Origin: an uncultured delta proteobacterium
GTDB taxonomy: Bacteria > Desulfobacterota > Binatia > UBA9968
DNA length: 64,000 nt
Assembly: GCA_963755715.1 (NCBI GenBank)
Contig: CAVWLW010000033.1
Coordinates: 96,001 to 160,000 of the forward strand
Direction: 5' to 3'
In this document: positions 1-64,000 of the stretch, piece after piece
Position numbering within the stretch: position 1 is the first letter of the stretch
Layout of the letters: every line of letters starts with the position of its first letter
The notes under the pieces: generated by a model
Seen by the model: only the letters and a program-made list of their open reading frames with translations
Told to the model about the DNA's origin: nothing
Databases searched by the model: none
Translations under genes and position numbers: made by a program

Positions 1-2
1 TT

Positions 3-137
3 GCCAAGCGCAACGGCGCGCTGCTCGCTATCATCAACCGCGAGCCCGGACCGCTCGATGATACCGCGGACTTCGTTCATCACGGCGCTATCGGCGAGTT
101 CTGCGCTAGGTTCGGTGAAATGATCGCGGACGGTTAA
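3..137 (+). CDS. C-terminal fragment of a Sir2/CobB family NAD-dependent deacylase (5' end outside window)
   Basis: Manual translation from nt 3: AKRNGALLAIINREPGPLDDTADFVHHGAIGEF...*, matching the sirtuin C-terminal pattern (A..xGA.l..IN.e.t..D..ad). Confidence 0.75.
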   Translation, partial: AKRNGALLAIINREPGPLDDTADFVHHGAIGEFCARFGEMIADG

Positions 138-138
138 A

Positions 139-260
139 TCGGAATATCTCCCGCAAAGCATGCCCTGAGCAAGGTCGAAGGGACGCAAAGGTCGCAAAGA
201 AGAGAATAGAATAAATTCCGAACTTGGCGTCCTTAGCGCCTTGGCGGGCGGAATATCCGA
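139..260. repeat. Intergenic palindromic element (CGCAAAG-type units facing CTTGGCG/CTTAGCG units) with a nested GCCCTGAGC-N3-GTCGAAGGG REP-like unit
   Basis: Left arm ccgcaaag...acgcaaag-gtcgcaaag (151-199); right arm cttggcg-tccttagcg-ccttggcggg (223-248); imperfect outer repeat tcggaatat/gaatatccga; insert at about 158-182. Confidence 0.7.
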
Positions 261-288
261 GTTCGATGCATGGCAACGGAGGTTCAAA

Positions 289-1293
289 ATGACCGATTGG
301 AGAATGATCGACGCGGATGGTCATATCCGCGAAGTTGAGAGCGACGTTTTCGAATACCTGCCGGAGCATTACAAAAACCGCCGCGAGGCGGTGCTGTATT
401 TTCCGCTGCTGCCGCATCACGGCTGGCACCGACAGGCGGGGCACGGCGGCATGGGCGCGTCCTTTCTCATTCCTACCCTGCAGGATTGGCAGCTGGCGCT
501 GGATCAAGGCAACATCGAGGCGGCGGTGGTTTATCCGACACGGTTTATGCACATCGGCCAAGTCGGCATGACGGAGTTCGCCGTCGATCTGAGCCGCGCC
601 TACAACGATTATCTCTACGACCGCTTTCTGCGCGATGAGAAGCGCTTGAAAGGGATTGCGGTGTTGCCGCTGCAAGATGTTCCCGCGGCGGTCACCGAGT
701 TGCGCCGCGCTGTGAAGGATTACGGCATGGTCGGCGGCGTGTTACCGGCTGACGGTCTGCCGAGGCCGTTAGGCCATCCCGAATTTCATCCCCTTTACGA
801 AGAAGCGGATCGCTTGGGTTGCATGCTCGCGGTGCATTCTCAGAACTCGCTCCGCAACAACGATCTTTTCATGTGGCGCGGTGAAGCGGCGACGCTGGCC
901 CACGTCTGGCCACAGATGCGCCAGTTCACCAACTTCATGTTTTCCGGCGTGCTGGGGAAATTTCCTGATCTGAAGATCGCTTTCTTGGAGGCAGGCTGCG
1001 GCTGGGTGCCCTATCTCATGAGCAAAATGGAAGGGCGCATGGGCGAGCTGCCGCGCCCATCGAAGCTCATTGAGCGCGGGCAAATCTATTTTCAGTGCGG
1101 CGAAGAGATGACAACCAGCCGAGATTTAGAATTGCTCGGCGATGAATGCCTATTCTGGGCGTCGGACTTTCCCCATGAAGGGATCGTCGATATGAGCAAG
1201 GCCGTGAATGAATTCTTGAGCCGCGAAGATATTCCGGAAGCGGCGAAGCGGAAAATCAGTTACGACAATCCGAAGAAGCTCTATCGGCTTTAA
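289..1293 (+). CDS. Amidohydrolase family protein (Amidohydro_2)
   Basis: IDADGH metal-binding motif, AVH, FLEAGCGW, WASDFPH. ATG 289 follows a GGAGG SD. Confidence 0.9.
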   Translation: MTDWRMIDADGHIREVESDVFEYLPEHYKNRREAVLYFPLLPHHGWHRQAGHGGMGASFLIPTLQDWQLALDQGNIEAAVVYPTRFMHIGQVGMTEFAVDLSRAYNDYLYDRFLRDEKRLKGIAVLPLQDVPAAVTELRRAVKDYGMVGGVLPADGLPRPLGHPEFHPLYEEADRLGCMLAVHSQNSLRNNDLFMWRGEAATLAHVWPQMRQFTNFMFSGVLGKFPDLKIAFLEAGCGWVPYLMSKMEGRMGELPRPSKLIERGQIYFQCGEEMTTSRDLELLGDECLFWASDFPHEGIVDMSKAVNEFLSREDIPEAAKRKISYDNPKKLYRL

Positions 1294-1302
1294 GACTGGC
1301 TA

Positions 1303-1374
1303 GTTCAAAACGTTCAAGTCGTCAAAGAAATACGGATCGGATTGAACGACTGGAACGTTTTGAACGGTTTGAAC
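1303..1374. repeat. Inverted array of 9-nt GTTCAAnnC units (intergenic hairpin between convergent genes)
   Basis: gttcaaaac gttcaagtc gtcaa ... ttgaacgac tggaacgtt ttgaacggt ttgaac. Confidence 0.75.
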
Positions 1375-1387
1375 CAGGACTTATCTA

Positions 1388-1777
1388 TCAGCCGTCGCTG
1401 ACTTCCGCCGGAGCTTGTTGGCGAATGTCTTTACGCGTGACGTAATCGATGATCTGGATCTTTTCCGCCGGGCCGGAGCGGTTGCCCATCATGATCATCG
1501 GACCGTCGCCGGTGTTTTCCAAGGTATAAAACGAACCGCCGGTGATCAGCGCGGCCTGACCGGGCGTAAGGCGCACTTTACCGCCGTCAGGAAAGCTCAT
1601 CGTGCATTCGCCGTCGAGAACGACGAACGTCTGATCCGCGTTGTGGCAGTGCATGGCGTCTTTCTGCCCCGGCTGATAGTAGTGCATCCAAGCATGGAAG
1701 CGCGGCGTATTAAAGATGTTCTTACGCCGTTTTTCCTTGTGCGCCATATCGACGAGATCGACGACTTCGATACCCAT
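1388..1777 (-). CDS. Cupin domain protein
   Basis: HCHNADQTFVVLDGE cupin motif 1; PGQAALI...YTLENTG motif 2; GAGG SD. Confidence 0.85.
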   Translation of the reverse strand: MGIEVVDLVDMAHKEKRRKNIFNTPRFHAWMHYYQPGQKDAMHCHNADQTFVVLDGECTMSFPDGGKVRLTPGQAALITGGSFYTLENTGDGPMIMMGNRSGPAEKIQIIDYVTRKDIRQQAPAEVSDG

Positions 1778-1802
1778 GGAAAATTCCTCCTGACTATTTT
1801 TT

Positions 1803-2183
1803 CTACAAAACTGCGATCACTTCGATCTGAAACAAGTTATCGCCGCGCAGTTCGACTTTTGTCGCGTGGCGCGCGGGGCGGTCGTGCTCGTCCGGGAACA
1901 TCTTGAGCCAGGCTTTGTTGACCGAGTCACGGAGCTTTTCTTCTTTCAGATACACTTTCATGTAGGCGATATTATCGGGCGTGCCGCCGGCGCCTTCCAT
2001 GAACAGGCGTAAATTACGAAACATCGCTTCGGCCTGCTCGTCGGGATTGGGCGATAACACGCCGGTTTTGGCGTCCTTGCCGGAGATCGCCGAAGAAAAA
2101 ATCATGTTGCCGATCACCACGCCGTTGGGAATCGGCGCGCCGTGTTCCATGCCTTTGATATGGATACTTTTTCTTTTAGCCAT
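1803..2183 (-). CDS. RidA/YjgF/UK114 family protein
   Basis: 126 aa; VNKAW..MFP...RPAR and FQIEVIA motifs. Confidence 0.9.
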   Translation of the reverse strand: MAKRKSIHIKGMEHGAPIPNGVVIGNMIFSSAISGKDAKTGVLSPNPDEQAEAMFRNLRLFMEGAGGTPDNIAYMKVYLKEEKLRDSVNKAWLKMFPDEHDRPARHATKVELRGDNLFQIEVIAVL

Positions 2184-2281
2184 GAGATTTCTCCTCAGTT
2201 TTCTTACGCGCTGAGGTTTTCATATCATGAGGCGCAAACCCCAGTCTACCCCGGCAAGCGGGTGAGTGTAGTTCCGCTATT

Positions 2282-3052
2282 TCAACTGTCCGGCGCGGTC
2301 AGGAAGCCGGTCACAGTTTGGTAAAACTCGTCGTCGGCGTCGATGTGGACCCAATGGCCGGCGCGCGCGATCGTTTCGATTTTGGCCTGCGGGAAAGCTT
2401 TGCGGATAAGCGCGCTATCTTGATCGGTGACAAAGTTTGATCGGCCGGCGCGGATAAAACAGGCGGACTTAGTAAACGGCCGCTCGATGACGACTGCTTG
2501 GGTCAGCGCGTCGTAGTTTTGCATGATTGCGTCGAGCGCGATGCGCCAACGAAAGCCGCGATCGTCCCGAGTTAGATTTTTCATGAGGAATTGCCGGACC
2601 TCCGCTTCGGGAATTGGCCCACTCAGGGCCGCGTCGATGTCGGAAAAATTTTTCGCGGCGCGTAAATCAACCGCGCGCAGCGCCGCGAGCAGGGATTGGT
2701 GCGTCGGCGGATAGGCTTTGGGCGCGATGTCGACGACGACGAGCTTGTCGACCCTCTCCGGGTACTGGCCGGCAAACTGCATCGCGACTTTGCCGCCCAT
2801 CGAGTGGCCGAGGAGAAACACTTGCGCCAAGCTTTGCTCCTCGACAAACTCACGGAGATCTGCCGCCATGATTGGGTAATCCATCGCGTCACTATGCGGT
2901 GATTGACCATGATTGCGCAGATCTAGACAGTAAACGGTGAAGTGGCTCGACAAGCGCCTGCTCATGGAACGCCAATTATCCGACGAGCCGAGGAACCCGT
3001 GCAAAATGACTAGCGGCCTTCCGTGGCCCTGCACTTGAAAGTTTAGGCGCAT
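2282..3052 (-). CDS. Alpha/beta hydrolase, YbfF-like esterase
   Basis: HGFLGS..NW, DLRNHG.S, GHSMGGK nucleophile elbow, DIAP, AGHWVH. Confidence 0.9.
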   Translation of the reverse strand: MRLNFQVQGHGRPLVILHGFLGSSDNWRSMSRRLSSHFTVYCLDLRNHGQSPHSDAMDYPIMAADLREFVEEQSLAQVFLLGHSMGGKVAMQFAGQYPERVDKLVVVDIAPKAYPPTHQSLLAALRAVDLRAAKNFSDIDAALSGPIPEAEVRQFLMKNLTRDDRGFRWRIALDAIMQNYDALTQAVVIERPFTKSACFIRAGRSNFVTDQDSALIRKAFPQAKIETIARAGHWVHIDADDEFYQTVTGFLTAPDS

Positions 3053-3204
3053 AATCGATCTGGCTCGCAACCTGTCCAGAATCCTCGCGCTCGAACCGAA
3101 TGGTTCGTATGCGCAATTTCACTGAGTTGTACTGAGATTTTTCTGAAGGAAAACGAACGCTGGGTCAAGGGATCGATGCAGGTGTGGCAATTCGCGCTGG
3201 CTGA

Positions 3205-4725
3205 TCAGTTCTGGCCGGCGACACGCGGCACATCCCGGCGAATGAAACCCGGCGGCCGCCCGTGTTTCGAGTGGATTTCTAACCAGCCGTCACGGCTGTT
3301 GACGACGCTGACTTTCATCCCAGGTTCGATATCGCCGATCCGCGGCGAGAACTCGGTCGGCGCCGCATAAATCCGGCTGGTGCGGGTAATTTCGTAGATT
3401 GCCGCCACTCTCGCTTCTGGCTTCACCGGCGGCATGGCACTTTCGCTTTCGCTATTTTGCCTAGTGGCGGGCTTTACGATTTCCTAGGCGACATCCGGCG
3501 CTACCCGCCGACCACTGGTTGAGCCCTCCCGGCGGGCGGTTCCTTGGACGGCTCCAGGCCAGGCTCGATTTGCTTTTGCGTGCGGCAGTGACGGTGGGAA
3601 TCACCGGTGTAGTGGAGTGCGACTCAAAGGTACCATCCGCCGAATGCCCCAGTGGCCGCTAACAAAAGCAGCACCGGAAAAATGCCAAAGCGCCGCGCTT
3701 TTTTTGGTTCTGCTTCCGCCCCCGTGGCCGTTTGCTCGGGCTGTTCAAGCCGAGTCGAGCTCTCTCGCGCCGTCGACGAACTCGGAGCATCAGACAAGCC
3801 GGCCGTGGCGGTGGCGTGGGACGGTGCGCCCATCAACCGAGCGAGAGACGATAAATCCTGCTGAAGCTCGCGCTGCATTTCCGCCAGCGATGCATGTTTG
3901 GAAAGTAACTCGTTGTAGGGTTTTTGCAGCGCCGCGAGCTGCTCGCGGTTGGCGTCGGCTTCCGCGATGCGCGCCTGCCAGCGCGCTGCTTCTTGTTCGT
4001 GGTGCTGGATTTCCTCGCGCAGGCTTTTTTGAGCTCTGTTCGGATTCGGCCATGTGAGCGCGCAGCGTTTCGAGTTCCTGAAGCTTTTCCCGACCGGCCG
4101 AAATTTCTCGCTCCAGCTCGGCGACGCGCGCGCCAAGACTTTGTCGCTCCTCCCGATGTCGCGCCTCGAGTGCGTCGATATCGACTTGGTTTTGCCGGGC
4201 GTTTTCCAGCTCGCGAATCTTCGCCTGGCTGTCGTTGAGCTGTTCTCTTAACGCGCCGACTTCGGCGTGTGTCCGAGCGATCTCTTGTTGACTGGAATCG
4301 TGCTGGATTTCTGCCGAGCCTTGCAGTTGCGCTTCGCTGGCGTGCAGTTGGGCGCGCACCTCGTTCAATTCCATTTTCAATTGTTCATTGGCCGCGCGCA
4401 ACTGTTGTGGTTCTCCCTGATCACTGGCGTGGCTTCGCTGGGTTAGCTCCAGCTCTTCGACGGTTCGACGGCTCGTTTCCAGTTTGTTGGTGAGACCACG
4501 AATTTGATTCTGCAGATCCTGGTTGGCAGCTCGCAATTCCGCTAACGCTGCGGAATTATCCGGTGCCGGCGCATTTCCCTGCTGCATGTTTTCAAGCTTC
4601 GTGACCAATTCTTCGACTTCACGCCGCCTAGTTTTTAGCTCTCTTTCGGACGTGAACAAAACAGCGCCTAGTAAAGCGATAGCCACTCCAGCAGACATCA
4701 CGATCCAGACAAACAGACTTTCCAT
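3205..4725 (-). CDS. Membrane-anchored coiled-coil protein with a second TM helix and C-terminal SH3-like domain (split by frameshifts)
   Basis: Fragments 3790-4725 (N-terminal TM plus heptad-rich coil), 3624-4136 (coil plus hydrophobic RRFGIFPVLLLLAATG), 3205-3435 (SH3b-like: IYAAP...IEPGMKVSVV..RDGWLEI). GGAG SD before 4725. Confidence 0.6.
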
Positions 4726-4777
4726 CGTGCTCTCCTAATCTTTATCTTTAGTGGACAAGGTGAAGGTTCACCTCGTC

Positions 4778-4792
4778 GCCAAATATATGCCA
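4778..4792 (-). promoter_or_regulatory. Possible sigma54 (-24/-12) promoter for the coiled-coil/SH3 gene
   Basis: Minus strand TGGCATATATTTGGC has GG and GC at consensus spacing, about 50 nt upstream of the ATG, next to an AT-rich intergenic tract. The -12 element deviates (TGGC instead of TTGC). Confidence 0.35.
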
Positions 4793-5031
4793 AGTAACAA
4801 GATGCTCTCTGGGTTGCCTAAATTGCTTATATAGCGATTGTTTTTGACTTGGAAGGGAAATAATTTACCGCCCTGACAAAACTAATTATGAACAAATTCG
4901 TGATTCTCGACTAATTTTGTAAATCCCTAACCCGCAAAGGTTTTCTGGTCATTTTAAGGGTCTTAGTGAGAGCGCCAGCGCGCTGGCACTGCTGCGCCAC
5001 ATGAGATATGCAAAAAGACTAACTTCGCTAC

Positions 5032-6447
5032 ATGACCCGTACGATTCCATCCACGGCTCCTGCCGTCTCACGTTCTGAAGAGCGCGCCATACTGACGGTG
5101 ACTTGTTCGGCTGCATTTCTTTTTTTCAACAGCTTCGGCAGCATCGGTGTTGCTTTGCCGGCGATACAAAAACAGTTCGGCAATAGTTTGTCGGAGATTC
5201 AGTGGGTCACCTTGATGGGCGTGGTGACGATATCGAGTTTATCGTTTTGCTTTGGCCGTGCCGGTGAGATACTTGGACAACGCCGGCTTTATAAGATCGG
5301 CGTGGTGCTTTACGCCGCGGGCGCGGGGTTGGGTGCCATCTCGACTTCATTCCCCGAGCTCTTACTGGCCCGCGCGGTTATGGCCGTCGGGCTTGCGATG
5401 GCCTTGCCGATGTCGACGGCGATTCTAGCGGCGAGCTTCGGCGCCCAGCGGCGTGGCCAAGTTCTTGGTTTGTTCGCTTCGGCGATCGCAGTCGGCCGGA
5501 TGACCGGTCCTACCATCGGCGGTTTGCTTCTGCACGTGGGCGGTTGGCCGTGGATTTTCTGGATGAATTGTATCATCGGTCTGGCGGTAACGGCGGCGGT
5601 GATAAAAATCTTTCGCGGCCCAGGCGAGCGCCGCCGCGAACCCTTCGATTTCCGCGGCGCCTTAGCCTTGCTGATCGGTTATCCCGCGCTTTTGCTGGGT
5701 CTTACCTTCGCCGCCAATCACGGCTGGACATCGCGCTTCGTCGTCGGCTGGTTCGCCGTCGCCGGGATCGCGCTCGCCAGTTTTTTTTGGCTCGAGCTGC
5801 ATACGACCAAGCCGCTCGTCGACGTGGCGATCTTCAGGCGCAAGATGCTCGCAGCGGCATTGCTCGCGGTCGCTCTGAGCAACATGATTCATTATCCGAT
5901 CGCGCTCTGCGCGCCGCTGTATCTGCAAAACGTGCTCGGTTCGTCGGCCGTGGCGGCCGGACTGATGCTCGCGGCCTTGCCGCTCTCGACGGCGCTGGCT
6001 TCGCCGCTTGCCGGTCGACTGGCCGATCGCTTCAATGCGGCGACGATGGCGAGCATCGGTCTGCTTATAATCGTGGTCGGGATCGCTTGCTATTCTCGGC
6101 TCAAAACAGATTCCGACTATCGTCTGGTCCTCGCGGCACTGATCTGCGTCGGCGCCGGGATCGGTATCTTTACGCCGGCCAATCAAACCGTTGCCTTCGC
6201 CGCAGTCAGACAAGAGGATTATGGCGTGCTAGCGGCCATGCTCAGTTCCTTCGGCACCGCTGCTGGCACGATCGGCACGACGATTGCCGTGGCTTTGATG
6301 GAAATCGACGGCGGACAAAAGCTCTGGACTGAACCTGGCACATTTGCCGGCGCGCAACAATTTGCGTTTGCTTGCCTGCTGCCGATTGGGATAGTAGCTT
6401 TGATCGTCGCCGACAAAAGCCGGCGCGAAAAACAATCGGCCGCGTAA
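5032..6447 (+). CDS. MFS transporter, DHA2 (EmrB/QacA-like, ~14 TM)
   Basis: VALPAIQ motif D1, GRAGEILGQRR motif A, GPTIGG motif C, WIFWMN, duplicated GRLADRF. Confidence 0.9.
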   Translation: MTRTIPSTAPAVSRSEERAILTVTCSAAFLFFNSFGSIGVALPAIQKQFGNSLSEIQWVTLMGVVTISSLSFCFGRAGEILGQRRLYKIGVVLYAAGAGLGAISTSFPELLLARAVMAVGLAMALPMSTAILAASFGAQRRGQVLGLFASAIAVGRMTGPTIGGLLLHVGGWPWIFWMNCIIGLAVTAAVIKIFRGPGERRREPFDFRGALALLIGYPALLLGLTFAANHGWTSRFVVGWFAVAGIALASFFWLELHTTKPLVDVAIFRRKMLAAALLAVALSNMIHYPIALCAPLYLQNVLGSSAVAAGLMLAALPLSTALASPLAGRLADRFNAATMASIGLLIIVVGIACYSRLKTDSDYRLVLAALICVGAGIGIFTPANQTVAFAAVRQEDYGVLAAMLSSFGTAAGTIGTTIAVALMEIDGGQKLWTEPGTFAGAQQFAFACLLPIGIVALIVADKSRREKQSAA

Positions 6448-6484
6448 CAAGACTCGATCGCTAAATTCGACTAGAGGAATAGAA

Positions 6485-7456
6485 ATGGTCATCGATTTTC
6501 AGCATCACTACATTCCGGTGGAATTGGCCAAAAAGCGCGGGCTCTACTCGGCGACGGGCAAAACTATGTTGCAAGAGGGCGGACTGCCTGCGACCACCAT
6601 GCATCAGCGGCTCTATGACTTGGATTTACAATTGGACGACATGGCTCAAGCCGGCGTCGATCTATCCGTGCTTTCATGTCTGCTCGGCTGGTCGGCGCCG
6701 CTCGAGGAGTGCCGGTTTATCAACGATGACCTGGCGGCGATTCAGAAAAAATATCCGCGGCGCTTCGTCGGCTTGGCGCAAGCGCCGATCCTGGACGGTC
6801 AAGCAGCGCTGGCTGAATTGCGCCGGGCCATTAATGATCTAGGCCTGCGCGGCATGACGATTACTTCCCAAGTTAACGGCTTGTCGCTCGACTCGCCCAA
6901 GCTTTATGATTTTTATGAAACCGCTTGCGCGCTCGATGTGGTGGTTTTTGTTCATCCCGCTCTGGTGCCGACTGGTTATGAGCATCTAAAAGATTACGAT
7001 TTGCCGCGCGTGCTCGGCCGCGAGGTCGACCTCACGGTGGCAACGACGCGACTGATCGCCGGCGGTATTTTCGATCGTTTCCCAAATCTTAAGATCGTTA
7101 TCGCTCATTTCGGCGGCGGCATCGCCGCCGTCAAAGATCGATTGATTGGTAAGGGTTACCGTTTCGGCACGCTGCAAAAACCATTCGCCGACTATTACGA
7201 TAGCATCTATTTCGATATGGCAGGCTTCGAGGGCGGCGTTGTCGCGCTCAATTGCGCGCTTCAAGGGATTCGGCCGGAACGCTTGGTCTTTGCCAGTGAT
7301 TATCCGCAGGATTTCACCGGGGTCAACACGGACACCGGCAAAGGCATGAGCGAATTGAAAAATTATATCGATGCTGTACGCCGGCTGCCGCTCGACGGGG
7401 CGAGCCATGAAAAGATCCTGGGCGGCACCGCGGCGGAGTTATTGAAGCTCGGTTAG
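6485..7456 (+). CDS. Amidohydrolase family protein (ACMSD-like decarboxylase/hydratase)
   Basis: IDFQHH, VFVHP, AHFGGG, FASDYP motifs. Confidence 0.9.
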   Translation: MVIDFQHHYIPVELAKKRGLYSATGKTMLQEGGLPATTMHQRLYDLDLQLDDMAQAGVDLSVLSCLLGWSAPLEECRFINDDLAAIQKKYPRRFVGLAQAPILDGQAALAELRRAINDLGLRGMTITSQVNGLSLDSPKLYDFYETACALDVVVFVHPALVPTGYEHLKDYDLPRVLGREVDLTVATTRLIAGGIFDRFPNLKIVIAHFGGGIAAVKDRLIGKGYRFGTLQKPFADYYDSIYFDMAGFEGGVVALNCALQGIRPERLVFASDYPQDFTGVNTDTGKGMSELKNYIDAVRRLPLDGASHEKILGGTAAELLKLG

Positions 7457-7523
7457 TTCTGCTTACTCCGATGAGAGTTGCCTCTACGGCATTTCGCCAA
7501 CCAGAAAAATTGCCAGTCTTGTT

Positions 7524-8081
7524 TTACCGTTCGACGGCGGGTTTGGCTAAATTGGCTTCCACATAGCCCGGCTTGTTGCCGCGCTTGGACTCCACCTTGA
7601 GCCAACCCTTGTCTTCTTCGACCACGTTGAGCTTGGTTCCCTTACCGATGTTCGCGACAACGGGATAATGTAACCCCGGGCCGCTCCGCACCTGAGTATC
7701 CATGACGGCCTCGTATCGTCCTTCGAGCGGAGGAGTGGGACTGGCGGTTTCTTTTGTTTCACCGACCGCGGGCTTTACGGATGCCATTTCGATAAAGCCG
7801 GGGGCGTTGCCTTTCTTGGAAACGATCAGCACCCATTCGCCGTCTCTGCCGACGACATTGACCTTGGCGTCGCGACTGATGTCGGCAATGGCGCGAAAGC
7901 GCGGCCCTGGCCCGGCGCGGACCTTGGTATTTTCGGTCGTTACATAGAGACGAGTTTGCTCGTTGAGATCGGGTAGGTCTTTGAGCTCCGGGGTTTTTTC
8001 TTTGTTCCCGCAGGCGTAAACGCCGAGCGATATCGCTGCGACAAGCAACCAAGCTGGTACCCTAAACATGTAACGGTACAT
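7524..8081 (-). CDS. Lipoprotein with two SH3b domains
   Basis: Signal peptide with lipobox VYAC; two repeats VRAGPG/VRSGPG...W...SK.GN.PGF/Y; GGAGG SD before ATG 8081. Confidence 0.8.
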   Translation of the reverse strand: MYRYMFRVPAWLLVAAISLGVYACGNKEKTPELKDLPDLNEQTRLYVTTENTKVRAGPGPRFRAIADISRDAKVNVVGRDGEWVLIVSKKGNAPGFIEMASVKPAVGETKETASPTPPLEGRYEAVMDTQVRSGPGLHYPVVANIGKGTKLNVVEEDKGWLKVESKRGNKPGYVEANLAKPAVER

Positions 8082-8134
8082 TTGCGGCCTCCGAGGCGTT
8101 ACTATTTTGCTGAGTATAGCATGTTTGCGGCCGC

Positions 8135-8555
8135 TCAATGAATTTCTTTCCAAACTTTGGCCAGGCTCTCACCGTGGACGCTTAAATCCCATTCGCAGAA
8201 GTAACCGAAGGGCGTGATCCAAACTTGATAGCCAGTCTCGCGCAGCCGGTCGGCGAGCGTTACGATCAGCGTTTGAGCAAAACCAGATTCGGCGGTGTCA
8301 CCGCCAAGATGGGTGAAAGAATGCAAAACGATATTTTTGCAGGCGCGCTTATTGGCGAGCCATTTGACATGTTTTAAAGACTGGCGCAAGACGGCGCTCG
8401 CGCGATCTTGCGCGGCATCGGATGCTTCGGCGTGCACGAAACACGACCACGGTCTCGGAAACTTCCTGGTCGATATCCTGGTCGAGGACTTCGGGCAAGG
8501 TTTTGGAATGGGTTTTCCAGCGGAAACGTTTTGCTTGAAAGCAAAGCAGTTTCAT
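8135..8555 (-). CDS. Free-standing archaeal-type threonyl-tRNA synthetase editing domain (one frameshift near 8440)
   Basis: Joined translation MKLLCFQAKRF...VVF-HAE.SD...IVLHSFTHL...TPFGYFCEWDLSVHGESLAKVWKEI matches the archaeal ThrRS N-terminal editing domain pattern (YP.AHL; APFGYYK.F.I...GHPLAE). Confidence 0.75.
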
Positions 8556-8565
8556 CGCATCCGTT

Positions 8566-9144
8566 TCAATAATGGTCTAAGAAGTTTTTGAGCAGCTTTT
8601 TGCCTTCTTGGTTGAGGATCGATTCGGGATGAAACTGCACGCCTTCGACCGGGTAATTCTTGTGCCGCACCGCCATGATGATGTCGCCGGCGGCGCGCGC
8701 GCTGACCGTTAGCTCGGCAGGGAGGCTGTTCGGGTCGATCACCAAAGAATGATAGCGCATGGCGGCAAAGGGATTTTTCACTTGGCGAAAGATCGTCTGC
8801 GAATCGTGGCTCACATCCGACAATTTGCCGTGCATGATCGACGGCGCGCGCACGATCGCGCCGCCGTAAGCCGCGCCGATCGCCTGGTGCCCCAGGCAAA
8901 CGCCGAGAATGGGAATCCGCGCGCCAAAGCGCGTGATGGTGGCGCAGGAAATGCCCGCTTCCTTGGGCGTGCACGGGCCGGGCGAGATCACGATCTTTTC
9001 CGGTTGGAGTGCCTCGATCTCGTCCAACGTGATTTTGTTATTGCGAAATACTTTCACGTCGGCGCCGAGCTCGCCCAGATAGTGGTACAAGTTGTAGGTG
9101 AAAGAATCGTAATTGTCGATCAGGAGAATCATCGTTTTCTCCAC
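8566..9144 (-). CDS. trpG: Anthranilate synthase component II (glutamine amidotransferase)
   Basis: LIDNYDSFTYNL, ISPGPC, GVCLGHQ, RYHSL, GVQFHPES. Overlaps the 3' end of trpE. Confidence 0.92.
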   Translation of the reverse strand: MEKTMILLIDNYDSFTYNLYHYLGELGADVKVFRNNKITLDEIEALQPEKIVISPGPCTPKEAGISCATITRFGARIPILGVCLGHQAIGAAYGGAIVRAPSIMHGKLSDVSHDSQTIFRQVKNPFAAMRYHSLVIDPNSLPAELTVSARAAGDIIMAVRHKNYPVEGVQFHPESILNQEGKKLLKNFLDHY

Positions 9145-10616
9145 TGTTCGGCGAGCTCGACCGCTTTCAGCATGGCGCGCGCTTTGTTGAGCGTCTCCTG
9201 GTATTCCATCTTCGGATCCGAGTCGGCGACGATCCCCGCGCCGGCAGTGATGAAAACTTTTTTGCCTTTCATCACGATAGTGCGAATCACGATGCAGGTG
9301 TCCAGATTGCCGTTGTAGCCGAAGTAACCGATGGCGCCGGCGTAAAGGCCGCGCTTTTGCGGCTCCAGTTCGCCGATAATTTGCATGGCACGGATCTTCG
9401 GCGCGCCGGAAACGGTGCCGGCGGGGAAAGCCGACACGAATAGATCGAATGGAGTTTGGTCCGCGGCCAATTTGCCGCGCACGTTGGAGACGATGTGAAT
9501 GACGTGCGAGTAACGTTCAATCGTCATCAGCTCGTTGACCTCGACGCTGCCGATCGCGGCGACCCGGCCGACGTCGTTGCGGCCGAGGTCGACCAGCATG
9601 ATGTGCTCGGCGCGCTCTTTGGGGTCGGCGAGCAGATCGGCTTCGAGCTCGCGCTCTTCTTCCGGGGTGGCGCCGCGGCGGCGTGTGCCGGCGATGGGGC
9701 GCAGCTCGATCGTATCGCCGGTGAGCCGAACCATCGTTTCGGGCGAGGAGCCGATGACCCGAAGATCCTCCAACTCCAGATAGAACATGTAGGGTGACGG
9801 ATTGATGAAACGCAAGGCGCGATAGATTTCAAACGGATCCGTCTTTGTTTCGGTTTCGAGTCTTTGGCTGAGCACGACTTGAATGACGTCGCCGGCCTTG
9901 ATGTACTCTTTGGCTTTCTCGACTGCGTCGACAAAACCCCGCTCGGTCAAATTCGAGCGAAATTTTCGGTCGCCTTTGTTTTGCGTGAGATCCCTTGGCT
10001 CGATGCCACGGGGTTTTTTCTGCAAACTCGAGATGACTTTATGAATCCGCTTGACCGCGGCGTCATAAGCCCGGCGCAGATCGGTTCGTTCGTTTAGCTG
10101 AACGTTATCGATCACCTTGATCGTGTGTTTCAAATTGTCGAAGGCGACCAGCGTCTGGACGAAAACGAAAAAAATCTCCGGCATGCCGAGCGGCTCTTTT
10201 TTATCGTTGGCGATCTCGTGGAACTGTTCGACGGCATCGTAAGAAACATAACCCAGCGCTCCGCCGAAGAAAGGCGGAACGCCGGCGACCGTGACCGGTC
10301 GGCATCCGCGCAACAGCTCCTCGAGGATGGCTAACGGCGCCTGGGAGCGAAGTTTTTGTGACTTGCCGGCTTCGATGATTTCCACTTCGGCGCCGCGCGC
10401 CTTGAAGATCTTGTACGGACGAGTGCCAAGGAATGAATAACGGGCCCAACGCTCGCTCCCTTCCACGCTCTCAAGCAAGAATGAATAGCGGTCGCGCTCC
10501 AGGCGCTTGAAAAAAGATAACGGCGTCTCGAGATCCATCAGCAACTCTTCATACAAGGGAATCAAGTTGCCTTGCTTGGCGAGAGCGCAAAATCCTTTGT
10601 AGCTTGGCTGAATCAT
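9129..10616 (-). CDS. trpE: Anthranilate synthase component I
   Basis: LLES and NPSPYM Trp-feedback motifs, PIAGTRRRG, EHIMLVDLGRND, FPAGTVSGAPK. The upstream Trp attenuator favours TrpE over PabB. Confidence 0.93.
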   Translation of the reverse strand: MIQPSYKGFCALAKQGNLIPLYEELLMDLETPLSFFKRLERDRYSFLLESVEGSERWARYSFLGTRPYKIFKARGAEVEIIEAGKSQKLRSQAPLAILEELLRGCRPVTVAGVPPFFGGALGYVSYDAVEQFHEIANDKKEPLGMPEIFFVFVQTLVAFDNLKHTIKVIDNVQLNERTDLRRAYDAAVKRIHKVISSLQKKPRGIEPRDLTQNKGDRKFRSNLTERGFVDAVEKAKEYIKAGDVIQVVLSQRLETETKTDPFEIYRALRFINPSPYMFYLELEDLRVIGSSPETMVRLTGDTIELRPIAGTRRRGATPEEERELEADLLADPKERAEHIMLVDLGRNDVGRVAAIGSVEVNELMTIERYSHVIHIVSNVRGKLAADQTPFDLFVSAFPAGTVSGAPKIRAMQIIGELEPQKRGLYAGAIGYFGYNGNLDTCIVIRTIVMKGKKVFITAGAGIVADSDPKMEYQETLNKARAMLKAVELAEQWRKR

Positions 10617-10621
10617 TTCGT

Positions 10622-10660
10622 AAAAAACAAAAAGGGCCATAGGTTTTCCACCTATGGCCC
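10622..10660 (-). terminator. Attenuator terminator upstream of trpE
   Basis: Minus strand GGGCCATAGG-tggaaaa-CCTATGGCCC (perfect 10-bp stem) followed by TTTTTGTTTTTT. Confidence 0.9.
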
Positions 10661-10686
10661 CGGTATAATCAAGTTTTTATGTGGAA

Positions 10687-10764
10687 TTAGCCATGGCGGA
10701 GACGCTTCGTCACTGGCAAGCGCCACCAACCCGTGTTTGTCCGTATCGCTCCTGACCGTATCAT
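10687..10764 (-). CDS. trpL: trp leader peptide MIRSGAIRTNTGWWRLPVTKRLRHG
   Basis: 25-codon ORF with tandem TGG TGG (10723-10728) directly upstream of the terminator. Its 3' segment TCCGCCATGGCT can pair with GGCCATAGGTGGA to form an antiterminator. Confidence 0.85.
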   Translation of the reverse strand: MIRSGAIRTNTGWWRLPVTKRLRHG

Positions 10765-11016
10765 AACGGCCCTATACTGCCGTATTGTGTTTTGCGGGTC
10801 AAGTATATGGCGGCAATTCGCCGCGCCGGGGCGAGCATATTCGCACGGCTTCATACGTGCGCTCGCAACGCGTCGGATTTTTACGTACTGGCGAGATCTT
10901 GGCCTAGAGTCTGTAGAGTCTGAGGAGCCGCCGTTCATCAGGTCAGCGCTTTTGCCGCAGAAAAACGCAATATATATCTGGCTGTCAAAACGTCCCTGGC
11001 TTGCTCGTCGCGCCAT

Positions 11017-11045
11017 TTGACAACGCCCGTGGGTTAGCTTAAAAC
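11017..11045 (+). promoter_or_regulatory. Possible sigma70 promoter of the IclR gene
   Basis: TTGACA-17 nt-TAAAAC, about 75 nt upstream of ATG 11119. Confidence 0.4.
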
Positions 11046-11118
11046 GCCTTTTTGGAACTGCCACGCCGTCATTCGGTATTGGTATCGTTTCGCTTTAAAA
11101 TTTTGTCGAGGGGGAAAC

Positions 11119-11898
11119 ATGGTTCGCCGGGAAAAATCCAATTACGTTATTCAATCGGTTTCGCATGCTCTCGACGTGTTGGAGCAGTTTAACGGCACGG
11201 TCGACGAAATCGGCGTAACTGAACTTAGCAAACGACTTAAATTGCACAAAAACAACGTTTTTCGTTTGCTCGCGACCCTCGAAGCGCGCGGTTACATCGA
11301 ACAAAATAAGTTGAGTGAAAATTATCGGCTGGGATTACGCTGTCTTCAACTTGGGCAGACCTTTATTCATCAAATGGGCTTATTACTGCAATCGCGGGCG
11401 ATTCTTGAAGATTTATCGAAGGCGAGCAAGGAGAGCGCCTATGTCGCGATTCGCAAGGGGAGTGCGATTATTCCGCTTGATTTCGTCGAGCCAGCGAGGT
11501 CGGTGCGCGTGGTTTCGTTTTTGGGGACTGTCCTACCATCGCATTGCACCGCGGCAGGCAAGGTCCATCTGGTGTTTGGAATGGACGGCACGGCTGGTCA
11601 GGATTTGCCGGAGCGCTTGGAACGCTACACCGAAAAAACGATCGTCGATCGAAATATGTTGCGCGAGGACATGAGCCGAATCGGCGAATCCGGCTACGCG
11701 GTAGAACGCGGCGAATTCGCCGAAGACGTCAATGCGATCGCCGTGCCGATCCGCGACTACACTCGCTCGCTCGTCGGCACGATGGCGGTCGTGGGCCCGG
11801 GTTACCGGCTGACGGATGAAACGATTCATGAGGACATTGCGCCTTTGCTGTTAAGAGCCGGCACCGATCTTTCCAAACGGCTGGGATTTCCCGGCTAA
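11119..11898 (+). CDS. IclR family transcriptional regulator
   Basis: N-terminal HTH (IQSVSHALDVLE...GVTELS..L.LHKNNVFRLLATLE), HCTAAGK, GYAV..GE...IAVPIRD. Confidence 0.95.
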   Translation: MVRREKSNYVIQSVSHALDVLEQFNGTVDEIGVTELSKRLKLHKNNVFRLLATLEARGYIEQNKLSENYRLGLRCLQLGQTFIHQMGLLLQSRAILEDLSKASKESAYVAIRKGSAIIPLDFVEPARSVRVVSFLGTVLPSHCTAAGKVHLVFGMDGTAGQDLPERLERYTEKTIVDRNMLREDMSRIGESGYAVERGEFAEDVNAIAVPIRDYTRSLVGTMAVVGPGYRLTDETIHEDIAPLLLRAGTDLSKRLGFPG

Positions 11899-12122
11899 GC
11901 TTAAAGTGACCTATTACAAACCGCGTAGATGGACGGCCCGCGTCGGATTTTAATGCGGCGCGGGACTTGTCTTTTCAACGATTCAACGAAGATAGAATTC
12001 TGTAAAGCACAGTCGGCGGCGGCGTCAGAAGCCGCTGTGCCGCTCCATGCTGCGCCGACGATTTTTGACCGCAGCTCAAAATAGCAATAAGAAGGGAGTG
12101 AACGGAGGTCCATGCGACCGCT

Positions 12123-14120
12123 ATGCTAACCACCATCGAGAAAATACTTTTTATCCTCCTCGCCCTCGGCTCTCTTTACTACGGCGGCAGCAAGTTTTAC
12201 TTGGTTTACCGGGCGATTGCGCGCGGCAAGCCCGATGAGCGTTTCGATGACCTCGCAGGACGCATCCAACGGGCGATTTGGATCGTGCTGACGCAGCAAT
12301 CGGTTTTTAAAAAGCGGCCGATGGTTTCGTTGCTGCACGCGTTTGTCTTCTACGGCTTTGTTTTTTATTTTCTCGTCAACCTGGTCGACGTGCTCGAGGG
12401 GTTCTTTGCCATTCATGCCCGAGGTGGGGCGTGGAATCTCTTCAATCTCGCCGCCGATATTTTTACCGCGAGTGTTTTGATCGGAATCACCGGTTTGATA
12501 CTGCGCCGCTTGTTCGTGCAGCCCAAGGATTTTGAATTTCCAGCCAATGTTCCGGTGCAGCCGGAAGTGCGCAAGGGAATCTTTCGCGATTCCACACTGG
12601 TTGCGGGTTTCATTATCTTTCATGTCGGCTGCCGGCTATTGTTCAGGGCGACGCACCTGGCGCTCGAAGGATGGGATTCCTACCAGCCGGTGAGTTCGGC
12701 ATTTAGCGCCGCCTTTGCCGGACTCGCGCCCGGCGGGCAGGAATTATTAAATCACTTCTTTTGGTGGGGCGCCTTGGGATCGATTCTTTTGTTCATCCCG
12801 TACTTTCCGCGCTCCAAACATATTCATATTTTTCTCGCGCCGGTGAAGCTGGCGTTGAAAAAAGATAAGCCCGGAGCTCTGCAGCCGATGGACTTCGAAA
12901 AGGAGGAAGTCTTCGGCGCGGTCAAGCTCGAGGATTTTACTTGGCCCCGACTTTTGGATTCCTACAGTTGCATCATGTGCAATCGGTGTCAGGACGTTTG
13001 CCCGGCGACGAACACCGGCAAGGCGCTCAGTCCCGCGGCGATTTTGATCAACGAGCGTTATGAGCTGAACAAAATTCTGCCCGGCTTTTCGGCCGGACAG
13101 GAGAGCCCGCGGCCGCTGCTCGACTTCGCGTTGAACGCCGAAGCGGCGTGGGCTTGCACGACCTGCAATGCCTGCATCGAAGTTTGCCCGGTGGGCAATG
13201 AGCAAATGCTGCACATTATCGACGTGCGGCGCGAGCGCGTGCTCACGGCGGCGGAGTTTCCCAAAGGACTGCAAAACACGTTCAACCACATGGAGCGAGC
13301 CGGCAATCCTTTTGGCATGGCAGCCGAGGAACGGCTTGCCTGGGCAAAAGATTTGCCGTTTGCGGTGCCGACGTTGGAGCAAAAGGCCGAGCCGGAAATT
13401 CTCTACTGGGTCGGCTGCGCGGTGGCCTTCGATCCGCGCGCGCAAAAAATCGCGCGCAGCATGGCCGCGATCTTGAATGCCGCCGGGATAGATTGGGCGG
13501 TGATCGGGAAAGAGGAAAAATGCACCGGCGACACCGCGCGGCGCACCGGTAATGAGTATCTCTTCGCCCAGATGGCCGAAGAAAACGTCAACGTGCTGAA
13601 TGAAATCAAGCCGAAAACGATAGTGACGACTTGTCCGCACTGCTTTCATACCATTGCCAACGAGTACCCTCAGTTCGGCGGTAAGTTCGTTGTCAAGCAT
13701 CATACCGAGTTCATCGACGAATTGATTCGCGCCGGACGGCTCAAGCTTGAAAGCGTTGGCGACGGCTCAGTCACCTATCACGATCCGTGCTATCTCGGGC
13801 GGCATAACGGCATCTTCGATCAGCCTCGCGCGCTGATCCAGTCGACGGGAGCAAGATTGACGGAACCCGTCCGGAATCGGAGCAATAGCTTTTGCTGCGG
13901 CGCCGGCGGCGGCCAATTCTGGAAGGAAGAGGAAAAAGGAAGAGAACGAGTGAGCACCAACCGCTACCGCGAGCTGAAGCAGACGGGGGCGCAGACGGTC
14001 GCCACGGGTTGTCCGTTCTGCATGCGCATGATCACTGAAGAAACCGCCAAAGAAGAGCCGGAAAGCGCCATGCAAGTTTTCGATGTTGCCGAGCTGGTCG
14101 CGGCAAGGCTGCAAAAATAA
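12123..14120 (+). CDS. Membrane-bound Fe-S oxidoreductase, FadF/HdrD-like (two 4Fe-4S motifs plus two CCG domains)
   Basis: N-terminal TM helices; CIMCNRCQDVCP; CTTCNACIEVCP; CPHC; YHDPCYLGR; CCGAGGG; CPFC. Confidence 0.9.
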   Translation: MLTTIEKILFILLALGSLYYGGSKFYLVYRAIARGKPDERFDDLAGRIQRAIWIVLTQQSVFKKRPMVSLLHAFVFYGFVFYFLVNLVDVLEGFFAIHARGGAWNLFNLAADIFTASVLIGITGLILRRLFVQPKDFEFPANVPVQPEVRKGIFRDSTLVAGFIIFHVGCRLLFRATHLALEGWDSYQPVSSAFSAAFAGLAPGGQELLNHFFWWGALGSILLFIPYFPRSKHIHIFLAPVKLALKKDKPGALQPMDFEKEEVFGAVKLEDFTWPRLLDSYSCIMCNRCQDVCPATNTGKALSPAAILINERYELNKILPGFSAGQESPRPLLDFALNAEAAWACTTCNACIEVCPVGNEQMLHIIDVRRERVLTAAEFPKGLQNTFNHMERAGNPFGMAAEERLAWAKDLPFAVPTLEQKAEPEILYWVGCAVAFDPRAQKIARSMAAILNAAGIDWAVIGKEEKCTGDTARRTGNEYLFAQMAEENVNVLNEIKPKTIVTTCPHCFHTIANEYPQFGGKFVVKHHTEFIDELIRAGRLKLESVGDGSVTYHDPCYLGRHNGIFDQPRALIQSTGARLTEPVRNRSNSFCCGAGGGQFWKEEEKGRERVSTNRYRELKQTGAQTVATGCPFCMRMITEETAKEEPESAMQVFDVAELVAARLQK

Positions 14121-14121
14121 T

Positions 14122-14586
14122 ATGCGCCGAAGCTACGCCTATTTTTTTGCCTTAGGCGTCGCGTTGCTGCATGGCGCCAGCGCTTGCCGAGCAGACCCGA
14201 GAGTGACGATTTCGACCCGGCAACGGGGGGATGTGGCTTTTCAGGTTGAGATCGCCGATTCGCCGGCGAAACGAGAGCTGGGTTTGCAATACCGTCGAGA
14301 TCTTGCTTCAGACCGCGGCATGATCTTTTTGTTTTCGGAGGAGTCGCGGCAGACCTTTTGGATGAAAAACACGCCGATTCCTTTGGACATGATTTTTATC
14401 GGCCGCGATATGAAAGTCGTCGGTATCGTGGCACAGACGATACCGTTTTCCCTCGACCCGCGCTCCGTTGACGCGCCGAGCCAGTATGTGCTGGAAATCA
14501 ACGGCGGCTTGGCGGAACGCCACGGTATCCAAACAGGCGACAGAGTTCGTTTTGATTCGATCCCGACTCAAGGTGGGCGGGAATAA
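14122..14586 (+). CDS. DUF192 family exported protein
   Basis: VEIAD...RELGLQYR...GMIFLF...FWMKNTPIPLDMIFI...YVLEINGG; N-terminal signal peptide. Confidence 0.9.
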   Translation: MRRSYAYFFALGVALLHGASACRADPRVTISTRQRGDVAFQVEIADSPAKRELGLQYRRDLASDRGMIFLFSEESRQTFWMKNTPIPLDMIFIGRDMKVVGIVAQTIPFSLDPRSVDAPSQYVLEINGGLAERHGIQTGDRVRFDSIPTQGGRE

Positions 14587-14620
14587 AAAAGGGACCCAGC
14601 GCGCGCGGCTCTGGATCCCT
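14585..14620 (-). terminator. Probable rho-independent terminator of the GAPDH-like gene
   Basis: aaaaaa-GGGACCCAG...CTGGATCCC hairpin between convergent genes; the U-tract lies on the minus strand. Confidence 0.5.
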
Positions 14621-14641
14621 GGAACGACTCAAGATGTGCTT

Positions 14642-15709
14642 TTAGATCTCGCTGAAGAAGTAAGGCCTTACCGGCGCGAGCTTCTCTTCGTAAGAATCCG
14701 GATACATAAACCATAGCGTCGCGGCGATGCTGCTGAGAAGCGAATTGCCGTCCTGGGGCGTGAAGCAGGTGCCGACGATCTCCTTGTCGCCGCGCATCGC
14801 CAGGCTTTGCGTCACAATCACGGTTTGGTTGAGGATCCTGCCGAACATGCCGTGGTCGCGCCCGAACGAGAACACGGACGCCGATGACTTTTTATTGGTC
14901 AGGGCAACGCGCAGATTCGCCCGCAGCCGGCGCATCAATTCATCTTTGCTGATTCCTCTGCGCAGTTTGAGATTGAAGTGAATGGTGTGCATGTATTGCG
15001 TATTCAGCTTGAGAGCCGAAGAATAAACATCGAGATCCAAGCCGAGAGTTTTGAACAGATAGTGGGCGTCACGGCCCTGGTGGGTGCCGAACTTCGGATC
15101 GTCGTGTTTACCGGCTTCGGGAGCCGGAATGAAATCGCCTTCTTGGCTTAGATCATTGGCGCGGCGCATGCAGACAAAACGGCTTTCCGCCAAGTTGTCT
15201 TCTTTTTCCGGACCCAAGGCGATGGTGTCGATCAACACGGCGAGATTGTGCGTATTGCAACTGACCACCTGGATGAATTGATCCTTGCCTCTTTCGAGCG
15301 CCTTGTCATTGATGCCGCGGGCGTATTTTTTCCCGAAGCCGTCTTCGCTGCCCTGGGCAATGAAGCCACGGCCATTGCTTGCATATTTGTTGTAAAGTTT
15401 TTCCTTGTTCTCATTGCCAACGGGCGTGCAGTCGATGATCACGCTGGCGCGCTCGATCGCCTCTTCCGCCTCAAGGCTGGGATGCATGCCCATCTCGACG
15501 AATTTTTGCCAACGATCTTTGTCAACGGCGAGCTTTGCGCCTTGTTTGCAAGAGACTGTGACCTTGGACCGGTCGGTCACCAGCGGCGTGCGCTTGTGAA
15601 AGGTGATTTCATCGATGCCAAACTGCTCTTTGAAAGTAGAGAGAATGCCGATAAGCGGTTCGCCGATGGTTCCGGTGCCGACGATATGAACAATTTTTTG
15701 TTGTGCCAT
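14642..15709 (-). CDS. Class II (archaeal-type) glyceraldehyde-3-phosphate dehydrogenase-like protein
   Basis: VGTGTIG Rossmann loop, IDCTP, FIAQGSE, VVSCNTH with catalytic Cys, MRRAND, THQGRDA, QYMH. These parallel archaeal GAPDH motifs (GYGTIG, IFQGGE, VVSCNTT, RR.AD, SHHGPD, TLMH). Confidence 0.75.
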   Translation of the reverse strand: MAQQKIVHIVGTGTIGEPLIGILSTFKEQFGIDEITFHKRTPLVTDRSKVTVSCKQGAKLAVDKDRWQKFVEMGMHPSLEAEEAIERASVIIDCTPVGNENKEKLYNKYASNGRGFIAQGSEDGFGKKYARGINDKALERGKDQFIQVVSCNTHNLAVLIDTIALGPEKEDNLAESRFVCMRRANDLSQEGDFIPAPEAGKHDDPKFGTHQGRDAHYLFKTLGLDLDVYSSALKLNTQYMHTIHFNLKLRRGISKDELMRRLRANLRVALTNKKSSASVFSFGRDHGMFGRILNQTVIVTQSLAMRGDKEIVGTCFTPQDGNSLLSSIAATLWFMYPDSYEEKLAPVRPYFFSEI

Positions 15710-15872
15710 TGGTCCTCCGCCCCGTCATTTCGATAGGCGGATACTAGCCCAAGAGCGGCGGGCGATCAATAGATTTTAGCGCACTTCGATGCGCTTGAAC
15801 GGCACTCGGATGAGCGAGAAAGAGCTTAATCCGCCGGCGCTTATGTGGTAGAACTTTTTTGGAGGAAACCAT

Positions 15873-17318
15873 ATGGCAACAGCAAATTTGCCGACGGCAT
15901 TTTTTGGCGACAATTTCGGCGTAAAGAACAGTGATCTGGAAAAAGTTCTCGACACCGCTTTGGCGAAAAAAGCGGACTATGCCGATCTTTATTTCGAGTA
16001 TCGGCAAAACGAGGGCGTCAGTCTGGAAGAAGGGATGGTCAAAAACTGCTCCCAGTCGATCGCCAATGGCGTCGGCGTGCGCGTGCTCGCCGATGCGAAG
16101 ACCGGCTACGCTTACACCGACGATATTACCATAAAAAATTTGGAGCTGGCGGCGCGCACGGCACATTACATCGCGCAAAACCGCCCTTCTCCCATGCCCG
16201 TGCCGGTCGGCCAGCAACGCGGAGAAGCGCATAATCTCTATCCCGTTAAGACTCCGGTCAATGACGTTGACCTGGAGAAAAAAGTCGAGCTGCTCTACGA
16301 AATCGATAAATTTGCGCACGGCCTCGATCCACGGGTGAAAAATGTCTTTGTGTCCCTCGGCAGCGAATATAAGGTTATCTTGGTGGCGTCATCCCAAGGG
16401 CTGGTCGTCGGCGATATCCAGCCGCTGACCCGGCTCAATGTCACCTGCATCGCCGAAGAGAACGGCAACCGGCAGATCGGCAGTTTTGGCGGCGGCGGGC
16501 GGGTGGAGTTCGGTTTTTTTGTCGACAACCAGGATTGGCAGCGCTACGCCAGCGAAGCGGTGCGCCAGGCGATTTTGAACTTGACCGCTACCGACGCGCC
16601 GGCCGGCACTATGGATGTCGTTCTCGGTTCGGGCTGGCCGGGGATTCTCCTGCACGAAGCGATCGGCCATGGCCTCGAAGGTGATTTTAACCGCAAGAAG
16701 ACGTCCGCTTTTACCGATCGCATCGGCCGGCGAGTCGGATCGGAATTGTGCACGGTCGTCGACGACGGCACCATCCCGTCGCGCCGGGGCTCGATCAACA
16801 TCGACGACGAGGGCACGGCAACGCATCGCACGGTGCTGATCGAAAACGGTATTCTCAAAGGCTATTTGCAGGACAAGCTCAACGCCGGTCTGATGAAGAT
16901 GGCGCTGACGGGCAACGGCCGGCGCGAGAGTTATGCGCATATTCCGATGCCGCGCATGACCAATACGTTTATGCTCGCCGGCGACTCGGCGCCCGAAGAC
17001 ATCATCCGCTCGGTCAAAAAGGGGCTTTACGCGGTTTCCTTCGGCGGCGGTCAAGTCGATATCACGAGCGGCAAGTTTGTTTTTTCCGCCAGTGAAGCTT
17101 ACCTAATCGAAGACGGTAAAGTGACCGAGCCCGTGAAGGGCGCAACACTGATCGGCAACGGTCCCGATGTTCTGACCCGTGTCTCGATGGTCGGCTCGGA
17201 TCTAAAACTCGACGAAGGCGTCGGCACCTGCGGCAAAGATGGCCAATCAGTACCCGTCGGCGTGGGCTTGCCGACGATCAAGATCGACGGGCTGACGGTG
17301 GGTGGAACGAGAGCGTAG
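15873..17318 (+). CDS. tldD: Metalloprotease TldD
   Basis: GWPGILLHEAIGHGLEGDFNRK (HExxxH), PMPRMTNT, GTCGKDGQSVPVGVGLPT. Confidence 0.96.
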   Translation: MATANLPTAFFGDNFGVKNSDLEKVLDTALAKKADYADLYFEYRQNEGVSLEEGMVKNCSQSIANGVGVRVLADAKTGYAYTDDITIKNLELAARTAHYIAQNRPSPMPVPVGQQRGEAHNLYPVKTPVNDVDLEKKVELLYEIDKFAHGLDPRVKNVFVSLGSEYKVILVASSQGLVVGDIQPLTRLNVTCIAEENGNRQIGSFGGGGRVEFGFFVDNQDWQRYASEAVRQAILNLTATDAPAGTMDVVLGSGWPGILLHEAIGHGLEGDFNRKKTSAFTDRIGRRVGSELCTVVDDGTIPSRRGSINIDDEGTATHRTVLIENGILKGYLQDKLNAGLMKMALTGNGRRESYAHIPMPRMTNTFMLAGDSAPEDIIRSVKKGLYAVSFGGGQVDITSGKFVFSASEAYLIEDGKVTEPVKGATLIGNGPDVLTRVSMVGSDLKLDEGVGTCGKDGQSVPVGVGLPTIKIDGLTVGGTRA

Positions 17319-17325
17319 TAAAAGT

Positions 17326-17383
17326 AGGTTCAAGCCGTTCAAAAGGTGTCGGAGGTTTGAGTTCGGTAGAACGACTTGAACCT
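17326..17383. repeat. Inverted GTTCAA-unit hairpin between tldD and pmbA
   Basis: aggttcaagccgttcaa ... tagaacgacttgaacct; same unit family as 1303-1374. Confidence 0.65.
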
Positions 17384-17403
17384 TTTGCGATTACGGGGAA
17401 CTT

Positions 17404-18759
17404 ATGGAACGTTTCGAATTAAGCCAGGAACTGGGCCGGGAGATATTGGACACGGCCAAAGCCAAGGGCGCCTCGCAGGGCGACGTCGTAATGGCGGAGA
17501 GCGATTCGTTCTTTGTCACGGTGCGCATGGGCGAAGTCGAGAAGATCAGCCAGGCGGGCGAGAAGCGTTTAGGCTTGCGGCTGTTTTTCGGCAATAGCTC
17601 GGCATCGGCGTCGACCTCGGACATTTCGCGGAAATCGATCGAGAAGCTGGTCGACGACACTGCCCGCATGGCCCGAGTCACCGCGCAAGATCCGCATGGC
17701 GGCTTGCCCGAAGCCGCCGATCTTGCGCGCGAGCTGCCGCAATTGGATTTGCTCGACGAGCCGGCGCGAGCGGTTTCGGTGGATGAGAAAATTCAAATCG
17801 CGCTCGATACGGAGAACGGAGCGTTGACTTACGATGCGCGGATTACCAATTCCGAGGGCGCCGAGTTTTCCAACCAATTCGGCCGGGTGATTTACGCCAG
17901 CAGTCACGGCTTTGCCGGCGAATACGCCGGGTCGACATTCGGCTACTCCGTCTCGCCCGTGGCTTCGCAGAACGGTTCGATGCAGCGCGATTATTGGTAT
18001 TCGTCGAATCGCAAGTTCGCCAAGCTGGAATCGCCCAAAAGCGTCGGCGCTCGGGCCGCCCAACGGGTGTTGCGCCGTCTCGGCGCGCGCAAAGTCAAAA
18101 CCTGTGAGGTGCCGGTTGTCTTCGATCCCGAAATGGCGGCCTCGTTGATGCGCAACTTGGCGTCCGCATTATCGGGCTACGCCTTGTACAAAGGCGCTTC
18201 GTTTTTGATCGACAAACTTGGCACGAAGATCGGCTCCGAGCTGCTCACGGTGATCGACGATGGGACGATTCCCGGCGCACTCGGCTCGCGCCCGTTCGAC
18301 GGCGAAGGACTGCCGACGCGAAAAAAAACTGTCGTTGAACAGGGTGAGTTGCAAAGCTATCTGCTCGATACCTACAGCGGCAAAAAACTCGGCATGAAAT
18401 CAACCGGCAACGCGTCTCGTTCCGTCGGTGAAGCGCCGGGCGTTTCGCCGGCGAATTTCTATCTGGCGTCCGGCAAAGATTCGCCGGAGAAGATTATTAA
18501 ATCGGTTAAAGCCGGCTTGTACGTGACCGAGATGATCGGCTTTGGCGTCAACATGGTGACCGGCGATTACTCGCGCGGCGCGGCCGGGTTGTGGATCGAA
18601 AACGGCGAGTTCGCTTTTCCTGTCGAAGAGATCACGATCGCCGGCAACCTCAAAGAGATGTTGCAAAACATCGAGATGGTCGGTGACGATCTCGAAATGC
18701 GCGGCCGGATCGCCTCGCCGACGATTAAAATTTCCCGGATGACCGTGGCGGGCGACTGA
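17404..18759 (+). CDS. pmbA: PmbA/TldE, non-catalytic partner of TldD
   Basis: MQRDYWY, SRPFDGEG, STGNA, GVNMVTGDYSRGAAG, PVEEITIAGN; no HExxxH; adjacent to tldD. Confidence 0.93.
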   Translation: MERFELSQELGREILDTAKAKGASQGDVVMAESDSFFVTVRMGEVEKISQAGEKRLGLRLFFGNSSASASTSDISRKSIEKLVDDTARMARVTAQDPHGGLPEAADLARELPQLDLLDEPARAVSVDEKIQIALDTENGALTYDARITNSEGAEFSNQFGRVIYASSHGFAGEYAGSTFGYSVSPVASQNGSMQRDYWYSSNRKFAKLESPKSVGARAAQRVLRRLGARKVKTCEVPVVFDPEMAASLMRNLASALSGYALYKGASFLIDKLGTKIGSELLTVIDDGTIPGALGSRPFDGEGLPTRKKTVVEQGELQSYLLDTYSGKKLGMKSTGNASRSVGEAPGVSPANFYLASGKDSPEKIIKSVKAGLYVTEMIGFGVNMVTGDYSRGAAGLWIENGEFAFPVEEITIAGNLKEMLQNIEMVGDDLEMRGRIASPTIKISRMTVAGD

Positions 18760-18766
18760 AAATTCA

Positions 18767-18831
18767 CGAGGATCGAAGATGGAGGATCGAGGATCAGGTT
18801 TCCATCCTCCATTCTCGATCTTCTATCCTCG
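18767..18831. repeat. Inverted array of 7-nt (C/G)GA(G/A)GAT units between convergent genes
   Basis: cgaggat cgaagat ggaggat cgaggat ... catcctc cattctc gatcttc tatcctc. Confidence 0.8.
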
Positions 18832-18842
18832 CTGCCGAATCC

Positions 18843-19052
18843 CTAGAGCACCTGAAATCCTGCCTTCAACGCCGCGCGTAAAAAATCATCGATATGGGAT
18901 TGGCTCGGATCGAATTCGAGCACCGCGACGCTGCGCTCCAGGCTAAAATCGATCTTTTCGACGCCGGCGAGAACTTGAAACGCTTGGCGCAAGGTCGGCA
19001 GATCTTCATTCTTGAGATTGGCGATCGAGAGGATGGCGGTTTTTGTGCGCAT
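18843..19052 (-). CDS. Small HMA/ferredoxin-like fold protein lacking the CxxC motif
   Basis: 69 aa after an AAGGAG SD. The pattern L.I.N...L.QAF..L.GVE.IDFSLE..VAVLEFDP....I.DF..A..KAGF resembles CopZ, but there are no Cys residues. Confidence 0.6.
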   Translation of the reverse strand: MRTKTAILSIANLKNEDLPTLRQAFQVLAGVEKIDFSLERSVAVLEFDPSQSHIDDFLRAALKAGFQVL

Positions 19053-19251
19053 CGTGCTCTCCTTGTTTTTAAATTTGACAGAACTTTCTTGGATTCGCAA
19101 TTTCAATTTGACTCGAGACGATGCGCTCTTTGACCGGGCGGTTTTAGAAAATCGCGGACTCTCGAATTGCCCTTCTCCGTCAAAATCTGTATAGCTCACA
19201 GAATCCGTTCAGCAATCAGCTCCGTAACGACGAAATCATTAATCTTCAAAG

Positions 19252-20132
19252 ATGACTTCCATTCCGGCTGAGTTTTACGCGCTGGCCAACGCGTTTCTAT
19301 TTGCGTTGCACAATATGTTCACCAAAAAAGCGCTGCGCTACTCCAATCCCGCGACCGCGGTGATCAGCAGTCTCTTGATCAACATCATTTTTCTCTGGGG
19401 CGTATCGATCTTGTTCGTGCCGTTGTCATCGCTGACCAGCGCTTCGATCCTGATTTTCGTCGTCGTCGGATTTTTTCAGCCCGGCCTGACCCGCTTGCTC
19501 AGCTACAAAGGCATCGACGCTCTCGGCGTGGCGATCACCGATCCGATCCGCGCCACTACGCCGTCTGTTCAGCGCCGCCATGGCGATAATTTTTCTTGGC
19601 GAGAAAATCACGTTGCCGATCATCGTCGCGACTTTGATGATCATCGCCGGCATCACCTTATTATCCTGGCGCAGCGGTTCGATGAAGCTCGCCGGCTCCG
19701 CGGTTTTTCTCTGGTATCCGATCGCGGCCTCGGCGCTCGCGGGCGCCACGCAAGTCGTGCGCAAGTTCGGCATGGCCGCAGTGCCTCACCCATTTCTCGC
19801 CGCCGCTGTGACCGCGACGTCATCTTTCATCGTATCGATCTTGACGCTTTGGTACGTCGAAAAAAGCCAGGAGACCTGGAAGATGAACCGCCAGTGCTTC
19901 TGGTGGTTTCTCGCCGCCGGCGTCACGATCAGCCTCGGCATGACCTGTATTTATTATGCGCTCGATCTCGGCAAAGTCTCGGTGGTGATTCCCATCAGCA
20001 GTACCGGGCCATTTTTTTCGCTAATCTTGGCCGCGATTTTTTTGCGCGACGTGGAAAAGGTGACGTTACGAATTGTCATCAGCGCCGACGATGATTGTCG
20101 GCGGGGTGGTGCTGCTGACGTTGTGGAAGTGA
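19252..20132 (+). CDS. EamA/DMT family transporter (frameshifts near 19565 and 20090)
   Basis: Two hydrophobic halves in different frames ending in FLGEK and FLRDVEK; restored C-terminus MIVGGVVLLTLWK*. Confidence 0.8.
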
Positions 20133-20236
20133 AGCGAGACGCGATGGAAATCGGACACCGAGGTCTCTCTGCCAATTCTTTTCAAACCGAGCAAAACGCG
20201 TTATGAGAAAGCGATCAACACGGACGAGGTATTGTG

Positions 20237-22577
20237 ATGGCTGACTATTCCGTCGTAGGGCAATCGGTTTATCGAACGGACGCCAATCCGAAAGTGACCG
20301 GGCGGGCGCTGCATGTCGGCAATATCGAGATGCCGGGCATGCTGCACGTCGCGGTTTTGCGGAGTCCGTATGCGCATGCGCGGATTACGCGCATCGAGAA
20401 ATCGAAAGCGGAAGCGCTGGATGGCGTGGCAGTCGTATTGACCGGCGCTGAGATCGCAAAGATGCCGGGCATCGATCCGCACTTCGGGCCGGCGTTTCGC
20501 GATCAGCCGATTCTCGCCGTGGAAAGAGTCTGCTACATCGGCGATCCCGTGGTGGCGGTGGCGGCGGTCGATCGGCGCACGGCGGAAGACGCGCTCCAGC
20601 TCGTCGAGGTCGATTACGAGGCATTGCCCGCGGTCGCACGATGTGCTCGAAGCGGCGAAAGCCGGGATCGCCGCTGGTGCATGAGCAGCATCGGCCGGCG
20701 AAGGCTTTCGCCGATCTCGCCCACGTTAAAGCCGGTCAGCAATCGAACGTCTGTTATCACTTCAAGCTGCGCACCGGCGACGTCGACAAGGCGTTTGCCG
20801 AAGCTGATCGAGTATTCGAAGACACGTTCAGCTCGCCGCCGGCGCAGCATGTGCCGATGGAGCCGCACGTGACGTTGGCTTATCTGGACGAGCACGAGCG
20901 CCTTAACATCTGGACCGCGAGCCAATCGCCTTCTTATGTCCGAACGGAGATTTCTGCGACTTTCGGTATTCCCATGAACCGGATTCGCGTGCGCGTGCCG
21001 TACATCGGCGGCGGCTACGGCGCCAAGCTCTACGCCAAGCTCGAACCGCTGGTGACGGTGCTGGCGCTGATCACGAAAAAGCCGGTGCGTTACGCGCTCA
21101 CACGCGAAGAAGAATTTTTGACAATCACCAAGCACAAAGTCGTTACGAAAATCAAAACGGCAATCAAAGACGGCGCGATCACGCGCGCGTAAATGCGAAG
21201 TCTATTGGGACACCGGCGCCTACGCGGAAATCGGCCCGCGCATCGGTCACAAATCCGGCTACACATCGGCGGGGCCGTATCGCATCCCCAACGTCTGGAT
21301 CGATTCCTACTGCGTGTATACGAACAAAGTGCCCGCGGGTGCGTTCCGCGGTTTTGGCGTGCCTCAAGTTATCTGGGCCTATGATTCGCAAACCGACATG
21401 ATGGCGCGCGCGCTCGGTGTCGACCCCGTGGAATTTCGTTTGAAGCCGATGTTGGATGAAGGCGAGCGCTTCGCCACAGGTACGGTCGTGCGATCGTTCG
21501 GCATCAAAGAAGCGATCCGCCAGGCGGCCCAGGCGATCGAGTGGTCGAAGCCGAAGACCGGCGCAAAACGGAACCAAACGCCGTGGCAAAGGCATCGCCG
21601 CAGGCGTAAAGGCAGTGCTGACACCGTCGATTTCGGGTGCCATCGTCATTCTCAACGCCGATGGCACGGCCAACGTGCTTAGCAGCACCGTGGAGATGGG
21701 GCAGGGATCGGAGACAACGATGGGACAGATCGTCGCCGAGGAATTGGGCATTGCACCTGATCGCGTCCACATCGTTCAGCCGGATACCGATGTTACGCCC
21801 TATGATACGATCACGGCCGGCAGCCGTTCGACTTACCATATGGGCAATGCCGTGCGCATGGCCGCTGGAAAGATCAAAACGGAATTGTGCGAGGTGGTGG
21901 CGTCAAAACTAGAGGTAGCTCCGGACGATTTGCTATTGCGCAATGGCCGTGTCGTGGTGCGCGGTATGGAAGAGCGCGGCATGGCGATCGGTGAAATATT
22001 TCTGGCCAAGTTCGGCAGTCTCGGCACCACGCTCGCCGCCGAGGCGGTTTGCCAACCGACGGCGGCGCACATGGATCCGGAAACCGGCCAGTCGGAAAAA
22101 TGCACGGAGTATTGGTTTCCGTCGGCCACCGCCGCGGAGGTCGAGGTCGACACGGAAACAGGACGAGTTAAGATTCTCCAGCTCTTCAGCGTCGGCGACA
22201 CGGGCACCGCGATCAATCCGCGCCACTGTGAGCAGCAGTTAGTCGGCGCCGCGGTGATGCATTTAGGGCTGACGATGTTCGAGGAGATGATCTTCGACGA
22301 GGGTCAACTCGTCAATGGCTCGCTGCTCGATTATCAGGTGGCTTCGTTTAAGGATATGCCGGAGTCGATTCGACCGATTGTCGTTCAAGTGCCGCATGAA
22401 GACGGCCCTTTCGGTGCAAAAGGAGTGGGCGAAACCGGCGCATTAACAGTTGCGCCGGCGATCGCCAACGCAATCGACGACGCGGTTGGCGTGCGCATTC
22501 GCGATTTGCCGATCACGCCGGAAAAAGTTTTGCGGGCGTTGCTAGAGCAAAAAGAAAATGCCAGTGAAGGCCTTTGA
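20237..22577 (+). CDS. Xanthine dehydrogenase family molybdopterin-binding subunit (about 3 frameshifts)
   Basis: Consecutive fragments: KVTG...LRSPYAHARI; HVPMEPH...IGGGYGAK; GAFRGFGVPQ; EMGQG...AGSRST...GPFGAKGVGE. Confidence 0.88.
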
Positions 22578-22619
22578 CGGCCATCGCCGGTTGTCCGAAA
22601 ATCATGGCCGATGCCGTGC

Positions 22620-23129
22620 TTACTGCCCCTTCGACGCGCCTTTTCTCATCGCGTCCATGTTGATGTTCGGCATGCCGGGCATCACGATATCGCCTGGCTT
22701 CTGTCCGGCTTTGCAGGGACCCAGCCATTTCGCTTCGATTACTGATGAGGATTCCTTCATCCCCGACATCGGCGGCTCATAGGTGCTCTTGATGTCGGCC
22801 TTATAGGCTGAGTCGAATTGGCCTGTGAAGACCGCGCGGGTTGTCGCGGTGCTGTTCTGCACTTTGCATACGGATTCGGCGACGATCTTGTCTCCTTCTT
22901 TGCGCATCTCATTCTTGCTGCACTGCGTTTTCTGATTTTCGCCCATCTCTTTTTTCATCAGGTCATCGGTTTTCTCGTCGACACACTGTTGCACCGCATG
23001 ACTGCCTTGGGTCTGCCCGCTCGAAATCTTGATCTCCCACAGGCCGGACTTGCGCTTGGGCGCATCGAAGGAAGCGGCGGCAGCAGCGCTGGCGGCAAAA
23101 AGGACGAGGAGCAGGGCGAAATATCTCAT
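22620..23129 (-). CDS. DUF3617 family exported protein
   Basis: Signal peptide; PKRKSGLWE; conserved Cys residues; AKWLGPCKAGQKPGD. Confidence 0.8.
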   Translation of the reverse strand: MRYFALLLVLFAASAAAAASFDAPKRKSGLWEIKISSGQTQGSHAVQQCVDEKTDDLMKKEMGENQKTQCSKNEMRKEGDKIVAESVCKVQNSTATTRAVFTGQFDSAYKADIKSTYEPPMSGMKESSSVIEAKWLGPCKAGQKPGDIVMPGMPNINMDAMRKGASKGQ

Positions 23130-23177
23130 GCTGCGATCCTTATAGGAGGAAGTTTTTCGATTGGCGCCGGACGTGAG

Positions 23178-24158
23178 TTAGATCGCCGCCGGCGAATCGA
23201 GTTCGAAGCCCAAATCCGAGATCATTTGATGGGCATCGGAGGCTTCTTGTCCCGGCGTCGTCAGGTAGCCGTTAACGAAGATCGAATTCGCCGGGTAGAG
23301 CGCCATCGGCTGCAGCGAGCGCAGGTTGATCTCTCTGCCGCCGGCGACGCGGATTTCTTTGCTCGGATTGACGAAACGAAAAAGGCAGAGAGTTTTCATG
23401 CAACGCTGCGGCGTGAGATGTTTTTTGTCCTCGAAGGGAGTTTTCGGGATTGAAGTGAGAAAATTGATCGGGATCGAATCGATGTCCATGGCGCGCAGCG
23501 ACAGTGCCAAGTCGATGATGTCCTCGTCGCTCTCGCCCATGCCGATGATGCCGCCGGAGCAGGTGCTGACGCCGGCCTGTTTGACGTTCTCAATGGTCGC
23601 GACGCGATCGTCATAGGTGTGCGTCGTGACAATTTCCGGATGGCGCGTGCGGCTGGTATTGAGGTTATGGTTGACCCGACCGACGCCGACGTCTTTGAGC
23701 CGGCGGATTTTTTCTTCGTTCATCAAGCCGAGCGAGCAGCAAATATTCATGCCGGTTTGAGCGCGGATCTCGCGCACGGCTTCAGCGATGTCGTCGATCT
23801 CTTTGTTCGTCGGGCCGCGGCCGCTGTTGACGATGCAGAACCGCACTGCGCCGGCGGCTTTGGCTTGCTTGGCATGTTCGACGAGTTTTTCTTTCGACAT
23901 GAAGGGATAGCGGTCGATGGGCGCTTCGGAGACCGAGGATTGAGAGCAGTAGTGGCAATCTTCCGGGCAAAGGCCGCTCTTGGCATTCTGCAACACGTGG
24001 ATTTGCACGCGTTTACCGTAATAGTGGCGTCGCACTTTGAATGCCGCGCTCACCAACTCGGGTAACTCCTCGTCCGTCGCGTCCAATACCGCTTTTAATT
24101 CATCTCGTTCGGGAATAATTCCTTGAAGCGCTTTGTCGGCCAACTGCTGAAAATCCAT
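23178..24158 (-). CDS. bioB: Biotin synthase
   Basis: NAKSGLCPEDCHYCSQS radical SAM motif, CCSLG, NHNLNTS, CSGGIIGMGE, SIPINFL, ANSIF..GYLTT; GAGGTAGG SD. Confidence 0.96.
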   Translation of the reverse strand: MDFQQLADKALQGIIPERDELKAVLDATDEELPELVSAAFKVRRHYYGKRVQIHVLQNAKSGLCPEDCHYCSQSSVSEAPIDRYPFMSKEKLVEHAKQAKAAGAVRFCIVNSGRGPTNKEIDDIAEAVREIRAQTGMNICCSLGLMNEEKIRRLKDVGVGRVNHNLNTSRTRHPEIVTTHTYDDRVATIENVKQAGVSTCSGGIIGMGESDEDIIDLALSLRAMDIDSIPINFLTSIPKTPFEDKKHLTPQRCMKTLCLFRFVNPSKEIRVAGGREINLRSLQPMALYPANSIFVNGYLTTPGQEASDAHQMISDLGFELDSPAAI

Positions 24159-24183
24159 TCCTACCTCCGAAGTCAGACCGTTT

Positions 24184-24648
24184 TTAACATGCGCGGTCCG
24201 GCCTTGCAAATATCGCGGCGCGAGCGTGGAATTTCCCCCACGTGTACAAGAAAGCAGCCAGGACGAAATGGAAAAAAATCGGTATCGTGCCGCCGAACCA
24301 GCGCATTTCCGGGCGCAAGATCATGGTTATAACGTAGCGCAGCAGCATACTGCCCGCATAAATCGCGCTGAAGCTGATGAGAAATCTCGCCAAACGCATT
24401 CGCGTCTGCGCAAAAAATCCTTTGCCGCGCCAGACGTCGGAGACGATCTTGACCATACCGATTAACAGGACTACCTGAGTCGCCAGCAGAGTGGGATACG
24501 GAATGAGACCGGACGCCCACTGCTCCGTAGAAGGTAGCCAGCTGACCGAAAAAAATACCACAAGAGCTTGGCCCAAGACGCGCAGAAAGAAGAGCACGGT
24601 GAGAAAAGCGAGAACGGCGCCGTGCGCGCGAAATCGACCTCGCTTCAC
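24184..24648 (-). CDS. Hypothetical 4-TM membrane protein
   Basis: Four hydrophobic segments; W.SGLIPYP.LL..Q and IPIFFH.VLA; GTGA overlap with the GH3 stop. Confidence 0.7.
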   Translation of the reverse strand: MKRGRFRAHGAVLAFLTVLFFLRVLGQALVVFFSVSWLPSTEQWASGLIPYPTLLATQVVLLIGMVKIVSDVWRGKGFFAQTRMRLARFLISFSAIYAGSMLLRYVITMILRPEMRWFGGTIPIFFHFVLAAFLYTWGKFHARAAIFARPDRAC

Positions 24649-26318
24649 GGGAGCAATTCACTGGCCGTCTTTACGACAAACTGGATTTCGCTCGCCTCCT
24701 CAGGAGTAGCGCTCAGAAGCTGCGCCTTGAGTTGCACGTCGCGCGTTCCGGGCTGGAGAGCGGCATTGGCTTTGCGCTGGAACCAGCCCGGTTTCATCAC
24801 GCACAACAGAGGTGCGCCGAGCCGCCGCGACTCGCGTTTCTGCGCATATTCGACATTGAGCGCGCGCAGGGACGCGTCCAGTTCCTGCAGCAATTGCATG
24901 AGACGTTCTTGAGCCGGCATCGCACCGTCCAATTCCACGAAGAAAGAGTAAAGAGATTCTTCCGCATCGGCACAGGCGCGAAAGTGTTGAACCGCCATTC
25001 CCGCGGCGTTTTGCGCCTGTGCCATGGCCTGGATCACCTGGTTGACGTGAAGTTTCTCTCCAGTGATGTTGGTCACATCGCGGCCTTTGCGGACGAATTC
25101 AATCAACGGCGTTTGGTTATAAAAACCGGCGACGCGAACGACGTCATTGATATCGTAGCGGTAAAGACCGGCGGCCGTGGTGAGAACGAGATAATAACTC
25201 GCTCCTGCCTCGAGCTCAGCGCAGGTAAGGATCGTGGGCGCCGGGCTGTCAATTTCCGATTCGGGAATGAACTCATAGAAATTTTCATCGATAGCAAGAA
25301 TCCCGGCCGAGCCTGAGTCGGAAATCGGCAGCGTCATCTGCGCCTCGCTTGCCATATAGCCGAGATCACGCACCGGCGTCGTCTTGCCGAACCAGCGGGC
25401 GAATTCTTGCAGACGGACGCCGACGGTACCGCCCTTCCAACAACCGATGAGTTGCAGTCGCGGCCAATATTCTCTGGGGCGGAGCGACCCGTCGCTCTTG
25501 ATTAAAGATTCGAGTCTTCTCGCGCGCGCGGGGTTTTTCCTGAGACGGCCCGCGAGCGCCGCGCGCATTTCGGGCTGGAGGTTGCACCGCGCCGTGATGG
25601 TGCCGTCGCAAATGTCCTGGATAATTTCGTGTTTATTTCGATTGACGGTTTCAACCAGCTTCAGAATCGTGCTCGGGTTGGGCGTGCCGAGAAACGTAAT
25701 ATCGTGTTCCAGTGCCAAGCGCATGATGAGATAATACTTGGCTTCGAAGTCCTTCACTTCGGCGATCTCGTAGGGTGTTGCATAAGCGTTCTGAATCCAG
25801 CTCGGAGTGCTTTGATAGATCAATCCGGAAGCCGCGCCGAAAGGGATGCCGCCCGCCGTGCGCCCCTCGACGACGGGACTCACGACACCGAGCAGCTTGC
25901 CGCTAAAAAGATCCGGATGGTCGATCAACGCGCGGTAATACCACAGTCGGGTGAGCAGGCGATGATTTCTGCGCGTGGTCTCGGTGATGGGGATCAGTTT
26001 GGGCTGGCCGGTGCTGCCGCTGGTCAGGGTGAACATCAAAACCGGCGCTGCTGTCAACGCATGGGCCTCGCCGTTTTGCGCGCACTCGATGTACGGACGC
26101 AGACGCTCGTAGTCGCCGACGGAGACTTGCGCGCGATAATCGCTGAGAGAATGAATGGCCTCGAAGTGGTGATCGCGGCCGAAGCGCGTAGCGCGATTTC
26201 GCTTGATGAGATCGAAAAGCAGGTGATTTTGGATTTCTTGCGGCTTAGCCGTCAGGTCGTGCCATCGCGTCCACTGGCGACGCGTGAGAAACGCGGCGGC
26301 TTTTAGAAGGATGCCCAT
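24645..26318 (-). CDS. GH3 family acyl-acid amido synthetase
   Basis: TSGSTGQPK (motif I), GYMASE (motif II), GLYRYDIND (motif III), ITGEKL, N.EY..KR. Confidence 0.9.
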   Translation of the reverse strand: MGILLKAAAFLTRRQWTRWHDLTAKPQEIQNHLLFDLIKRNRATRFGRDHHFEAIHSLSDYRAQVSVGDYERLRPYIECAQNGEAHALTAAPVLMFTLTSGSTGQPKLIPITETTRRNHRLLTRLWYYRALIDHPDLFSGKLLGVVSPVVEGRTAGGIPFGAASGLIYQSTPSWIQNAYATPYEIAEVKDFEAKYYLIMRLALEHDITFLGTPNPSTILKLVETVNRNKHEIIQDICDGTITARCNLQPEMRAALAGRLRKNPARARRLESLIKSDGSLRPREYWPRLQLIGCWKGGTVGVRLQEFARWFGKTTPVRDLGYMASEAQMTLPISDSGSAGILAIDENFYEFIPESEIDSPAPTILTCAELEAGASYYLVLTTAAGLYRYDINDVVRVAGFYNQTPLIEFVRKGRDVTNITGEKLHVNQVIQAMAQAQNAAGMAVQHFRACADAEESLYSFFVELDGAMPAQERLMQLLQELDASLRALNVEYAQKRESRRLGAPLLCVMKPGWFQRKANAALQPGTRDVQLKAQLLSATPEEASEIQFVVKTASELLP

Positions 26319-26324
26319 TTCGCT

Positions 26325-28196
26325 CTATCCGCGCACTTCGTGCTTGACGGTTGCGAGACGTTCCAAGACGTCTTCCCTGACTGTGACGCTGAGGCCGCGC
26401 GTTTTCAAGAGCGGTGCGCGTCCGCCTAAACCGAAAGCGACGCTTTCGTATGTGAGATCCTCGGCGAGGAGCCAAGTGCCGAAGGAGCCTTCGGCGAATT
26501 CGAGCGCAGGCAAATACGCCGCAAAGGTTCGGCCTGCGGCCGAGAGGATACCGGTTTCGCCTACTTGCGCGCCGACTTGGATCTTGATGCCTGCTTCATG
26601 CGCGAGCTTGGCGATGGCCAGGCTGCCGGTGATGCCGCCGTTTTTTGACAGGCGGATATTGAAGTAATCGCAGGCGCCAAGCTCTATGAGCCGGCGCGCC
26701 TGTTCAAGCGTGACGAGCGACTCGTCGGCCATGACCGGGATTCCACTCTCAGCGCGTACGCGTTTCATTCCTTCCAGATCTTTGGCGGGCACCGGCTGTT
26801 CGATTGCTGCCAATTTGAATTGCTCGAGTCGTTGCAATTGTTCGATTGCTTCGTGAGCATTCCAAGCGCCGTTAGCGTCCGCGCGGAGTGCGACTTCGTC
26901 GCCGACCGCTTTGCGCACGGCGTCGAGTCGCGCTGCGTCGTCGGCGGTGCCGACTTTCACTTTGACCTGGTGTAATCCAAGCCGCGCCATGCGTTTGGCG
27001 AGAGCGGCGGCATCTTTCGGCTCATCGGCAGAGATCACGCCGCTGTACACGACTTCGAAACGGGCGGGAGGAAGCAAATCCGCCAGCGCGCAATGATCAA
27101 CGCGCAAGCTCCAATCGAGCAGGGCCAATTCGACGGCGCAAAAAGCTGCATTCCACGCGACGACGGTCGTTTCGCCGTTATCGCCGCGTGTCCAGTTCGG
27201 CATTAGCGCTTGCAGGTGTTCAAGAGTTTCCCAGCCTGGCGCGAAAGTTTGACGAAAAAGTTTTGGCGCCAGGTGGTCGCGAATACGCGCGACCATGGTT
27301 TCCGTCGTTTCTCCGGTAACGTAGGAGCGCGGCAGACTTTCGCCGAAACCGCTGCGGCCGTCGCTGCCGGTGACTTTAACGATCACCGCGTCGCTTTCTT
27401 CGCGGTTGTGCAGCGCATGGCGAAAAACTTGGTGGAATGGGATGCGCAATTGGTAGATGGTTAGAGACTCGATGCGTTGGGCTTGCGCCTTCGCTATTTT
27501 ACTTCGCGTGCGTTGCTTGGAGACCGGCGGAAAGTAGTGGCGCACGAAGAGGTTGTCGCCGAGAGTGAAATGCGCGATCTGGTCGAATAACGGATCGGGA
27601 ATCTCATGAAAGTTTAAATAATCCTGGATCACTGTCACGCCTTCCTCGGCGTGGCGGATATCGACTTCGGAATGAAGCTCAAACCAGAGCAGCGCCGCTT
27701 TGGGGATGGAATAGTGATTCGTCAAGGCTGTGGCAATTTCGCTCGAACAGCGCGACAGCATGAACTCGAAGCTCATGGTTTCCAGCAGGAGAGATAGGCA
27801 AAGCTCGCGCAAGGTCGCCACCGGCACTCGGGTGGCGCAGAAGATCGCCACGCGTTTGCGCGCGTCGGTGATCAGCTGATCGACTTCATTCTCGGGAAAT
27901 CCGATGCCTCGAACCAGCTCGACCAGCAGCGCTGAGTGAGGTTTTTCCTTCTCCGAACGGCCCATTTCCTCCAAGAGATTTTCTTTCAACAGCTCGGCGG
28001 CATTGGACGGAAGAGCGGCAAAGCACAGTGCCACGATATGCGCAGACAAATAATGCGTGCGAAAAACGTTGCGGATGAACTCGTGAGCGGCTTCGGTCGA
28101 GGCGTGACCGCAAGCGAGGCTTTGATATTCTCCGGAGTCGCGAAATTCGCGGGCCGCCTCGTTGAATGCGCGGGTAATTCGCTCGACGGAGATCAT
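26325..28196 (-). CDS. Fusion of a heme-oxygenase-like diiron domain (TenA/PqqC/CADD) and an enolase-superfamily domain (muconate cycloisomerase/dipeptide epimerase type)
   Basis: N-domain: ENLLEEMG...PHSAL, SFE, WFELHSEVDIRH (E,H,E,H,D,H ligand set). C-domain: GFGESLPR.YVTGE, KVKVG, RADANG, IEQP, MADES, NIRLSKNGG. One uninterrupted frame. Confidence 0.85.
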   Translation of the reverse strand: MISVERITRAFNEAAREFRDSGEYQSLACGHASTEAAHEFIRNVFRTHYLSAHIVALCFAALPSNAAELLKENLLEEMGRSEKEKPHSALLVELVRGIGFPENEVDQLITDARKRVAIFCATRVPVATLRELCLSLLLETMSFEFMLSRCSSEIATALTNHYSIPKAALLWFELHSEVDIRHAEEGVTVIQDYLNFHEIPDPLFDQIAHFTLGDNLFVRHYFPPVSKQRTRSKIAKAQAQRIESLTIYQLRIPFHQVFRHALHNREESDAVIVKVTGSDGRSGFGESLPRSYVTGETTETMVARIRDHLAPKLFRQTFAPGWETLEHLQALMPNWTRGDNGETTVVAWNAAFCAVELALLDWSLRVDHCALADLLPPARFEVVYSGVISADEPKDAAALAKRMARLGLHQVKVKVGTADDAARLDAVRKAVGDEVALRADANGAWNAHEAIEQLQRLEQFKLAAIEQPVPAKDLEGMKRVRAESGIPVMADESLVTLEQARRLIELGACDYFNIRLSKNGGITGSLAIAKLAHEAGIKIQVGAQVGETGILSAAGRTFAAYLPALEFAEGSFGTWLLAEDLTYESVAFGLGGRAPLLKTRGLSVTVREDVLERLATVKHEVRG

Positions 28197-28240
28197 TTCG
28201 ACCCTTTCGTAGCTGTTGCGCGCTGAATAAAGAACGTAGC

Positions 28241-31200
28241 TCACGCGCCCGGCGTTTGAGTTTTTTCCTGTGCCATCGCTTTGATTTTTTTTAAGTCGAC
28301 TTTTCCAGTGCCAAGTAAGGGAAGCGCATCGATGGCGTAGAGATTTTCCCGTTTGGGAATCCAAAGCTTGGGTAGCTCGGACTGGTTCAGTTTGTTCCAA
28401 AGATCCTCTTTGCTGACGCCGTTCTGAGCGTAGAACGCGATGAGTCTCTCGCCCCGTTGCTCGTCGGGAAGGGCGGTGACGGCGGAGGCGATGCCGCCCA
28501 AGACCTCGTTGATGACCTCTTCGACTTTCATGTGCGGCACCATTTCGCCGCCGATCTTGCTAAAGCGCGAAAGCCGGTCGGTGATGCGAATGAAACCGTC
28601 TTCGTCGATGGCAGCAACATCGCCGGTGATATACCAGCCGTGGCGCATCACTTGTTCCGTGAGGTTGGGCTGGTTTAGATAGCCGAGCATCACGTTCGGG
28701 CCTTTGATGAGCAACAGCCCTTCTTGGCCGGGGCCGAGAGATTGCTCGGTCTCCGGATCGATGATCTTCGCGGCGACGCCGGGGATTGGGTGGCCGACCG
28801 TGCCGGGTTTGTGGCTGATCTGACTTTCTTTGCCGTCGACGACATCCGGCGTATTTACGGCGACCACCGGCGCGAGCTCGGTGCAGCCGTAGCCTTCCAG
28901 GATAGTGGATCCGAATCTTTCTTGATACGCGTTGGCAATTTGCCCGCGCAGCTTTTCCGCGCCGGCGATTAAATATCGCAGCGATGCGAATTGCTCTCTC
29001 GTGCAACGTCTTAAATAGCCGGCGTAAAAAGTCGGCGTGCTGATGAGCAATGTAACTTGATATTTCTGTACGGTTTCACCGATCGTTTTAGCGTCGGTGG
29101 GATTGGGATGATAGACGACGCCGAATCCGGCAAGCAGCGGCAGCCAAAGTGTGCCGGTAAAACCGAAGGAATGAAACAATGGCAATACGCCCATGATGCG
29201 ATCGCTAGCGGTGAACTGGATCACTTGGCCGATGCCTTCGACATTGGCCGCAATGTTGCGGTGCGAGAGCATGACGCCTTTGGGCGCGCCGGTGCTGCCG
29301 CTGGAAAAAATCACGGTGGCGAGATCGTCGGGCTTCTGGGCTTTGACGTAGCGACGGGTCAGCAAAAATGGGGGCAAGAGGAAAGCTTTCATCGTCGCGC
29401 CGATTTTTTTGATCGGCGTAAAAGTTTTGCGAATCTCTTCGAGAAAAACCATGCCCGCCATTTCTTTCACGCCGGCTTTGGCGAGGAAGACCCGGGAAGT
29501 GATGATGGTTTTGATGGCGCACTGCTCAACCGATGCGTCCATCGCTTCGCTGCCGGCGGTAAAATTCAAGTTGACCGGAATTTTTCCGGCGAGGAGAAGT
29601 GCGATGTTGGTCAGCGCCCCGCCGACGGACGCCGGCAGAATCACTCCCACCATCGACTCTGCAACACAATGTTTTCGCGCCCAGTTCGAGAGCAGCAGGC
29701 TGCCGATCAAGCTCTTACCGTAACTCAATTCGGTGCCGGTCGTGTCGGCCATGCAGAAAGAGAACCAGCGCCGTTTCGCCATCCGAATAAAACTGGCGTG
29801 AAGAAGGGCGGCGCTGCTTTCGCGGCGGCCAAGCGCGTTGCTTTCGAGCTCAAGGACGGCATTGCGCACTTCCTGCACGGTTGCATCGGAGCGAAGCGGC
29901 GAGCCAAAAGAGACGGTCACAGGATAGGAAAAATTTTTCGGCTGTTTCCAGAAAAATCGCCCGCTCTTGAAGCTGAAGATGCTGCCCCAAAGCTGATCGA
30001 GGTGAACCGGCACGATGGGAATATTCGTGCCTTCGACGATTTTTTCGAAGCCGCGTTTAAACGGCAGCAAGTGACCGACGCGGCTGATCGCGCCTTCGGC
30101 GAAGATGCAGACGATATGGCCCTTGTCCAGCTCGTTGCGCGCATGTTTGAGCGACTGAACGATATCGCGTCGGTTGGTTGCCGACACCGGGATCGAGTGC
30201 ATGAGGCGGAAAAACCAGTGCAAAGATTTGAGGTCGTAATAATCGCGATGCAACATGAAGCGCACGAAACGAGCCGTTGCGCCGCCGATCATGAGGGCGT
30301 CGACGAAGGAAACGTGATTCGACACGAGCAACGCGGGACCCCGCGCCGGCAGATTCTCGGCGCCGATGACCGTGATTCGATAAATCGTGTGCGTGACCAG
30401 CCAAAGAATGAACCGGACAAAATAGTCGGGGAGCAGGTAAAGAATCACCGCCGTGCCGGCCAAAGTGACCAGCCCAGTCAGCAAAATGATCGAATCCGGT
30501 GAAAAGTGCAGCGGCGTCTTCAAAATCCAGTGAATTGCCGCGGCGAGAAAGATGCCGATCGTGTTCATGAAATTGTTGGTCGCGATCAGTTGGCCTTTTT
30601 CCTCCTTGCCGCTGCGCTGCTGGAGTAATGCGTTCAGCGGCACGGCGAACAGGCCGGCGGAAAATCCAAGCAGGACCAGCGACATGCCCGTGAGAAGATA
30701 GGACGGCGCGGAGAGCGCGACCAAACCCAGACCAACGCCCATCGCAACGGAGCCCAGGGGCACCAAGCCGAGTTCGATATGGTCGCCCGAAAGGCGGCCC
30801 GCAGCGAGGCTTCCCGCGCCAATGCCGACCGCCAAAAACGTCCCAAGCAGCCCGATGTGAAACTCGTCCAGTTGCAAAAGTTCTTTGCCAAAAAAAGTAG
30901 ATTGATCTGCACGAGCGCGCCGAGAAACCAAAAAAAGGAAATCCCGATCACCGTCAGCCAAAGCGGGCGCTCGGCGCGTAAACGACGCAGGCCGTCGACG
31001 ACCTCACCGAAAGGATTGAGTCGTATCAGCTTGGCGGCGCCGGATGCGGGAACTCGAGTGATGCGCAAACTTGTCAGGCTGCCCACGACGGCGACGGCGA
31101 TCATCATGATCCCGATTACCGGTAAGTTGTGTTTCCACAGCGCAAAGATCGCGCCGCCCACGGAGGTGCCGAGAATGATCGCCATAAAGGTGCTCATCTC

Positions 31201-31641
31201 GAGCAGGCCATTGCCGCGGGACAACTCTTTTTCAGGAAGCATCTCCGGCAAAATGCCGTACTTGGCCGGACTAAAGAAGGTGGCATGGAGTCCCATGAGA
31301 AAGACGCCGGCAAGCATGGCCTGAATATGGCCGGTGAAAAATGCTCCCAGGGCCAAAACCATGATAATGATCTCGAACATTTTGACCGCCACTAAGATGG
31401 TGCGTTTGCTGTACACGTCGGCCAGATGACCCGCATAACCGGAAAAAAGCGCCGATGGCAAAATGAACAGAAAAGCGATCAGCTCGACGTAGTTATCGGC
31501 GCCGTTTGTGGCCAAATCCAGGGCGATAAACGACACCACGATTTTTAAAAAATTGTCGTTGAACGCGCCGAGGAATTGCGTGCAGAAAAAAGCAAAAAAC
31601 CCCGGCTGCCTGAGCGTATCGCTATACTTACCGTTAGCCAT
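28241..31641 (-). CDS. aas: Aas-type fusion: LplT-like MFS, acyltransferase and acyl-ACP synthetase (one frameshift at an A7 run near 30895)
   Basis: TQFLGAFNDN and FSPAKYGILPE (MFS); NHVSFVD and FAEG (PlsC-like); FSSGSTGAPKG, EGYGCTE, YITGD, DRLSRFSKIGGEMV, GKVD (adenylation). Confidence 0.9.
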
Positions 31642-31785
31642 ATCGACCCAGCTTACTAGCGTCCAATTTCTTCGGCAAGTTCAAAGCTCATCAGAAATTT
31701 GTGCTCCCTTCACTGCGAGCGGCCGTCCTCGCACAGCCGACGGATTCGAAAGTAATTTTACTAGACAGGCTCGCCCCGGCAAATC

Positions 31786-32613
31786 ATGGATTCGCCCAAA
31801 CTGTTGCAGCGATTCAAGGAACCGCCCATAATCGATTACATGGAAATGGTTCAATTAAAAGTTCCTCAGTGGGAGAAGCACGTCGGTTTGTTGCATGGCT
31901 TCATGGGCCGGCAAGGCGGTAAAAGTGTCGGGCCTTATTCCGGGCTGAATGTTTCTTACCGAGTCGGCGACGATGCCAAGGTCGTCAGCCAAAATGTTTG
32001 CGACATGAAGCTGGCCGTCGGGATTCACGATGGCCGTATCGTAACCATGCGCCAGGTGCACGGCGATCACATCGTCGAAGTCACGGATAAAAAACTCAAA
32101 GAAGCAGGCGAAGCGGATGGCATGATCACCGGCGAATCGGATATTTATCTCGGCGTGTTAACCGCCGACTGCGTGCCGATCCTCTTCGTTGCACCGAAAC
32201 AACGACTCATCGCCGCCGTGCACGCGGGGTGGCGCGGCACGTTGGCGGGAATTGCTGACAAGACGGTGCGTTTATTCAAGAGCCAATACGACGTCGAAGC
32301 GCATGATTTGGAAGTCGCGTTTGGCCCATCCATCGGTCCCTGTTGTTATGAGGTGAAGGAGGATGTGACGGTGCCGCTGATGAAAACTTGGGGGCGCTTG
32401 ACGACCCCGAGCATCCACGTCAAAGAAGGAAAATCGTTTATCAATCTGCGCCGGCTCAATCGCGATATCGTGCGCGCATCCGGCGTCCCCGGAAAGCAGC
32501 TCTTTAACGTCGGTCCTTGCACCGCTTGCGCCATGGACCAATTCTTTTCCTACCGGCGCGAGGGCGGAGAGACCGGCCGGCAAATAAGTTTCATCGGTTG
32601 GTTGCCCTCCTAG
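31786..32613 (+). CDS. pgeF: YfiH/PgeF family purine nucleoside phosphorylase / peptidoglycan editing factor
   Basis: QVHG, ADG, TADCVP, VHAGWRG, GPSIGPCCYEV, FFSYRR..TGRQ. The true start may be near 31840. Confidence 0.9.
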   Translation: MDSPKLLQRFKEPPIIDYMEMVQLKVPQWEKHVGLLHGFMGRQGGKSVGPYSGLNVSYRVGDDAKVVSQNVCDMKLAVGIHDGRIVTMRQVHGDHIVEVTDKKLKEAGEADGMITGESDIYLGVLTADCVPILFVAPKQRLIAAVHAGWRGTLAGIADKTVRLFKSQYDVEAHDLEVAFGPSIGPCCYEVKEDVTVPLMKTWGRLTTPSIHVKEGKSFINLRRLNRDIVRASGVPGKQLFNVGPCTACAMDQFFSYRREGGETGRQISFIGWLPS

Positions 32614-32901
32614 CCTTTTGCGGTGATTAGCCCCTTTGAGGCCAATCCTGGATAAGATTTCGGCCGCTCGAGTGACCGATTTTGCCCTAGTGGATGGCCT
32701 TCATGTGCGGACAGATGGTCCCGGGCATCAAACCGACACTATTACTCGCAATAGTTCGGTCGATCATTTAACATACGGCTTGCATTGCCGAGAGTAGAGT
32801 AATGGCAAGGATAACCCACCCCAACTACGGATGACCGGTCCACTTTTTGGCGCCGTGGCGCCGGGTTTACGCCTATAGGCATCCAAGGTCGTCTTAATCC
32901 C

Positions 32902-34347
32902 ATGGCCATGTCCGCACAAAAAATCCCCGCGGAGGAACAGCAGTGGCTGACTGATTCCTTCGTTGATCCCAATGGCCGGGTGTTCGAATGGCGCGGCGAG
33001 ATCTATCGAGTGATCGAGCCGGCCTATGCCGCGCGCTGGCAAGAATTGGCGAAGGACGGCACGATATCCACGCTTATCCGCGATGGTTTGTTGATCGAAA
33101 GCGAGCTAACGAGTCTTACGACCGAATCAAATCAGGCGGTTCTGCGTCATCGCCGGGTGCCGGTCGTCTCGTATTGCTATGAATGGGTGGCGCCGATGCT
33201 TAAAGCAGCGGCGCTCGTTACCGTGGAACTTTGCATTCGGCTCGCCGAAAAGGGGCTAACGCTGCAAGACGGTCATCCGTGGAATATTCTATTCGACGAT
33301 ACGAAGCCGGTTTATATCGACGCTGGTTCAATCGTTCCGGCCCGGGACGATATACTGTGGGCGCCATACCAGCAGTTCTGTAATTTTTTTCTCTTTCCGC
33401 TTTATCTTTATGCCGCCGACCGCGACCGGATAGCGCGTTGGTTGCTGCGCGATTACCTTTCCGGCGTGACCGATGAAGATTTGTTGGCGGCGCTGCCGCT
33501 GTCATTCAAATTACGCCATCCGCGGCGGACGCTCGGTGTCGCGGTGCCCAAATGGGCCGGCAAATTATTGGAACTCCTGCCCGACGATTTGCAGCAGCGG
33601 TTTTTTTCCATTTCTAAGACTGTCAATAGCGGGCCGACAAATCTAAACCTGAAAATCAAATTTCTGGAGTCGTTAAGGCGAGACATCGAGAGTTTGCGAC
33701 TCTCCGACGGCAACAGCCATTGGGCGCGTTACTACGGGACTACCGACAAGAGCTACTTTCAAACCGAGTTGTCGCCGGGCGACTGGCAGAAAAAGCAACA
33801 TATCGTGAGTGAGATTTTGGCCAGTGTTCGCGCGAAAAGCGTGCTCGACGTCGGCGCTAATACGGGGCACTACGCCAAACTTGCGGCGGACAGTGGTGCG
33901 CGGGTTACCGCCTGTGAACTCGACGTAGCGGCATTGACTGTTTGTTACGAGCAGGCGCGCGAAGAGAAAAATTGAACATCCTGCCGTTGGCGGTCAATGT
34001 GTTTAGCGACTCGCCGACCCCGGGTCGTGGCGGAGTGGCCTCGCCGCCGCCTGTCCGAGCGGCTGCGCAGCGACCTCGTCATGGGCTTGGCCCTCATTCA
34101 TCACGTCGTTGCAATGCAACGCATGAACATCCGCAGAGTGAGCGAGATCTTGGCCGCCTTGAGCTCTCGTTGGCTGCTCTTAGAATTCGCCGCACCGTTA
34201 AAGCCGAAGATCGGCGCGAGTCCCGTGCCGGGCTTGGACGATTACACAGTCGACGATCTCGAAAGCTGCTTGAAACAGCATTTCAAGGCTATCCGTCGAT
34301 TCTCTTCATATCCCGACGAGCGCAAACTATTTCTATGCGAAAAATGA
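32902..34347 (+). CDS. NoeA-like protein: kinase-like N-domain plus class I SAM methyltransferase (frameshifts near 33970 and 34050)
   Basis: SFVDPNG.VF, SYCYEW, LQDGHPWNILF, IDAGS, W.PYQQFC..FL.PL, VLDVGANTG, LALIHH. Confidence 0.75.
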
Positions 34348-36241
34348 CGCGCCTCTTCGAGATCTACGGCAAGATCGCGAGGCCTTGGCTCACGCTGGTC
34401 GTTTACCTCTGGATACTCGAGCTGCTGGCCACCTTCTCCGACTCGCGATCCGGAGCCGCTGTTCGATCGAATCGCCGACTGTAGCGCGATCTTGGCGACC
34501 TTGGCTTTCTGGATATGCGCCGCGGTCTTGTTGCCCTCGCTTATCGCTCTATTCGACAATCGCCGGACGATTTTCACCCTTAGCGCGTTCGCGCTCAAAG
34601 TCGCGACGATTCTGGTCACTGCTTTCTATTTCGTTCGCTGGATCTTTAATTGGGCGGCTTTATTCGGCGCTACGAACGCCGTTACATACCTGCTGCTCGG
34701 CGTCGGCCTGTTACTGGCGGTATGGAGTGGGTTCAGGCTCAAGAATCGCGTCCAATCGACGGCTGCTCAAGTCACATTAGAACGACGGCTGGTGCTATTT
34801 TGCGCGGCCCAGTTTTGCTAGCGGCGATACTCATTCTCGATGATAAAGGTCGGCAACAACTTTTGGTGGGAGTAAGACACTCGCCGGTCATTTGCTCATC
34901 CTTCCGCGCGCCGGCCCAATGTCGTCCTTCTCACGGCAGACGCATTACGCGCGCAAAACATGTCGTTATACGGTTATCATCGGAAGACCACGCCTTTCCT
35001 CGATCGCTTCGCCAGCGAGAGCAACGTTTATACTCAAATGCACGCTAACAGTACGTCGACGCGACCAAGCCTGACTACCATTCTCACTGGAAAAGATCCA
35101 TTTTCCCATGGCCGTTTGACAAAATTTCTGCCGGTTTACGACAGCCCGGAAAATCTGGTCGCGCTGTTGCGCGACCAGGGTTATACCACGGCGGCGATCA
35201 GCAGTAATGCGGATGCCACATTTTACTATCTTGGCTTGATTAAGTATCTTGTCCATGGCGAATATCCAAATTTTCGCCGGTTGACTCTGTCATTTTTGCG
35301 CGACAATGGCGTTTATCCGACCAACTCGGGAACCAGGATGTACGATGAATTCGCGCGCTGGTTTTTCCCTTGGGTTATCCGGAAAAGACGCTTGGTTATG
35401 GGCCTGCAAGCGACACGCTTCAGCTTGCGACTCAAATATTGACGAAGTTGCCGGAACCGTTTTTCTTGTTCGTGCATCTGCACGAACCGCATGACCCTTA
35501 TGAGACACCGCCGCCGTTCAAGGACAAGTACACAAGGCTCGGCAATCGTGAAGCTCGCGCGAAGCTGTCGGCGTTTTACTACCAGCGATATCAGCCGGAC
35601 TTGCAGCCGTTCGTCGACGCCGAGCGCGATCATTACGATGAGGCGATCGAATATTTAGATGCTGAGCTTGGAAAATTTGTGAACGCGTTGCGGCGAGACC
35701 CGAAAGAGTCAAAATACTCTGTTGGTATTGACCGCGGACCATGGCGAGTCCTTCGAGCGCGGCTTTCTAAATCACGGTGAGGATTTGTACGAAAGCTCCA
35801 TCCATGTGCCTTTAGTGATCAAATTTCCGGGTCAGCGAAAAGGCGAAAGATTATTTTTTCCGGTTCAGTCGATCGATATCGCGCCGACAATCGTGGAGAC
35901 GGCCGGTATCGCCGTGCCAACGTGGATGGACGGCGTCTCTCTCGATCAAACCTGAAGGGCTCGATGATAGGGAGAAAGTTTCGGTCAATTACAAAGACCC
36001 CGTGCAGCGAAAAATTTATGACCAGCCAACCAAGGCGGCGATCCGTTGGCGACAGTTCAAGATGATCGTGAGCTGCGATGTTGGACGAGCGGAGCTGTAC
36101 GATCTCGATCAGGACTCGGGCGAGCGCAATGATTTGTTCCAGTCGTCGCCGGCGCTGGTAGGAGAATTATGGGAAAAACTCCAGCGTCATCTCGCGAAGA
36201 GCGCGGCAAAAATGCCCTGTTTGTTTCATCCGAATGGTTAG
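34344..36241 (+). CDS. Membrane-anchored sulfatase-like/alkaline-phosphatase-superfamily protein (multiple frameshifts)
   Basis: TM N-terminus, then PNVVLLTADALRA, TTPFLD, STRPSLTTILTG, PFFLFVHLHEPHDPY, YDEAI, TADHGE, HVPL, DIAPT, ELYDL..D spread over several frames. ATGA overlap with the upstream gene. Confidence 0.7.
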
Positions 36242-36292
36242 GCTGGATAGTGTGAAAACGTGATGCTCAGAAATTGAACCACTGCCTTGGGT

Positions 36293-36526
36293 ATGATGAA
36301 AACAATTGCCGCATTGGTGTTTTTTTGTGTGTTCCAGCTAATCGTAGTTGGGCCCGCCGCGGCTTATATCGATCCGGGGACGACCGGATTGGTATCGCAA
36401 GTCTTGTACGTTCTGTTCTATGGCGCGTTGGCAGCCTGCCTCTATTTTTTTCGTTCTCTTATTTCGTTCGTGACCGGCGTCAAGGAGTTTTTAGCTAAAT
36501 TTTTCGGTCGTTGGCTCCGGCGCTAA
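36293..36526 (+). CDS. Small membrane protein with an AYIDPGT motif
   Basis: Signal-like N-terminus ending PAAA|YIDPGTT, then one TM helix and a basic amphipathic tail. Confidence 0.65.
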   Translation: MMKTIAALVFFCVFQLIVVGPAAAYIDPGTTGLVSQVLYVLFYGALAACLYFFRSLISFVTGVKEFLAKFFGRWLRR

Positions 36527-36748
36527 TATATTGCAGGCGTATTCCCGGATGCTTGATTGGGTCCCACGGTGTCTAGAGCGCAGGCAACTTAGCGGTTCCA
36601 AGTCTTTTTTTATTTTTCCGGTTGTATTAAGCAGTAGAAAATTCAGGCAAAGGTGGACTTCGACGCGGTGCTGCGCAGGAGAAGTCGTCCTGGCTGCAGC
36701 GCCGATCGGGAGTCGAAGAACATTTACAGCTTAGCAGGAGCGCGAATT

Positions 36749-37711
36749 ATGAAATTCACTCGGCGAAACTTTCTCACTAAAGTCACCGTGGGTGTTGCCG
36801 GCGTATCACTCATGCGCGATCTCGGTTGGGCGCAGACGAAGGGCAAACTCGGTTACATGAAGATCGTCGACAACGCCGCAATGTTCATGGCTATGGAAAA
36901 AGGCTTCTTCAAAGCCGAAGGACTCGAGATCGAGACCGTGCCGATGGCAGGTGGCGCGGTGATCGTGCAAGGCGTGACTTCCGGCGATCTGCAATTTGGC
37001 TGGACGAATGTGATTTCACTCTATCAAGCCGTCGTCGAGGGTTTCGACTTTAAGTTGATCGCCGGCGGCGCGACCAATGTCAGGGGAACCAACGAGACCC
37101 ACGCCATCGAAGTCCTGAAAGACTCTCCGCTTAAAAGCGCGAAGGACCTTGAAGGTAAGACCGTTGCGGTCAACACGCTCAACAACATCGTTCACTTGAT
37201 GGCAATGGCTTGGGTCGACAAGAACGGCGGCACATCGAGCAAAATCAAATTTGTCGAGATTCCGTTCCCGCAAATGGAACCCGCTCTGGTTGCCGGCAAA
37301 GTAGACGCGATCAGCGTGCAAGAACCCTTTGCCGCAGCCGCGGCGCGCAAGCCGGAGGTCCGCGTCTTGTCGAATCCATGGGGCGATGTCGTGCCAAAAT
37401 TTTTGATCGCGAGCTGGTTCGCGTCCGACAAATGGATTCAAAAAAATAAGCCAACGGGTCAAGCCTTCGTGCGCGCTATCAATCGCGGCATCGATGCCAT
37501 CCACGCGGACAAAGAAGGCGGGAGGAGCGCGATGATCAAGTGGTCGGGGTTGAATCCGGACATGGTCGGCAAGATCGGCCTGCCCCTCTTCGAAAAAGCC
37601 GTGTCGGAAAAGGATGTCCAGGTCACCATCGATTTGACTTTAAAATACAAATTGATTTCCCAAGCGATCAAAGCGCGGGAAGTGATCAGCGACATCGCGC
37701 CGAAGGCTTAG
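36749..37711 (+). CDS. NitT/TauT (SsuA/NMT1-like) ABC transporter substrate-binding protein, Tat-exported
   Basis: TRRNFL twin-arginine signal; [10 protein letters not shown]; [10 protein letters not shown]; G.VDA...EPF. Confidence 0.9.
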
Positions 37712-37718
37712 GAAAAAG

Positions 37719-37763
37719 TTGGAGTAGAGTAAGAGCCCAATACTCCAATTATTCCATTCTCCC
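37719..37763. repeat. Short TACTCCAA-type octamer array with partial inverted copy
   Basis: ttggagta ... tactccaa ttattcca ttctccc. Confidence 0.5.
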
Positions 37764-38529
37764 GTGGCCATCCTCGAAGTCCAAGGTCTGTCGAAGAGCT
37801 ATCGTCAAGCTAGCGGCGAAACCACAGTCGCCATCGACAACATCACTTGCCAGGTTGAAGCGGGAGGATTCGTTTCGTTCGTCGGGCCGTCGGGCTGCGG
37901 CAAGACGACGCTGCTCATGTCGATCGCTGGCCTTTTGGCGCCGACGTCGGGGCGAGTCATTGTCAACGGCAATTCGGTCGCCGGGCCGCCGGCGAATTTG
38001 GTCCTGCTGTTTCAAGAATATAACAAATCGCTCTTCGCCTGGCGTTCGGTTCTCGGCAACGTTCGTTTCGGCCTGGAAGCGCGGCGAGATCAGCTCGGCG
38101 GATGCCGGAGAAAAGGCCAAAACGCTGATCGAGCTCGTCGGCCTCAAGGGGTTCGAAAACCATTATCCTTGGGAGCTTTCCGGCGGCATGCAGCAGCGCG
38201 TCGCCATCGCCCGGGCACTCGCGTACGAACCGGAAGTCTTATTGATGGATGAGCCATTCGGCTCGCTCGACGCGCTGACTCGTTTGGAGCTCGAAGATGT
38301 CTTGCTGCGGATTTGGGCGGAGCTCAAGACGACGATCCTTTTTATCACCCACGATATCGAAGAAGCGATCTATCTATCCGACCGCATCTGGGTATTGAGC
38401 CGCCGCCCGTCGCAGATCATCGACGAAATCGAAATCACTTTTACGCGGCCGCGCAACCAGGTGACGACTCGCGCGGAAGGGCGATTCATGGAAATCAGAA
38501 ATGCCATCTACGATCAGATCCGCAATTGA
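37764..38529 (+). CDS. NitT/TauT ABC transporter ATP-binding protein (frameshift near 38085)
   Basis: GPSGCGKT in the first fragment; [15 protein letters not shown] and ITHD in the second. Confidence 0.9.
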
Positions 38530-39308
38530 TGGGTGCCGCGAAAAAATTCAACTGGCTTGGTTGGTCCGCCTTCGCTCTTTTGTTGTGCCTCTGGGAGCTC
38601 GGCTCGCGCGCGGCGCCCAAGCTGCAGCTTTATGTGCCGCCGATCAGCCAAGTGATGGTGGCGCTCGGGCAGTTGGCGTTGGCCGGTCCGATCGTAAAGC
38701 ACTTGATGATTACGCTCGGTCGATTCTTGGAAGGATATCTGCTCTCCGCCGCGATCGGCGTTTCGCTGGGAATCGTTCTCGGCTATTTTCGCATCGTCCA
38801 CAGTTTTCTAGAAATGTCGATCGAATTTCTCCGGCCGATGCCATCGGTGGCGATCATTCCCGTCGCCATTTTGGCGCTCGGCATCGGCGACTCGATGATT
38901 GTTGCAGTCACGGTTTATGCCACCGTCTGGCCAATCCTGATCAATACCCTCGACGGCGTCCGGCGCATCGAAAAGATCTTGCTCGACACCGGCCGCACGT
39001 TCAGTCTCGTGCGTCGGCAAATACTGTGGCAAATCATTTTGCCGGCCGCCTCGCCTTACATCGTTACTGGGTTACGTCTCGGTGTGTCCATCGCGCTTAT
39101 CTTGGTCACGACCGCCGAGATGATCGCCGGCAGCAAGGGCTTGGGCTTTTTTATCCTCGACGAAGAACGCTCCATGAACAGCGCGGCCATGTACGGCGGT
39201 ATTCTCCTGGTCGCAGCTCTTGGCTATACGCTCAATCGGCTGTTTCTCGTCGTCGAAGCGAGGACGATGCGCTGGCACCGCGGCGTGACCGCGCGGGAAT
39301 CGGCCTAA
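38529..39308 (+). CDS. NitT/TauT ABC transporter permease
   Basis: LRPMPSVA, WPILINT.DGV, ILPAASP.I.TGLR, AEMI...GLG; translationally coupled to the ATPase. Confidence 0.92.
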   Translation: MGAAKKFNWLGWSAFALLLCLWELGSRAAPKLQLYVPPISQVMVALGQLALAGPIVKHLMITLGRFLEGYLLSAAIGVSLGIVLGYFRIVHSFLEMSIEFLRPMPSVAIIPVAILALGIGDSMIVAVTVYATVWPILINTLDGVRRIEKILLDTGRTFSLVRRQILWQIILPAASPYIVTGLRLGVSIALILVTTAEMIAGSKGLGFFILDEERSMNSAAMYGGILLVAALGYTLNRLFLVVEARTMRWHRGVTARESA

Positions 39309-39309
39309 G

Positions 39310-40083
39310 ATGCAGCCAAGGCGACTGAACGGAGTTTTGTTTTTATGCGCGTTATTGGTCGCGTGGGAGATCGTGGCGCAGGCGCAATGGATCAATCCGC
39401 TGATCGTGCCGCCGCTCAGCAGGATCTTGCGCATTTTCTGGGAGCAGGTTTCCTCGGGTCAAATCCCTGCGCAGATACTCGTCAGCATGAAGCGCGCGGC
39501 GGCGGGTTACTTCCTCGCCGCCGCGGTGTTTATTCCGCTGGGTATTTTTATGGGCCTGTCGCAGCGAATCTACAGTCTCTTCGAAGTCATCGTCGAGATG
39601 CTGCGGCCGGTGCCGCCGCCCGTGCTGATTCCGTTGGCGATGCTGTTTTTCGGTCTCGAAGACAAGATGAAAATCTTTGTAATCTTTTTTTCCTGCGCCT
39701 GGCCGATCCTGCTCAATACGCTCGACGGCGTGCGCAGCATCGACCCGGTGCTGGCGAACACCGGCCGGACGTTCGGCTTGTCGCGCCTGAAAACCCTATG
39801 GCAAATCGTTCTTCCCGCCGCCTCGCCGCAGGTGATGACCGGCATGCGCGTGAGCTTGCCGATCACGCTGATCCTCGTCGTGATTTCCGAAATGGTCGGC
39901 AGCACGGACGGCATTGGCTACTTTATTCTCGACGCGCAGCGAAGGTTTAAAGTCGCGCAGATGTACGCCGGCATGTTTTCCTTGGCACTGCTCGGCTACC
40001 TGCTGAATCAGCTTTTCGATCTAGTGTATCGACGGCTGCTCGCCTGGCACTGGGGGATGATGCGAGGAAAGGATGAAGGATAA
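39310..40083 (+). CDS. NitT/TauT ABC transporter permease (second subunit)
   Basis: LRPVPP, WPILLNT.DGV, LPAASPQVMTGMR, SEM...GIG. Confidence 0.92.
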   Translation: MQPRRLNGVLFLCALLVAWEIVAQAQWINPLIVPPLSRILRIFWEQVSSGQIPAQILVSMKRAAAGYFLAAAVFIPLGIFMGLSQRIYSLFEVIVEMLRPVPPPVLIPLAMLFFGLEDKMKIFVIFFSCAWPILLNTLDGVRSIDPVLANTGRTFGLSRLKTLWQIVLPAASPQVMTGMRVSLPITLILVVISEMVGSTDGIGYFILDAQRRFKVAQMYAGMFSLALLGYLLNQLFDLVYRRLLAWHWGMMRGKDEG

Positions 40084-40140
40084 AGGCAAAGGATAAAGGA
40101 TAAAGGTTTTATCCCTTATCCTTCCGCCTTTTGCCTTTCA
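40068..40140. repeat. Inverted array of 7-nt AAGGATA-type units between convergent genes
   Basis: aaggatg aaggata aaggcaa aggata aaggata aagg / ttatccc ttatcct tccgcct tttgcct. The left arm supplies the permease's last codons and stop. Confidence 0.8.
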
Positions 40141-41052
40141 TTAGACCACGTGCATGCCGCCGCCCGGAGGTGGTGTCGGTTGATTTTTGCCTGGAAGCCA
40201 TTCTACTTCTTTGCGCGGGCTGTTGCCTTTGACCGCGAACTTGGCGCGGCCCATGTTGGCGAATTCGATTTCGATTGTGTCGCCGGAATTCACCGGCTTG
40301 AGCCCTTCATGGAAGGTGCCGGTGGCGATGATATCGCCGGGGTTGAGCCGGACGAAGCGAGTCAGCCAGGCGATCTGGTTCGGAATCTTGTGCGCCATCG
40401 CGCCGGTGTTATAGTTCTGCCGGGGTTCGCCGTTGGTCCACGACTTGACGTTGACATTGTGCGGGTCAGGGATTTCGTCTTTGGTGATGATCCACGGACC
40501 GCAACAACCATGGGAATCCTGTCCCTTGGGTACAAATTGCGTGCGCCGCACCATGCCGCGGGTTGAGATATCGAAGAACGGCGCATAGCCGAATACATAA
40601 TCCAGGGCCTTATTCTCCGGCACGTCCTTGGCTGTTTTACCCATAACGAAAGCGAACTCGGCCTCGGGCTGATAGACTACGCTGGCAGGAATGTCGCGCA
40701 GCTCGACCGTGCCGTCCGGTCCCACCAGATCGGGAGATTTGTAGAAATATTCGTTAGGGAAATTGTCCGCGGTCCGCTCGGGGCGATCGATATAATTGCT
40801 GAAGGCGGCGATGCACTTGCTCGGCCGCGGCAGCGGGCAACGAAGCTGCACGCTGTCCAGCGGCACGCCGCTCTGCTCCGCCATGATTTTTTCAAAACGA
40901 CGGCGATACTTGCGCCAGCCTTCGATAATCTCTTCCATGACCCGCTGCGGTCCCTTGGCCTTGCGCGCGCTGACGCTGTCGCTCACGTCGACGACCATGT
41001 TGCCATCTTTGATGACGCCGATTCGATCATCGTTGAATCTCAGGATTTTCAA
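40141..41052 (-). CDS. Fumarylacetoacetate hydrolase family protein
   Basis: PEAEFA, FGY..FFDISTR, GPWIITKDEIPDP, PGDIIATGT; TTG start after GAGGAG. Confidence 0.88.
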   Translation of the reverse strand: MKILRFNDDRIGVIKDGNMVVDVSDSVSARKAKGPQRVMEEIIEGWRKYRRRFEKIMAEQSGVPLDSVQLRCPLPRPSKCIAAFSNYIDRPERTADNFPNEYFYKSPDLVGPDGTVELRDIPASVVYQPEAEFAFVMGKTAKDVPENKALDYVFGYAPFFDISTRGMVRRTQFVPKGQDSHGCCGPWIITKDEIPDPHNVNVKSWTNGEPRQNYNTGAMAHKIPNQIAWLTRFVRLNPGDIIATGTFHEGLKPVNSGDTIEIEFANMGRAKFAVKGNSPRKEVEWLPGKNQPTPPPGGGMHVV

Positions 41053-41202
41053 TTGCGTCTCCTCTCTGGGCGAATTTCGGCATATCATTGCGATAACGAG
41101 CCGGGGTTGTCAAACCGATCCCGCGCCCAATCGTGCCAGGGGTATAATGCCGTCATCTTTCAAATTCATGCGTGTTGGTGTAATCGATTCGAAGGAGGAA
41201 AC

Positions 41203-42291
41203 ATGCTGCTGATCAACAACCAGGAAGTGGAAAAGCTATTCACGATGAAAGATTGTCTCGAAGCGTTGGAAGACGCCTACGACGATCTGCTCATCGGCGA
41301 TGCGGTGTATCGGCCGCGCTTGGATCTTTGGATGCCCTGCGAGCGGCCGGACGGCTACTGGCGCTGGGGCACGATGGAAGGAGCGAGCCGCAAGATCGGC
41401 GTGTTCGCGATTCGCATGAAATCCGACGTGGTTTATTGGCCCAAGGGCGAGACGGAAGAAAAGTATTGCATGCAGCCGGGCACCTGGTGCGGTTTGATCA
41501 TGGTGTTTAGCGTGCGCAACGGCGAGCCGCTGGCGATCATCAACGACGGGCTCTTGCAGCATATGCGCGTGGGTGGCTGCGCCGGCTTGGGCGCGAAATA
41601 TTTATCGCGCGCCGATGCCTGCGATGTCGGCATCTTCGGTTCCGGTGGCATGGCGCGCAGTTATCTCGAAGCGTTTTACGAAGTGCGTAAGCTGCGGCGG
41701 GTGAGAGTCTACAGCCCGACCCAGGCGAACCGCGAGAAGTTCGCCAGAGAAATGACCGGTAAATTGGACATCGAAGTCGTCGCCGTCGACACTCCGGAAA
41801 GGGTCGTGCGCGAAGCCGATATCGTCGCGACCTGCACGGATTCGACACAAACGATCTTCGATGAGCCTGACTGGCTGAAAGAGGGCGCGCATATCACCTC
41901 CGTGCGTGCCTGTGAGATCGGCCCACGCGTGATCAAGCGCTGCGATCTTTCGGTCAAGCTCGGCAAGAACACCATTGAGGCGATGGACGAAGGCATGATC
42001 CGCTTGCACGGCAACGTCGGCTACATCGCCGGACAACCCGAGGAGCGGGCGCGCATTCCGAACCCGACCGTGGACAATTACAAAGGCGATTACTTTAAAT
42101 ACTTCATGGATGTTAGAGCGGGAAAAGTTCCGGGGCGGGTAAATAATCAGCAGGTGACGTATTTTATCAACGCCGGCACGCAGGGACTTCAGTTCGCCGC
42201 CTGCGCCGGGAAAGTCGTCGAGCTCGCCAAGCAAAAAAAGGCCGGGCGCGAGCTGCCAACGGAGTGGTTCTTGCAGGATATTCGGGATTAA
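41203..42291 (+). CDS. Ornithine cyclodeaminase/mu-crystallin family protein
   Basis: GEPLAI.ND..LQ.MRVG, GIFGSGGMA, VYSPT, ADIV..CTDS, GLQFAA; AAGGAGG SD. Confidence 0.88.
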   Translation: MLLINNQEVEKLFTMKDCLEALEDAYDDLLIGDAVYRPRLDLWMPCERPDGYWRWGTMEGASRKIGVFAIRMKSDVVYWPKGETEEKYCMQPGTWCGLIMVFSVRNGEPLAIINDGLLQHMRVGGCAGLGAKYLSRADACDVGIFGSGGMARSYLEAFYEVRKLRRVRVYSPTQANREKFAREMTGKLDIEVVAVDTPERVVREADIVATCTDSTQTIFDEPDWLKEGAHITSVRACEIGPRVIKRCDLSVKLGKNTIEAMDEGMIRLHGNVGYIAGQPEERARIPNPTVDNYKGDYFKYFMDVRAGKVPGRVNNQQVTYFINAGTQGLQFAACAGKVVELAKQKKAGRELPTEWFLQDIRD

Positions 42292-42295
42292 GAGC

Positions 42296-42380
42296 GTCTA
42301 GCGTTCAGAGTTTGGTGTCTCGGGTTTTTTCGAAAAGTCCGGACGAACCTGAGACGCGAGACACTAGACCCAAAACACGA
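42296..42380. repeat. Degenerate inverted array of 7-nt GTYTnGn units between convergent genes
   Basis: gtctagc gttcaga gtttggt gtctcgg gttt ... aacctga gacgcga gacacta gacccaa aacacga. Confidence 0.65.
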
Positions 42381-42758
42381 TTAATATCCCAGATCCTCGA
42401 TCTCCTCTTCGTCCATGCCGAAGTAGTGCGCGATCTCGTGCAGCACCGTCAGACGAATTTCCTCGCGCAGCTCCTCGGGATCGGGAAAATCTTCGAGCAG
42501 GGGTTCGGCAAAGATGGTGATTTTATCGGGCAACAACGGCGGATCGAGACTGGATCGGTCTGGGAGTGGGATTCCCTGGTAAATGCCATATAGAGTGTCG
42601 TGCCGCGGATCGAGCCCTTCGGCGCGCAGCAGCTCGATCGAAGGCCGTTCTTCAACGACGAATTCGACGTTCAGCAACCGCTCGCGAAACGAGCGCGGCA
42701 GGCGATCGATGACACGGCCGACTTCTTTCTTGATTTCCCGGTAATCCAACGTCCGCAA
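42381..42758 (-). CDS. Zincin-like metallopeptidase family protein
   Basis: LYGIYQGIPL.DR, PDKITIF, TVLHEIAHYFG (HExxH). Confidence 0.9.
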   Translation of the reverse strand: MRTLDYREIKKEVGRVIDRLPRSFRERLLNVEFVVEERPSIELLRAEGLDPRHDTLYGIYQGIPLPDRSSLDPPLLPDKITIFAEPLLEDFPDPEELREEIRLTVLHEIAHYFGMDEEEIEDLGY

Positions 42759-42769
42759 GTGTCGCGCAA

Positions 42770-44015
42770 ATGTTTTCTCGCTTCAAGCTTCTCGGGTTAT
42801 CCTTATTGACCTTGGCGGCTTTAATATTTTTCGGCTGTGCAGGTCCTCTGACTCCCGGGCCGATGACGGCTCCATCAGAGCCGGCGCGCTTTGGCGACGA
42901 TCTCGATGCCGATTCATTGCGCACGGCGGTGCGTTACAGCCTCGAGTATCTGCAAAAATTGCCGCCGGATCACGTCGTCGGCGTGCAGCCGCGTCGCTTT
43001 ACCGCACAGGAGATCATCGCTTCGCTCCAGGCCTTTGAGGAACTGCTCGATGATTGGCGCTGCGCGGCCTGCTTTTCCCGGCAATTGTCACGCCCGCTTC
43101 GACTTGGTGCCGTCGAGCGCCGATTCAGAGTTTTCACAGGTTTTGTTCACGGGATATTACCAGCCCGTGATCGACGGTAGTCTCGTGCCGACGGAAAAGT
43201 TCCGTTATCCGCTGTACGGCCGGCCGGCGGATCTCATCACTGCCGAACAGGTGACGCTCAATGGGCCCGCGAAAGTCGAGAAAGTTGTCGGGCGCGCCGA
43301 GGGTGAGCAGTTTTTGCCGTACTACACGCGCCGAGAGATCGATGAGGTGGGGTTGCTGCGCGGGCGCGGTCTCGAAATCGCGTGGGTGGCCGATCCGGTG
43401 GAGCTTTTTTTTCTGCACATTCAAGGCTCCGGGATTATTCGTTTGGCTGACGGCCGCCAATTGAGCGTCGGCTATGCAGCGCAAAACGGCTGGCCCTACC
43501 GCAGCATTGGCCGGCTGCTTATCGACGGCGGCAAAATTGCCAAGGAAGAGATGTCGATGCAACGCCTGCGCCGCTACCTGAGTGACAATCCTCGAGAGCA
43601 AAGCGATATTCTAAATTACAACGAAAGTTATGTTTTCTTTCGCGTGAACCAGGCGGGAGCGCTGGGCAGTCTCGAGGTGCCGGTCACCGCGGGTCGTTCG
43701 ATCGCGACCGACTCGCGATTGTTTCCCAAGGGCGCGCTCGCGCTGATTCAAACAGAAATCCCTGTGATCGATAGCGCGGGTCGATTGGCGGGCTGGCGGC
43801 CAATGACACGTTTTGCGCTCAATCAAGATACCGGCGGCGCGATTCGCGGTTTGCAGCGCGCGGACATCTATTTCGGCACGGGAAGCCAAGCGGAGGGTTT
43901 GGCAGGCTATATGAACCACCAGGGGAAGATGTTCTTCTTGATATTGAAGCAGGAGCAAACAGATTCCAGTGGCCGCGCGAATGACATGGACCGGGAGACG
44001 AAAAGCGATCGGTAA
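42770..44015 (+). CDS. mltA: Membrane-bound lytic murein transglycosylase A (frameshift near 43090)
   Basis: Lipobox FFGC; FTGYYQP; FFLHIQGSG; N.SYVFF; SIATD; QDTGGAIRG..RADIYFG. Confidence 0.9.
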
Positions 44016-44108
44016 AACTTCGCTTTCATTTACGTCTACCGCCTGCGATCTTTATTCCCGCGCGCACTTGAGCCATACTTTGAATAATTTACGGATGACA
44101 TCCTCGAC

Positions 44109-44981
44109 ATGACGCGGCATACCGAAACGCGAAGGTTGCAGTGGGCATTGGCGATCAGCTCGATGTATTTTTTCGCCGAGTTGATCGCCGGCTTTCTCAC
44201 CAACAGTCTCGCCTTGCTGTCCGATGCCGGCCATATGCTGTCGGATATCGGCGCGCTCAGTCTCAGCTTATTCGCCTTTCGCATGGCGCGGCGTCCGGCG
44301 ACGCTGCACAGCACCTACGGTTACCACCGGATCGAGATCCTCGCGGCGCTTTTCAACGGCCTGACTTTGTGGTTGATCGTCGGCATCATTTTCGCCGCGG
44401 CCTACAGCCGGCTATCGCATCCGCCGGAGATCGCAAGCTTCGGCATGATGGTGGTGGCGATCCTGGGCCTGCTCGTGAATCTTGCCGCGGCGATGATTCT
44501 CCACGGCGGACACCATCACAACCTAAATCTGCGCGGCGCTTTTTTGCACGTGGTGAGCGACGCCGTGGGTTCGGTGGGCGCGATCGTCGCCGGTGTGATC
44601 ATGTTGACGACCGGCTGGTATCTCGCCGATCCGGTCATCAGTATTTTTATCAGCGTGTTGATTTTGTTTTCGTCTTGGAGCTTGGTGAAAGATTCGCTCA
44701 GTGTGCTGATGCAGACCGTGCCGAAAGGTATCCGTCTCGAAGACGTGCGCCGAACGATCGAAGCGGTGGATGGCGTTAGCGCCGTCCACGACTTGCACAT
44801 TTGGGCAGTTACCTCCGATATTTTTACATTGAGCGCCCACGCGGTGGTGGCCAACGGCGGGGATTTTCATGAGGTTTTGAACGGCATCGAAGATACCTTG
44901 AAGGTACAGTTCAATATCGAGCACACCACGATCCAACTCGAAATCGAAAGCCGGGAGGAAAAAGAGTTCAAAGCTTTTTGA
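44109..44981 (+). CDS. Cation diffusion facilitator, CzcD/ZitB-like Zn exporter
   Basis: SLALLSDAGHMLSD, TYGYHRIE, NLRGAFLHVVSD, VHDLHIW, HTTIQLE. Confidence 0.93.
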   Translation: MTRHTETRRLQWALAISSMYFFAELIAGFLTNSLALLSDAGHMLSDIGALSLSLFAFRMARRPATLHSTYGYHRIEILAALFNGLTLWLIVGIIFAAAYSRLSHPPEIASFGMMVVAILGLLVNLAAAMILHGGHHHNLNLRGAFLHVVSDAVGSVGAIVAGVIMLTTGWYLADPVISIFISVLILFSSWSLVKDSLSVLMQTVPKGIRLEDVRRTIEAVDGVSAVHDLHIWAVTSDIFTLSAHAVVANGGDFHEVLNGIEDTLKVQFNIEHTTIQLEIESREEKEFKAF

Positions 44982-45017
44982 CGCCTGCCGGGTTTTTTGT
45001 ATTCCGGAATATCGTTT

Positions 45018-46190
45018 ATGAAACGACGAACTGTCATAGTCGCGGTTTTCGCCGCGGTGTTTGTTTTGGGCATGGGCTATTCGCTTTGGAACTACGCCGC
45101 CAATCGGGATTCATTCATGATTTCGGGCGTCATCGAAGCGGATGACATCCACGTCGGCTCGAGACTCGGCGGCCGGGTGCTCAAAGTGGTCGCGCGCGAA
45201 GGCGAGACCGTCAAAGCTGGCGAGCCGATGGTGCTTTTAGAACCCGATGAGCTTAATGCTTCGCTGGCCGAGGCCGAGGCCAATCTACGCCAAATGGAAG
45301 CTAAGTATGCGCTGCTCAACGCCGGCTATCGTACCGAAGAAATTGAACAGGCCGAAGCCGCGGCGAAGCAAGCGCAAGCCGAGCTCAATCATTTGATCTC
45401 CGCGCCGCGCCGTCAAGAGCTCGACCAAGCGGCGGCGGATTGGGCGGCAGCGAAAATTTCGGCGGAGAACTCGGACAAAACGGCCGAACTTATGAAAGAC
45501 CTCAGTAAACGCCATCTCATCGCCAAGCGAGAGGCTGAGGACGCCGCCGCGAAAGCGGAAGAAGCCGAACAAAAGGTGAAGACGCTGCGGCAGCGCTACG
45601 ATCAGCTGCTGGCGGGGACAGGTCCGGAAGAAATAGCGCGCATGAAACAACGGGTTGCGGAAACCGGCGCCCGGCTGCGCCAATTGCGCGCCGGCTACCG
45701 CAAGGAAGAAATCGCTCAGGCGAAATCGGCGCTGGAGGCGGCGCGCGCGAAAGTGCGGCTGCGCCGCGCCGAGCTGGATGAAACCGTCATCAAGGCGCCC
45801 GCCGACGCTCTGGTGGAAACCCTCGATCTCGAATCCGGCGATCTCGTCGCGGCCGGCAAACCGATCGCCACCTTGCTGCGCACCGGCAGCTTGTGGATAC
45901 GCGCTTATCTACCAGAGGCGCGCTTACGGTTTGTCCAAGCCGGCGACAAAGTGAATATTCGCGTCGATTCTTTTCCCGATAGGTCTTTCAGCGGTGTTGT
46001 GCGCCGGATTCAGCGCCAAGGTGAAGTTGAGCCGGCGAAGGCGCAGAGTCCTGAAGAGCGCGTGGCGCAGGTATTTCCAACTGAGATTGTGATTGACGAT
46101 CCCGATCACTTGCTTCGACCAGGCATGAGTGCCGACATAGCGATTTCAAAGGCCACCGTTCGAAGCCAAGCTCAAGTCCGGCAAATCTGA
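45018..46190 (+). CDS. HlyD/YbhG-like periplasmic adaptor protein
   Basis: N-terminal TM, SGVIEA, GGRV....EGE.V..G, long coiled coil with three G.R/G.EEI repeats, IKAP, LRPGM. Confidence 0.85.
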   Translation: MKRRTVIVAVFAAVFVLGMGYSLWNYAANRDSFMISGVIEADDIHVGSRLGGRVLKVVAREGETVKAGEPMVLLEPDELNASLAEAEANLRQMEAKYALLNAGYRTEEIEQAEAAAKQAQAELNHLISAPRRQELDQAAADWAAAKISAENSDKTAELMKDLSKRHLIAKREAEDAAAKAEEAEQKVKTLRQRYDQLLAGTGPEEIARMKQRVAETGARLRQLRAGYRKEEIAQAKSALEAARAKVRLRRAELDETVIKAPADALVETLDLESGDLVAAGKPIATLLRTGSLWIRAYLPEARLRFVQAGDKVNIRVDSFPDRSFSGVVRRIQRQGEVEPAKAQSPEERVAQVFPTEIVIDDPDHLLRPGMSADIAISKATVRSQAQVRQI

Positions 46191-46267
46191 AAGCGTTGAG
46201 CGCTTATCTGGCGCTTGCACCCGAGAGAAAATTTACTGTTTCGTGGTTTTTTGAGCGCGCGTTGGGC

Positions 46268-47488
46268 TCAAGATACGCTGGGACTCGAAACCACTCGTTG
46301 ACCGCGCGGCAGCAAGCAGGCCATCAAACCGACGCTGATGAACGAGAGGATGCCCAGCAGCCAGAAAATCGTCGGCAATTCGGCGCTGACCAGCATCAAG
46401 CCGACGATCGACGTGGATGTGGTTTTGGACACCTGTTGGATCAAGCGGTCGCACGACACGATGCCACCGCGCAGCTCGGCCGGGGCATTTTGCGTGAGCA
46501 GACTTTTCTGCATCGGCGAGATCACGCCATTGGCGAGTCCGTAAAAAAACAGTGCGGCGCCGACCAACCACACGCCATGGACGAAAGGAACGGCGAGCAC
46601 CGCGCCGCCGCTGACGAGGAAAGCAAGAAACAAGATATTCGCTTTATCTCGGCCCGCGGCGATGCGCCCGGCTTGACTCGAAGTCAGCATCGCGCCGATC
46701 GAAAAAAAGATATAAAGCAATCCCGCCGTCGCCGTCGAAACATTTTGCGTGCGCACGAGAAACAGCGGAAAGTAAGTGAGAAAACCGTAGTCGAGAAAGA
46801 AGCGCAGAAAACCCGCCGAGAACGCGATGACCAGCCGCGGATGGCGCGCCAGCCGGAGCATGTCGCCGAGATACGCCATAGTCTTTTCGCCGGACTTGCC
46901 CTTCGTTTCGGGCATCCAAACTAAAGCGATGAGGCCGACGGGGACGGCGAGAATGTAGCAGGCAAAAGGCCAAAACCATGCGATCGTGGCAAGCAAGCCG
47001 CCGAGCGGTGGAAAAATGAAATAACCGATGCGGTCGAGAAAAACTTTCAGTCCCTGGCCGCTGATTTCATTATCGCCTTCCAGCAAATCGCCGATCAACA
47101 CGATCGTCAGCGGAATAACCGCGCTGAAGCCGACGCCCTGAAGCGACCTGAAAACCAGCAGCCAGCCGAAGGTCGGCGCGAACGCCATCGCCGCGCCAAA
47201 TATGCCGAAGGCGATTAGCCCCAAGCCCAGCAGCAGGCGCCGTCCGTACAAGTCGGCGATGACGCCGAAAATCGGCGAGAGCACGATCGCCGGCGCGGTA
47301 AACAACGTCATGATCCACGAAAGCTGGGCGTCGGTAATGCCGAAAGGCTGGCTGAGCGCTGGCAAGGCCGGCTGGATAAAATTGACGCCCATCATGAGCG
47401 TGATGCTCGCGGCGTAGACGATGCTCAAGGCGCGCGCCTTTGCCGGTGCGAGCGTTTCCATGCCGAACAATGCCGTTAACGAAGTCAT
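46268..47488 (-). CDS. MFS transporter (12 TM)
   Basis: PALP, GVIADLYGRR motif A, FRSLQGVG, PPLGG; start codon uncertain (47461-47497). Confidence 0.88.
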   Translation of the reverse strand: MTSLTALFGMETLAPAKARALSIVYAASITLMMGVNFIQPALPALSQPFGITDAQLSWIMTLFTAPAIVLSPIFGVIADLYGRRLLLGLGLIAFGIFGAAMAFAPTFGWLLVFRSLQGVGFSAVIPLTIVLIGDLLEGDNEISGQGLKVFLDRIGYFIFPPLGGLLATIAWFWPFACYILAVPVGLIALVWMPETKGKSGEKTMAYLGDMLRLARHPRLVIAFSAGFLRFFLDYGFLTYFPLFLVRTQNVSTATAGLLYIFFSIGAMLTSSQAGRIAAGRDKANILFLAFLVSGGAVLAVPFVHGVWLVGAALFFYGLANGVISPMQKSLLTQNAPAELRGGIVSCDRLIQQVSKTTSTSIVGLMLVSAELPTIFWLLGILSFISVGLMACLLPRGQRVVSSPSVS

Positions 47489-47686
47489 TCGCCGCAAACT
47501 AATTCAATCGGTCATGCCAGTCAAATCTCGGTTCTGTCGCCGCGAGTAAGCGCGCGCCGATTTTTCATCGCGCGCAGTACGCATCGCCGGAGATACAGAT
47601 GTCAAGTTTATCGACTGGTGAGCGTGGGGCGAGCGTGATATGGAGAAGCGCAGTCAGGGCAAATTTTTCAACGCAAGGAGCTTGTG

Positions 47687-49117
47687 ATGGGCCAAGACAT
47701 GCGCACATGGATCGATCGATTGGACAGGGCCGGGTTGCTCGCCAGAATCAGCAAACCGGTCGATCCGCGCACGCAGATGGGCGCGCTGCTCTGGCAGGCG
47801 CGCGATCGGGCGCTATTATTTGAGAACCTGCCGGATTATCCAGGCTGGCGTTGTTTGGGGCAGGCGCCGGGCGATGTGTCGCTCGCGCCCGTCGCGTTCG
47901 ATACGCCGCGTGAGGAGATGATCCCGGAATTCGTGCGGCGGACAGAGAAGCTCGGGACGACGCGCCTGGTCGAGACCGGTCCGGTTCAACAAAAAGTTCT
48001 GATCGGCGACGAAGTCGACATCACTCGAATGCCGATCCATCAGGCGGGCATTCGCGACGGCGGACCGTTTATCGGCTCCGGTTTGATGATCACCAAAAAC
48101 CCGCAAACCGGACAGCGCAACCTGAGCTTTCATCGTCTGCAAATGAAGGGACCGAAAAAGACCGGGATACTTTTATATCCGCGCCACGCCTGGACCAACT
48201 ACCAAATGTACGAAGCGCAGGATAAGCCGATGCCCGTGGCGATCATGATCGGTCATCATCCGATGTATTATTTCGCGGCCGCGACCACGACCCAATACGG
48301 CGTGGACGAGCTGGAGATCGCCTCGGCGCTGCTGCAGGAGGATGTCGAATTGGTGAAATGCCGCACCGTCGATCTGGAAGTGCCGGCGTTCGCGGAGATC
48401 ATTCTCGAAGGGGAAATTCCGCCCAAAGTGAGAGAGCCGGAAGGGCCGTTCAGCGAGTTTCAGGATTATTATTTAACCGGTTCGGGCATGAATCCGATCG
48501 TTAATATTAAAGCAATCACCATGCGCGCCGATGCGATTTTCAAAAACGTCCAAAACGGCACGGAGGTCGAAGGCTGCGTTTATCATAAGGTGCCCATGTC
48601 GGCGCAGATCCTGCGCCGCGCGCGCAACGTCGGCGGCTCGGCCGATGTCAGGAACGTTTTAGTGATGCCGGGGATTTTCGGCGTCGTGGTGCAGATGAAG
48701 CCGCGCTATTACGGCGAGGCGAAAAACGTCTTGATGTCGGTGTTATCGAGCGAGTACCAACATCCGAAAATAGCCATTGCCGTCGATGTCGACGTCGATA
48801 TCTTCAACTACGCGGAAGTGCTCTGGTCGATCAATACGCGCGTCAACCCCGCAGAGGATATCACCGTTATTCCCGGATCAAAGATACACGCGATGGATCC
48901 GTCCTGTCCCGAGTTCGGCCATCCGGGCGCGCCGGGCTGGCACCGTATCGGCGGCAAGATGATGATCGATGCGACCAAGCCGCCGGAGTGCGATGGCAAG
49001 CGCCGCGATGAATTCGAACGGCTCCGTCCGGTGGGCTGGGAAACGATCGATTTGGCGGACTATCTGCCGGCGGGCTCGCCGCCGCTCAGAATTAAACCGA
49101 AGATACCGATGGGATAA
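47687..49117 (+). CDS. UbiD family prFMN-dependent (de)carboxylase
   Basis: DGGPFI, NLSFHRLQ, VPAFAEIILEG, EPEGPFSEF, VD.DVDI....V.W...TR, DAT. Confidence 0.92.
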   Translation: MGQDMRTWIDRLDRAGLLARISKPVDPRTQMGALLWQARDRALLFENLPDYPGWRCLGQAPGDVSLAPVAFDTPREEMIPEFVRRTEKLGTTRLVETGPVQQKVLIGDEVDITRMPIHQAGIRDGGPFIGSGLMITKNPQTGQRNLSFHRLQMKGPKKTGILLYPRHAWTNYQMYEAQDKPMPVAIMIGHHPMYYFAAATTTQYGVDELEIASALLQEDVELVKCRTVDLEVPAFAEIILEGEIPPKVREPEGPFSEFQDYYLTGSGMNPIVNIKAITMRADAIFKNVQNGTEVEGCVYHKVPMSAQILRRARNVGGSADVRNVLVMPGIFGVVVQMKPRYYGEAKNVLMSVLSSEYQHPKIAIAVDVDVDIFNYAEVLWSINTRVNPAEDITVIPGSKIHAMDPSCPEFGHPGAPGWHRIGGKMMIDATKPPECDGKRRDEFERLRPVGWETIDLADYLPAGSPPLRIKPKIPMG

Positions 49118-49123
49118 AAGATG

Positions 49124-49178
49124 GTTCAGGGTTCACGGGTTCAAAAGTTCAAGGGATGATCAATTAAACCGTGGAACG
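49124..49178. repeat. GTTCA-unit tandem array with partial inverted copy
   Basis: gttcagg gttcacgg gttcaaaa gttcaagg ... ttaaaccgtggaacg. Confidence 0.55.
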
Positions 49179-49197
49179 ACTTCGCGGTGGTGCTACG

Positions 49198-49443
49198 TTA
49201 TTCCTCAGGTTCGCCGAAATAATCTCGCACGATTCTTTCTTTGATGTATTCTAAAGCGCCCAAATCTTGAATGATGTCACCGCCGGTATCATAGAAGAAA
49301 ATATCGCCTTTGTGATTTCTGCCGATGGCGACGAGCCATTCCAATTCGTCTCGATCTTCTAATAAGTAATTGATCGCTTGATTAGCCCCTTTGCTGGCGA
49401 TGATGGTGACTTTGGGGTTGGCGTTTTTTCTTGCCTGGGTCAT
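49198..49443 (-). CDS. Hypothetical protein (81 aa)
   Basis: Protein-like composition, AGGAGG SD, fills an otherwise empty gap. Confidence 0.65.
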   Translation of the reverse strand: MTQARKNANPKVTIIASKGANQAINYLLEDRDELEWLVAIGRNHKGDIFFYDTGGDIIQDLGALEYIKERIVRDYFGEPEE

Positions 49444-49554
49444 GGAAGAAGCCTCCTGAATGCAATCGGAGTCTATAACAGAAGAGCCGACGCTACAACT
49501 TGGCTGGAAATCGTCCGAAAACCGCCGCGCGCTCTGGTCGACCGATTGGCGAGT

Positions 49555-52500
49555 TTATTTCATTGCAAAATCGACGCGGTTCGGCCGGCCTTTGAGCTTG
49601 GCTCGCTCTTCGTTGCTAAGCGGCTTGCCGGCGACGACAAACAGGCGATCGGCGCCGACTTGGCCGGTGGCGAGGAGCGCGTCGCGCACGGTTTGAGCGC
49701 GCTGCGTGGAGAGTTGACGCAGGTCATCGTCGCTGACTTTTGCGTACTGCATCATCAGCTTTTCCATCTCCGGAACCGGCAGATTTTGCGCTAAGCCGAT
49801 GGCGTTGCGCGGTTTGGGAAAACTCTCCTCGCCGTAAGCGGTCTTCAAATACTGTTCATATTCGCCTTTGTCGATTTGGACTTCGTCGACCGAACGCGGC
49901 GCTTGGCCTTTGCGCGCCAAGTCTTTCAGTTTCTGCGCTTTGACCTTGCGCTCGATGCCGACCCGCTTTAAGCCATCGAGGTCGCTAATCGGATCGACGC
50001 GGCCAATGATCTCCAGGTTGAGACTGGGACGATTGTTCAAAGCTTTGGCTAGTGTCGCGATTTTGTCGCGGTCCGGCTGCATCGAGGCTGGCCCGGCCAT
50101 TGGCGAATTCGATATAGCTCAACTCCTCGCCGCTGCCACCGCCGCCGAAGGCCGATGCGATCAGCGAGAACGGCGCGGTCACGGCTTTGGTAATGAGATT
50201 GATGACAATCCGCAAAACAAGACCGCCGACGCTGAATTGCGGATCGTCGAGGGAGCCACTGATCGGCAGATCGACATCGATGACGCCGTTGCGATCTTTC
50301 AACAGGGCGACCGCGAGCAGCACGGGTAGCTTCGTGGCGGTCGGACTTTCGATTTTTTCGCCGAAAGTGAGTTGGTTGAGAATGATCTTGTTTTCGGCGG
50401 TGAGCTTGCGGTTGTCCAGCTTGTACTTGACGTTAAACGACAGTTTGCCTTTTTCGATGCCGTAACCGACGTATTTCGCGGAGTAGGGCGTCATGGGGCT
50501 CAATTCGATTTCCCGCGCATCGGCGACGATGTCGAGGAAGAGCTCTTTGGAGAGCGGGTTGAGCTTGCCTTTAATGTCCACGGGCGCGGATTCGTCGAGT
50601 TTGGCTTTGAGATCGATATCTCCCGGTGTCTCCGGTTTCAGCTCGGAAATGGCGCCTTCGACGCTGGTGAGGTTGGCGGAGTAATTGGGCTTGACGAAGA
50701 AATCGCTAAAGTGGATGTTGCCGCTCTGAAGATTGATCTTGCCGATGCTGATCGCTTTGGGAGCGGCGCTATTCTCGACGGGCGGCACTGGTTTTTCCTC
50801 CGCCTTCGCCGGCGCGGCCGGCTCTTCTTTTTTCTCTTCCGGTTGGGCGGTTAACTTTTGCAAGTTCATTTTACCGTCGGCGCCGAGGATCAGGCGCGAG
50901 TAGAAATCCGCCAGCGTGATCTCGCCGATGCGCAATTGAAAAGGCTCCAGATCGAATTGAATCGCGTCGAGCGCCAAGGATTTCCACTTGAGCAGGTCCT
51001 GGGTGTCGTTCTTTTCGACGCTGCCGAAGTCCGCGACGCGCACGCTGCCTTGGTAATTGACCCGCATGCCGCCGTCGGCCGCCGTGTTAAGCGACAGCTC
51101 GCCTTTGGAGCCGATTTGGCCGCCGGTGAGCGATAAATTCACTTTGTCGCCCATGTAATTTTGAAAAGGAAGCAACTCGATGTCCTGGCCGTCCACGGTG
51201 AACTTGGCGTTCAATGGATTCACAGTCGCCGTGCCGACCAGACGCAAGAGCCCTTTGTTATTGATTCTGGTTCTGATCGTCGCCTTGCCTCGCTGATTTT
51301 TTGCCGTGGAGAAATTCTCGCCGTGAAGGGAAATTTCCGAGAGAGTCGTCTTTGCGCCGGCCGCCGTTCCGCGATCCTCGAAATCGATCTTGAAGCGGTC
51401 GAGAGCGATTTTTTTTGCGTCGACTCTCCAGTCGCCGTCGTTCTTTCTTCGCTGGTTGAGCAGGCGCGGCGGCCGGACTTTGAGGCTTTGTGATGCGGGC
51501 GAGATTGATCGTGCCGTCGGCGTCGCGTTGTATATAGCCGTTACCTTCTTTGCCTTCGATGCCACCAATGACTAGGTTTTTTTACCGACGTCCACTGCGA
51601 CGTCCGTCACCGCCAATGAAGCGATGCGCCAGAGCGGTGCGGGCTGTCCGGCGAGATCGAGGCGAAAGGCGCGCAGAGTGGCGTTCAAATCCGTAAGCTT
51701 GATTTCGTTCGCTTCGTCGCCAGCCGCGAAACTGTATTGTGTGGAGATATCGAGGGCTCCATCTTTCACCTCCGCCGCCAGCGCAGTTTCGTAATAGGGA
51801 CGCAGCGCGCCGATTTTAAGACCTTCGACGTCGAGTTTTCCCTCGGCCAGCAGCGGCGCGATTTGCAAGGTGCCGCTATGAGTGAGTTTTTCTTTACTGT
51901 CGGATTCGAAAGCAAGCTCGACGTTGGCCTTCTTGCCCGTCTGATTGGTGAGACCCGTGACCTTGAAGTTAACGTTGTCGAGGCGCGTCTTGTAGGGATG
52001 TTGGGGCCCTTCGTCGTCGATATAAATCATCGCCGACTCCAAGGCGATCTCCCCGACCGAATAGGCCAGAGGCTTACCTTCTTCTTTTTTTGCCTCCGCG
52101 GCGTCGGTTTTCACCGGCGTCGACGCCGCGACCAGGTTGGTCAGATTGAGACTGCCGTCCTTGGCGCGGTTCAGATGCAGCTCGAGACCCTGCGATTTGA
52201 CCGACTTGAGCGCGATCGTGTTGGTGAAAACTTCGATGGCGTCGATCAGAACGTCGAAGCTCGGCAGCTTGACCAATGGCGCGCCGCCGGTTTGCTGCAT
52301 ATCAAGATCCGTCAAGCCGAGATTACCGCCTATGGAGAGCACCGACGGATTATTTTTGGATGCTCTGAAACTGGCTGTTAGCTTGCCGTGCAGTTGACCG
52401 GACGGCACTGTGAAGTTCAATTTTACCGGCGAGTATTCGAGATACTTGGCGATTTCCAGTTTGTCGATATTGATATTGAAAGTGCTGTCCCGGGAATCTT

Positions 52501-53167
52501 TGAACGGGGTGGTGTCGCCGCCTAAGTGCAAAGGTGCGCCATTGATCACCGCGGCAAATTCCGGTTTGACTTTGATATCGACGTAGGAGGGCAAGCTCGA
52601 GATAAACGGCACGCCGAGCTTGATCTGAGTCACGCTGTGTTTGGTCTGTTCCGGGCGGTCGTCGAAGTCGATTTTTCCGTCGACGATCTCGATGTTGTTG
52701 AGCGAGAACCGTGGCGTCGGCCCGGGAGGGCCGGAAGTGAATTCCTCGATCAGATCCTGAAAGTTGTATTTCCGGTCATCGTTGCGAATCACGCTGATAT
52801 AAGGCTTTGCGATCTGCAGCGCTTTGATCACGGGAGCCAAACGAAAGATCGATTGCAGCTCCAGGTTGACGTAAAGCTCGTCGAAGGAGACGGCGGGCGA
52901 CGCGCTTTGGCGCTCCTTCATCAGAAAGCCGCGCACCGTCAGGCTCAGCGCGTAGGGGTTGATCTTGATTTGCTCGATCGAAACCTGGCGATGAAATTTG
53001 TCGGAAAGCGCGCTGGCGACTTTGCCGCGTATCAGCGGCGGGGCGACAAGCCCGAATAGCACGCCAATGGCGATAAAGATGCAAACCACCCAAATTGCAA
53101 TCTTTCGAGTGCGCGGATGACGCGCTATCCCCTTGGCTTGATCGCGGATCTCGCTGATCTTCATCAC
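49555..53167 (-). CDS. DUF748 domain (AsmA-like) protein with OmpA-like C-terminus (frameshifts near 51575, 51450 and 50085)
   Basis: N-terminal anchor, VSIEQIKINPY, repeated beta-rich DUF748 blocks, PYS.KY.GYGIEKGKL, ALLKDRNG.ID.DLP.SGSLDDP.F, RP.LNLEI.GR, RVDF. Confidence 0.85.
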
Positions 53168-53276
53168 GGCTATCTGGATGGATTTTAGTTCGGCCCGATC
53201 TTAGCGCAGGGTTGGTTGCTTGTCCATGACAAGAACGGCAACCGCTGAAGTTACAACGGCGTGAAAGAATTTTATG

Positions 53277-53723
53277 CTATCGATCTTCCGCCGCTTGAAT
53301 CGCCTCGAGCAAAGCAAGATAGGTGGCGGGAAGTTTCCAGTGTCTCGCGCCTTCGAGAATGAGACTTTTATATTCGGCGTTGGACCGCGGAACGTTCGTT
53401 TCTATCTCGGCGACGTAGATCAAAACTACCAACGGCTGTGCCCCATCGCCGAGCGCATAAACCGGCATCAGCTCGCGACGATAACCATCCTCAAAACTAT
53501 CGAGCGTCACCAAATCGGCTTCATTGACATCGTAAACGATGCCGCAAACCTCTTTCCCTTGCGCCGGAAAAACATTGGCAGTGCCGCAGTTGCGCAAGCG
53601 CGAATGGCGCGTGATGCCGAACTCGTAATTGGCGAGCCGTGCGACGCAGACAAACTGCGCTGAGGGACAACGCCGCTGCATCTGTGGCCAGTTCATATTC
53701 GAGCCGTAAGCAAAGTAATACAA
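53277..53723 (-). CDS. Gamma-glutamylcyclotransferase family protein
   Basis: YFAYGSNM..QM..RCP, LDSFE.GY, Y..LI.EGA...LP..Y; probable TTG start. Confidence 0.88.
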   Translation of the reverse strand: MYYFAYGSNMNWPQMQRRCPSAQFVCVARLANYEFGITRHSRLRNCGTANVFPAQGKEVCGIVYDVNEADLVTLDSFEDGYRRELMPVYALGDGAQPLVVLIYVAEIETNVPRSNAEYKSLILEGARHWKLPATYLALLEAIQAAEDR

Positions 53724-53886
53724 AGGGATCTGCCTCGTGATGAACGTCTTATAGTAAGAAAAGCGCTTACCGGCTACAAGCATTCCGCAGTAAATCTCCA
53801 ACCTGCCAAATCGGGTTAAATCGCGTTTGCTTGTATCTACAAGAAAAGTTAAGATATGAACGATTTTGTTGTTTAGGGGAGAAATT

Positions 53887-54477
53887 ATGAAATTTTTTAG
53901 TAACTTAAGCGCCGTTATTATATTAATCTCGATGTTTTTGTTGCCCGCTCGTGGATCTGCCGGCGAAGCTACTGTCCAGCTCAGCGCGACGGTTAATGAA
54001 CTCGTCACCATCCTGGTGAACACTCCAGTTGCGGAACTGCGGGCAAACGGCCTGCCGGACAAGGCTCTCAAGCTCGTTTATGCAAGATTCGATTTCTCGG
54101 AACTGACCAAACAGTCCTTGGGCCGGCATTGGCTGGAGCTGGACCAAGTCCAACAGCGTGAATTCGTCGCTGCCCTCACGCAAAAGCTCCTCGTTGCTTA
54201 TGGCCGAACCGTACGCGCTTCGGGCGATGAAAAAATTGAGTTCAACGGCGAAGAACTGAAAGGAAACCTTGCGAACGTAGAGACAAAAGTCGTCAGCGCC
54301 AACAGCACATTGCCGATCGATTATCGTTTGCACTTCGTCGACGGCCAGTGGAAAGTCTACGACATGGTGATCGATCAAGTCAGTATCGTTCACAACTATC
54401 GCGCTCAATTCGATCGGGTCATCGCGAGATCATCAGTCAAAGAGCTGCTGCAGAAGATGAAAGAGCCGGCGTCCTGA
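53887..54477 (+). CDS. mlaC: MlaC/Ttg2D-like phospholipid-binding periplasmic protein
   Basis: Signal peptide; FDF..LT..SLGRHW; IDYRL....WKVYDMVID.VS.V.NYR.QF. Confidence 0.85.
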   Translation: MKFFSNLSAVIILISMFLLPARGSAGEATVQLSATVNELVTILVNTPVAELRANGLPDKALKLVYARFDFSELTKQSLGRHWLELDQVQQREFVAALTQKLLVAYGRTVRASGDEKIEFNGEELKGNLANVETKVVSANSTLPIDYRLHFVDGQWKVYDMVIDQVSIVHNYRAQFDRVIARSSVKELLQKMKEPAS

Positions 54478-54504
54478 TGCTGGCATAGAATATTGCAAGT
54501 ATCA

Positions 54505-55444
54505 TCACTTCTGAACAAAGCTCCAGTCGAAAGCCCTGGACGGATCGGGTGCGGCTTCGAGCTTTAGCTCCGCGCGAATCTCTTCCATAGCAATTTGTAG
54601 TCCTTGAGCACTGGCGACGCCCGTAGCGGACCAGCTCGACGACGCCATCTCGTAGCTTCCTTCGGCCAACCCTTGGTCCATATCGGTCCATTTCATGATC
54701 GAGCGAATGCTCTCGTGCTCATTGTTCTTGGCGTATTGAATCCCGCGCAGCGTCGCACGCACCAGCCGGCGAATTTCATCCGGTTGTTTTTGGATCTTTT
54801 CCAATCGGGTTCCGAACCCGGCCAGAGGCGAAGGGATCAAATCACCGACAAAAAGAATCTTGCGAAAGCCCTTTCGCTCGAGCATGACGTTGTAAGGCGC
54901 TTCGATCAGCGCGGCATCGATGGCGCCGCTCTCCATCGCAGCGATACGGTTCGTGCCGCCGCCCAAAGCGAGAATTTTCACGTCTTGATTCGGCGTCAGC
55001 TTGTAACGGCGCAATAGTGCGCGCGCGTAGGTATCGGTGCTGGCGCCAAAGGATGAAATGCCCAGTAGCTTGCCTCTCAGCTCTTCGACTGAATGGATCC
55101 CCGGCCGGGCAATGAGAGAGAACAAGGGTTTGTCGGCGATCGTCATCACGACCCGCAACGGCACGTTGCGTAACGCGGCGCGGATAGTCGAGCCGAGCGC
55201 CGTCGTGTAACCGACGTCGCCGGCGATCAGCGCTTGCATGGCGACCTGCGGCTTCATGATGACGTAATCGACGTCGAGACCTTCCGCTCGGTAAAACCCT
55301 TTCTCGCGCGCAAGATGAATGGGAAACCATGAAAGCGACTTAGATGGCGCGGAAATGTGAATCTTAGTCGACTGGGCGGCGAGCCGGGTGAAGAATTGCA
55401 AGAATCAGCAGCACAATTAACATCGGTGCTCTAGGCGTGATCAT
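54505..55444 (-). CDS. NMT1/SsuA-like ABC substrate-binding protein (probable frameshift in the signal peptide)
   Basis: EKGFYRAEGL, ELRGK.LGISSFG, G.IDAA; the signal peptide MITPRAPMLIVLLILA is out of frame with the body. Confidence 0.85.
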
Positions 55445-55509
55445 GTCGGCGTACATAGCCAGTTCTTAAATAGCTTACAAGTCTCGGAGCGTTGTTTGGC
55501 CCTAGGTAT

Positions 55510-56818
55510 TTATGTCGAGGGTCTTTGCGGTGGAGTCGCCAGCAAAATCAAAAACGCCGACGTGAAGAGAGCGCAAGAAAAAATGGTGAACGATAGATCG
55601 TAGCTGCCCATGCGGTCGTGTAGAAAACCGAAAAACGGCGCGCCGCTGGCGGCGAACAAATGAGAGAAGAAAAGCGACAGGCCGCGCACCGTTCCCAGTG
55701 AAGTCCGGCCGAAGAAATTGGCCCAGATCACTTCGCGCAGGACAAAGCTGCCGGCCAGGCCCGTGCCGTAGAGAAAGAACCCGACGTAGGTGAAATGAAT
55801 CTGGCGGCTCGAGATCGCCATGATCAAGCCGATTCCCTGAATCAAAAACTGGATACAGGAGACCTTTCTTATATCGAACCTGTCGGCGAATACGCCCCAC
55901 ACCAGCGTGGAGCCGAGTTGCGTTAAAGCGATCGTACTCATGAAGGACGCGGCGATCAGCGGCGAGTAACCGATATCGGTGACATAAGAAAAGATGTGCA
56001 GATTGAGACCGGCGATGCCGACGCTGGCGATACCGAAGGTAACGACGAGGAGCCAAAAGGTCGGTACGCCGGATCGCCTCGGCTCGAGTCCACGATCTTT
56101 CAGTTCTTAGGTTTTGCGATTGCGCGCTAGATGGCGGCGCGCTGGTCGCTGGTGACTTATCGGCTGTTTGATGCGGCGGATCGCCATCGGGGCGAAGCCC
56201 CATGTCTTCGGGTCTCCGGCGTATGAAGATCAACGCCGGCGCTATGACCAACAGCGGCGCGACGATGCCGAATACCGCCCAGGTGCCGCGCCAGCCGATC
56301 AGGACAAACAAAGATGCGGCAATCAAGGGAATGCCGAGCTTGGCTAGGCCCGTGCCCAAGTTGGCGATGCCCATCGCTCGGCCGCGCTTGCGCACGAACC
56401 ATTGGGCGATCGTTACGTTGATGACCCAAGAACCCAGTAAAGCTTCGCCCGCGATTACTAAAGAGCAGCGGACGAAAACGAACTGCCAAAAGCTTTGCAC
56501 TAGACTGGAAAGCAACAGTCCTGTGCCTTCCATCAGAACGCCGAGGACGAGGACGCCGCGGCCGCCGTGGCGGTCGATCCACGGACCGAGCAGCGGCACG
56601 ATCAGCGCCGCCACGCCGATCTCGAAAGTGCGGATCAACGAAAACGCCCCGCGCGAAACGTTCAGCTCCTCGGTGATCGGTTTGAGAAAAATGCTGAGCG
56701 TGCTGGAGAATGCGAATGTTCCGGCGATGTTGACGAGAATGCCGACGCCGACAATGTACCAGCCGTAGAAATAACGCGGCTGGATTGTCGCACCATCGAG
56801 TTTGAGGTTTGTGGTCAT
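55510..56818 (-). CDS. MFS transporter, oxalate:formate antiporter-like (frameshift near 56065)
   Basis: FYGW.IV, GPWIDRHGGR, WFVRKRGRAMG, RRPEDMGLRPDG, and a second half FADRF...FFGR..LG in another frame. Confidence 0.85.
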
Positions 56819-57030
56819 GAAATGGAGGTGAATGAACGTGACAGCCAAAACAAGTATCAGTCTGGCGCGAGTTACCGCCGGGCGGCAGATGGATGAATGT
56901 GTTGCATGGTTTTGCTGTCGCTCGATAAAACAATAAGCGGCGGTGTTCTGTCAACCGATCGGCGGCGCGGCTTGAAAAATCGGCATCACGGCACTAACAA
57001 TGGCGGCGCAGAGGCGATAGGAGGCTTATC

Positions 57031-58107
57031 GTGCTGATTCTCTCCAACGAAGATATTGAAAAGATTTTGCCCGTCGGCGCTTGTCTCGACGTGCTCGAAG
57101 AAGCTTATCGCGATCTCGGCAACGGCATGGCGGCGACCGTGCCGCGCTACGATGTCTTCAGTCCGACCAAGCCCAACGAGTTCTATGAATACAAAACCAT
57201 GAGCGGTGTGCTGCCTGGTCGCAAGGTCGCGGCGCTGCGTCTGAATTCCAGTATCGTCAAGTGGTACGAAAAGGCCGGCGGCCTTCGCAAAGACAAGCTG
57301 CCGGTGGCGGGCGGCGACAAGTACGTCGGACTCGTCATGCTTTTCAGCACAGAGACCGGCGAGCCCTTGGCGATTTTCCCCGACGGTTACGTGCAGAAGT
57401 TGCGCGTCGCGGGCGCCAGCGCGATTGCGGCGCGCTATCTCGCGCGTCCGGATGCCAAAGTGATGGCGTTGCTCGGCGCCGGCTGGCAGGCCAGCGCGCA
57501 TCTGGTGACGTTGTCGATGATCCGCGACTTGAAGCAGATAAAAATATTCAGTCCGACGCCGGATTCGCGGCGGCGTTTCATCGCGGAGTGGTCGGGAAAA
57601 GTTGCTGCCCAGTTAATTGAAGCGGAAAGCGCCGCGCAGGCGATCGACGGCGTGGATATGGTGATCGCTACGACGAATTCGATCTCGCCGCTTTTTTCCG
57701 GCGATATTTTACGGCCGGGGATGCATGTTTCCTGTGTCAAGCCTTGCGAGCTCGACGCGGCGACGTACAAGCGCGCCGATCCGCTGATCATTCACTGGCG
57801 CGAGGCCAAGCCGTTTCAAATCGCGATCGGCATCGACCGCCAATCGATCCCGGACGTGGCAGAGGGTTGGCAGCATCCTATCACACGCAAAGAAGAAGCC
57901 GTCTGGGATTTTCCGACGCTCTCGGAATTGGTCAACGGTCAACATCCGGGACGAACGAAAGAAGATTCCATTAGCTGTTTCTGCAACAACGTCGGTCTGG
58001 GTCTGCAATTCGCGGCAGTGGGCAGTGAAGTGCTGGCACGGGCGCGGGAGGCGAGGGTGGGGCGCGAGATTCCAACCGATTGGTTCTTGGAAGACGTGCA
58101 TCCATAA
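57031..58107 (+). CDS. Ornithine cyclodeaminase/mu-crystallin family protein (paralog 2)
   Basis: TGEPLAIFPDG..Q.LRV, LGAGWQA, FSPT, TNS, GLGLQFAA, PTDWF; AGGAGG SD. Confidence 0.88.
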   Translation: MLILSNEDIEKILPVGACLDVLEEAYRDLGNGMAATVPRYDVFSPTKPNEFYEYKTMSGVLPGRKVAALRLNSSIVKWYEKAGGLRKDKLPVAGGDKYVGLVMLFSTETGEPLAIFPDGYVQKLRVAGASAIAARYLARPDAKVMALLGAGWQASAHLVTLSMIRDLKQIKIFSPTPDSRRRFIAEWSGKVAAQLIEAESAAQAIDGVDMVIATTNSISPLFSGDILRPGMHVSCVKPCELDAATYKRADPLIIHWREAKPFQIAIGIDRQSIPDVAEGWQHPITRKEEAVWDFPTLSELVNGQHPGRTKEDSISCFCNNVGLGLQFAAVGSEVLARAREARVGREIPTDWFLEDVHP

Positions 58108-58149
58108 AAATAGTTTCAAGGTTCTGATCTCTAGGTTTTAGTTAAAAAC

Positions 58150-59133
58150 ATGAAGACCCTGAGCAGAGTGTTGATGTTGTTGCTTGTGCTGACGCCAAGA
58201 ATCTTAAGCGCGCAGACGAAGCTCAAGGTCGCCTATCCGACTACCGTCGGTTCGATGGCGGTTATTTGGGTGACCAAAGACGCTAAGCTGTTTGAAAAGT
58301 ACGGGCTCGACGTTGAGTTGATTTACGTTGCCGGCAGCTCGAGGATTGTCCAATCGATGCTGGCCAAAGACATTCCGATTTCCGAGATCGCGATTCCGGC
58401 GGTCATCCAGGCCAATCTTGCCGGAGCGGATCTGGTGATGCTCGCCGGTCCCAACAACAAGCCGGGACAAAAGATCATGGTCAAGCCGGAGATCAAGCGG
58501 CGCGAAGATCTGAAGGGCAAAAAGATCGGCATCAGCCGCTTCGGCACCTCGGACGATTTTTTGCTGCGCTACGTGCTCGGTCAATGGAATCTCCAGGCTG
58601 ACCGTGACGTGGCGTTGGTCCAGATGGGCGGCTCGCCTGAGACTCTCGCGGGCTTGGCGGCGGGCGCCATCGATGGCGGTTTGCTCGCTTCGCCGCTCCA
58701 TCTCCAGGCCGCCAAGTTCGGCTACCATCTACTCGCGGACCTGAGCACCATCGGCATCGATTATCAGGGCGCGGGTGTGGTGACGACGCGAAGCTACATG
58801 CGCGAGGCGCCCGATGTCACGCGGCGCTATGTGCGCGCCTACGTTGAGGGCTTGCACCGTTTCAAGACCGACAAGAATTTCGCCGTGAAAGTGATCGGCA
58901 AGTACTCGCGCAGCACGGACCAAGAAGCGCTGGAAGAAACCTACCAGCACTACGCCGTCAAGATTATGCCCAGAGTTCCCTATCCGACGATCAAAGGAAT
59001 TCAAATGGTGCTCGACGAAATCGGTTCGCGCACGCCGAAGGCCAAGAGCCTCGCGCCTGAGAGTTTTATCGACATCAGCTATTTGAAAGAGCTCGAGCAG
59101 ACTGGATTCATCAAGAAGCTTTACGGCGAGTAG
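58150..59133 (+). CDS. NMT1/SsuA-like ABC substrate-binding protein
   Basis: Signal peptide; FEKYGLDVEL; DLKGKKIGISRFG; G.IDG. Confidence 0.9.
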   Translation: MKTLSRVLMLLLVLTPRILSAQTKLKVAYPTTVGSMAVIWVTKDAKLFEKYGLDVELIYVAGSSRIVQSMLAKDIPISEIAIPAVIQANLAGADLVMLAGPNNKPGQKIMVKPEIKRREDLKGKKIGISRFGTSDDFLLRYVLGQWNLQADRDVALVQMGGSPETLAGLAAGAIDGGLLASPLHLQAAKFGYHLLADLSTIGIDYQGAGVVTTRSYMREAPDVTRRYVRAYVEGLHRFKTDKNFAVKVIGKYSRSTDQEALEETYQHYAVKIMPRVPYPTIKGIQMVLDEIGSRTPKAKSLAPESFIDISYLKELEQTGFIKKLYGE

Positions 59134-59279
59134 TTCGTCACATTGCTACTGATGTATCTGACAGGATCGCTTTGTCCAGTTCATCGATCAAAAAGCTCTC
59201 CGGCAATTTTGAATATTCAGTCAAAAAGTTTTTTCAGCGAGCGACAACGAGCGCGAGATTATATTCTCACGGATTATTA

Positions 59280-59308
59280 TTGACAGTTCGAAACCACTTT
59301 CGTAAACT
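59280..59308 (+). promoter_or_regulatory. Near-consensus sigma70 promoter
   Basis: TTGACA (59280-59285), 17-nt spacer, TAAACT (59303-59308), AT-rich upstream tract. Confidence 0.75.
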
Positions 59309-59339
59309 GCCTTCAGCAGGGAAAGGAGGTGGTCCAGAC

Positions 59340-59381
59340 ATGATTGATAAATGTATTGTCTGCGAGGTGGCTGAGACCTAG
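59340..59381 (+). CDS. Putative 13-aa micropeptide MIDKCIVCEVAET (or coding part of a small RNA)
   Basis: Follows the promoter and an extended SD AAAGGAGGTGGTCCAG (59322-59337); carries CxxC; followed by a long hairpin. Confidence 0.55.
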   Translation: MIDKCIVCEVAET

Positions 59382-59387
59382 GCTCTA

Positions 59388-59443
59388 GGCGGATTCTTTG
59401 ACGGGGATTCGGGCCTGGAGCCTGGGAATCCCCCTCAGTCCAC
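59388..59443. terminator. Long GC-rich stem-loop closing the small transcription unit
   Basis: Core GGGGATTC-GGGC-ctgga-GCCT-gg-GAATCCCC, extendable by tga/tca and ggcggat/gtccacc. No U-tract. Confidence 0.5.
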
Positions 59444-59456
59444 CTATAGGTCCGCT

Positions 59457-60197
59457 TCAACGGCTGCTTCGGCTGTCGCTTGAAGCGGACCTTCTTTTTT
59501 TCAGCAACTCGAGCGCGGCGCCGGCGGTTTTTCTGCTCTCGCGATTCTCGCTTTCGCTGGCCTCGCGTAAAGCGATGACAAATTGCTCTGACGGCGATCC
59601 TAAGTCGGCCAGGACGATCGCTGCAGCATTGCGGACCCGAGAGTCCGCGTCTTCCAAGTAAGTTTTCAGCAAAAGACTCTTGTCGTTGTCATTGAGATCC
59701 GCTCTTTGCTTCAGGCAAATGGCGGCGGCGACTCTGACGGTTGGATTGTCATCGCGCAGCCCCTTCAGCAATGCCGCCAGACTGGCGTCGTCGTTTAGAG
59801 TCAGGTCGCGGATACAGTACAGCGCCATCCTTTTTTGGTTGGCTGTGCCGTTGGCGCTGAGTTCTATCAGATGGCCGATATGGTTATCATCGTTTTTGGC
59901 GAGGCGAACGAGCAGAAGGGCGACCGCCCACCGGATATCCGGTTCTTGATGATCCAGTGCGTCGAGTAAGACTCGTATGACGGTGTCGTTTGGAGACGGA
60001 AGTTGTCCTAGGATATATGCGACCGGCCAGTAATTTTTTTTTCCTGGTTGAGTGAGCCGTTCAAGAAGCAAGGCGCGCAGGTCGGCCGATTGCCCGGCCA
60101 ACGGGAAAAGGGCATCGACCGCGGCCCGAATCGTCGGCTTGTCGTGATGATCCAAGTCGGCAATGAGCGCGGCGATCTCGCTCTCGGCTTTAGTCAC
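59457..60197 (-). CDS. HEAT repeat protein
   Basis: Repeated L.D....(I/V)R.AA...L motifs (HDKPTIRAAVDAL, QEPDIRWAVALLL, DNPTVRVAAAICL, ADSRVRNAAAIVL). Confidence 0.85.
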   Translation of the reverse strand: MTKAESEIAALIADLDHHDKPTIRAAVDALFPLAGQSADLRALLLERLTQPGKKNYWPVAYILGQLPSPNDTVIRVLLDALDHQEPDIRWAVALLLVRLAKNDDNHIGHLIELSANGTANQKRMALYCIRDLTLNDDASLAALLKGLRDDNPTVRVAAAICLKQRADLNDNDKSLLLKTYLEDADSRVRNAAAIVLADLGSPSEQFVIALREASESENRESRKTAGAALELLKKRRSASSDSRSSR

Positions 60198-60237
60198 GAA
60201 CGGTGTTCCCGTGTCGATATCAGACCGCCAGCGCCAA

Positions 60238-61437
60238 TCAAATTTCGAGAAACTGCGGACAATCGGTTAAATTGCGGTTGCCTTTGGCCGTGACCACCAC
60301 GACGTCTTCGAGGCGCACGCCGCCGACGCCGAGATAATACAGGCCGGGTTCGACGGTGACGACGTGACCGGTGCGTAGAATCGCATCGACCGGCGCGATG
60401 CGCGGCGGTTCATGAATATCCAATCCCAAGCCGTGGCCGGTGCCGTGAAAAAAACCTTGCATACGGCCGTTGATGCGGCCGGTGTGAAATCCCCGAGATT
60501 CGAAAAGATTCAAAATATTTTGGTGCACTTCCTTGCCGTTGACACCGTCGCGTATTTGCTCGTAGCCGATTTTCTGTCCCGCTTGCACCGTCGCGTAAAT
60601 TTCCTTGAGCTTGTCCGACGCGCGTCCGCGCACGACGGTTCGGCTGAGATCGCCGAAGTAACCGTTTCGTTGCGAGCGCGGAAAAATATCGAAGATGATC
60701 GACGTATTCGCTTTGATTGGCCCGCTGCCCTCGTGGTGCGGATCGACGCATTGATTGCCGGAAGAGATGATCGTGTGGCTCGGCAGCCAGCCTTGCGCCA
60801 TGATCGTCGTATTGACCGCGGTCTTGAGCATTTCCGAAGTCAATCGCGTTCCATTCAAATAGAGATAACCGTCGCGCTTGGTCCGCGTGCGCTTGAGCAT
60901 GCGGATACCGGCTTCCAGCCCGAGCCGCGCCACCCGTAGCGACTCGGTGATCTGCGCGACTTCGACGCGGTCTTTCGCCTCGCGCTCCGGCCAAAACGGA
61001 TCGCGTTTGATTTGCACGCTGTAGCCTTTGGCGCGCAGTTGGTCGGTGAGCAGCGCCGAGAAATTTGCCGGCACGATCAAAGCGCGGATGCCTCTTTCGC
61101 GAAACAGCAAATCGAGAATGTCGATCATGCCCGCCGGCGCCTTGCCGAGCTTGCGCAGCTTGCGCTGATAGGCCGAGAGCGACAGAACGCGATCGACGTC
61201 GGCCTGCTTCTTGGCGCGGTCGATTTCCAAGTCGCTCATGACGACGAACTTGATTTTTTTGTGCTGAAAAAAAATAAACGGGTCGGGCACGAAAAAGCCG
61301 ACCGCGTAGAGCATGTTCGCGTCGCCCTCGCTGGCGGTGACCATCAAAAGCGCCTGGTCGTTGCGCAATTTTGCCGTGCCTGGGTCGCGCGTGGCCATGG
61401 CTCTCGTCTTGCTGCGGTTGTTTTTTGTTTCGGCCAT
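60238..61437 (-). CDS. M24 family Xaa-Pro peptidase
   Basis: PH, IIFDIFP...GYFGDLSRT, HGTGHGLGLDIHE, TVEPGLY, GGVRLED. Confidence 0.93.
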   Translation of the reverse strand: MAETKNNRSKTRAMATRDPGTAKLRNDQALLMVTASEGDANMLYAVGFFVPDPFIFFQHKKIKFVVMSDLEIDRAKKQADVDRVLSLSAYQRKLRKLGKAPAGMIDILDLLFRERGIRALIVPANFSALLTDQLRAKGYSVQIKRDPFWPEREAKDRVEVAQITESLRVARLGLEAGIRMLKRTRTKRDGYLYLNGTRLTSEMLKTAVNTTIMAQGWLPSHTIISSGNQCVDPHHEGSGPIKANTSIIFDIFPRSQRNGYFGDLSRTVVRGRASDKLKEIYATVQAGQKIGYEQIRDGVNGKEVHQNILNLFESRGFHTGRINGRMQGFFHGTGHGLGLDIHEPPRIAPVDAILRTGHVVTVEPGLYYLGVGGVRLEDVVVVTAKGNRNLTDCPQFLEI

Positions 61438-61548
61438 GAGTTTTTTCGCTCGTGAAAAATTCACAGTGGATCGCTTGATCCGAATAGTAACGCGAGGTCG
61501 CGCCTAGCGCAACTTCGCCGCCTTCATGCGCTCGGCGGCGTAATTCTG

Positions 61549-61576
61549 TTGACACACCAAGGCCGTTTGTTATGAT
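61549..61576 (+). promoter_or_regulatory. Probable sigma70 promoter of the pccB-accC operon
   Basis: TTGACA-16 nt-TATGAT with an extended -10 TG, about 55 nt upstream of the ATG. Confidence 0.6.
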
Positions 61577-61629
61577 GCCGCAACTCGCTCGCGGGAACAC
61601 TTCGATTTCGCTTCTAAGGAATCCTTTTC

Positions 61630-63180
61630 ATGGTCATGATCAACAATTTCGACAAGCTCCGTGAGCTTAATCAAAGGGCCGAGGCTGGGGGCGGAGAAGA
61701 GCGCGCGCGCCGCCAGCACGAACAGGGAAAATTATTGGCGCGCGAGCGCCTCGATATTCTCCTCGACAGCGGCAGCTTCGTGGAGCTCGATCGCTTGCGC
61801 TTGCACGACTGCGTCGAGTTCGGCATGGAAAAGCAGAAATTTCCCGGTGACGCGGTCGTGACCGGTTACGGCGCCGTCGACGGCCGCTCAGTTTATGTCT
61901 ATTCGCAAGACTTCACCGTTTTCGGCGGCAGCTTGAGCCGCGTCGTCGCCGACAAGATTTGCAAAGTGATGGACATGGCGCTGAAGAACGGCGCACCGTT
62001 GATCGGCATCAACGACTCCGGCGGCGCGCGCATTCAAGAAGGCGTCGACAGTCTGGCGGGATACGGTGAGATTTTTCAGCGCAACGTCATGGCATCCGGC
62101 GTCGTGCCGCAAATCACCGCCATTATGGGCCCATGCGCCGGCGGCGCGGTTTATTCGCCGGCAATCACCGATTTCATTTTCATGGTGAAAACCAACAGCT
62201 ACATGTTCATCACCGGCCCCGATGTCATCAAGACCGTGACCCACGAAGAAGTCACCAAAGAAACTCTGGGCGGCGCCGAGACGCACACGGGCACGAGCGG
62301 CGTGGCCCATTTCACCGCCAATACGGAAAAAGATTGTCTGCTGCTGATCCGCGAGCTGATCGGTTTTTTACCGAGCAACAATCAAGAAGAACCGCCTTTT
62401 CATCCGAGCAACGACGATCCGCTGCGCCGCGACAAGCGGCTCAAAGATTTGGTTCCCGATAATCCCAATCGGCCCTATGACATGAAAGAGCTGATCGCGG
62501 CGGTGGTCGATGAAGGCTATTTTTATGAAGTGCAGCCGGAGTTCGCGCGCAATATTCTCATCGGCTTTGCCCACCTCGGCGGCCGCTCGGTGGGGATGGT
62601 CGCCAATCAACCGGCCCATCTGGCGGGCTGTTTGGACATCAACGCTTCCGTGAAGGCGGCGCGCTTTATTCGGTTTTGCGACTGCTTTAATATTCCCGTG
62701 GTGACGTTCGTCGACGTGCCGGGCTTTTTGCCGGGCACGGAGCAGGAATATCACGGCATCATTCGCCACGGCGCGAAGTTGCTCTATGCTTACGCCGAAG
62801 CGACCGTGCCAAAAGTCACCATCGTGACGCGCAAAGCCTACGGCGGCGGTTACATCGTCATGGCGAGCAAGCATCTGCGCGGTGATATTAATTTAGCTTA
62901 TCCGACCGGCGAGATCGCCGTGATGGGACCCGAGGGCGCCATCAATATCGTTTTTCGCGATCAGCTGCAGAAAGCAGCCGATCCCGCCAAAGCACGCGAC
63001 GAAATGGTCACCAACTATCGGGAGACTTTCGCCAACCCCTTCAAAGCCGCGGAGTCGGGCTACATCGATGCGGTGATTTATCCCGAGGACACGCGGCCGA
63101 CGTTGATCCGCGCGCTTGAAATGCTTAAAAATAAACAAGACCACAATCCGCCGAAGAAGCATGGAAATATTCCACTCTGA
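61630..63180 (+). CDS. pccB: Acyl-CoA carboxylase carboxyltransferase subunit (propionyl-CoA carboxylase beta-like)
   Basis: [62 protein letters not shown]. Confidence 0.92.
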
Positions 63181-63183
63181 AGA

Positions 63184-63266
63184 AGGCACTAGGCAACAGG
63201 CAATTAGGCAACAGCGGATTCGCCTCGGTCTCTCAACTATTGCCTGTTGCCTATTGCCTCGTGCCT
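63184..63266. repeat. Inverted array of 7-nt AGGCAAY units between pccB and accC
   Basis: aggcact aggcaac aggcaatt aggcaac ag ... ctattgc ctgttgc ctattgc ctcgtgc ct. Confidence 0.8.
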
Positions 63267-63274
63267 GCCTTCCC

Positions 63275-64000
63275 ATGTTTAAACGCATCCTCATCGCCAA
63301 TCGAGGCGAGATTGCCGTGCGCATCGCGCGCGCTTGCCGCGAGCTCGACATCGAGACCGTTGCGGTTTATTCGGCGGCCGACCGCGAATCTCTGCACGTC
63401 AAATACGCCGACCACGCCTATCCGATCGGACCCGCGCCGTCGATCCAGAGTTATCTGTCGATCGACCGCATTATTGAGGTTTGCAAAAAAAGCCGCGCCG
63501 AAGCGGTGCATCCGGGCTACGGGTTTCTAGCCGAGAACGCGGCGTTTGCCCAGCGCTGCAAGGACGAGGGCATCGTGTTTATCGGCCCATCGCCGCAAGT
63601 GATCGATCAGATGGGCGATAAAGTGAAGGCGCGGCAGATTATGAAAGGCGCCGGCGTGCCTGTAGTGCCGGGATCGGACGGTATTTTGACCTCGGAGGAA
63701 GAGGTCTTAAAGACGATCGAATCGATCGGTTATCCCTGTATGTTGAAGGCGGTGGCCGGCGGTGGCGGCAAGGGGCTGAGGCTCGTCCGTCGACCTCGCG
63801 AGGTATCATCCGCGTTTCGCGCGGTGGGCTCTGAGGCGTCGTCATCCTTCGGCGATGCCCGGCTTTACGTCGAGAAATTCATCGAAAAACCCCGCCACGT
63901 GGAGATTCAAATCCTTGCCGACAGCTACGGTCACGTGATTCATCTCTACGACCGCGAGTGCTCGATTCAGCGGCGCCATCAGAAAGTTCTTGAGGAGTCA
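63275..64000 (+). CDS. accC: Biotin carboxylase subunit (runs off the window end)
   Basis: Manual translation: MFKRILIANRGEIAVRI...HPGYGFLAENA...MGDKV...KAVAGGGGKG...PRHVEIQI...RECSIQRRHQKV. Absent from the ORF track because there is no stop in the window. Confidence 0.93.
   Translation, partial: MFKRILIANRGEIAVRIARACRELDIETVAVYSAADRESLHVKYADHAYPIGPAPSIQSYLSIDRIIEVCKKSRAEAVHPGYGFLAENAAFAQRCKDEGIVFIGPSPQVIDQMGDKVKARQIMKGAGVPVVPGSDGILTSEEEVLKTIESIGYPCMLKAVAGGGGKGLRLVRRPREVSSAFRAVGSEASSSFGDARLYVEKFIEKPRHVEIQILADSYGHVIHLYDRECSIQRRHQKVLEES

What the first reader, a model, noticed from the sequence alone, without database searches (positions are those of the whole stretch)
22620..31641. Candidate new pathway operon: Aas, diiron/enolase fusion, GH3, membrane protein, BioB
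Seen: six co-oriented genes with gaps of 44, 6, -4, 25 and 48 nt. Established: Aas activates fatty acids and acylates lysolipids; heme-oxygenase-like diiron enzymes (CADD, UndA, SznF, BesC) perform oxidative C-C cleavage, decarboxylation or N-oxygenation; enolase-superfamily enzymes abstract a carboxylate alpha-proton; plant GH3 enzymes adenylate acids such as jasmonate or IAA and join them to amino acids; BioB inserts sulfur into dethiobiotin. No bioF, bioA or bioD is in the window. Inference A: oxidise, isomerise, then conjugate a fatty or aromatic acid to give an acyl-amino-acid signal or lipid, a bacterial parallel to JA-Ile logic. Inference B: a non-canonical supply of a biotin precursor by oxidative acyl cleavage. 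aas and bioB may be bystanders around a three-gene core.
Basis: partly seen in the sequence, partly recalled or inferred. Interest (0 to 1): 0.8.

Follow-up and report, generated by a model that had tools for sequence, protein, structure and literature searches.

The report
Conserved diiron-enolase plus GH3 gene module
Three of the six neighbouring genes form a small, widely scattered and so far undescribed bacterial gene module that probably builds a modified acyl-amino-acid compound, while the fatty-acid and biotin genes beside it are ordinary housekeeping neighbours.

Summary
The six co-oriented genes and their gaps (44, 6, -4, 25, 48 nt) are real. They are not one pathway. aas is the housekeeping LplT-PlsC-acyl-ACP-synthetase fusion; its split into two frames is a homopolymer assembly error. 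bioB is the genome's only true biotin synthase, and bioF-bioA-bioD lie on another contig. In two related genomes aas sits directly next to bioB and the middle genes lie elsewhere.

The middle genes are a conserved module: a heme-oxygenase-like diiron domain fused to an enolase-superfamily domain, a GH3 amide synthetase, and a 4-helix membrane protein. Fusion plus GH3 recur in 16 of 16 Dehalococcoidia loci. Among 60 distant metagenome loci chosen by the enolase alone, GH3 lies directly downstream in 44 of 46 that could be judged.

The enolase clade has Arg where the MLE subgroup has its second catalytic Lys, which argues against a classical two-base racemase. Neighbours in distant loci are lipid-flavoured.

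Best reading: the module makes a tailored N-acyl amino acid; this chemistry is inferred. The biotin idea is not supported. No description was found in print.

The parts
28241..31641 (-). aas: tripartite LplT (MFS) - PlsC acyltransferase - acyl-ACP synthetase gene. A neighbour, not part of the conserved module. Read in two frames in the window.
   Evidence: The two pieces score 1173.6 and 202.4 bits on NCBIfam PRK08633. The intact 1130-aa ortholog in G018 scores 1391 against a cut-off of 1221.
30890..30896 (.). A7 homopolymer (T7 on the coding strand) where the aas frame breaks. An assembly error.
   Evidence: Sequence read. Contigs of X1 and X4 (DNA) and X16 (RNA library) all put in one more A behind 30889, at full depth (table 4). 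Relatives read the gene in one frame.
27492..28196 (-). Heme-oxygenase-like diiron oxidase (HDO) domain of the fusion, residues 1 to about 235.
   Evidence: PF14518, 56.8 bits against 28.9. The ligand positions E76/E77, H87, E144, H175, D179 and H182 are invariant in 18 family members and align to the CADD metal site. The model has pLDDT 91.5, with a low-confidence linker at residues 227-236. The best fold matches are CADD, HrmI, UndA and RohS.
26325..27476 (-). Enolase-superfamily (MLE-subgroup-like) domain of the fusion, residues 241-623, belonging to a clade with Arg at the beta-6 catalytic position.
   Evidence: MR_MLE_C 179 bits and MR_MLE_N. K412-x-K414, D440, E466 and D491 are conserved. 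R515 aligns to YkfB K268 and K518 to K271. S571-F-G573 stands where dipeptide epimerase 3Q45 has D-F-D.
24645..26318 (-). GH3-family acyl-acid amido synthetase, the invariant partner of the enolase clade.
   Evidence: PF03321, GH3_M and GH3_C all over their cut-offs. OlsH model 138 bits against 620. Plant GH3 structures are the best solved relatives. It is adjacent to the enolase.
24184..24648 (-). 154-aa four-helix membrane protein of no known family, a frequent third member of the module. Its start overlaps the GH3 stop by 4 nt.
   Evidence: No Pfam or NCBIfam hit. The Atlas gives only unnamed clusters. Homologs occur in the Binatia loci, two Dehalococcoidia loci, 10 distant metagenome loci and G306. 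There are 24 invariant residues in 13 sequences. The model has pLDDT 87.9 and no PDB fold match.
23178..24158 (-). bioB, biotin synthase. A housekeeping neighbour, not part of the module.
   Evidence: TIGR00433, 406 bits against 225. It is the only match over the cut-off in the genome. It is adjacent to aas without the core in G041 and G042.
22620..23129 (-). DUF3617 protein with an N-terminal signal-like sequence. A neighbour, syntenic only in close relatives.
   Evidence: PF12276, 52 bits. Found beside bioB only in Binatia-like loci.

Best explanation
The six-gene row is a composite. A portable module has come to lie between two housekeeping genes, aas and bioB, which are themselves direct neighbours in related genomes. 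The module consists of the HDO-enolase fusion, GH3 and a 4-helix membrane protein.

How the module most likely works (inferred):
1. GH3 uses ATP to adenylate a carboxylic acid, probably a fatty or other hydrophobic acid, and joins it to the amino group of an amino acid. This gives an N-acyl amino acid with a free alpha-carboxylate.
2. That carboxylate docks on the Mg site of the enolase domain. The single conserved base, Lys414, removes the alpha-proton.
3. The second catalytic Lys is replaced by Arg515. The outcome is therefore more likely a one-base reaction, such as beta-elimination or dehydration, or a stereo-inversion using another acid, than the classical two-Lys racemisation.
4. The fused diiron HDO domain supplies the O2-dependent step on the same molecule: hydroxylation, desaturation or oxidative cleavage.
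5. The membrane protein handles the product at the membrane.

What is shown: the gene content, the residues, the conservation of the module, and its independence from aas and bioB.
What is inferred: the substrates, the order of steps and the product.
For: **Module is conserved**
- Fusion-GH3 in 10 of 10 same-genus loci with sequence available.
- Fusion-GH3 in 16 of 16 Dehalococcoidia loci, at 45-51% identity.
- In loci picked by the enolase motif alone, GH3 lies directly downstream in 15 of 15 close and 44 of 46 distant loci. An HDO lies directly upstream in 18 of 18 close and 29 of 41 distant loci; 27 of those 29 are separate ORFs.
- G306 has the order Memb154-HDO-ENO-GH3.

**Module is independent of aas and bioB**
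- G041 and G042 have aas directly followed by bioB, with the core elsewhere in the same genomes.

**Enolase domain**
- Its nearest solved relatives all act on N-acylated amino acids or dipeptides: YkfB at 138 bits, and the N-succinyl-Arg/Lys racemase 2P88 at 131 bits.
- The DxD that binds a free N-terminus is absent. The window has S-F-G; 2P88 has L-T-G at the same place.
- R515 is invariant in 21 of 21 fusions and in 28 of 28 sampled representatives.

**Bacterial GH3 precedent**
- OlsH joins a fatty acid to ornithine (PMC12493201: abstract and section 8; PMC12971839: passages).

**Lipid-flavoured context in distant loci**
- A di-iron FA_hydroxylase gene stands in the HDO position (L142).
- FadL (L144) and MMPL (L137).
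- ICMT-like methyltransferases after GH3 (4 loci).
- LCM carboxyl methyltransferases after GH3 (3 loci).
- CocE/NonD hydrolases after the membrane protein (5-6 loci).
- An adenylation-thiolation-reductase protein (L138/L140).
- Source.
Against: - No substrate, product or activity was tested. The order of steps is a guess.
- Gene order (HDO, enolase, GH3) and the variable upstream partner fit equally well with HDO and enolase preparing the acid that GH3 then conjugates. The upstream partners seen are HDO, alpha/beta-hydrolase, FA_hydroxylase, or a beta-propeller plus a chorismatase-like protein.
- The chorismatase-like neighbour (3 loci; 52 bits against a cut-off of 325) hints at aromatic rather than fatty acids.
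- The window GH3 scores only 138 of the 620 bits needed for OlsH.
- The lipid-flavoured neighbours occur in one to six loci each. Some loci are near-duplicates (L138/L140, L124/L130).
- Metagenome contigs are not independent samples.
- aas-like genes recur near the module in L149 (61% identity) and G306 (41% identity, 2 kb away beyond an opposite-strand gene), so aas may not be a pure bystander in this class.
Confidence: 0.45

Rival explanations
1. Front-end reading. The HDO, or its substitutes in other lineages, and the Arg-variant enolase make or reshape the carboxylic acid. This could be by oxidative cleavage or hydroxylation followed by MLE/OSBS-like one-base elimination, aromatisation or lactonisation. 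GH3 acts last and conjugates that acid to an amino acid. The product need not be a lipid.
For: - Gene order is HDO-enolase-GH3 in nearly all loci.
- The HDO and enolase are fused or have abutting ORFs, which suggests consecutive steps.
- The upstream partner is interchangeable: HDO in 29 of 41 loci; alpha/beta-hydrolase in 2 loci plus three fused representatives (P0194, P0209, P0254); FA_hydroxylase in 1; beta-propeller plus chorismatase-like in 3-5.
- The best NCBIfam hit of the enolase domain is muconate/chloromuconate cycloisomerase, at 147 bits.
- In OSBS the beta-6 Lys is not an acid/base (bioRxiv 10.1101/2022.03.03.481873, passages), so an Arg there suits this chemistry.
- Plant GH3.12 is named a 4-substituted benzoate-glutamate ligase among the solved relatives.
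Against: - The closest solved relatives by score are dipeptide or N-succinyl-amino-acid epimerases, not MLE or OSBS.
- The muconate cycloisomerase score is far below its cut-off (147 against 335).
- The two bacterial GH3 cases found in print concern a fatty or lipid-like acyl group and ornithine: OlsH, assayed, and the legionellol GH3, only suspected by its authors.
- Membrane and lipid-type neighbours are frequent.
Confidence: 0.3
2. The whole row from aas to the membrane protein is one functional unit for an acyloxyacyl amino lipid. GH3 would make the lyso-lipid. Aas, with its PlsC-type acyltransferase, acyl-ACP synthetase and LplT flippase, would add the second acyl chain or supply the acyl groups. 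The fusion would tailor the head group.
For: - The genes are co-oriented with a 44-nt gap, and no minus-strand terminator was found.
- aas precedes the fusion in 11 of 11 fetched same-genus loci.
- aas-like genes recur near diverged modules in L149 and G306.
- From recall, not from a call: OlsA, the O-acyltransferase of ornithine lipids, is a PlsC-family enzyme.
Against: - aas is absent within 10 kb in 16 of 16 Dehalococcoidia loci. An Aas homolog of 40% identity or more is absent in 59 of 60 distant loci.
- In G041 and G042 the module lies away from aas.
- In G306 an opposite-strand TPR gene separates them.
- The aas gene matches the housekeeping PRK08633 equivalog above its cut-off.
Confidence: 0.1
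3. Reader's inference B. The core supplies a biotin precursor, a pimeloyl moiety, by oxidative acyl cleavage, and this feeds BioB through the canonical late steps.
For: - bioB lies 25 nt downstream of the core in the window.
- No BioC over its cut-off (best 68.7 bits against 184.95) and no BioW were found in a genome that is 93.6% complete. The pimeloyl source is therefore unassigned.
Against: - bioB is linked to the core only in close relatives: 0 of 16 Dehalococcoidia loci, 0 of 60 distant loci, and not in G306.
- bioB stays next to aas when the core is elsewhere.
- bioF-bioA-bioD form their own cluster on another contig with none of the core genes.
- A GH3 amide synthetase has no role in any known pimelate route (established knowledge).
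Confidence: 0.02

Closest known systems
OlsH/OlsI ornithine-lipid pathway of Singulisphaera acidiphila (PMC12493201, abstract and section 8 read; review PMC12971839, passages read)
   Same: Both use a bacterial GH3-family enzyme that activates a carboxylic acid with ATP and forms an amide with an amino acid. Alpha/beta-hydrolase genes lie near the module in some lineages, as OlsI does in planctomycetes. The authors themselves expect OlsH homologs elsewhere to make other N-acyl amino acids.
   Different: The window GH3 scores 138 bits against the 620-bit OlsH cut-off. Its constant partner is an enolase-superfamily protein, usually with an HDO, and not OlsI. The words enolase, racemase and epimerase do not occur in the OlsH paper. 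The product is unknown.
[quoted passage not shown]
   Same: These are the best solved relatives, at 123-138 bits. They share the K-x-K at beta-2 and the D/E/D metal ligands. The substrate class would be N-acylated amino acids with a free carboxylate.
   Different: The beta-6 catalytic Lys is Arg515, invariant in the whole clade. The DxD motif is S-F-G. All NCBIfam models are far below their cut-offs. The domain is fused to an HDO.
Heme-oxygenase-like diiron oxidases: CADD (closest), HrmI, UndA, RohS, FlcD
   Same: Same fold (TM 0.66-0.76 to CADD) and six conserved carboxylate and histidine ligand positions.
   Different: Only 15-16% identity to CADD. The CADD self-sacrificing Tyr27 and Lys152 are not conserved. 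TIGR04305 scores 26 against 200. No described HDO is fused to an enolase domain in the papers found.
Plant GH3 conjugation logic (JAR1, GH3.12/PBS3, IAA-amido synthetases)
   Same: Same three-domain GH3 architecture, with a full-length alignment to VvGH3-1, OsGH3.8 and JAR1. The idea of acid-amino-acid conjugates is shared.
   Different: Scores are only 83-124 bits. The setting is a bacterial operon with oxidase and enolase partners that plants lack.
Legionella pneumophila legionellol cluster (lpg2225 GH3; PMC5640695, passages read)
   Same: A bacterial GH3 sits inside a lipid-type biosynthetic cluster. Its authors suspect that it attaches a modified amino acid.
   Different: The partners there are polyketide and fatty-acid genes, with no HDO or enolase. 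The GH3 role there is also unproven.
LplT-Aas (PRK08633) and BioB (TIGR00433)
   Same: The two flanking genes are ordinary members of these families.
   Different: They are not part of the conserved module.

Membership tests
GH3 acyl-acid amido synthetase family | Three-domain GH3 architecture (N, middle, C) over the Pfam cut-offs | tested here: met
   PF03321 232 bits, PF23571 85 bits and PF23572 62 bits, each against a cut-off of 23.6. Full-length alignment to 4B2G, including the Ser/Thr-Gly nucleotide-binding stretch.
OlsH (lyso-ornithine lipid synthetase) equivalog | Score over the NCBIfam NF052613 cut-off | tested here: not met
   138.1 bits against 620, and only residues 282-515 are matched.
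OlsH/OlsI pathway | An OlsI-type alpha/beta-hydrolase in the same operon | tested here: not met
   No alpha/beta-hydrolase lies in the window row. Alpha/beta-hydrolases occur near the module only in some distant loci.
Heme-oxygenase-like diiron oxidase (HDO) superfamily | PF14518 match, HO-like helical fold and conserved Glu/His/Asp metal ligands | tested here: met
   56.8 bits against 28.9. E76/E77, H87, E144, H175, D179 and H182 are invariant. Foldseek probability 1.00 to CADD, HrmI and UndA.
CADD-type self-sacrificing pABA synthase | Conserved sacrificial Tyr27 and Lys152, and a TIGR04305 score over the cut-off | tested here: not met
   The aligned positions are Y24 in the window, which is F, V or L in most of the other 17 members, and I154 (residues taken from PMC11965152). 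TIGR04305 scores 26.3 against 200.
Enolase superfamily | Barrel domain with three carboxylate metal ligands at the ends of strands 3, 4 and 5 | tested here: met
   D440, E466 and D491 align to the YkfB ligands and are invariant.
[quoted passage not shown] | Catalytic Lys at the end of both the second and the sixth beta-strands (bioRxiv 10.1101/2022.03.03.481873, passage) | tested here: not met
   The beta-2 K412-x-K414 is present. The beta-6 position is Arg515 (N-I-R-L-S-K-N-G-G against YkfB N-I-K-L-M-K-A-G-G), invariant in 21 of 21 fusions and in 28 of 28 sampled representatives.
Dipeptide epimerase (L-Ala-D/L-Glu epimerase) family | DxD motif at the end of strand 8 that binds the free N-terminal ammonium. 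The role of the motif is recalled, not taken from a call. | tested here: not met
   D-F-D in 3Q45 aligns to S571-F-G573. NF041118 scores 109 against 500 and NF011708 scores 93 against 343.
Muconate/chloromuconate cycloisomerase (TIGR02534) | Score over the curated cut-off | tested here: not met
   146.9 bits against 334.95.
Biotin synthase BioB | TIGR00433 over its cut-off, radical-SAM CxxxCxxC motif and BATS domain | tested here: met
   406.3 bits against 225. Radical_SAM and BATS domains are present. The motif C-P-E-D-C-H-Y-C is visible in the translation.
Tripartite LplT-Aas (PRK08633) | MFS, PlsC acyltransferase and AMP-binding domains in one protein that scores over the cut-off | tested here: met
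   The window pieces score 1173.6 and 202.4 bits, and the frame break is an assembly error. The intact ortholog, about 82% identical by tblastn, scores 1391 against 1221. The window gene itself was not re-scored as one protein.

The most novel reading that the evidence does not exclude
The Arg-for-Lys enolase clade and its GH3 partner define a widespread, unrecognised class of bacterial acyl-amino-acid metabolites, either lipoamino acids or signals. An O2-dependent diiron oxidation and a new single-base enolase-superfamily reaction on the amino-acid alpha-carbon, for example formation of a dehydroamino acid, would tailor the GH3 product. That would be a new reaction type for the MLE-like enolases and the first HDO known to work as a fused partner of one.
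Probability: 0.35. Interest if true: 0.8.

Novelty: new variant of a known kind. Interest (0 to 1): 0.62.

Why it matters
Bacterial GH3 enzymes were assigned a function only in 2025 (OlsH), and its authors expect other homologs to make other N-acyl amino acids. This work identifies a specific GH3 clade with a constant partner: an enolase-superfamily clade that has given up one of the two catalytic lysines that define its subgroup. Usually a diiron HDO is present as well.

The module recurs across at least two phyla and many uncultured soil, sediment and aquatic lineages. Near-identical copies of this window's version occur in soil metagenomes of several studies.

It gives three enzyme fields (GH3, HDO, enolase superfamily) a compact target of two to four genes that can be expressed to find a new metabolite and possibly a new reaction.

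It also removes a false lead. The biotin and Aas genes are neighbours by synteny, not pathway members.

Tried and rejected
**Tools and searches that gave nothing**
- The promoter and terminator scan was not above chance: 5 promoter-like sites against 4.4 expected, 11 terminator-like sites against 14.5.
- The membrane protein has no Pfam or NCBIfam match, only unnamed Atlas clusters, and no PDB fold match at E <= 0.001.
- Literature searches for the combination HDO / enolase / GH3 found no relevant paper. The OlsH paper does not mention enolase, racemase or epimerase.

**RNA evidence**
- Contigs from two RNA libraries (X15, X16) lie on parts of bioB, GH3, the fusion and aas. One 212-nt contig bridges the GH3-fusion junction (table 8).
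- Contigs in an RNA library do not prove transcription or a single transcript, so this was not used as evidence.

**Ideas considered and dropped**
- CADD-type pABA synthesis: the sacrificial residues are not conserved.
- A D-amino-acid theme. It was suggested by the neighbours in the alternative Binatia loci: a class IV aminotransferase, a D-glutamate-cyclase-like protein and an amidohydrolase. It was dropped for three reasons. The amidohydrolase scores as a hydantoinase/dihydropyrimidinase type. The aminotransferase scores best as a branched-chain type, below its cut-off. The orthologs are scattered over five contigs in G000.
- An amidohydrolase and an M20 peptidase near the module in three loci are hutF and argE over their own cut-offs, so they are housekeeping genes.
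- The Dehalococcoidia neighbours rpsO, pnp, dapB and asd are housekeeping genes.

**Not done**
- The 455-aa protein that replaces the HDO in 5 loci looks like a beta-propeller only by Atlas structure. It has no sequence family.
- Supplementary files of the papers were closed. The accession lists and trees of the OlsH paper might show whether this GH3 clade was sampled there.

Full report
**1. Observation**

| Gene | Coordinates | Spacer to the next gene |
|---|---|---|
| aas | 28241-31641 | 44 nt |
| diiron/enolase fusion | 26325-28196 | 6 nt |
| GH3 | 24645-26318 | 4-nt overlap |
| 154-aa membrane protein | 24184-24648 | 25 nt |
| bioB | 23178-24158 | 48 nt |
| DUF3617 protein with a signal-like N-terminus | 22620-23129 | (last gene) |

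- GH3: its N, middle and C domains.
- Fusion: PF14518 (iron-containing redox enzyme) at residues 39-194, and MR_MLE_N and MR_MLE_C at 252-610.
- BioB: TIGR00433, 406 bits against a cut-off of 225.
- Aas: matches the tripartite LplT-PlsC-acyl-ACP-synthetase model PRK08633.

The promoter and terminator scan gave nothing above its shuffled expectation.

**2. The break in aas is an assembly error**

- In the window aas is read in two frames. The break falls in a run of seven A at 30890-30896.
- Short-read contigs of two DNA runs from different studies (X1, X4), and one contig from an RNA library (X16), all carry one more A there at full depth (table 4).
- Relatives read the gene in one frame.
- The intact 1130-aa ortholog of G018 passes the PRK08633 cut-off, 1391 against 1221.
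- bioD on another contig is likewise matched in two overlapping pieces. Several related assemblies show the fusion or GH3 in pieces. This fits indel-prone assemblies.

**3. Biotin genes**

- bioB in the window is the only match over the BioB cut-off in the 7.4-Mb genome, which is 93.6% complete.
- bioF, bioA and bioD lie together at G000:C54:25888-29195.
- No BioC over its cut-off was found (best 68.7 bits against 184.95). No BioW was found.
- The pimeloyl source is therefore unassigned, but nothing ties it to the core.

**4. What is conserved**

*Within the genus*
- The fusion was found in 14 of 24 other genomes. The count is 13 of 23 without G005, which is flagged unpublished.
- It was found in 0 of 16 genomes of two other families of the order, where only enolase paralogs of about 30% identity match.
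- Of 11 fetched same-genus loci, all have aas upstream. Ten of the 10 with sequence available have fusion-GH3-membrane protein. Nine of 10 have bioB after it.
- This is kinship, not independent evidence.

*Across genome collections*
- A scan of one genome per species with an HDO-domain alignment gave 33 loci.
- Sixteen come from Dehalococcoidia/Chloroflexota MAGs. All 16 have a full-length fusion (45-48% identity) directly followed by GH3 (44-51%). None has aas or bioB within 10 kb.
- Their other neighbours are housekeeping genes: rpsO, pnp, dapB, asd and a ZnuA-like gene. In three loci a flavin monooxygenase-like gene follows GH3.
- Four Binatia-like loci (L031, L032, L035, L041) have fusion-GH3-membrane protein followed by a class IV aminotransferase, with no aas or bioB.
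- In the genomes that hold L031 and L035, aas is directly followed by bioB at about 160 nt.
- The core therefore sits between two genes that are neighbours in their own right. It is found elsewhere in related genomes. The direction of the move cannot be told without a rooted tree.
- In an even sample of 300 other genomes of the phylum, the HDO domain was found in one, G306. Its locus reads membrane protein-HDO-enolase-GH3, unfused.

**5. A much wider family**

*The enolase clade*
- An exhaustive representative search found three or four clusters with the fused architecture, and hundreds of stand-alone enolases of about 380 aa at 36-54% identity (744 proteins at E <= 1e-30).
- All 28 representatives that I sampled carry the same motif, N-[ILV]-R-x-[SAG]-K-x-G-G.

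*The metagenome scan*
- A scan with that clade's alignment used this motif as its pattern and kept the best 80 of 589 confirmed loci.
- The loci were chosen by the enolase only.

| Group of loci | GH3 directly downstream | HDO directly upstream |
|---|---|---|
| 20 close loci (enolase >= 60% identical to the window) | 15 of 15 with >= 500 nt downstream | 18 of 18 (17 in the same ORF) |
| 60 distant loci (40-53% identical) | 44 of 46 with >= 500 nt downstream | 29 of 41 with >= 700 nt upstream (27 as a separate ORF) |

- Among the distant loci, an alpha/beta-hydrolase lies upstream in 2.
- The two misses have a FadL/TodX outer-membrane transporter (L144) and an MMPL protein (L137) after the enolase.
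- A homolog of the membrane protein is present in 10 of 29 distant loci with >= 2600 nt downstream.
- bioB is in 0 of 60 distant loci. An Aas homolog of 40% identity or more is in 1 of 60 (L149).
- Some contigs are near-duplicates (L138/L140, L124/L130). Metagenome contigs are not independent.

*Accessory neighbours in the distant loci*

| Neighbour | Position | Loci |
|---|---|---|
| CocE/NonD (S15) hydrolase | after the membrane protein | 5-6 |
| ICMT-like membrane methyltransferase | after GH3 | 4 |
| LCM-type carboxyl methyltransferase | after GH3 | 3 |
| Di-iron FA_hydroxylase gene, with an M19 dipeptidase | in the place of the HDO | 1 (L142) |
| Unknown 455-aa protein, beta-propeller-like by Atlas structure only | in the place of the HDO | 5 |
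| Chorismatase-like/RidA-domain protein (52 bits against a cut-off of 325) | beside that 455-aa protein | 3 of those 5 |
| Adenylation-thiolation-reductase protein | nearby | L138/L140 |

**6. The proteins**

*HDO domain*
- It is modelled with pLDDT 91.5, and the linker (residues 227-236) has low confidence.
- The best fold matches are CADD (TM 0.66-0.76, 15-16% identity), then HrmI, UndA, RohS, PqqC and FlcD.
- E76/E77, H87, E144, H175, D179 and H182 are invariant in 18 fused and unfused members. They align to the CADD metal-site motifs.
- The CADD sacrificial Tyr27 and Lys152 (PMC11965152, passages) align to Y24, which is F, V or L in most members, and to I154. This is not a CADD-type pABA synthase.

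*Enolase domain*
- Its best solved relatives are L-Ala-D/L-Glu epimerase YkfB (138 bits), other dipeptide epimerases, and the entry 2P88 (131 bits). From recall, 2P88 is an N-succinyl-Arg/Lys racemase. These score ahead of muconate cycloisomerases (about 94-104 bits) and OSBS (81 bits).
- K412-x-K414, D440, E466 and D491 align to the YkfB catalytic and metal residues.
- YkfB K268, the Lys at the end of strand 6, aligns without gaps to Arg515. K518 aligns to YkfB K271.
- R515 is invariant in 21 of 21 fusions from both phyla.
- A preprint on the MLE subgroup states three relevant points (10.1101/2022.03.03.481873, passages):
  - Members have catalytic lysines at the ends of strands 2 and 6.
  - The residue three positions later supports two-base 1,1-proton transfer.
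  - In the OSBS reaction the strand-6 Lys is not an acid/base.
- The D-F-D of dipeptide epimerase 3Q45 aligns to S571-F-G573, and to L-T-G in 2P88. That DxD binds the substrate's free ammonium is my recollection, not a call.
- The clade also has an invariant His (H260), and the motif P-R-x-Y-V-T-G-E in the capping domain.

*Membrane protein*
- It is a confident four-helix bundle (pLDDT 87.9) with 24 invariant residues, many of them polar.
- It has no relative in Pfam, NCBIfam or the PDB.

**7. Interpretation**

*Shown*
- The module is real and conserved across phyla.
- It is independent of bioB.
- It is not generally linked to aas.

*Inferred: what it does*
- I prefer a tailored N-acyl amino acid, for these reasons:
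  - The only biochemically defined bacterial GH3 joins fatty acids to ornithine (PMC12493201).
  - The nearest relatives of the enolase domain all act on N-acylated amino acids.
  - The enolase domain lacks the motif for a free N-terminus.
  - Carboxyl methyltransferases after GH3 suggest a product with a free carboxylate.
  - Membrane and lipid-type neighbours recur.
  - In one locus a di-iron fatty-acyl-hydroxylase-family gene stands where the HDO usually is. That is the family of OlsE, which hydroxylates the ornithine head group (PMC12971839, passage).
- Arg515 argues for a single-base reaction rather than classical racemisation.

*The main rival*
- The HDO and enolase may prepare the acid that GH3 then conjugates.
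- It is favoured by the gene order, the fusion, the interchangeable upstream enzymes and the chorismatase-like neighbour.
- I cannot separate the two readings by computation.

*Caveat on aas*
- aas recurs near diverged modules in L149 and G306. In G306 it lies beyond an opposite-strand TPR gene.
- A looser functional tie within this class cannot be excluded.

**8. Novelty**

- Searches for the combination HDO / enolase / GH3 found no relevant paper.
- The OlsH paper and the review discuss GH3 homologs in other phyla without this context.
- A Legionella cluster contains a GH3 suspected of attaching a modified ornithine (PMC5640695, passages).
- I rate the module a new variant of a known kind: GH3-dependent acyl-amino-acid synthesis. 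Within it is an enolase clade that departs from a defining feature of its subgroup.
Supplements of papers were closed and were not seen.

Noticed in passing
window 30890-30896: The aas frame break is a missing base in an A7 run. Short-read contigs of X1, X4 and X16 have A8. The window assembly therefore carries homopolymer errors.
   Followed up: yes
G000:C54:26086-26599: bioD matches its model in two overlapping pieces in different frames. This is probably another indel error of the assembly.
   Followed up: partly
window 23143-23146: Short-read contigs differ from the window by small insertions and a 2-nt deletion in the bioB-DUF3617 spacer (table 4).
   Followed up: no
G000:C50:98443-101313: A truncated paralog of the membrane protein (61 aa, 56% identical, 99329-99511) lies directly upstream of a CocE/NonD S15 hydrolase (99517-101313). 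That hydrolase is 60% identical to the one that follows the membrane protein in distant module loci. A 274-aa ORF just upstream (98443-99267) looks like an IS200-type transposase to me; this was not tested.
   Followed up: partly
P0194, P0209, P0254; loci L139, L143: The same Arg-variant enolase clade also occurs fused to, or preceded by, an alpha/beta-hydrolase instead of an HDO.
   Followed up: partly
L096, L097, L105, L121, L123: A variant module lacks the HDO. It has an unknown 455-aa protein (beta-propeller-like by Atlas structure), the enolase and GH3; three of these loci also have a chorismatase-like/RidA-domain protein. An ICMT-like methyltransferase follows GH3 in L097, L121 and L123 (and in L099).
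   Followed up: partly
L142:4080-7389: An M19 membrane dipeptidase and a di-iron FA_hydroxylase-family gene directly precede the enolase, where the HDO usually lies.
   Followed up: no
G015:C2:673774-673989: A 72-residue match (75% identity) to the HDO domain alone, in a same-genus genome that otherwise lacks the fusion. It may be a remnant.
   Followed up: no
window 21456-22577 and 31786-32613: The flanking plus-strand genes are a molybdopterin cofactor-binding domain protein (MoCoBD_2) and a Cu-oxidase_4 (YfiH-type) protein. Both are syntenic in relatives.
   Followed up: partly
window 22620-31641: Contigs of DNA runs labelled soil metagenome, from at least seven studies, hold 84-91% of the sampled words of this stretch. 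I laid only X1 and X4; both cover all 30 depth bins, with long near-identical pieces over most of the stretch.
   Followed up: partly

Follow-up and report, generated by a model that had tools for sequence, protein, structure and literature searches.

A stand-alone structured RNA gene with a 13-codon reading frame and an extended complement to the 16S rRNA 3' end, a putative distant relative of Ms_IGR-5 in a Binatia-like soil bacterium

What does a short stretch of DNA facing a convergent HEAT-repeat gene encode, when a promoter and a long complement of the 16S rRNA 3' end stand ahead of a reading frame of only 13 codons? The question was addressed in the window, which here means the whole 64,000-nt stretch of DNA that was analysed (contig CAVWLW010000033.1, positions 96,001 to 160,000). 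Positions 59280-59501 of its plus strand form a self-contained unit of promoter, 5' box, 13-codon ORF and terminator. The sigma-70-type promoter TTGACA-17-TAAACT (59280..59308) matches the consensus at 10 of 12 positions, with TTGACA (-35) at 59280-85, a 17-nt spacer and TAAACT (-10) at 59303-08. The predicted transcript runs on the same strand over ~187 nt (59315..59501), its ends deduced from the -10 box (5') and the terminator (3'), and this length replaces the ~130 nt proposed in the first-pass annotation. Near its 5' end lies the box GGAAAGGAGGTGGTCCAG (59320..59337), the complement of the last 18 nt of the genome's own 16S rRNA with two G-U pairs, followed by the ORF MIDKCIVCEVAET (59340..59381), which starts with ATG at 59340 and stops with TAG at 59379-81. 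An internal SD-like GAGGTGG (59364..59370) ends 5 nt ahead of the last sense codon, and a small hairpin, CCTAG-GCT-CTAGG (59377..59389), evident both in the sequence and in the fold, crosses the stop codon. The promoter, the 16S-like match, the ORF, the second GAGGTGG and the stop hairpin had all been pointed out beforehand, and each was found where it had been placed. The long GC stem described behind them did consist of GC-rich stems, but it was not a single element; it comprised the P3 hairpin GGGGATTC ... GAATCCCC (59403..59433; stem 59403-10 with 59426-33), whose 3' strand is the family-wide AAUYCC motif, and an intrinsic terminator (59449..59501) with a 12-bp outer stem GGTCCGCTTCAA/TTGAAGCGGACC (59449-60 with 59480-91) and the T-run TTCTTTTTTT.

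The element was matched at the DNA level in 37 of 41 related genomes, including all 22 of high quality, and occurred as a single copy per genome. Promoter, box, ORF and terminator were kept in all 30 order-level copies, in agreement with the proposal of a hidden independent unit. The promoter followed TTGAC[AT], a 17-18 nt spacer and TAnnnT in 30/30 of these copies (exact TTGACA in 29, TAAACT in 21), and upstream of it an A/T-rich stretch ahead of the -35 was the sole recurrence. The imperfect palindrome GAGATTATATTCTC (59255-59268, plus strand), located 5' of the promoter, showed no conservation in the 30 aligned copies and probably lies outside the element; a 69-aa ORF at 59172-59381 was likewise not conserved in the relatives. 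It had been anticipated that standard annotation would overlook the unit, and Rfam at its own gathering thresholds returned no match in the window.

Homologues with the same layout of promoter, box, ORF and hairpins were present in the relatives and in several phyla, the same architecture being recovered under the record titles Actinomycetota, Binatia, Acidobacteriota, Chloroflexota, Ignavibacteria, Zixibacteria, Eisenbacteria and Leptospira. The covariance model R1, built solely from 29 order-level copies, found 92 of 100 cross-phylum loci, nearly all at full length. The wider searches relied on R1 or on exact patterns, both limited in reach, and gave 0 of 132 genomes from other families of the class with the exact pattern, 7 plausible matches in 301 evenly drawn genomes of Actinomycetota, and 3 of 151 genomes with R1 across the phylum, where 17 candidates were scored per genome; among the last, L155 was spurious and L154 was a diverged copy. 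Such a patchy distribution is odd for a core ribosome-related function. No neighbouring gene was common across phyla. The downstream gene was convergent in the source genome and in 74 of the 125 loci examined, and it differed by phylum, encoding a nitrobindin-like protein, a PNP oxidase or a HEAT-repeat protein.

The pairing with 16S rRNA was evaluated against the genome's own 16S gene, which ends ...GCGGCUGGAUCACCUCCUUUCU. The 16 contiguous pairs with one G-U claimed for the core AAAGGAGGTGGTCCAG (59322-59337, plus strand) proved real against this end, and since the GG at 59320-21 can be added, the run extends to 18 contiguous pairs with two G-U, reaching the last base of the annotated 16S gene. 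Antisense of the rDNA aside, this was the longest run on both strands of the 7.4-Mb genome, in which three 16-pair runs, each containing 2 to 5 G-U, came next. The duplex of the box with the 16S tail had a predicted energy of -33.7 kcal/mol, versus -8.7 for plain GGAGG, and that of the internal GAGGTGG was predicted at -15.8 kcal/mol. The first reading had made its case depend on the extension beyond GGAGGT, and this extension was conserved; the box AAGGAGGTGGTC / GAAAGGAGGTGGTC was invariant in 29 of 29 aligned copies and recurred across phyla, including the GGUC past the usual SD. The minimum-free-energy fold engages the 5' box with CCACCU and with the U-rich tail at the 3' end, and the SD core had a predicted accessibility of only ~0.3-0.7.

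The behaviour of the reading frame was examined next to that of the box. All 30 order-level copies had a start in frame and, +6 codons past the Cys codon, a stop; across phyla each of these two features was seen in 118 of 120 loci. Among 91 distinct spacers, 89 had a start 5-11 nt past the box and remained open to the Cys codon, while the other two frames did so in only 1 and 0 of 91, though the spacer lengths modulo 3 were distributed 38/30/23. The stop stood at +6 codons in 90 of the 91, its position fixed and its identity variable across loci (TAG 110, TAA 6, TGA 3). The start codon was UUG in 71 of 118 loci, and the ORF ranged over 11-19 codons in the family, as against 13 in the source genome. 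On these comparisons the reading frame is under selection, and a frame kept open by selection implies that the ORF is presumably translated.

Folding of the predicted transcript gave z = -6.85 against shuffles. In the source genome, the P0 hairpin (59335..59362, plus strand; CAGACA/TGTCTG in the minimum-free-energy fold) has a loop that contains the start codon. Clades other than this one pair the GUCC of the box with GGAC ahead of the Cys codon. At least four contiguous P0 pairs formed in 88 of 91 distinct spacers, although the specificity was weak in a permutation test (own partners, mean 5.38; permuted, 5.12, sd 0.07). The P1 helix joins GGTGGCTGAG (59366..59375), which spans the codons Val-Ala-Glu, to CTCAG-T-CCACC (59434..59444). 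P1, P3 and the terminator covaried, with 91.4% of cells paired versus 71.8% in shuffles, in 93 aligned cross-phylum rows of the alignment A2, which was fitted to the model. Across phyla, P1 positions exchanged GC/GU/AU, CG/AU/UG and GC/CG/UA; P1 showed no both-sided change within the order because a bulge shifts the MAFFT columns. Both-sided changes affected 4 of 8 pairs of P3 and 7 of 12 pairs of the terminator within the order, and 8/8 and 12/12, respectively, across phyla. The stop-codon hairpin was CTTAG/CTAAG in L023 and L024 with its pairs kept; it has an alternative long pairing with 59411-59426, and the middle region differs in form between clades.

Evidence for a transcript, which had been named as a check, was sought in soil and rhizosphere RNA libraries. 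In each of four libraries from four studies (4 of the 22 listed runs were examined), one contig of 204-254 nt spanned the element, and the contigs jointly covered 59319-59579; they show neither strand, ends nor level, and DNA can occur in RNA libraries. Across the flanks 58900-59307 and 59580-59900 none of the four runs gave any cover, which carries no evidential weight. For the actinobacterial Ms_IGR-5, which is compared with the element below, the accessible parts of the published reports describe expression in Streptomyces (PMC8079986, PMC8780764), including RNA-seq support in Streptomyces lividans (PMC8079986), and ribosome-protected reads on homologues in two mycobacteria (PMC4974804).

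The reading that we favour, to which we give about an even chance, is that the element is a structured, ribosome-engaging RNA gene whose translation as such counts for more than the peptide it yields. The 5' box, when single-stranded, would pair with the 16S tail and load a ribosome onto the ORF of 11-19 codons. This ORF would lie wholly within conserved helices, with P0 around its start and the pair P1 and P2 around its final codons and stop, such that a translating ribosome must melt all three, and the peptide would be mostly a by-product of constraints on the RNA. At the stop codon, the ribosome's anti-SD could re-pair with the internal GAGGUGG, and the RNA would alternate between a closed folded state and an open, ribosome-occupied state. 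We infer that the RNA binds ribosomes in vivo and that these park at the stop; the biological output, too, we infer, and it may be to hold ribosomes or to report free ribosomes or translation capacity, not to deliver a peptide. The earlier suggestion of an RNA that engages 30S through an extended SD, its ORF helping to load ribosomes, fits best in this form, as a hypothesis for which the invariance of the box in 29/29 copies and its recurrence across phyla speak.

A possible but rather unlikely alternative is that the unit is a micropeptide gene, a highly translated mRNA whose functional product of 11-19 residues, with the C-terminal pattern x-T-C-E-V-A-x-x, acts for example as a thiol or metal ligand or as a small enzyme effector. 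The frame kept in 89 of 91 spacers, the fixed stop served by three different codons, the very strong SD and the ribosome-protected reads on homologues in the accessible part of PMC4974804 are all as such a gene would have them. Cys, Glu and Val were near-invariant, the Thr residue was kept with all four third bases, and L154, from the same class, kept Ala through the synonymous change of GCU to GCG, which is accompanied by a compensating change in the 3' strand. Against this product stands the finding that no conserved residue is encoded outside the helix strands and the SD-like motif. GAG-GUG-GCU was retained even in high-GC actinobacteria with no synonymous forms in the collected set, an invariance that is partly by construction, as the cross-phylum set was gathered with a pattern that fixes TGYGAGGTGNCTG; the internal GAGGTGG, present without change in every family member collected, was likewise demanded by the pattern. 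The N-terminal half varied in both sequence and length, with 3 to 12 residues ahead of the W/R-T position, and codons 2-4 varied freely across loci. L180 retained the box and GGAGGTGG but read the motif in another frame and encoded an unrelated peptide, and no conserved partner gene adjoined the element. The CxxC pair, on which the metal or redox micropeptide of the first-pass annotation was founded, lacked its first Cys in 8 of 30 order-level copies and in mycobacteria. The remaining Cys codon was nearly invariant, being TGG in one clade only in a scan of the whole metagenome; this clade places Trp at the conserved Cys position and includes one copy without any Cys. That version of the peptide reading is thus weakened.

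Returning to the ribosome-engaging RNA, we put forward, tentatively and with considerable doubt, a more specific form of it, namely a cross-phylum ribosome-holding RNA, a translational counterpart of 6S RNA that, when soil bacteria lacking RMF are arrested in growth, buffers or reports free ribosomes or shields the 3' end of the 16S rRNA. The 18-bp box would dock the 16S 3' tail, and the start, often a weak one (UUG, as counted above), together with the internal SD would park the ribosome on the folded RNA. Once charged tRNAs and factors become available, the ribosome would be freed, the making of a throw-away peptide of 11-19 residues melting P0 and P1.

An RNA that is not translated at all is improbable. 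Acting as a sponge for 30S subunits or as a safeguard of the 16S rRNA 3' end, it would use its box to block initiation or to protect or measure that end, with an ORF that is incidental. The 18 contiguous pairs to the last 16S base at -33.7 kcal/mol and the conservation of the box across phyla, with the GGUC past the usual SD, would suit such a role, and UUG starts at 71/118 loci could slow the escape of ribosomes from the start. However, the outcome of the frame test and a fixed stop position with three stop codons in use are unexpected for an incidental ORF; since the frame test indicates translation, a pure non-translated sponge, one part of the original 30S-binding proposal, becomes less likely. 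Moreover, P0 usually takes up the GUCC of the box, and a single sRNA gene would need to match ribosome numbers.

Very improbable is a cis-acting leader or attenuator, or a device in which translation of the leader ORF controls read-through antisense into the convergent gene. The layout is alike, with a strong SD, a tiny ORF overlapping a helix and then a terminator, and three of the four RNA-library contigs continued for 70-80 nt past the T-run and ended at 59572-79, having entered the convergent HEAT-repeat gene at its 3' end; as the contigs are unstranded, this extension may belong to the convergent mRNA. On the other hand, the downstream gene is convergent at 74/125 loci and differs between phyla, and in one genus the same two neighbours flank the element in either orientation. 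The terminator was retained in all three constrained folds mimicking ribosome occupancy or an open ORF region, and no anti-termination switch was predicted in these folds. Finally, the type I toxin mRNA of a toxin-antitoxin pair, as had also been suggested, or a chance arrangement is barely credible: the small ORF, the strong SD and the folded mRNA would be in keeping with a toxin, and a promoter-like site does lie on the minus strand at 59286-59258, but this site falls in an unconserved A/T-rich stretch with no conserved antisense partner seen, the peptide is acidic and devoid of a hydrophobic stretch, the element is single-copy, and conservation across phyla with covarying helices rules out chance.

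The family appears in the literature searched only under its Rfam names; supplementary tables, the usual home of sRNA and sORF lists, were outside this search. Within the same literature, no description was found of a 16S-tail complement combined with a frame-selected ORF, and synthetic oligonucleotides were the only bacterial match to the nucleotide strings of the box and motif. The combination is unusual in that a structured RNA that stands alone apparently has translation itself under selection. Should this RNA hold or sense ribosomes, translation in major soil and actinobacterial lineages would be subject to a new level of control; should the product be the peptide, it would rank among the shortest bacterial proteins of wide conservation. 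The family is present in tractable hosts, such as M. smegmatis and Streptomyces, which makes it directly testable.

Among known systems, the closest is Ms_IGR-5, so far an Rfam entry for an actinobacterial sRNA without an assigned function and reportedly first described from an Hfq pull-down in M. smegmatis. Its model, RF02471 ('Actinobacteria sRNA'), matched 59315-59498 over model positions 1-184 of 184 with 37.6 bits (E 4.3e-7), which places the window below the gathering cut-off of 45 bits. The aligned blocks in the window were the 5' box, UGYGAGGUGGCUG, AAUCCCC-CAGUC-ACC and the terminator, and both RNAs share the 5' AAGGAGGUGGUCC, UGYGAGGUGGCUG, AAUYCC...CAG..ACC and a terminator. Ms_IGR-5 is, like the window element, a stand-alone unit of ~160-230 nt; each of the 30 copies studied here had its own promoter and terminator, and the neighbours differ by phylum. 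In contrast, the host is Binatia-like and not an actinobacterium, the middle domain is unlike, and the RF02471 consensus has no P0, P1 or P3. All six actinobacterial loci tested (L036, L042, L041, L065, L034 and L085) were found by R1 and passed the RF02471 cut-off; the cut-off was also passed by L091 (Dehalococcoidia) and L139 (Eisenbacteria) and failed by L046 (Binatia) and L154. Judged by sequence, the element is a distant, sub-threshold relative of Ms_IGR-5, which would place a gene of this type below the Rfam threshold in Binatia-like soil bacteria, with the layout present in at least seven other phylum-level groups. The RF02471 model and structure could be rebuilt and the family extended. 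No function, ORF or 16S complementarity of Ms_IGR-5 is given in the accessible portions of PMC8079986, PMC8780764 and PMC4974804.

A second Rfam family, CC2171 (RF01867) of Caulobacter and other Alphaproteobacteria, scored 24.8 bits on the window (E 0.0025), below its cut-off of 75. According to the accessible part of a preprint (bioRxiv 10.1101/2022.01.24.477521), CC2171 is a stand-alone sRNA of unknown function seen by Northern blot in Methylorubrum. Its consensus, like the window, opens with GAAAGGAGGUGAUCCAG and continues with a start codon, a long-range helix, a structured middle and a terminator, and AAGGAGGTG is common to the box and to the consensus sequences of both Ms_IGR-5 and CC2171. 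The likeness is restricted mostly to the box and the terminator, and the UGYGAGGUG block is missing from CC2171, which may be a cousin or may represent the same design independently.

The element also resembles systems in which a strong SD precedes a very short ORF. In leader-peptide attenuators and the bar minigenes of phage lambda, the ORF overlaps a helix and the signal is translation, not the peptide. Unlike attenuators, the element has no regulated downstream gene, and its terminator is predicted whatever the position of the ribosome; neither a co-oriented regulated gene nor a terminator-removing alternative fold, both expected of an attenuator, was found for it. Compared with the lambda bar minigenes, its ORF is longer (11-19 codons). 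The abundant 6S RNA, itself a stand-alone transcript, captures a core machine by imitating its normal substrate, and the machine escapes by copying a very short product from the RNA. The element has no sequence or structural relation to 6S RNA, and no membership is claimed; the likeness is one of working principle only, in which an mRNA mimic with a super-SD would hold the ribosome and the tiny ORF would yield the short product.

The predicted small RNA unit lies on the plus strand between two genes. One of these, also on the plus strand, encodes an NMT1-like binding protein and stops at 59133; the other is convergent and encodes a HEAT-repeat protein. All of the features named by the first-pass annotation were found where it had placed them. 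A promoter-like TTGACA-17-TAAACT (59280-59308; 10 of 12 consensus matches) precedes the box AAAGGAGGTGGTCCAG (59322-59337), a stretch complementary to the 16S rRNA 3' tail. As read from the sequence, the box is followed by the ORF MIDKCIVCEVAET (59340-59381) with a second, SD-like GAGGTGG inside it (59364-70), a small hairpin over the stop (59377-89) and two GC-rich stem-loops, the second of which (59449-59491) leads into TTCTTTTTTT. The 191-nt stretch folded far better than its shuffles (z = -6.85), none of 200 equalling it. As listed, the 246-aa HEAT-repeat ORF (59457..60197, minus strand) has its final codons within the element's terminator stem (59457-59500), so the shared hairpin may shape the real stop of that gene or its 3' end. 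A small second GC palindrome followed by TTTTT was also seen near 59520-59540.

A 246-nt query matched 37 of 41 related genomes, the window's own included, and all 22 genomes with completeness of 90% or more and contamination of 5% or less, almost always once per genome. Thirty copies were aligned, and then 29 without L003, a copy 99% identical to that of the window; among the aligned order-level copies, GAAAGGAGGTGGTC and CTG-Y-GAGGTG-N-CTGAGAC-Y-TAGGCT were invariant or nearly so. The layout sought in relatives was present in each of the 30: a promoter (TTGAC[AT], 17-18 nt spacer, TAnnnT), an in-frame ATG or GTG, and a stop six codons past the second Cys codon, even where 3 nt were inserted (one copy) or deleted (four copies). 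Two parts of the original proposal did not carry over. Conservation of the palindrome at 59255-68, which had been counted as part of the unit, was not found in the relatives, and the CxxC motif of the window's peptide was missing from 8 of the 30 order-level copies and from mycobacteria.

The single assembled 16S gene of the genome ends in ...GCGGCUGGAUCACCUCCUUUCU. The proposed match of 16 pairs to the 16S 3' end could be extended on this sequence to 18 contiguous pairs (2 G-U) by counting GG at 59320-21, a run that corresponds to the last 18 bases of the genome's own 16S. When both strands of the 76 contigs were scanned, the box was the longest complement of the 16S tail, rDNA antisense aside, the runners-up being three runs of 16 pairs each with 2-5 G-U. 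The predicted duplex with the 16S tail reached -33.7 kcal/mol, as against -8.7 for GGAGG alone.

Twelve libraries recorded as RNA contained 0.46 or more of the words sampled, and four of them, from four studies, were compared with a 1-kb stretch. Each gave one short contig (59325-59578, 59335-59572, 59319-59522 and 59342-59579). The predicted transcript thus has counterparts in four RNA libraries, its strand, ends and level lying beyond what unstranded contigs show. Three of the contigs go approximately 70-80 nt beyond the T-run (59502-59579) and reach into the convergent HEAT-repeat gene at its 3' end; the contigs being unstranded, this may be read-through or the convergent mRNA overlapping with its own 3' end.

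Scanned with a sequence pattern, 185,579 species genomes yielded at least 120 loci. The pattern fixed TGYGAGGTGNCTG and left starts, stops and spacing free, so the resulting sequence sets are pattern-selected while the test of the frame is fair, although many of the sequences are related. An in-frame ATG, GTG or TTG stood 5-11 nt past the box in 118 of the 120 matches listed, and the stop lay exactly six codons past the conserved Cys codon in 118, with one at +5 and one cut by a contig end. For the 91 distinct spacers in the matches listed, whose lengths modulo 3 were spread 38/30/23, the frame of the Cys codon had a well-placed start and no intervening stop in 89, while the remaining two frames had a well-placed open start in 1 and 0. 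Judged from these comparisons, the reading frame is under selection. The choice of start and stop codons was unusual. UUG was the start in 71 of 118 of the matches listed (L034-L153), mainly in mycobacteria, Kitasatospora, Ignavibacteria and Dehalococcoidia. The stop was UAG in 110 of 119 of the same matches, with TAA in 6 and TGA in 3; the usual stop in high-GC actinobacteria is UGA.

The same codons take part in RNA helices. In P1, a long-range helix over the last codons, GGUGNCUGNN, over the Val and Ala codons and the next, forms pairs with NNCAG(N)NCACC immediately upstream of the terminator, and duplex folding detected it alignment-free in most of about 149 sequences. In a model-fitted cross-phylum alignment of 93 rows, many of them related and one a stray antisense terminator match, the two halves of P1 were 95.5% and 92.0% paired with varying pair types (GC 44/GU 18/AU 5; CG 60/AU 10/UG 8; GC 34/CG 15/UA 7), and the whole structure was 91.4% paired, as against 71.8% for shuffles and no more than 49.6% with slid partners. 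Covariation in the terminator and in the hairpin P3 (59403-59433) was already present inside the window's order. In P0, the hairpin round the start codon, the W/R-Thr codons (NGG ACN) form the 3' strand with the box GUCC; the partners vary, for example AUCCUGA/UCAGGAU in some copies and CAGACA/UGUCUG in the window, and a partner-permutation test gave real but small support.

Synonymous forms of GAG, GUG and GCU were never seen in the collected sets, high-GC actinobacteria included, and codons 2-4 varied freely, with 3 to 12 residues preceding the W/R-T position in the matches listed. TGG (Trp) replaced the Cys codon in one clade of metagenome contigs, 7 of 24 matches of a TGR scan, with the other features intact (L159, L164, L165, L169, L171, L173 and L179; MNDCCCGTWEVAGR and MNDGCCGTWEVAGR), and L165 had neither a canonical start codon nor any Cys. 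The diverged copy L154 (G150:C1:3788563-3788765, minus strand; GAAAGGAGGTGATCC, ORF MALANTVICEVAAS), from another family of the window's class, carried GCG instead of GCT for Ala together with a compensating 3' strand CGCCACC. In an Actinomycetota genome (G359), the relative L180 (1478-1700), matched at 34 bits by the model of the Rfam sRNA family CC2171, had TTGACG-17-TACAAT and kept the box GAAAGGAGGTGGTCC as elsewhere and the motif GGAGGUGG, whereas its 15-codon ORF MPKRGDQWTGGGDRL crosses GGAGGTGG in a different frame, stops 10 nt past it and encodes an unrelated peptide. These variants point in the same direction, namely that the conserved residues of the ORF probably reflect RNA elements. 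A functional peptide as the product of the selected frame is a possible but doubtful alternative beside them. A non-translated sponge or guard of the 16S 3' end, which would draw on the box and leave the selected frame aside, is improbable.

The neighbours of the element vary by phylum: a class IV aminotransferase gene and a THAP4/nitrobindin-like gene in mycobacteria, a PNP oxidase gene in Streptomyces, and HEAT-repeat and Cu-oxidase_4 genes in Binatia, where in one genus (L068, L076) the element is inverted between the latter two relative to L023, L063, L080, L083 and others. The downstream gene was convergent in 74 of 125 loci examined, and the terminator was retained in folds with the ORF region kept single-stranded. 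An attenuator was set aside on these grounds, and control in cis of an adjacent gene is very unlikely; the element is an independent gene. A toxin, as the first-pass annotation had offered, or mere chance is scarcely credible.

In our best reading, to which we give about an even chance, the element is a translation-coupled structured RNA. It combines a stand-alone structure and a single-stranded 5' leader of exceptional 16S complementarity with a selected frame that sits within P0, P1 and P2 (the helix at the stop), and its internal SD-like motif keeps a fixed 5-nt distance to the last sense codon. The box would recruit the ribosome, the extended 16S pairing competing with P0, and the ribosome would translate the short frame and thereby open the helices. 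At the stop, the anti-SD could re-pair with GAGGUGG in an initiation-like geometry, so that the RNA would cycle between a closed and a ribosome-occupied state. Candidate benefits to the cell are ribosome holding, sensing of translation capacity or guarding of the 16S tail.

The spread of the element was patchy. By record title, 88 of the 120 matches listed were actinobacterial (Mycobacterium and relatives, Nocardia, Streptomyces, Kitasatospora, Saccharopolyspora, Actinomadura and others), and the titles of the other 32 included Candidatus Binatia, 'delta-proteobacterial' MAGs with Binatia-type sequence, Terriglobales, Blastocatellia, Acidiferrales, Dehalococcoidia, Ignavibacteriales, Zixibacteria, Eisenbacteria, the isolate Leptospira weilii and unclassified MAGs. 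Mis-binning of MAGs could inflate this list, but the ORF and middle domain came in a distinct variant for each taxon group. L075, one of the 32, is titled a 'Gammaproteobacteria' MAG but groups with Actinomycetota. Its element is of mycobacterial type (LVDLWTCEVAAS), and drawing the phylum around its genome gave the same set as the Streptomyces-centred draw; with title and placement at odds, the record is likely to be mis-binned or mislabelled. One Binatia record is identical in contig to the relative G025, which makes the window's organism Binatia-like. In the window's class, the exact pattern occurred in 18 of 151 genomes, all within the window's order (7/8, 2/2 and 8/8 in three families, the window's own genome left out, and 0/132 in the remaining families), and the reversed-pattern control gave 0 matches. 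As L154 was recovered by R1, a covariance model built from the 29 order-level copies only, exact patterns undercount. Among 301 evenly drawn Actinomycetota, a looser pattern occurred in 9 genomes, 7 of which, to judge from the strings matched, look like true members. Some counts include single rows from each of two unpublished genomes, G005 and G327. On a single Terriglobales contig (L040:1024-1385 and 4832-4903), the element has a tmRNA some 3 kb upstream and a tRNA directly downstream, probably by coincidence.

In the papers that could be searched, no mention was found of four points: that the 16S complementarity is the genome's best, that the frame is selected while RNA dictates the peptide, the model of P0, P1 and P3, and the spread across phyla. 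At Rfam's own thresholds, the window gave no match. In E-value mode, the sRNA family Ms_IGR-5 (RF02471) aligned over its full length at 37.6 bits (cut-off 45; E 4e-7) and CC2171 (RF01867) weakly at 24.8 bits (cut-off 75). The consensus of each family opens with the element's box, GAAAGGAGGUG(A/G)UCC. The CC2171 model also scored, below its cut-off, in the control genome of Thermus thermophilus, hinting at possible further sRNAs with this 5' box in other phyla. Passages in PMC4974804 report ribosome-protected reads for Ms_IGR-5 homologues in M. abscessus and M. smegmatis, others in PMC8079986 RNA-seq support in S. lividans and in PMC8780764 a transcription unit in S. avermitilis, and CC2171 in Methylorubrum is described in bioRxiv 10.1101/2022.01.24.477521 as Northern-validated with no known function. 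R1 recovered 92 of 100 loci of other phyla, nearly all over the model's full length. Of 15 loci scored at Rfam thresholds, all six actinobacterial loci, one Dehalococcoidia and one Eisenbacteria locus passed the RF02471 cut-off, whereas those of Binatia, the diverged same-class copy L154, Terriglobales, Ignavibacteria, Zixibacteria, Blastocatellia and Leptospira failed. From the sub-cut-off alignment, the recovery by R1 and these mixed outcomes, we regard the element as a homologue under-detected by the current Rfam model; the family itself is already known, and the window extends it with one sub-threshold member of a different phylum.
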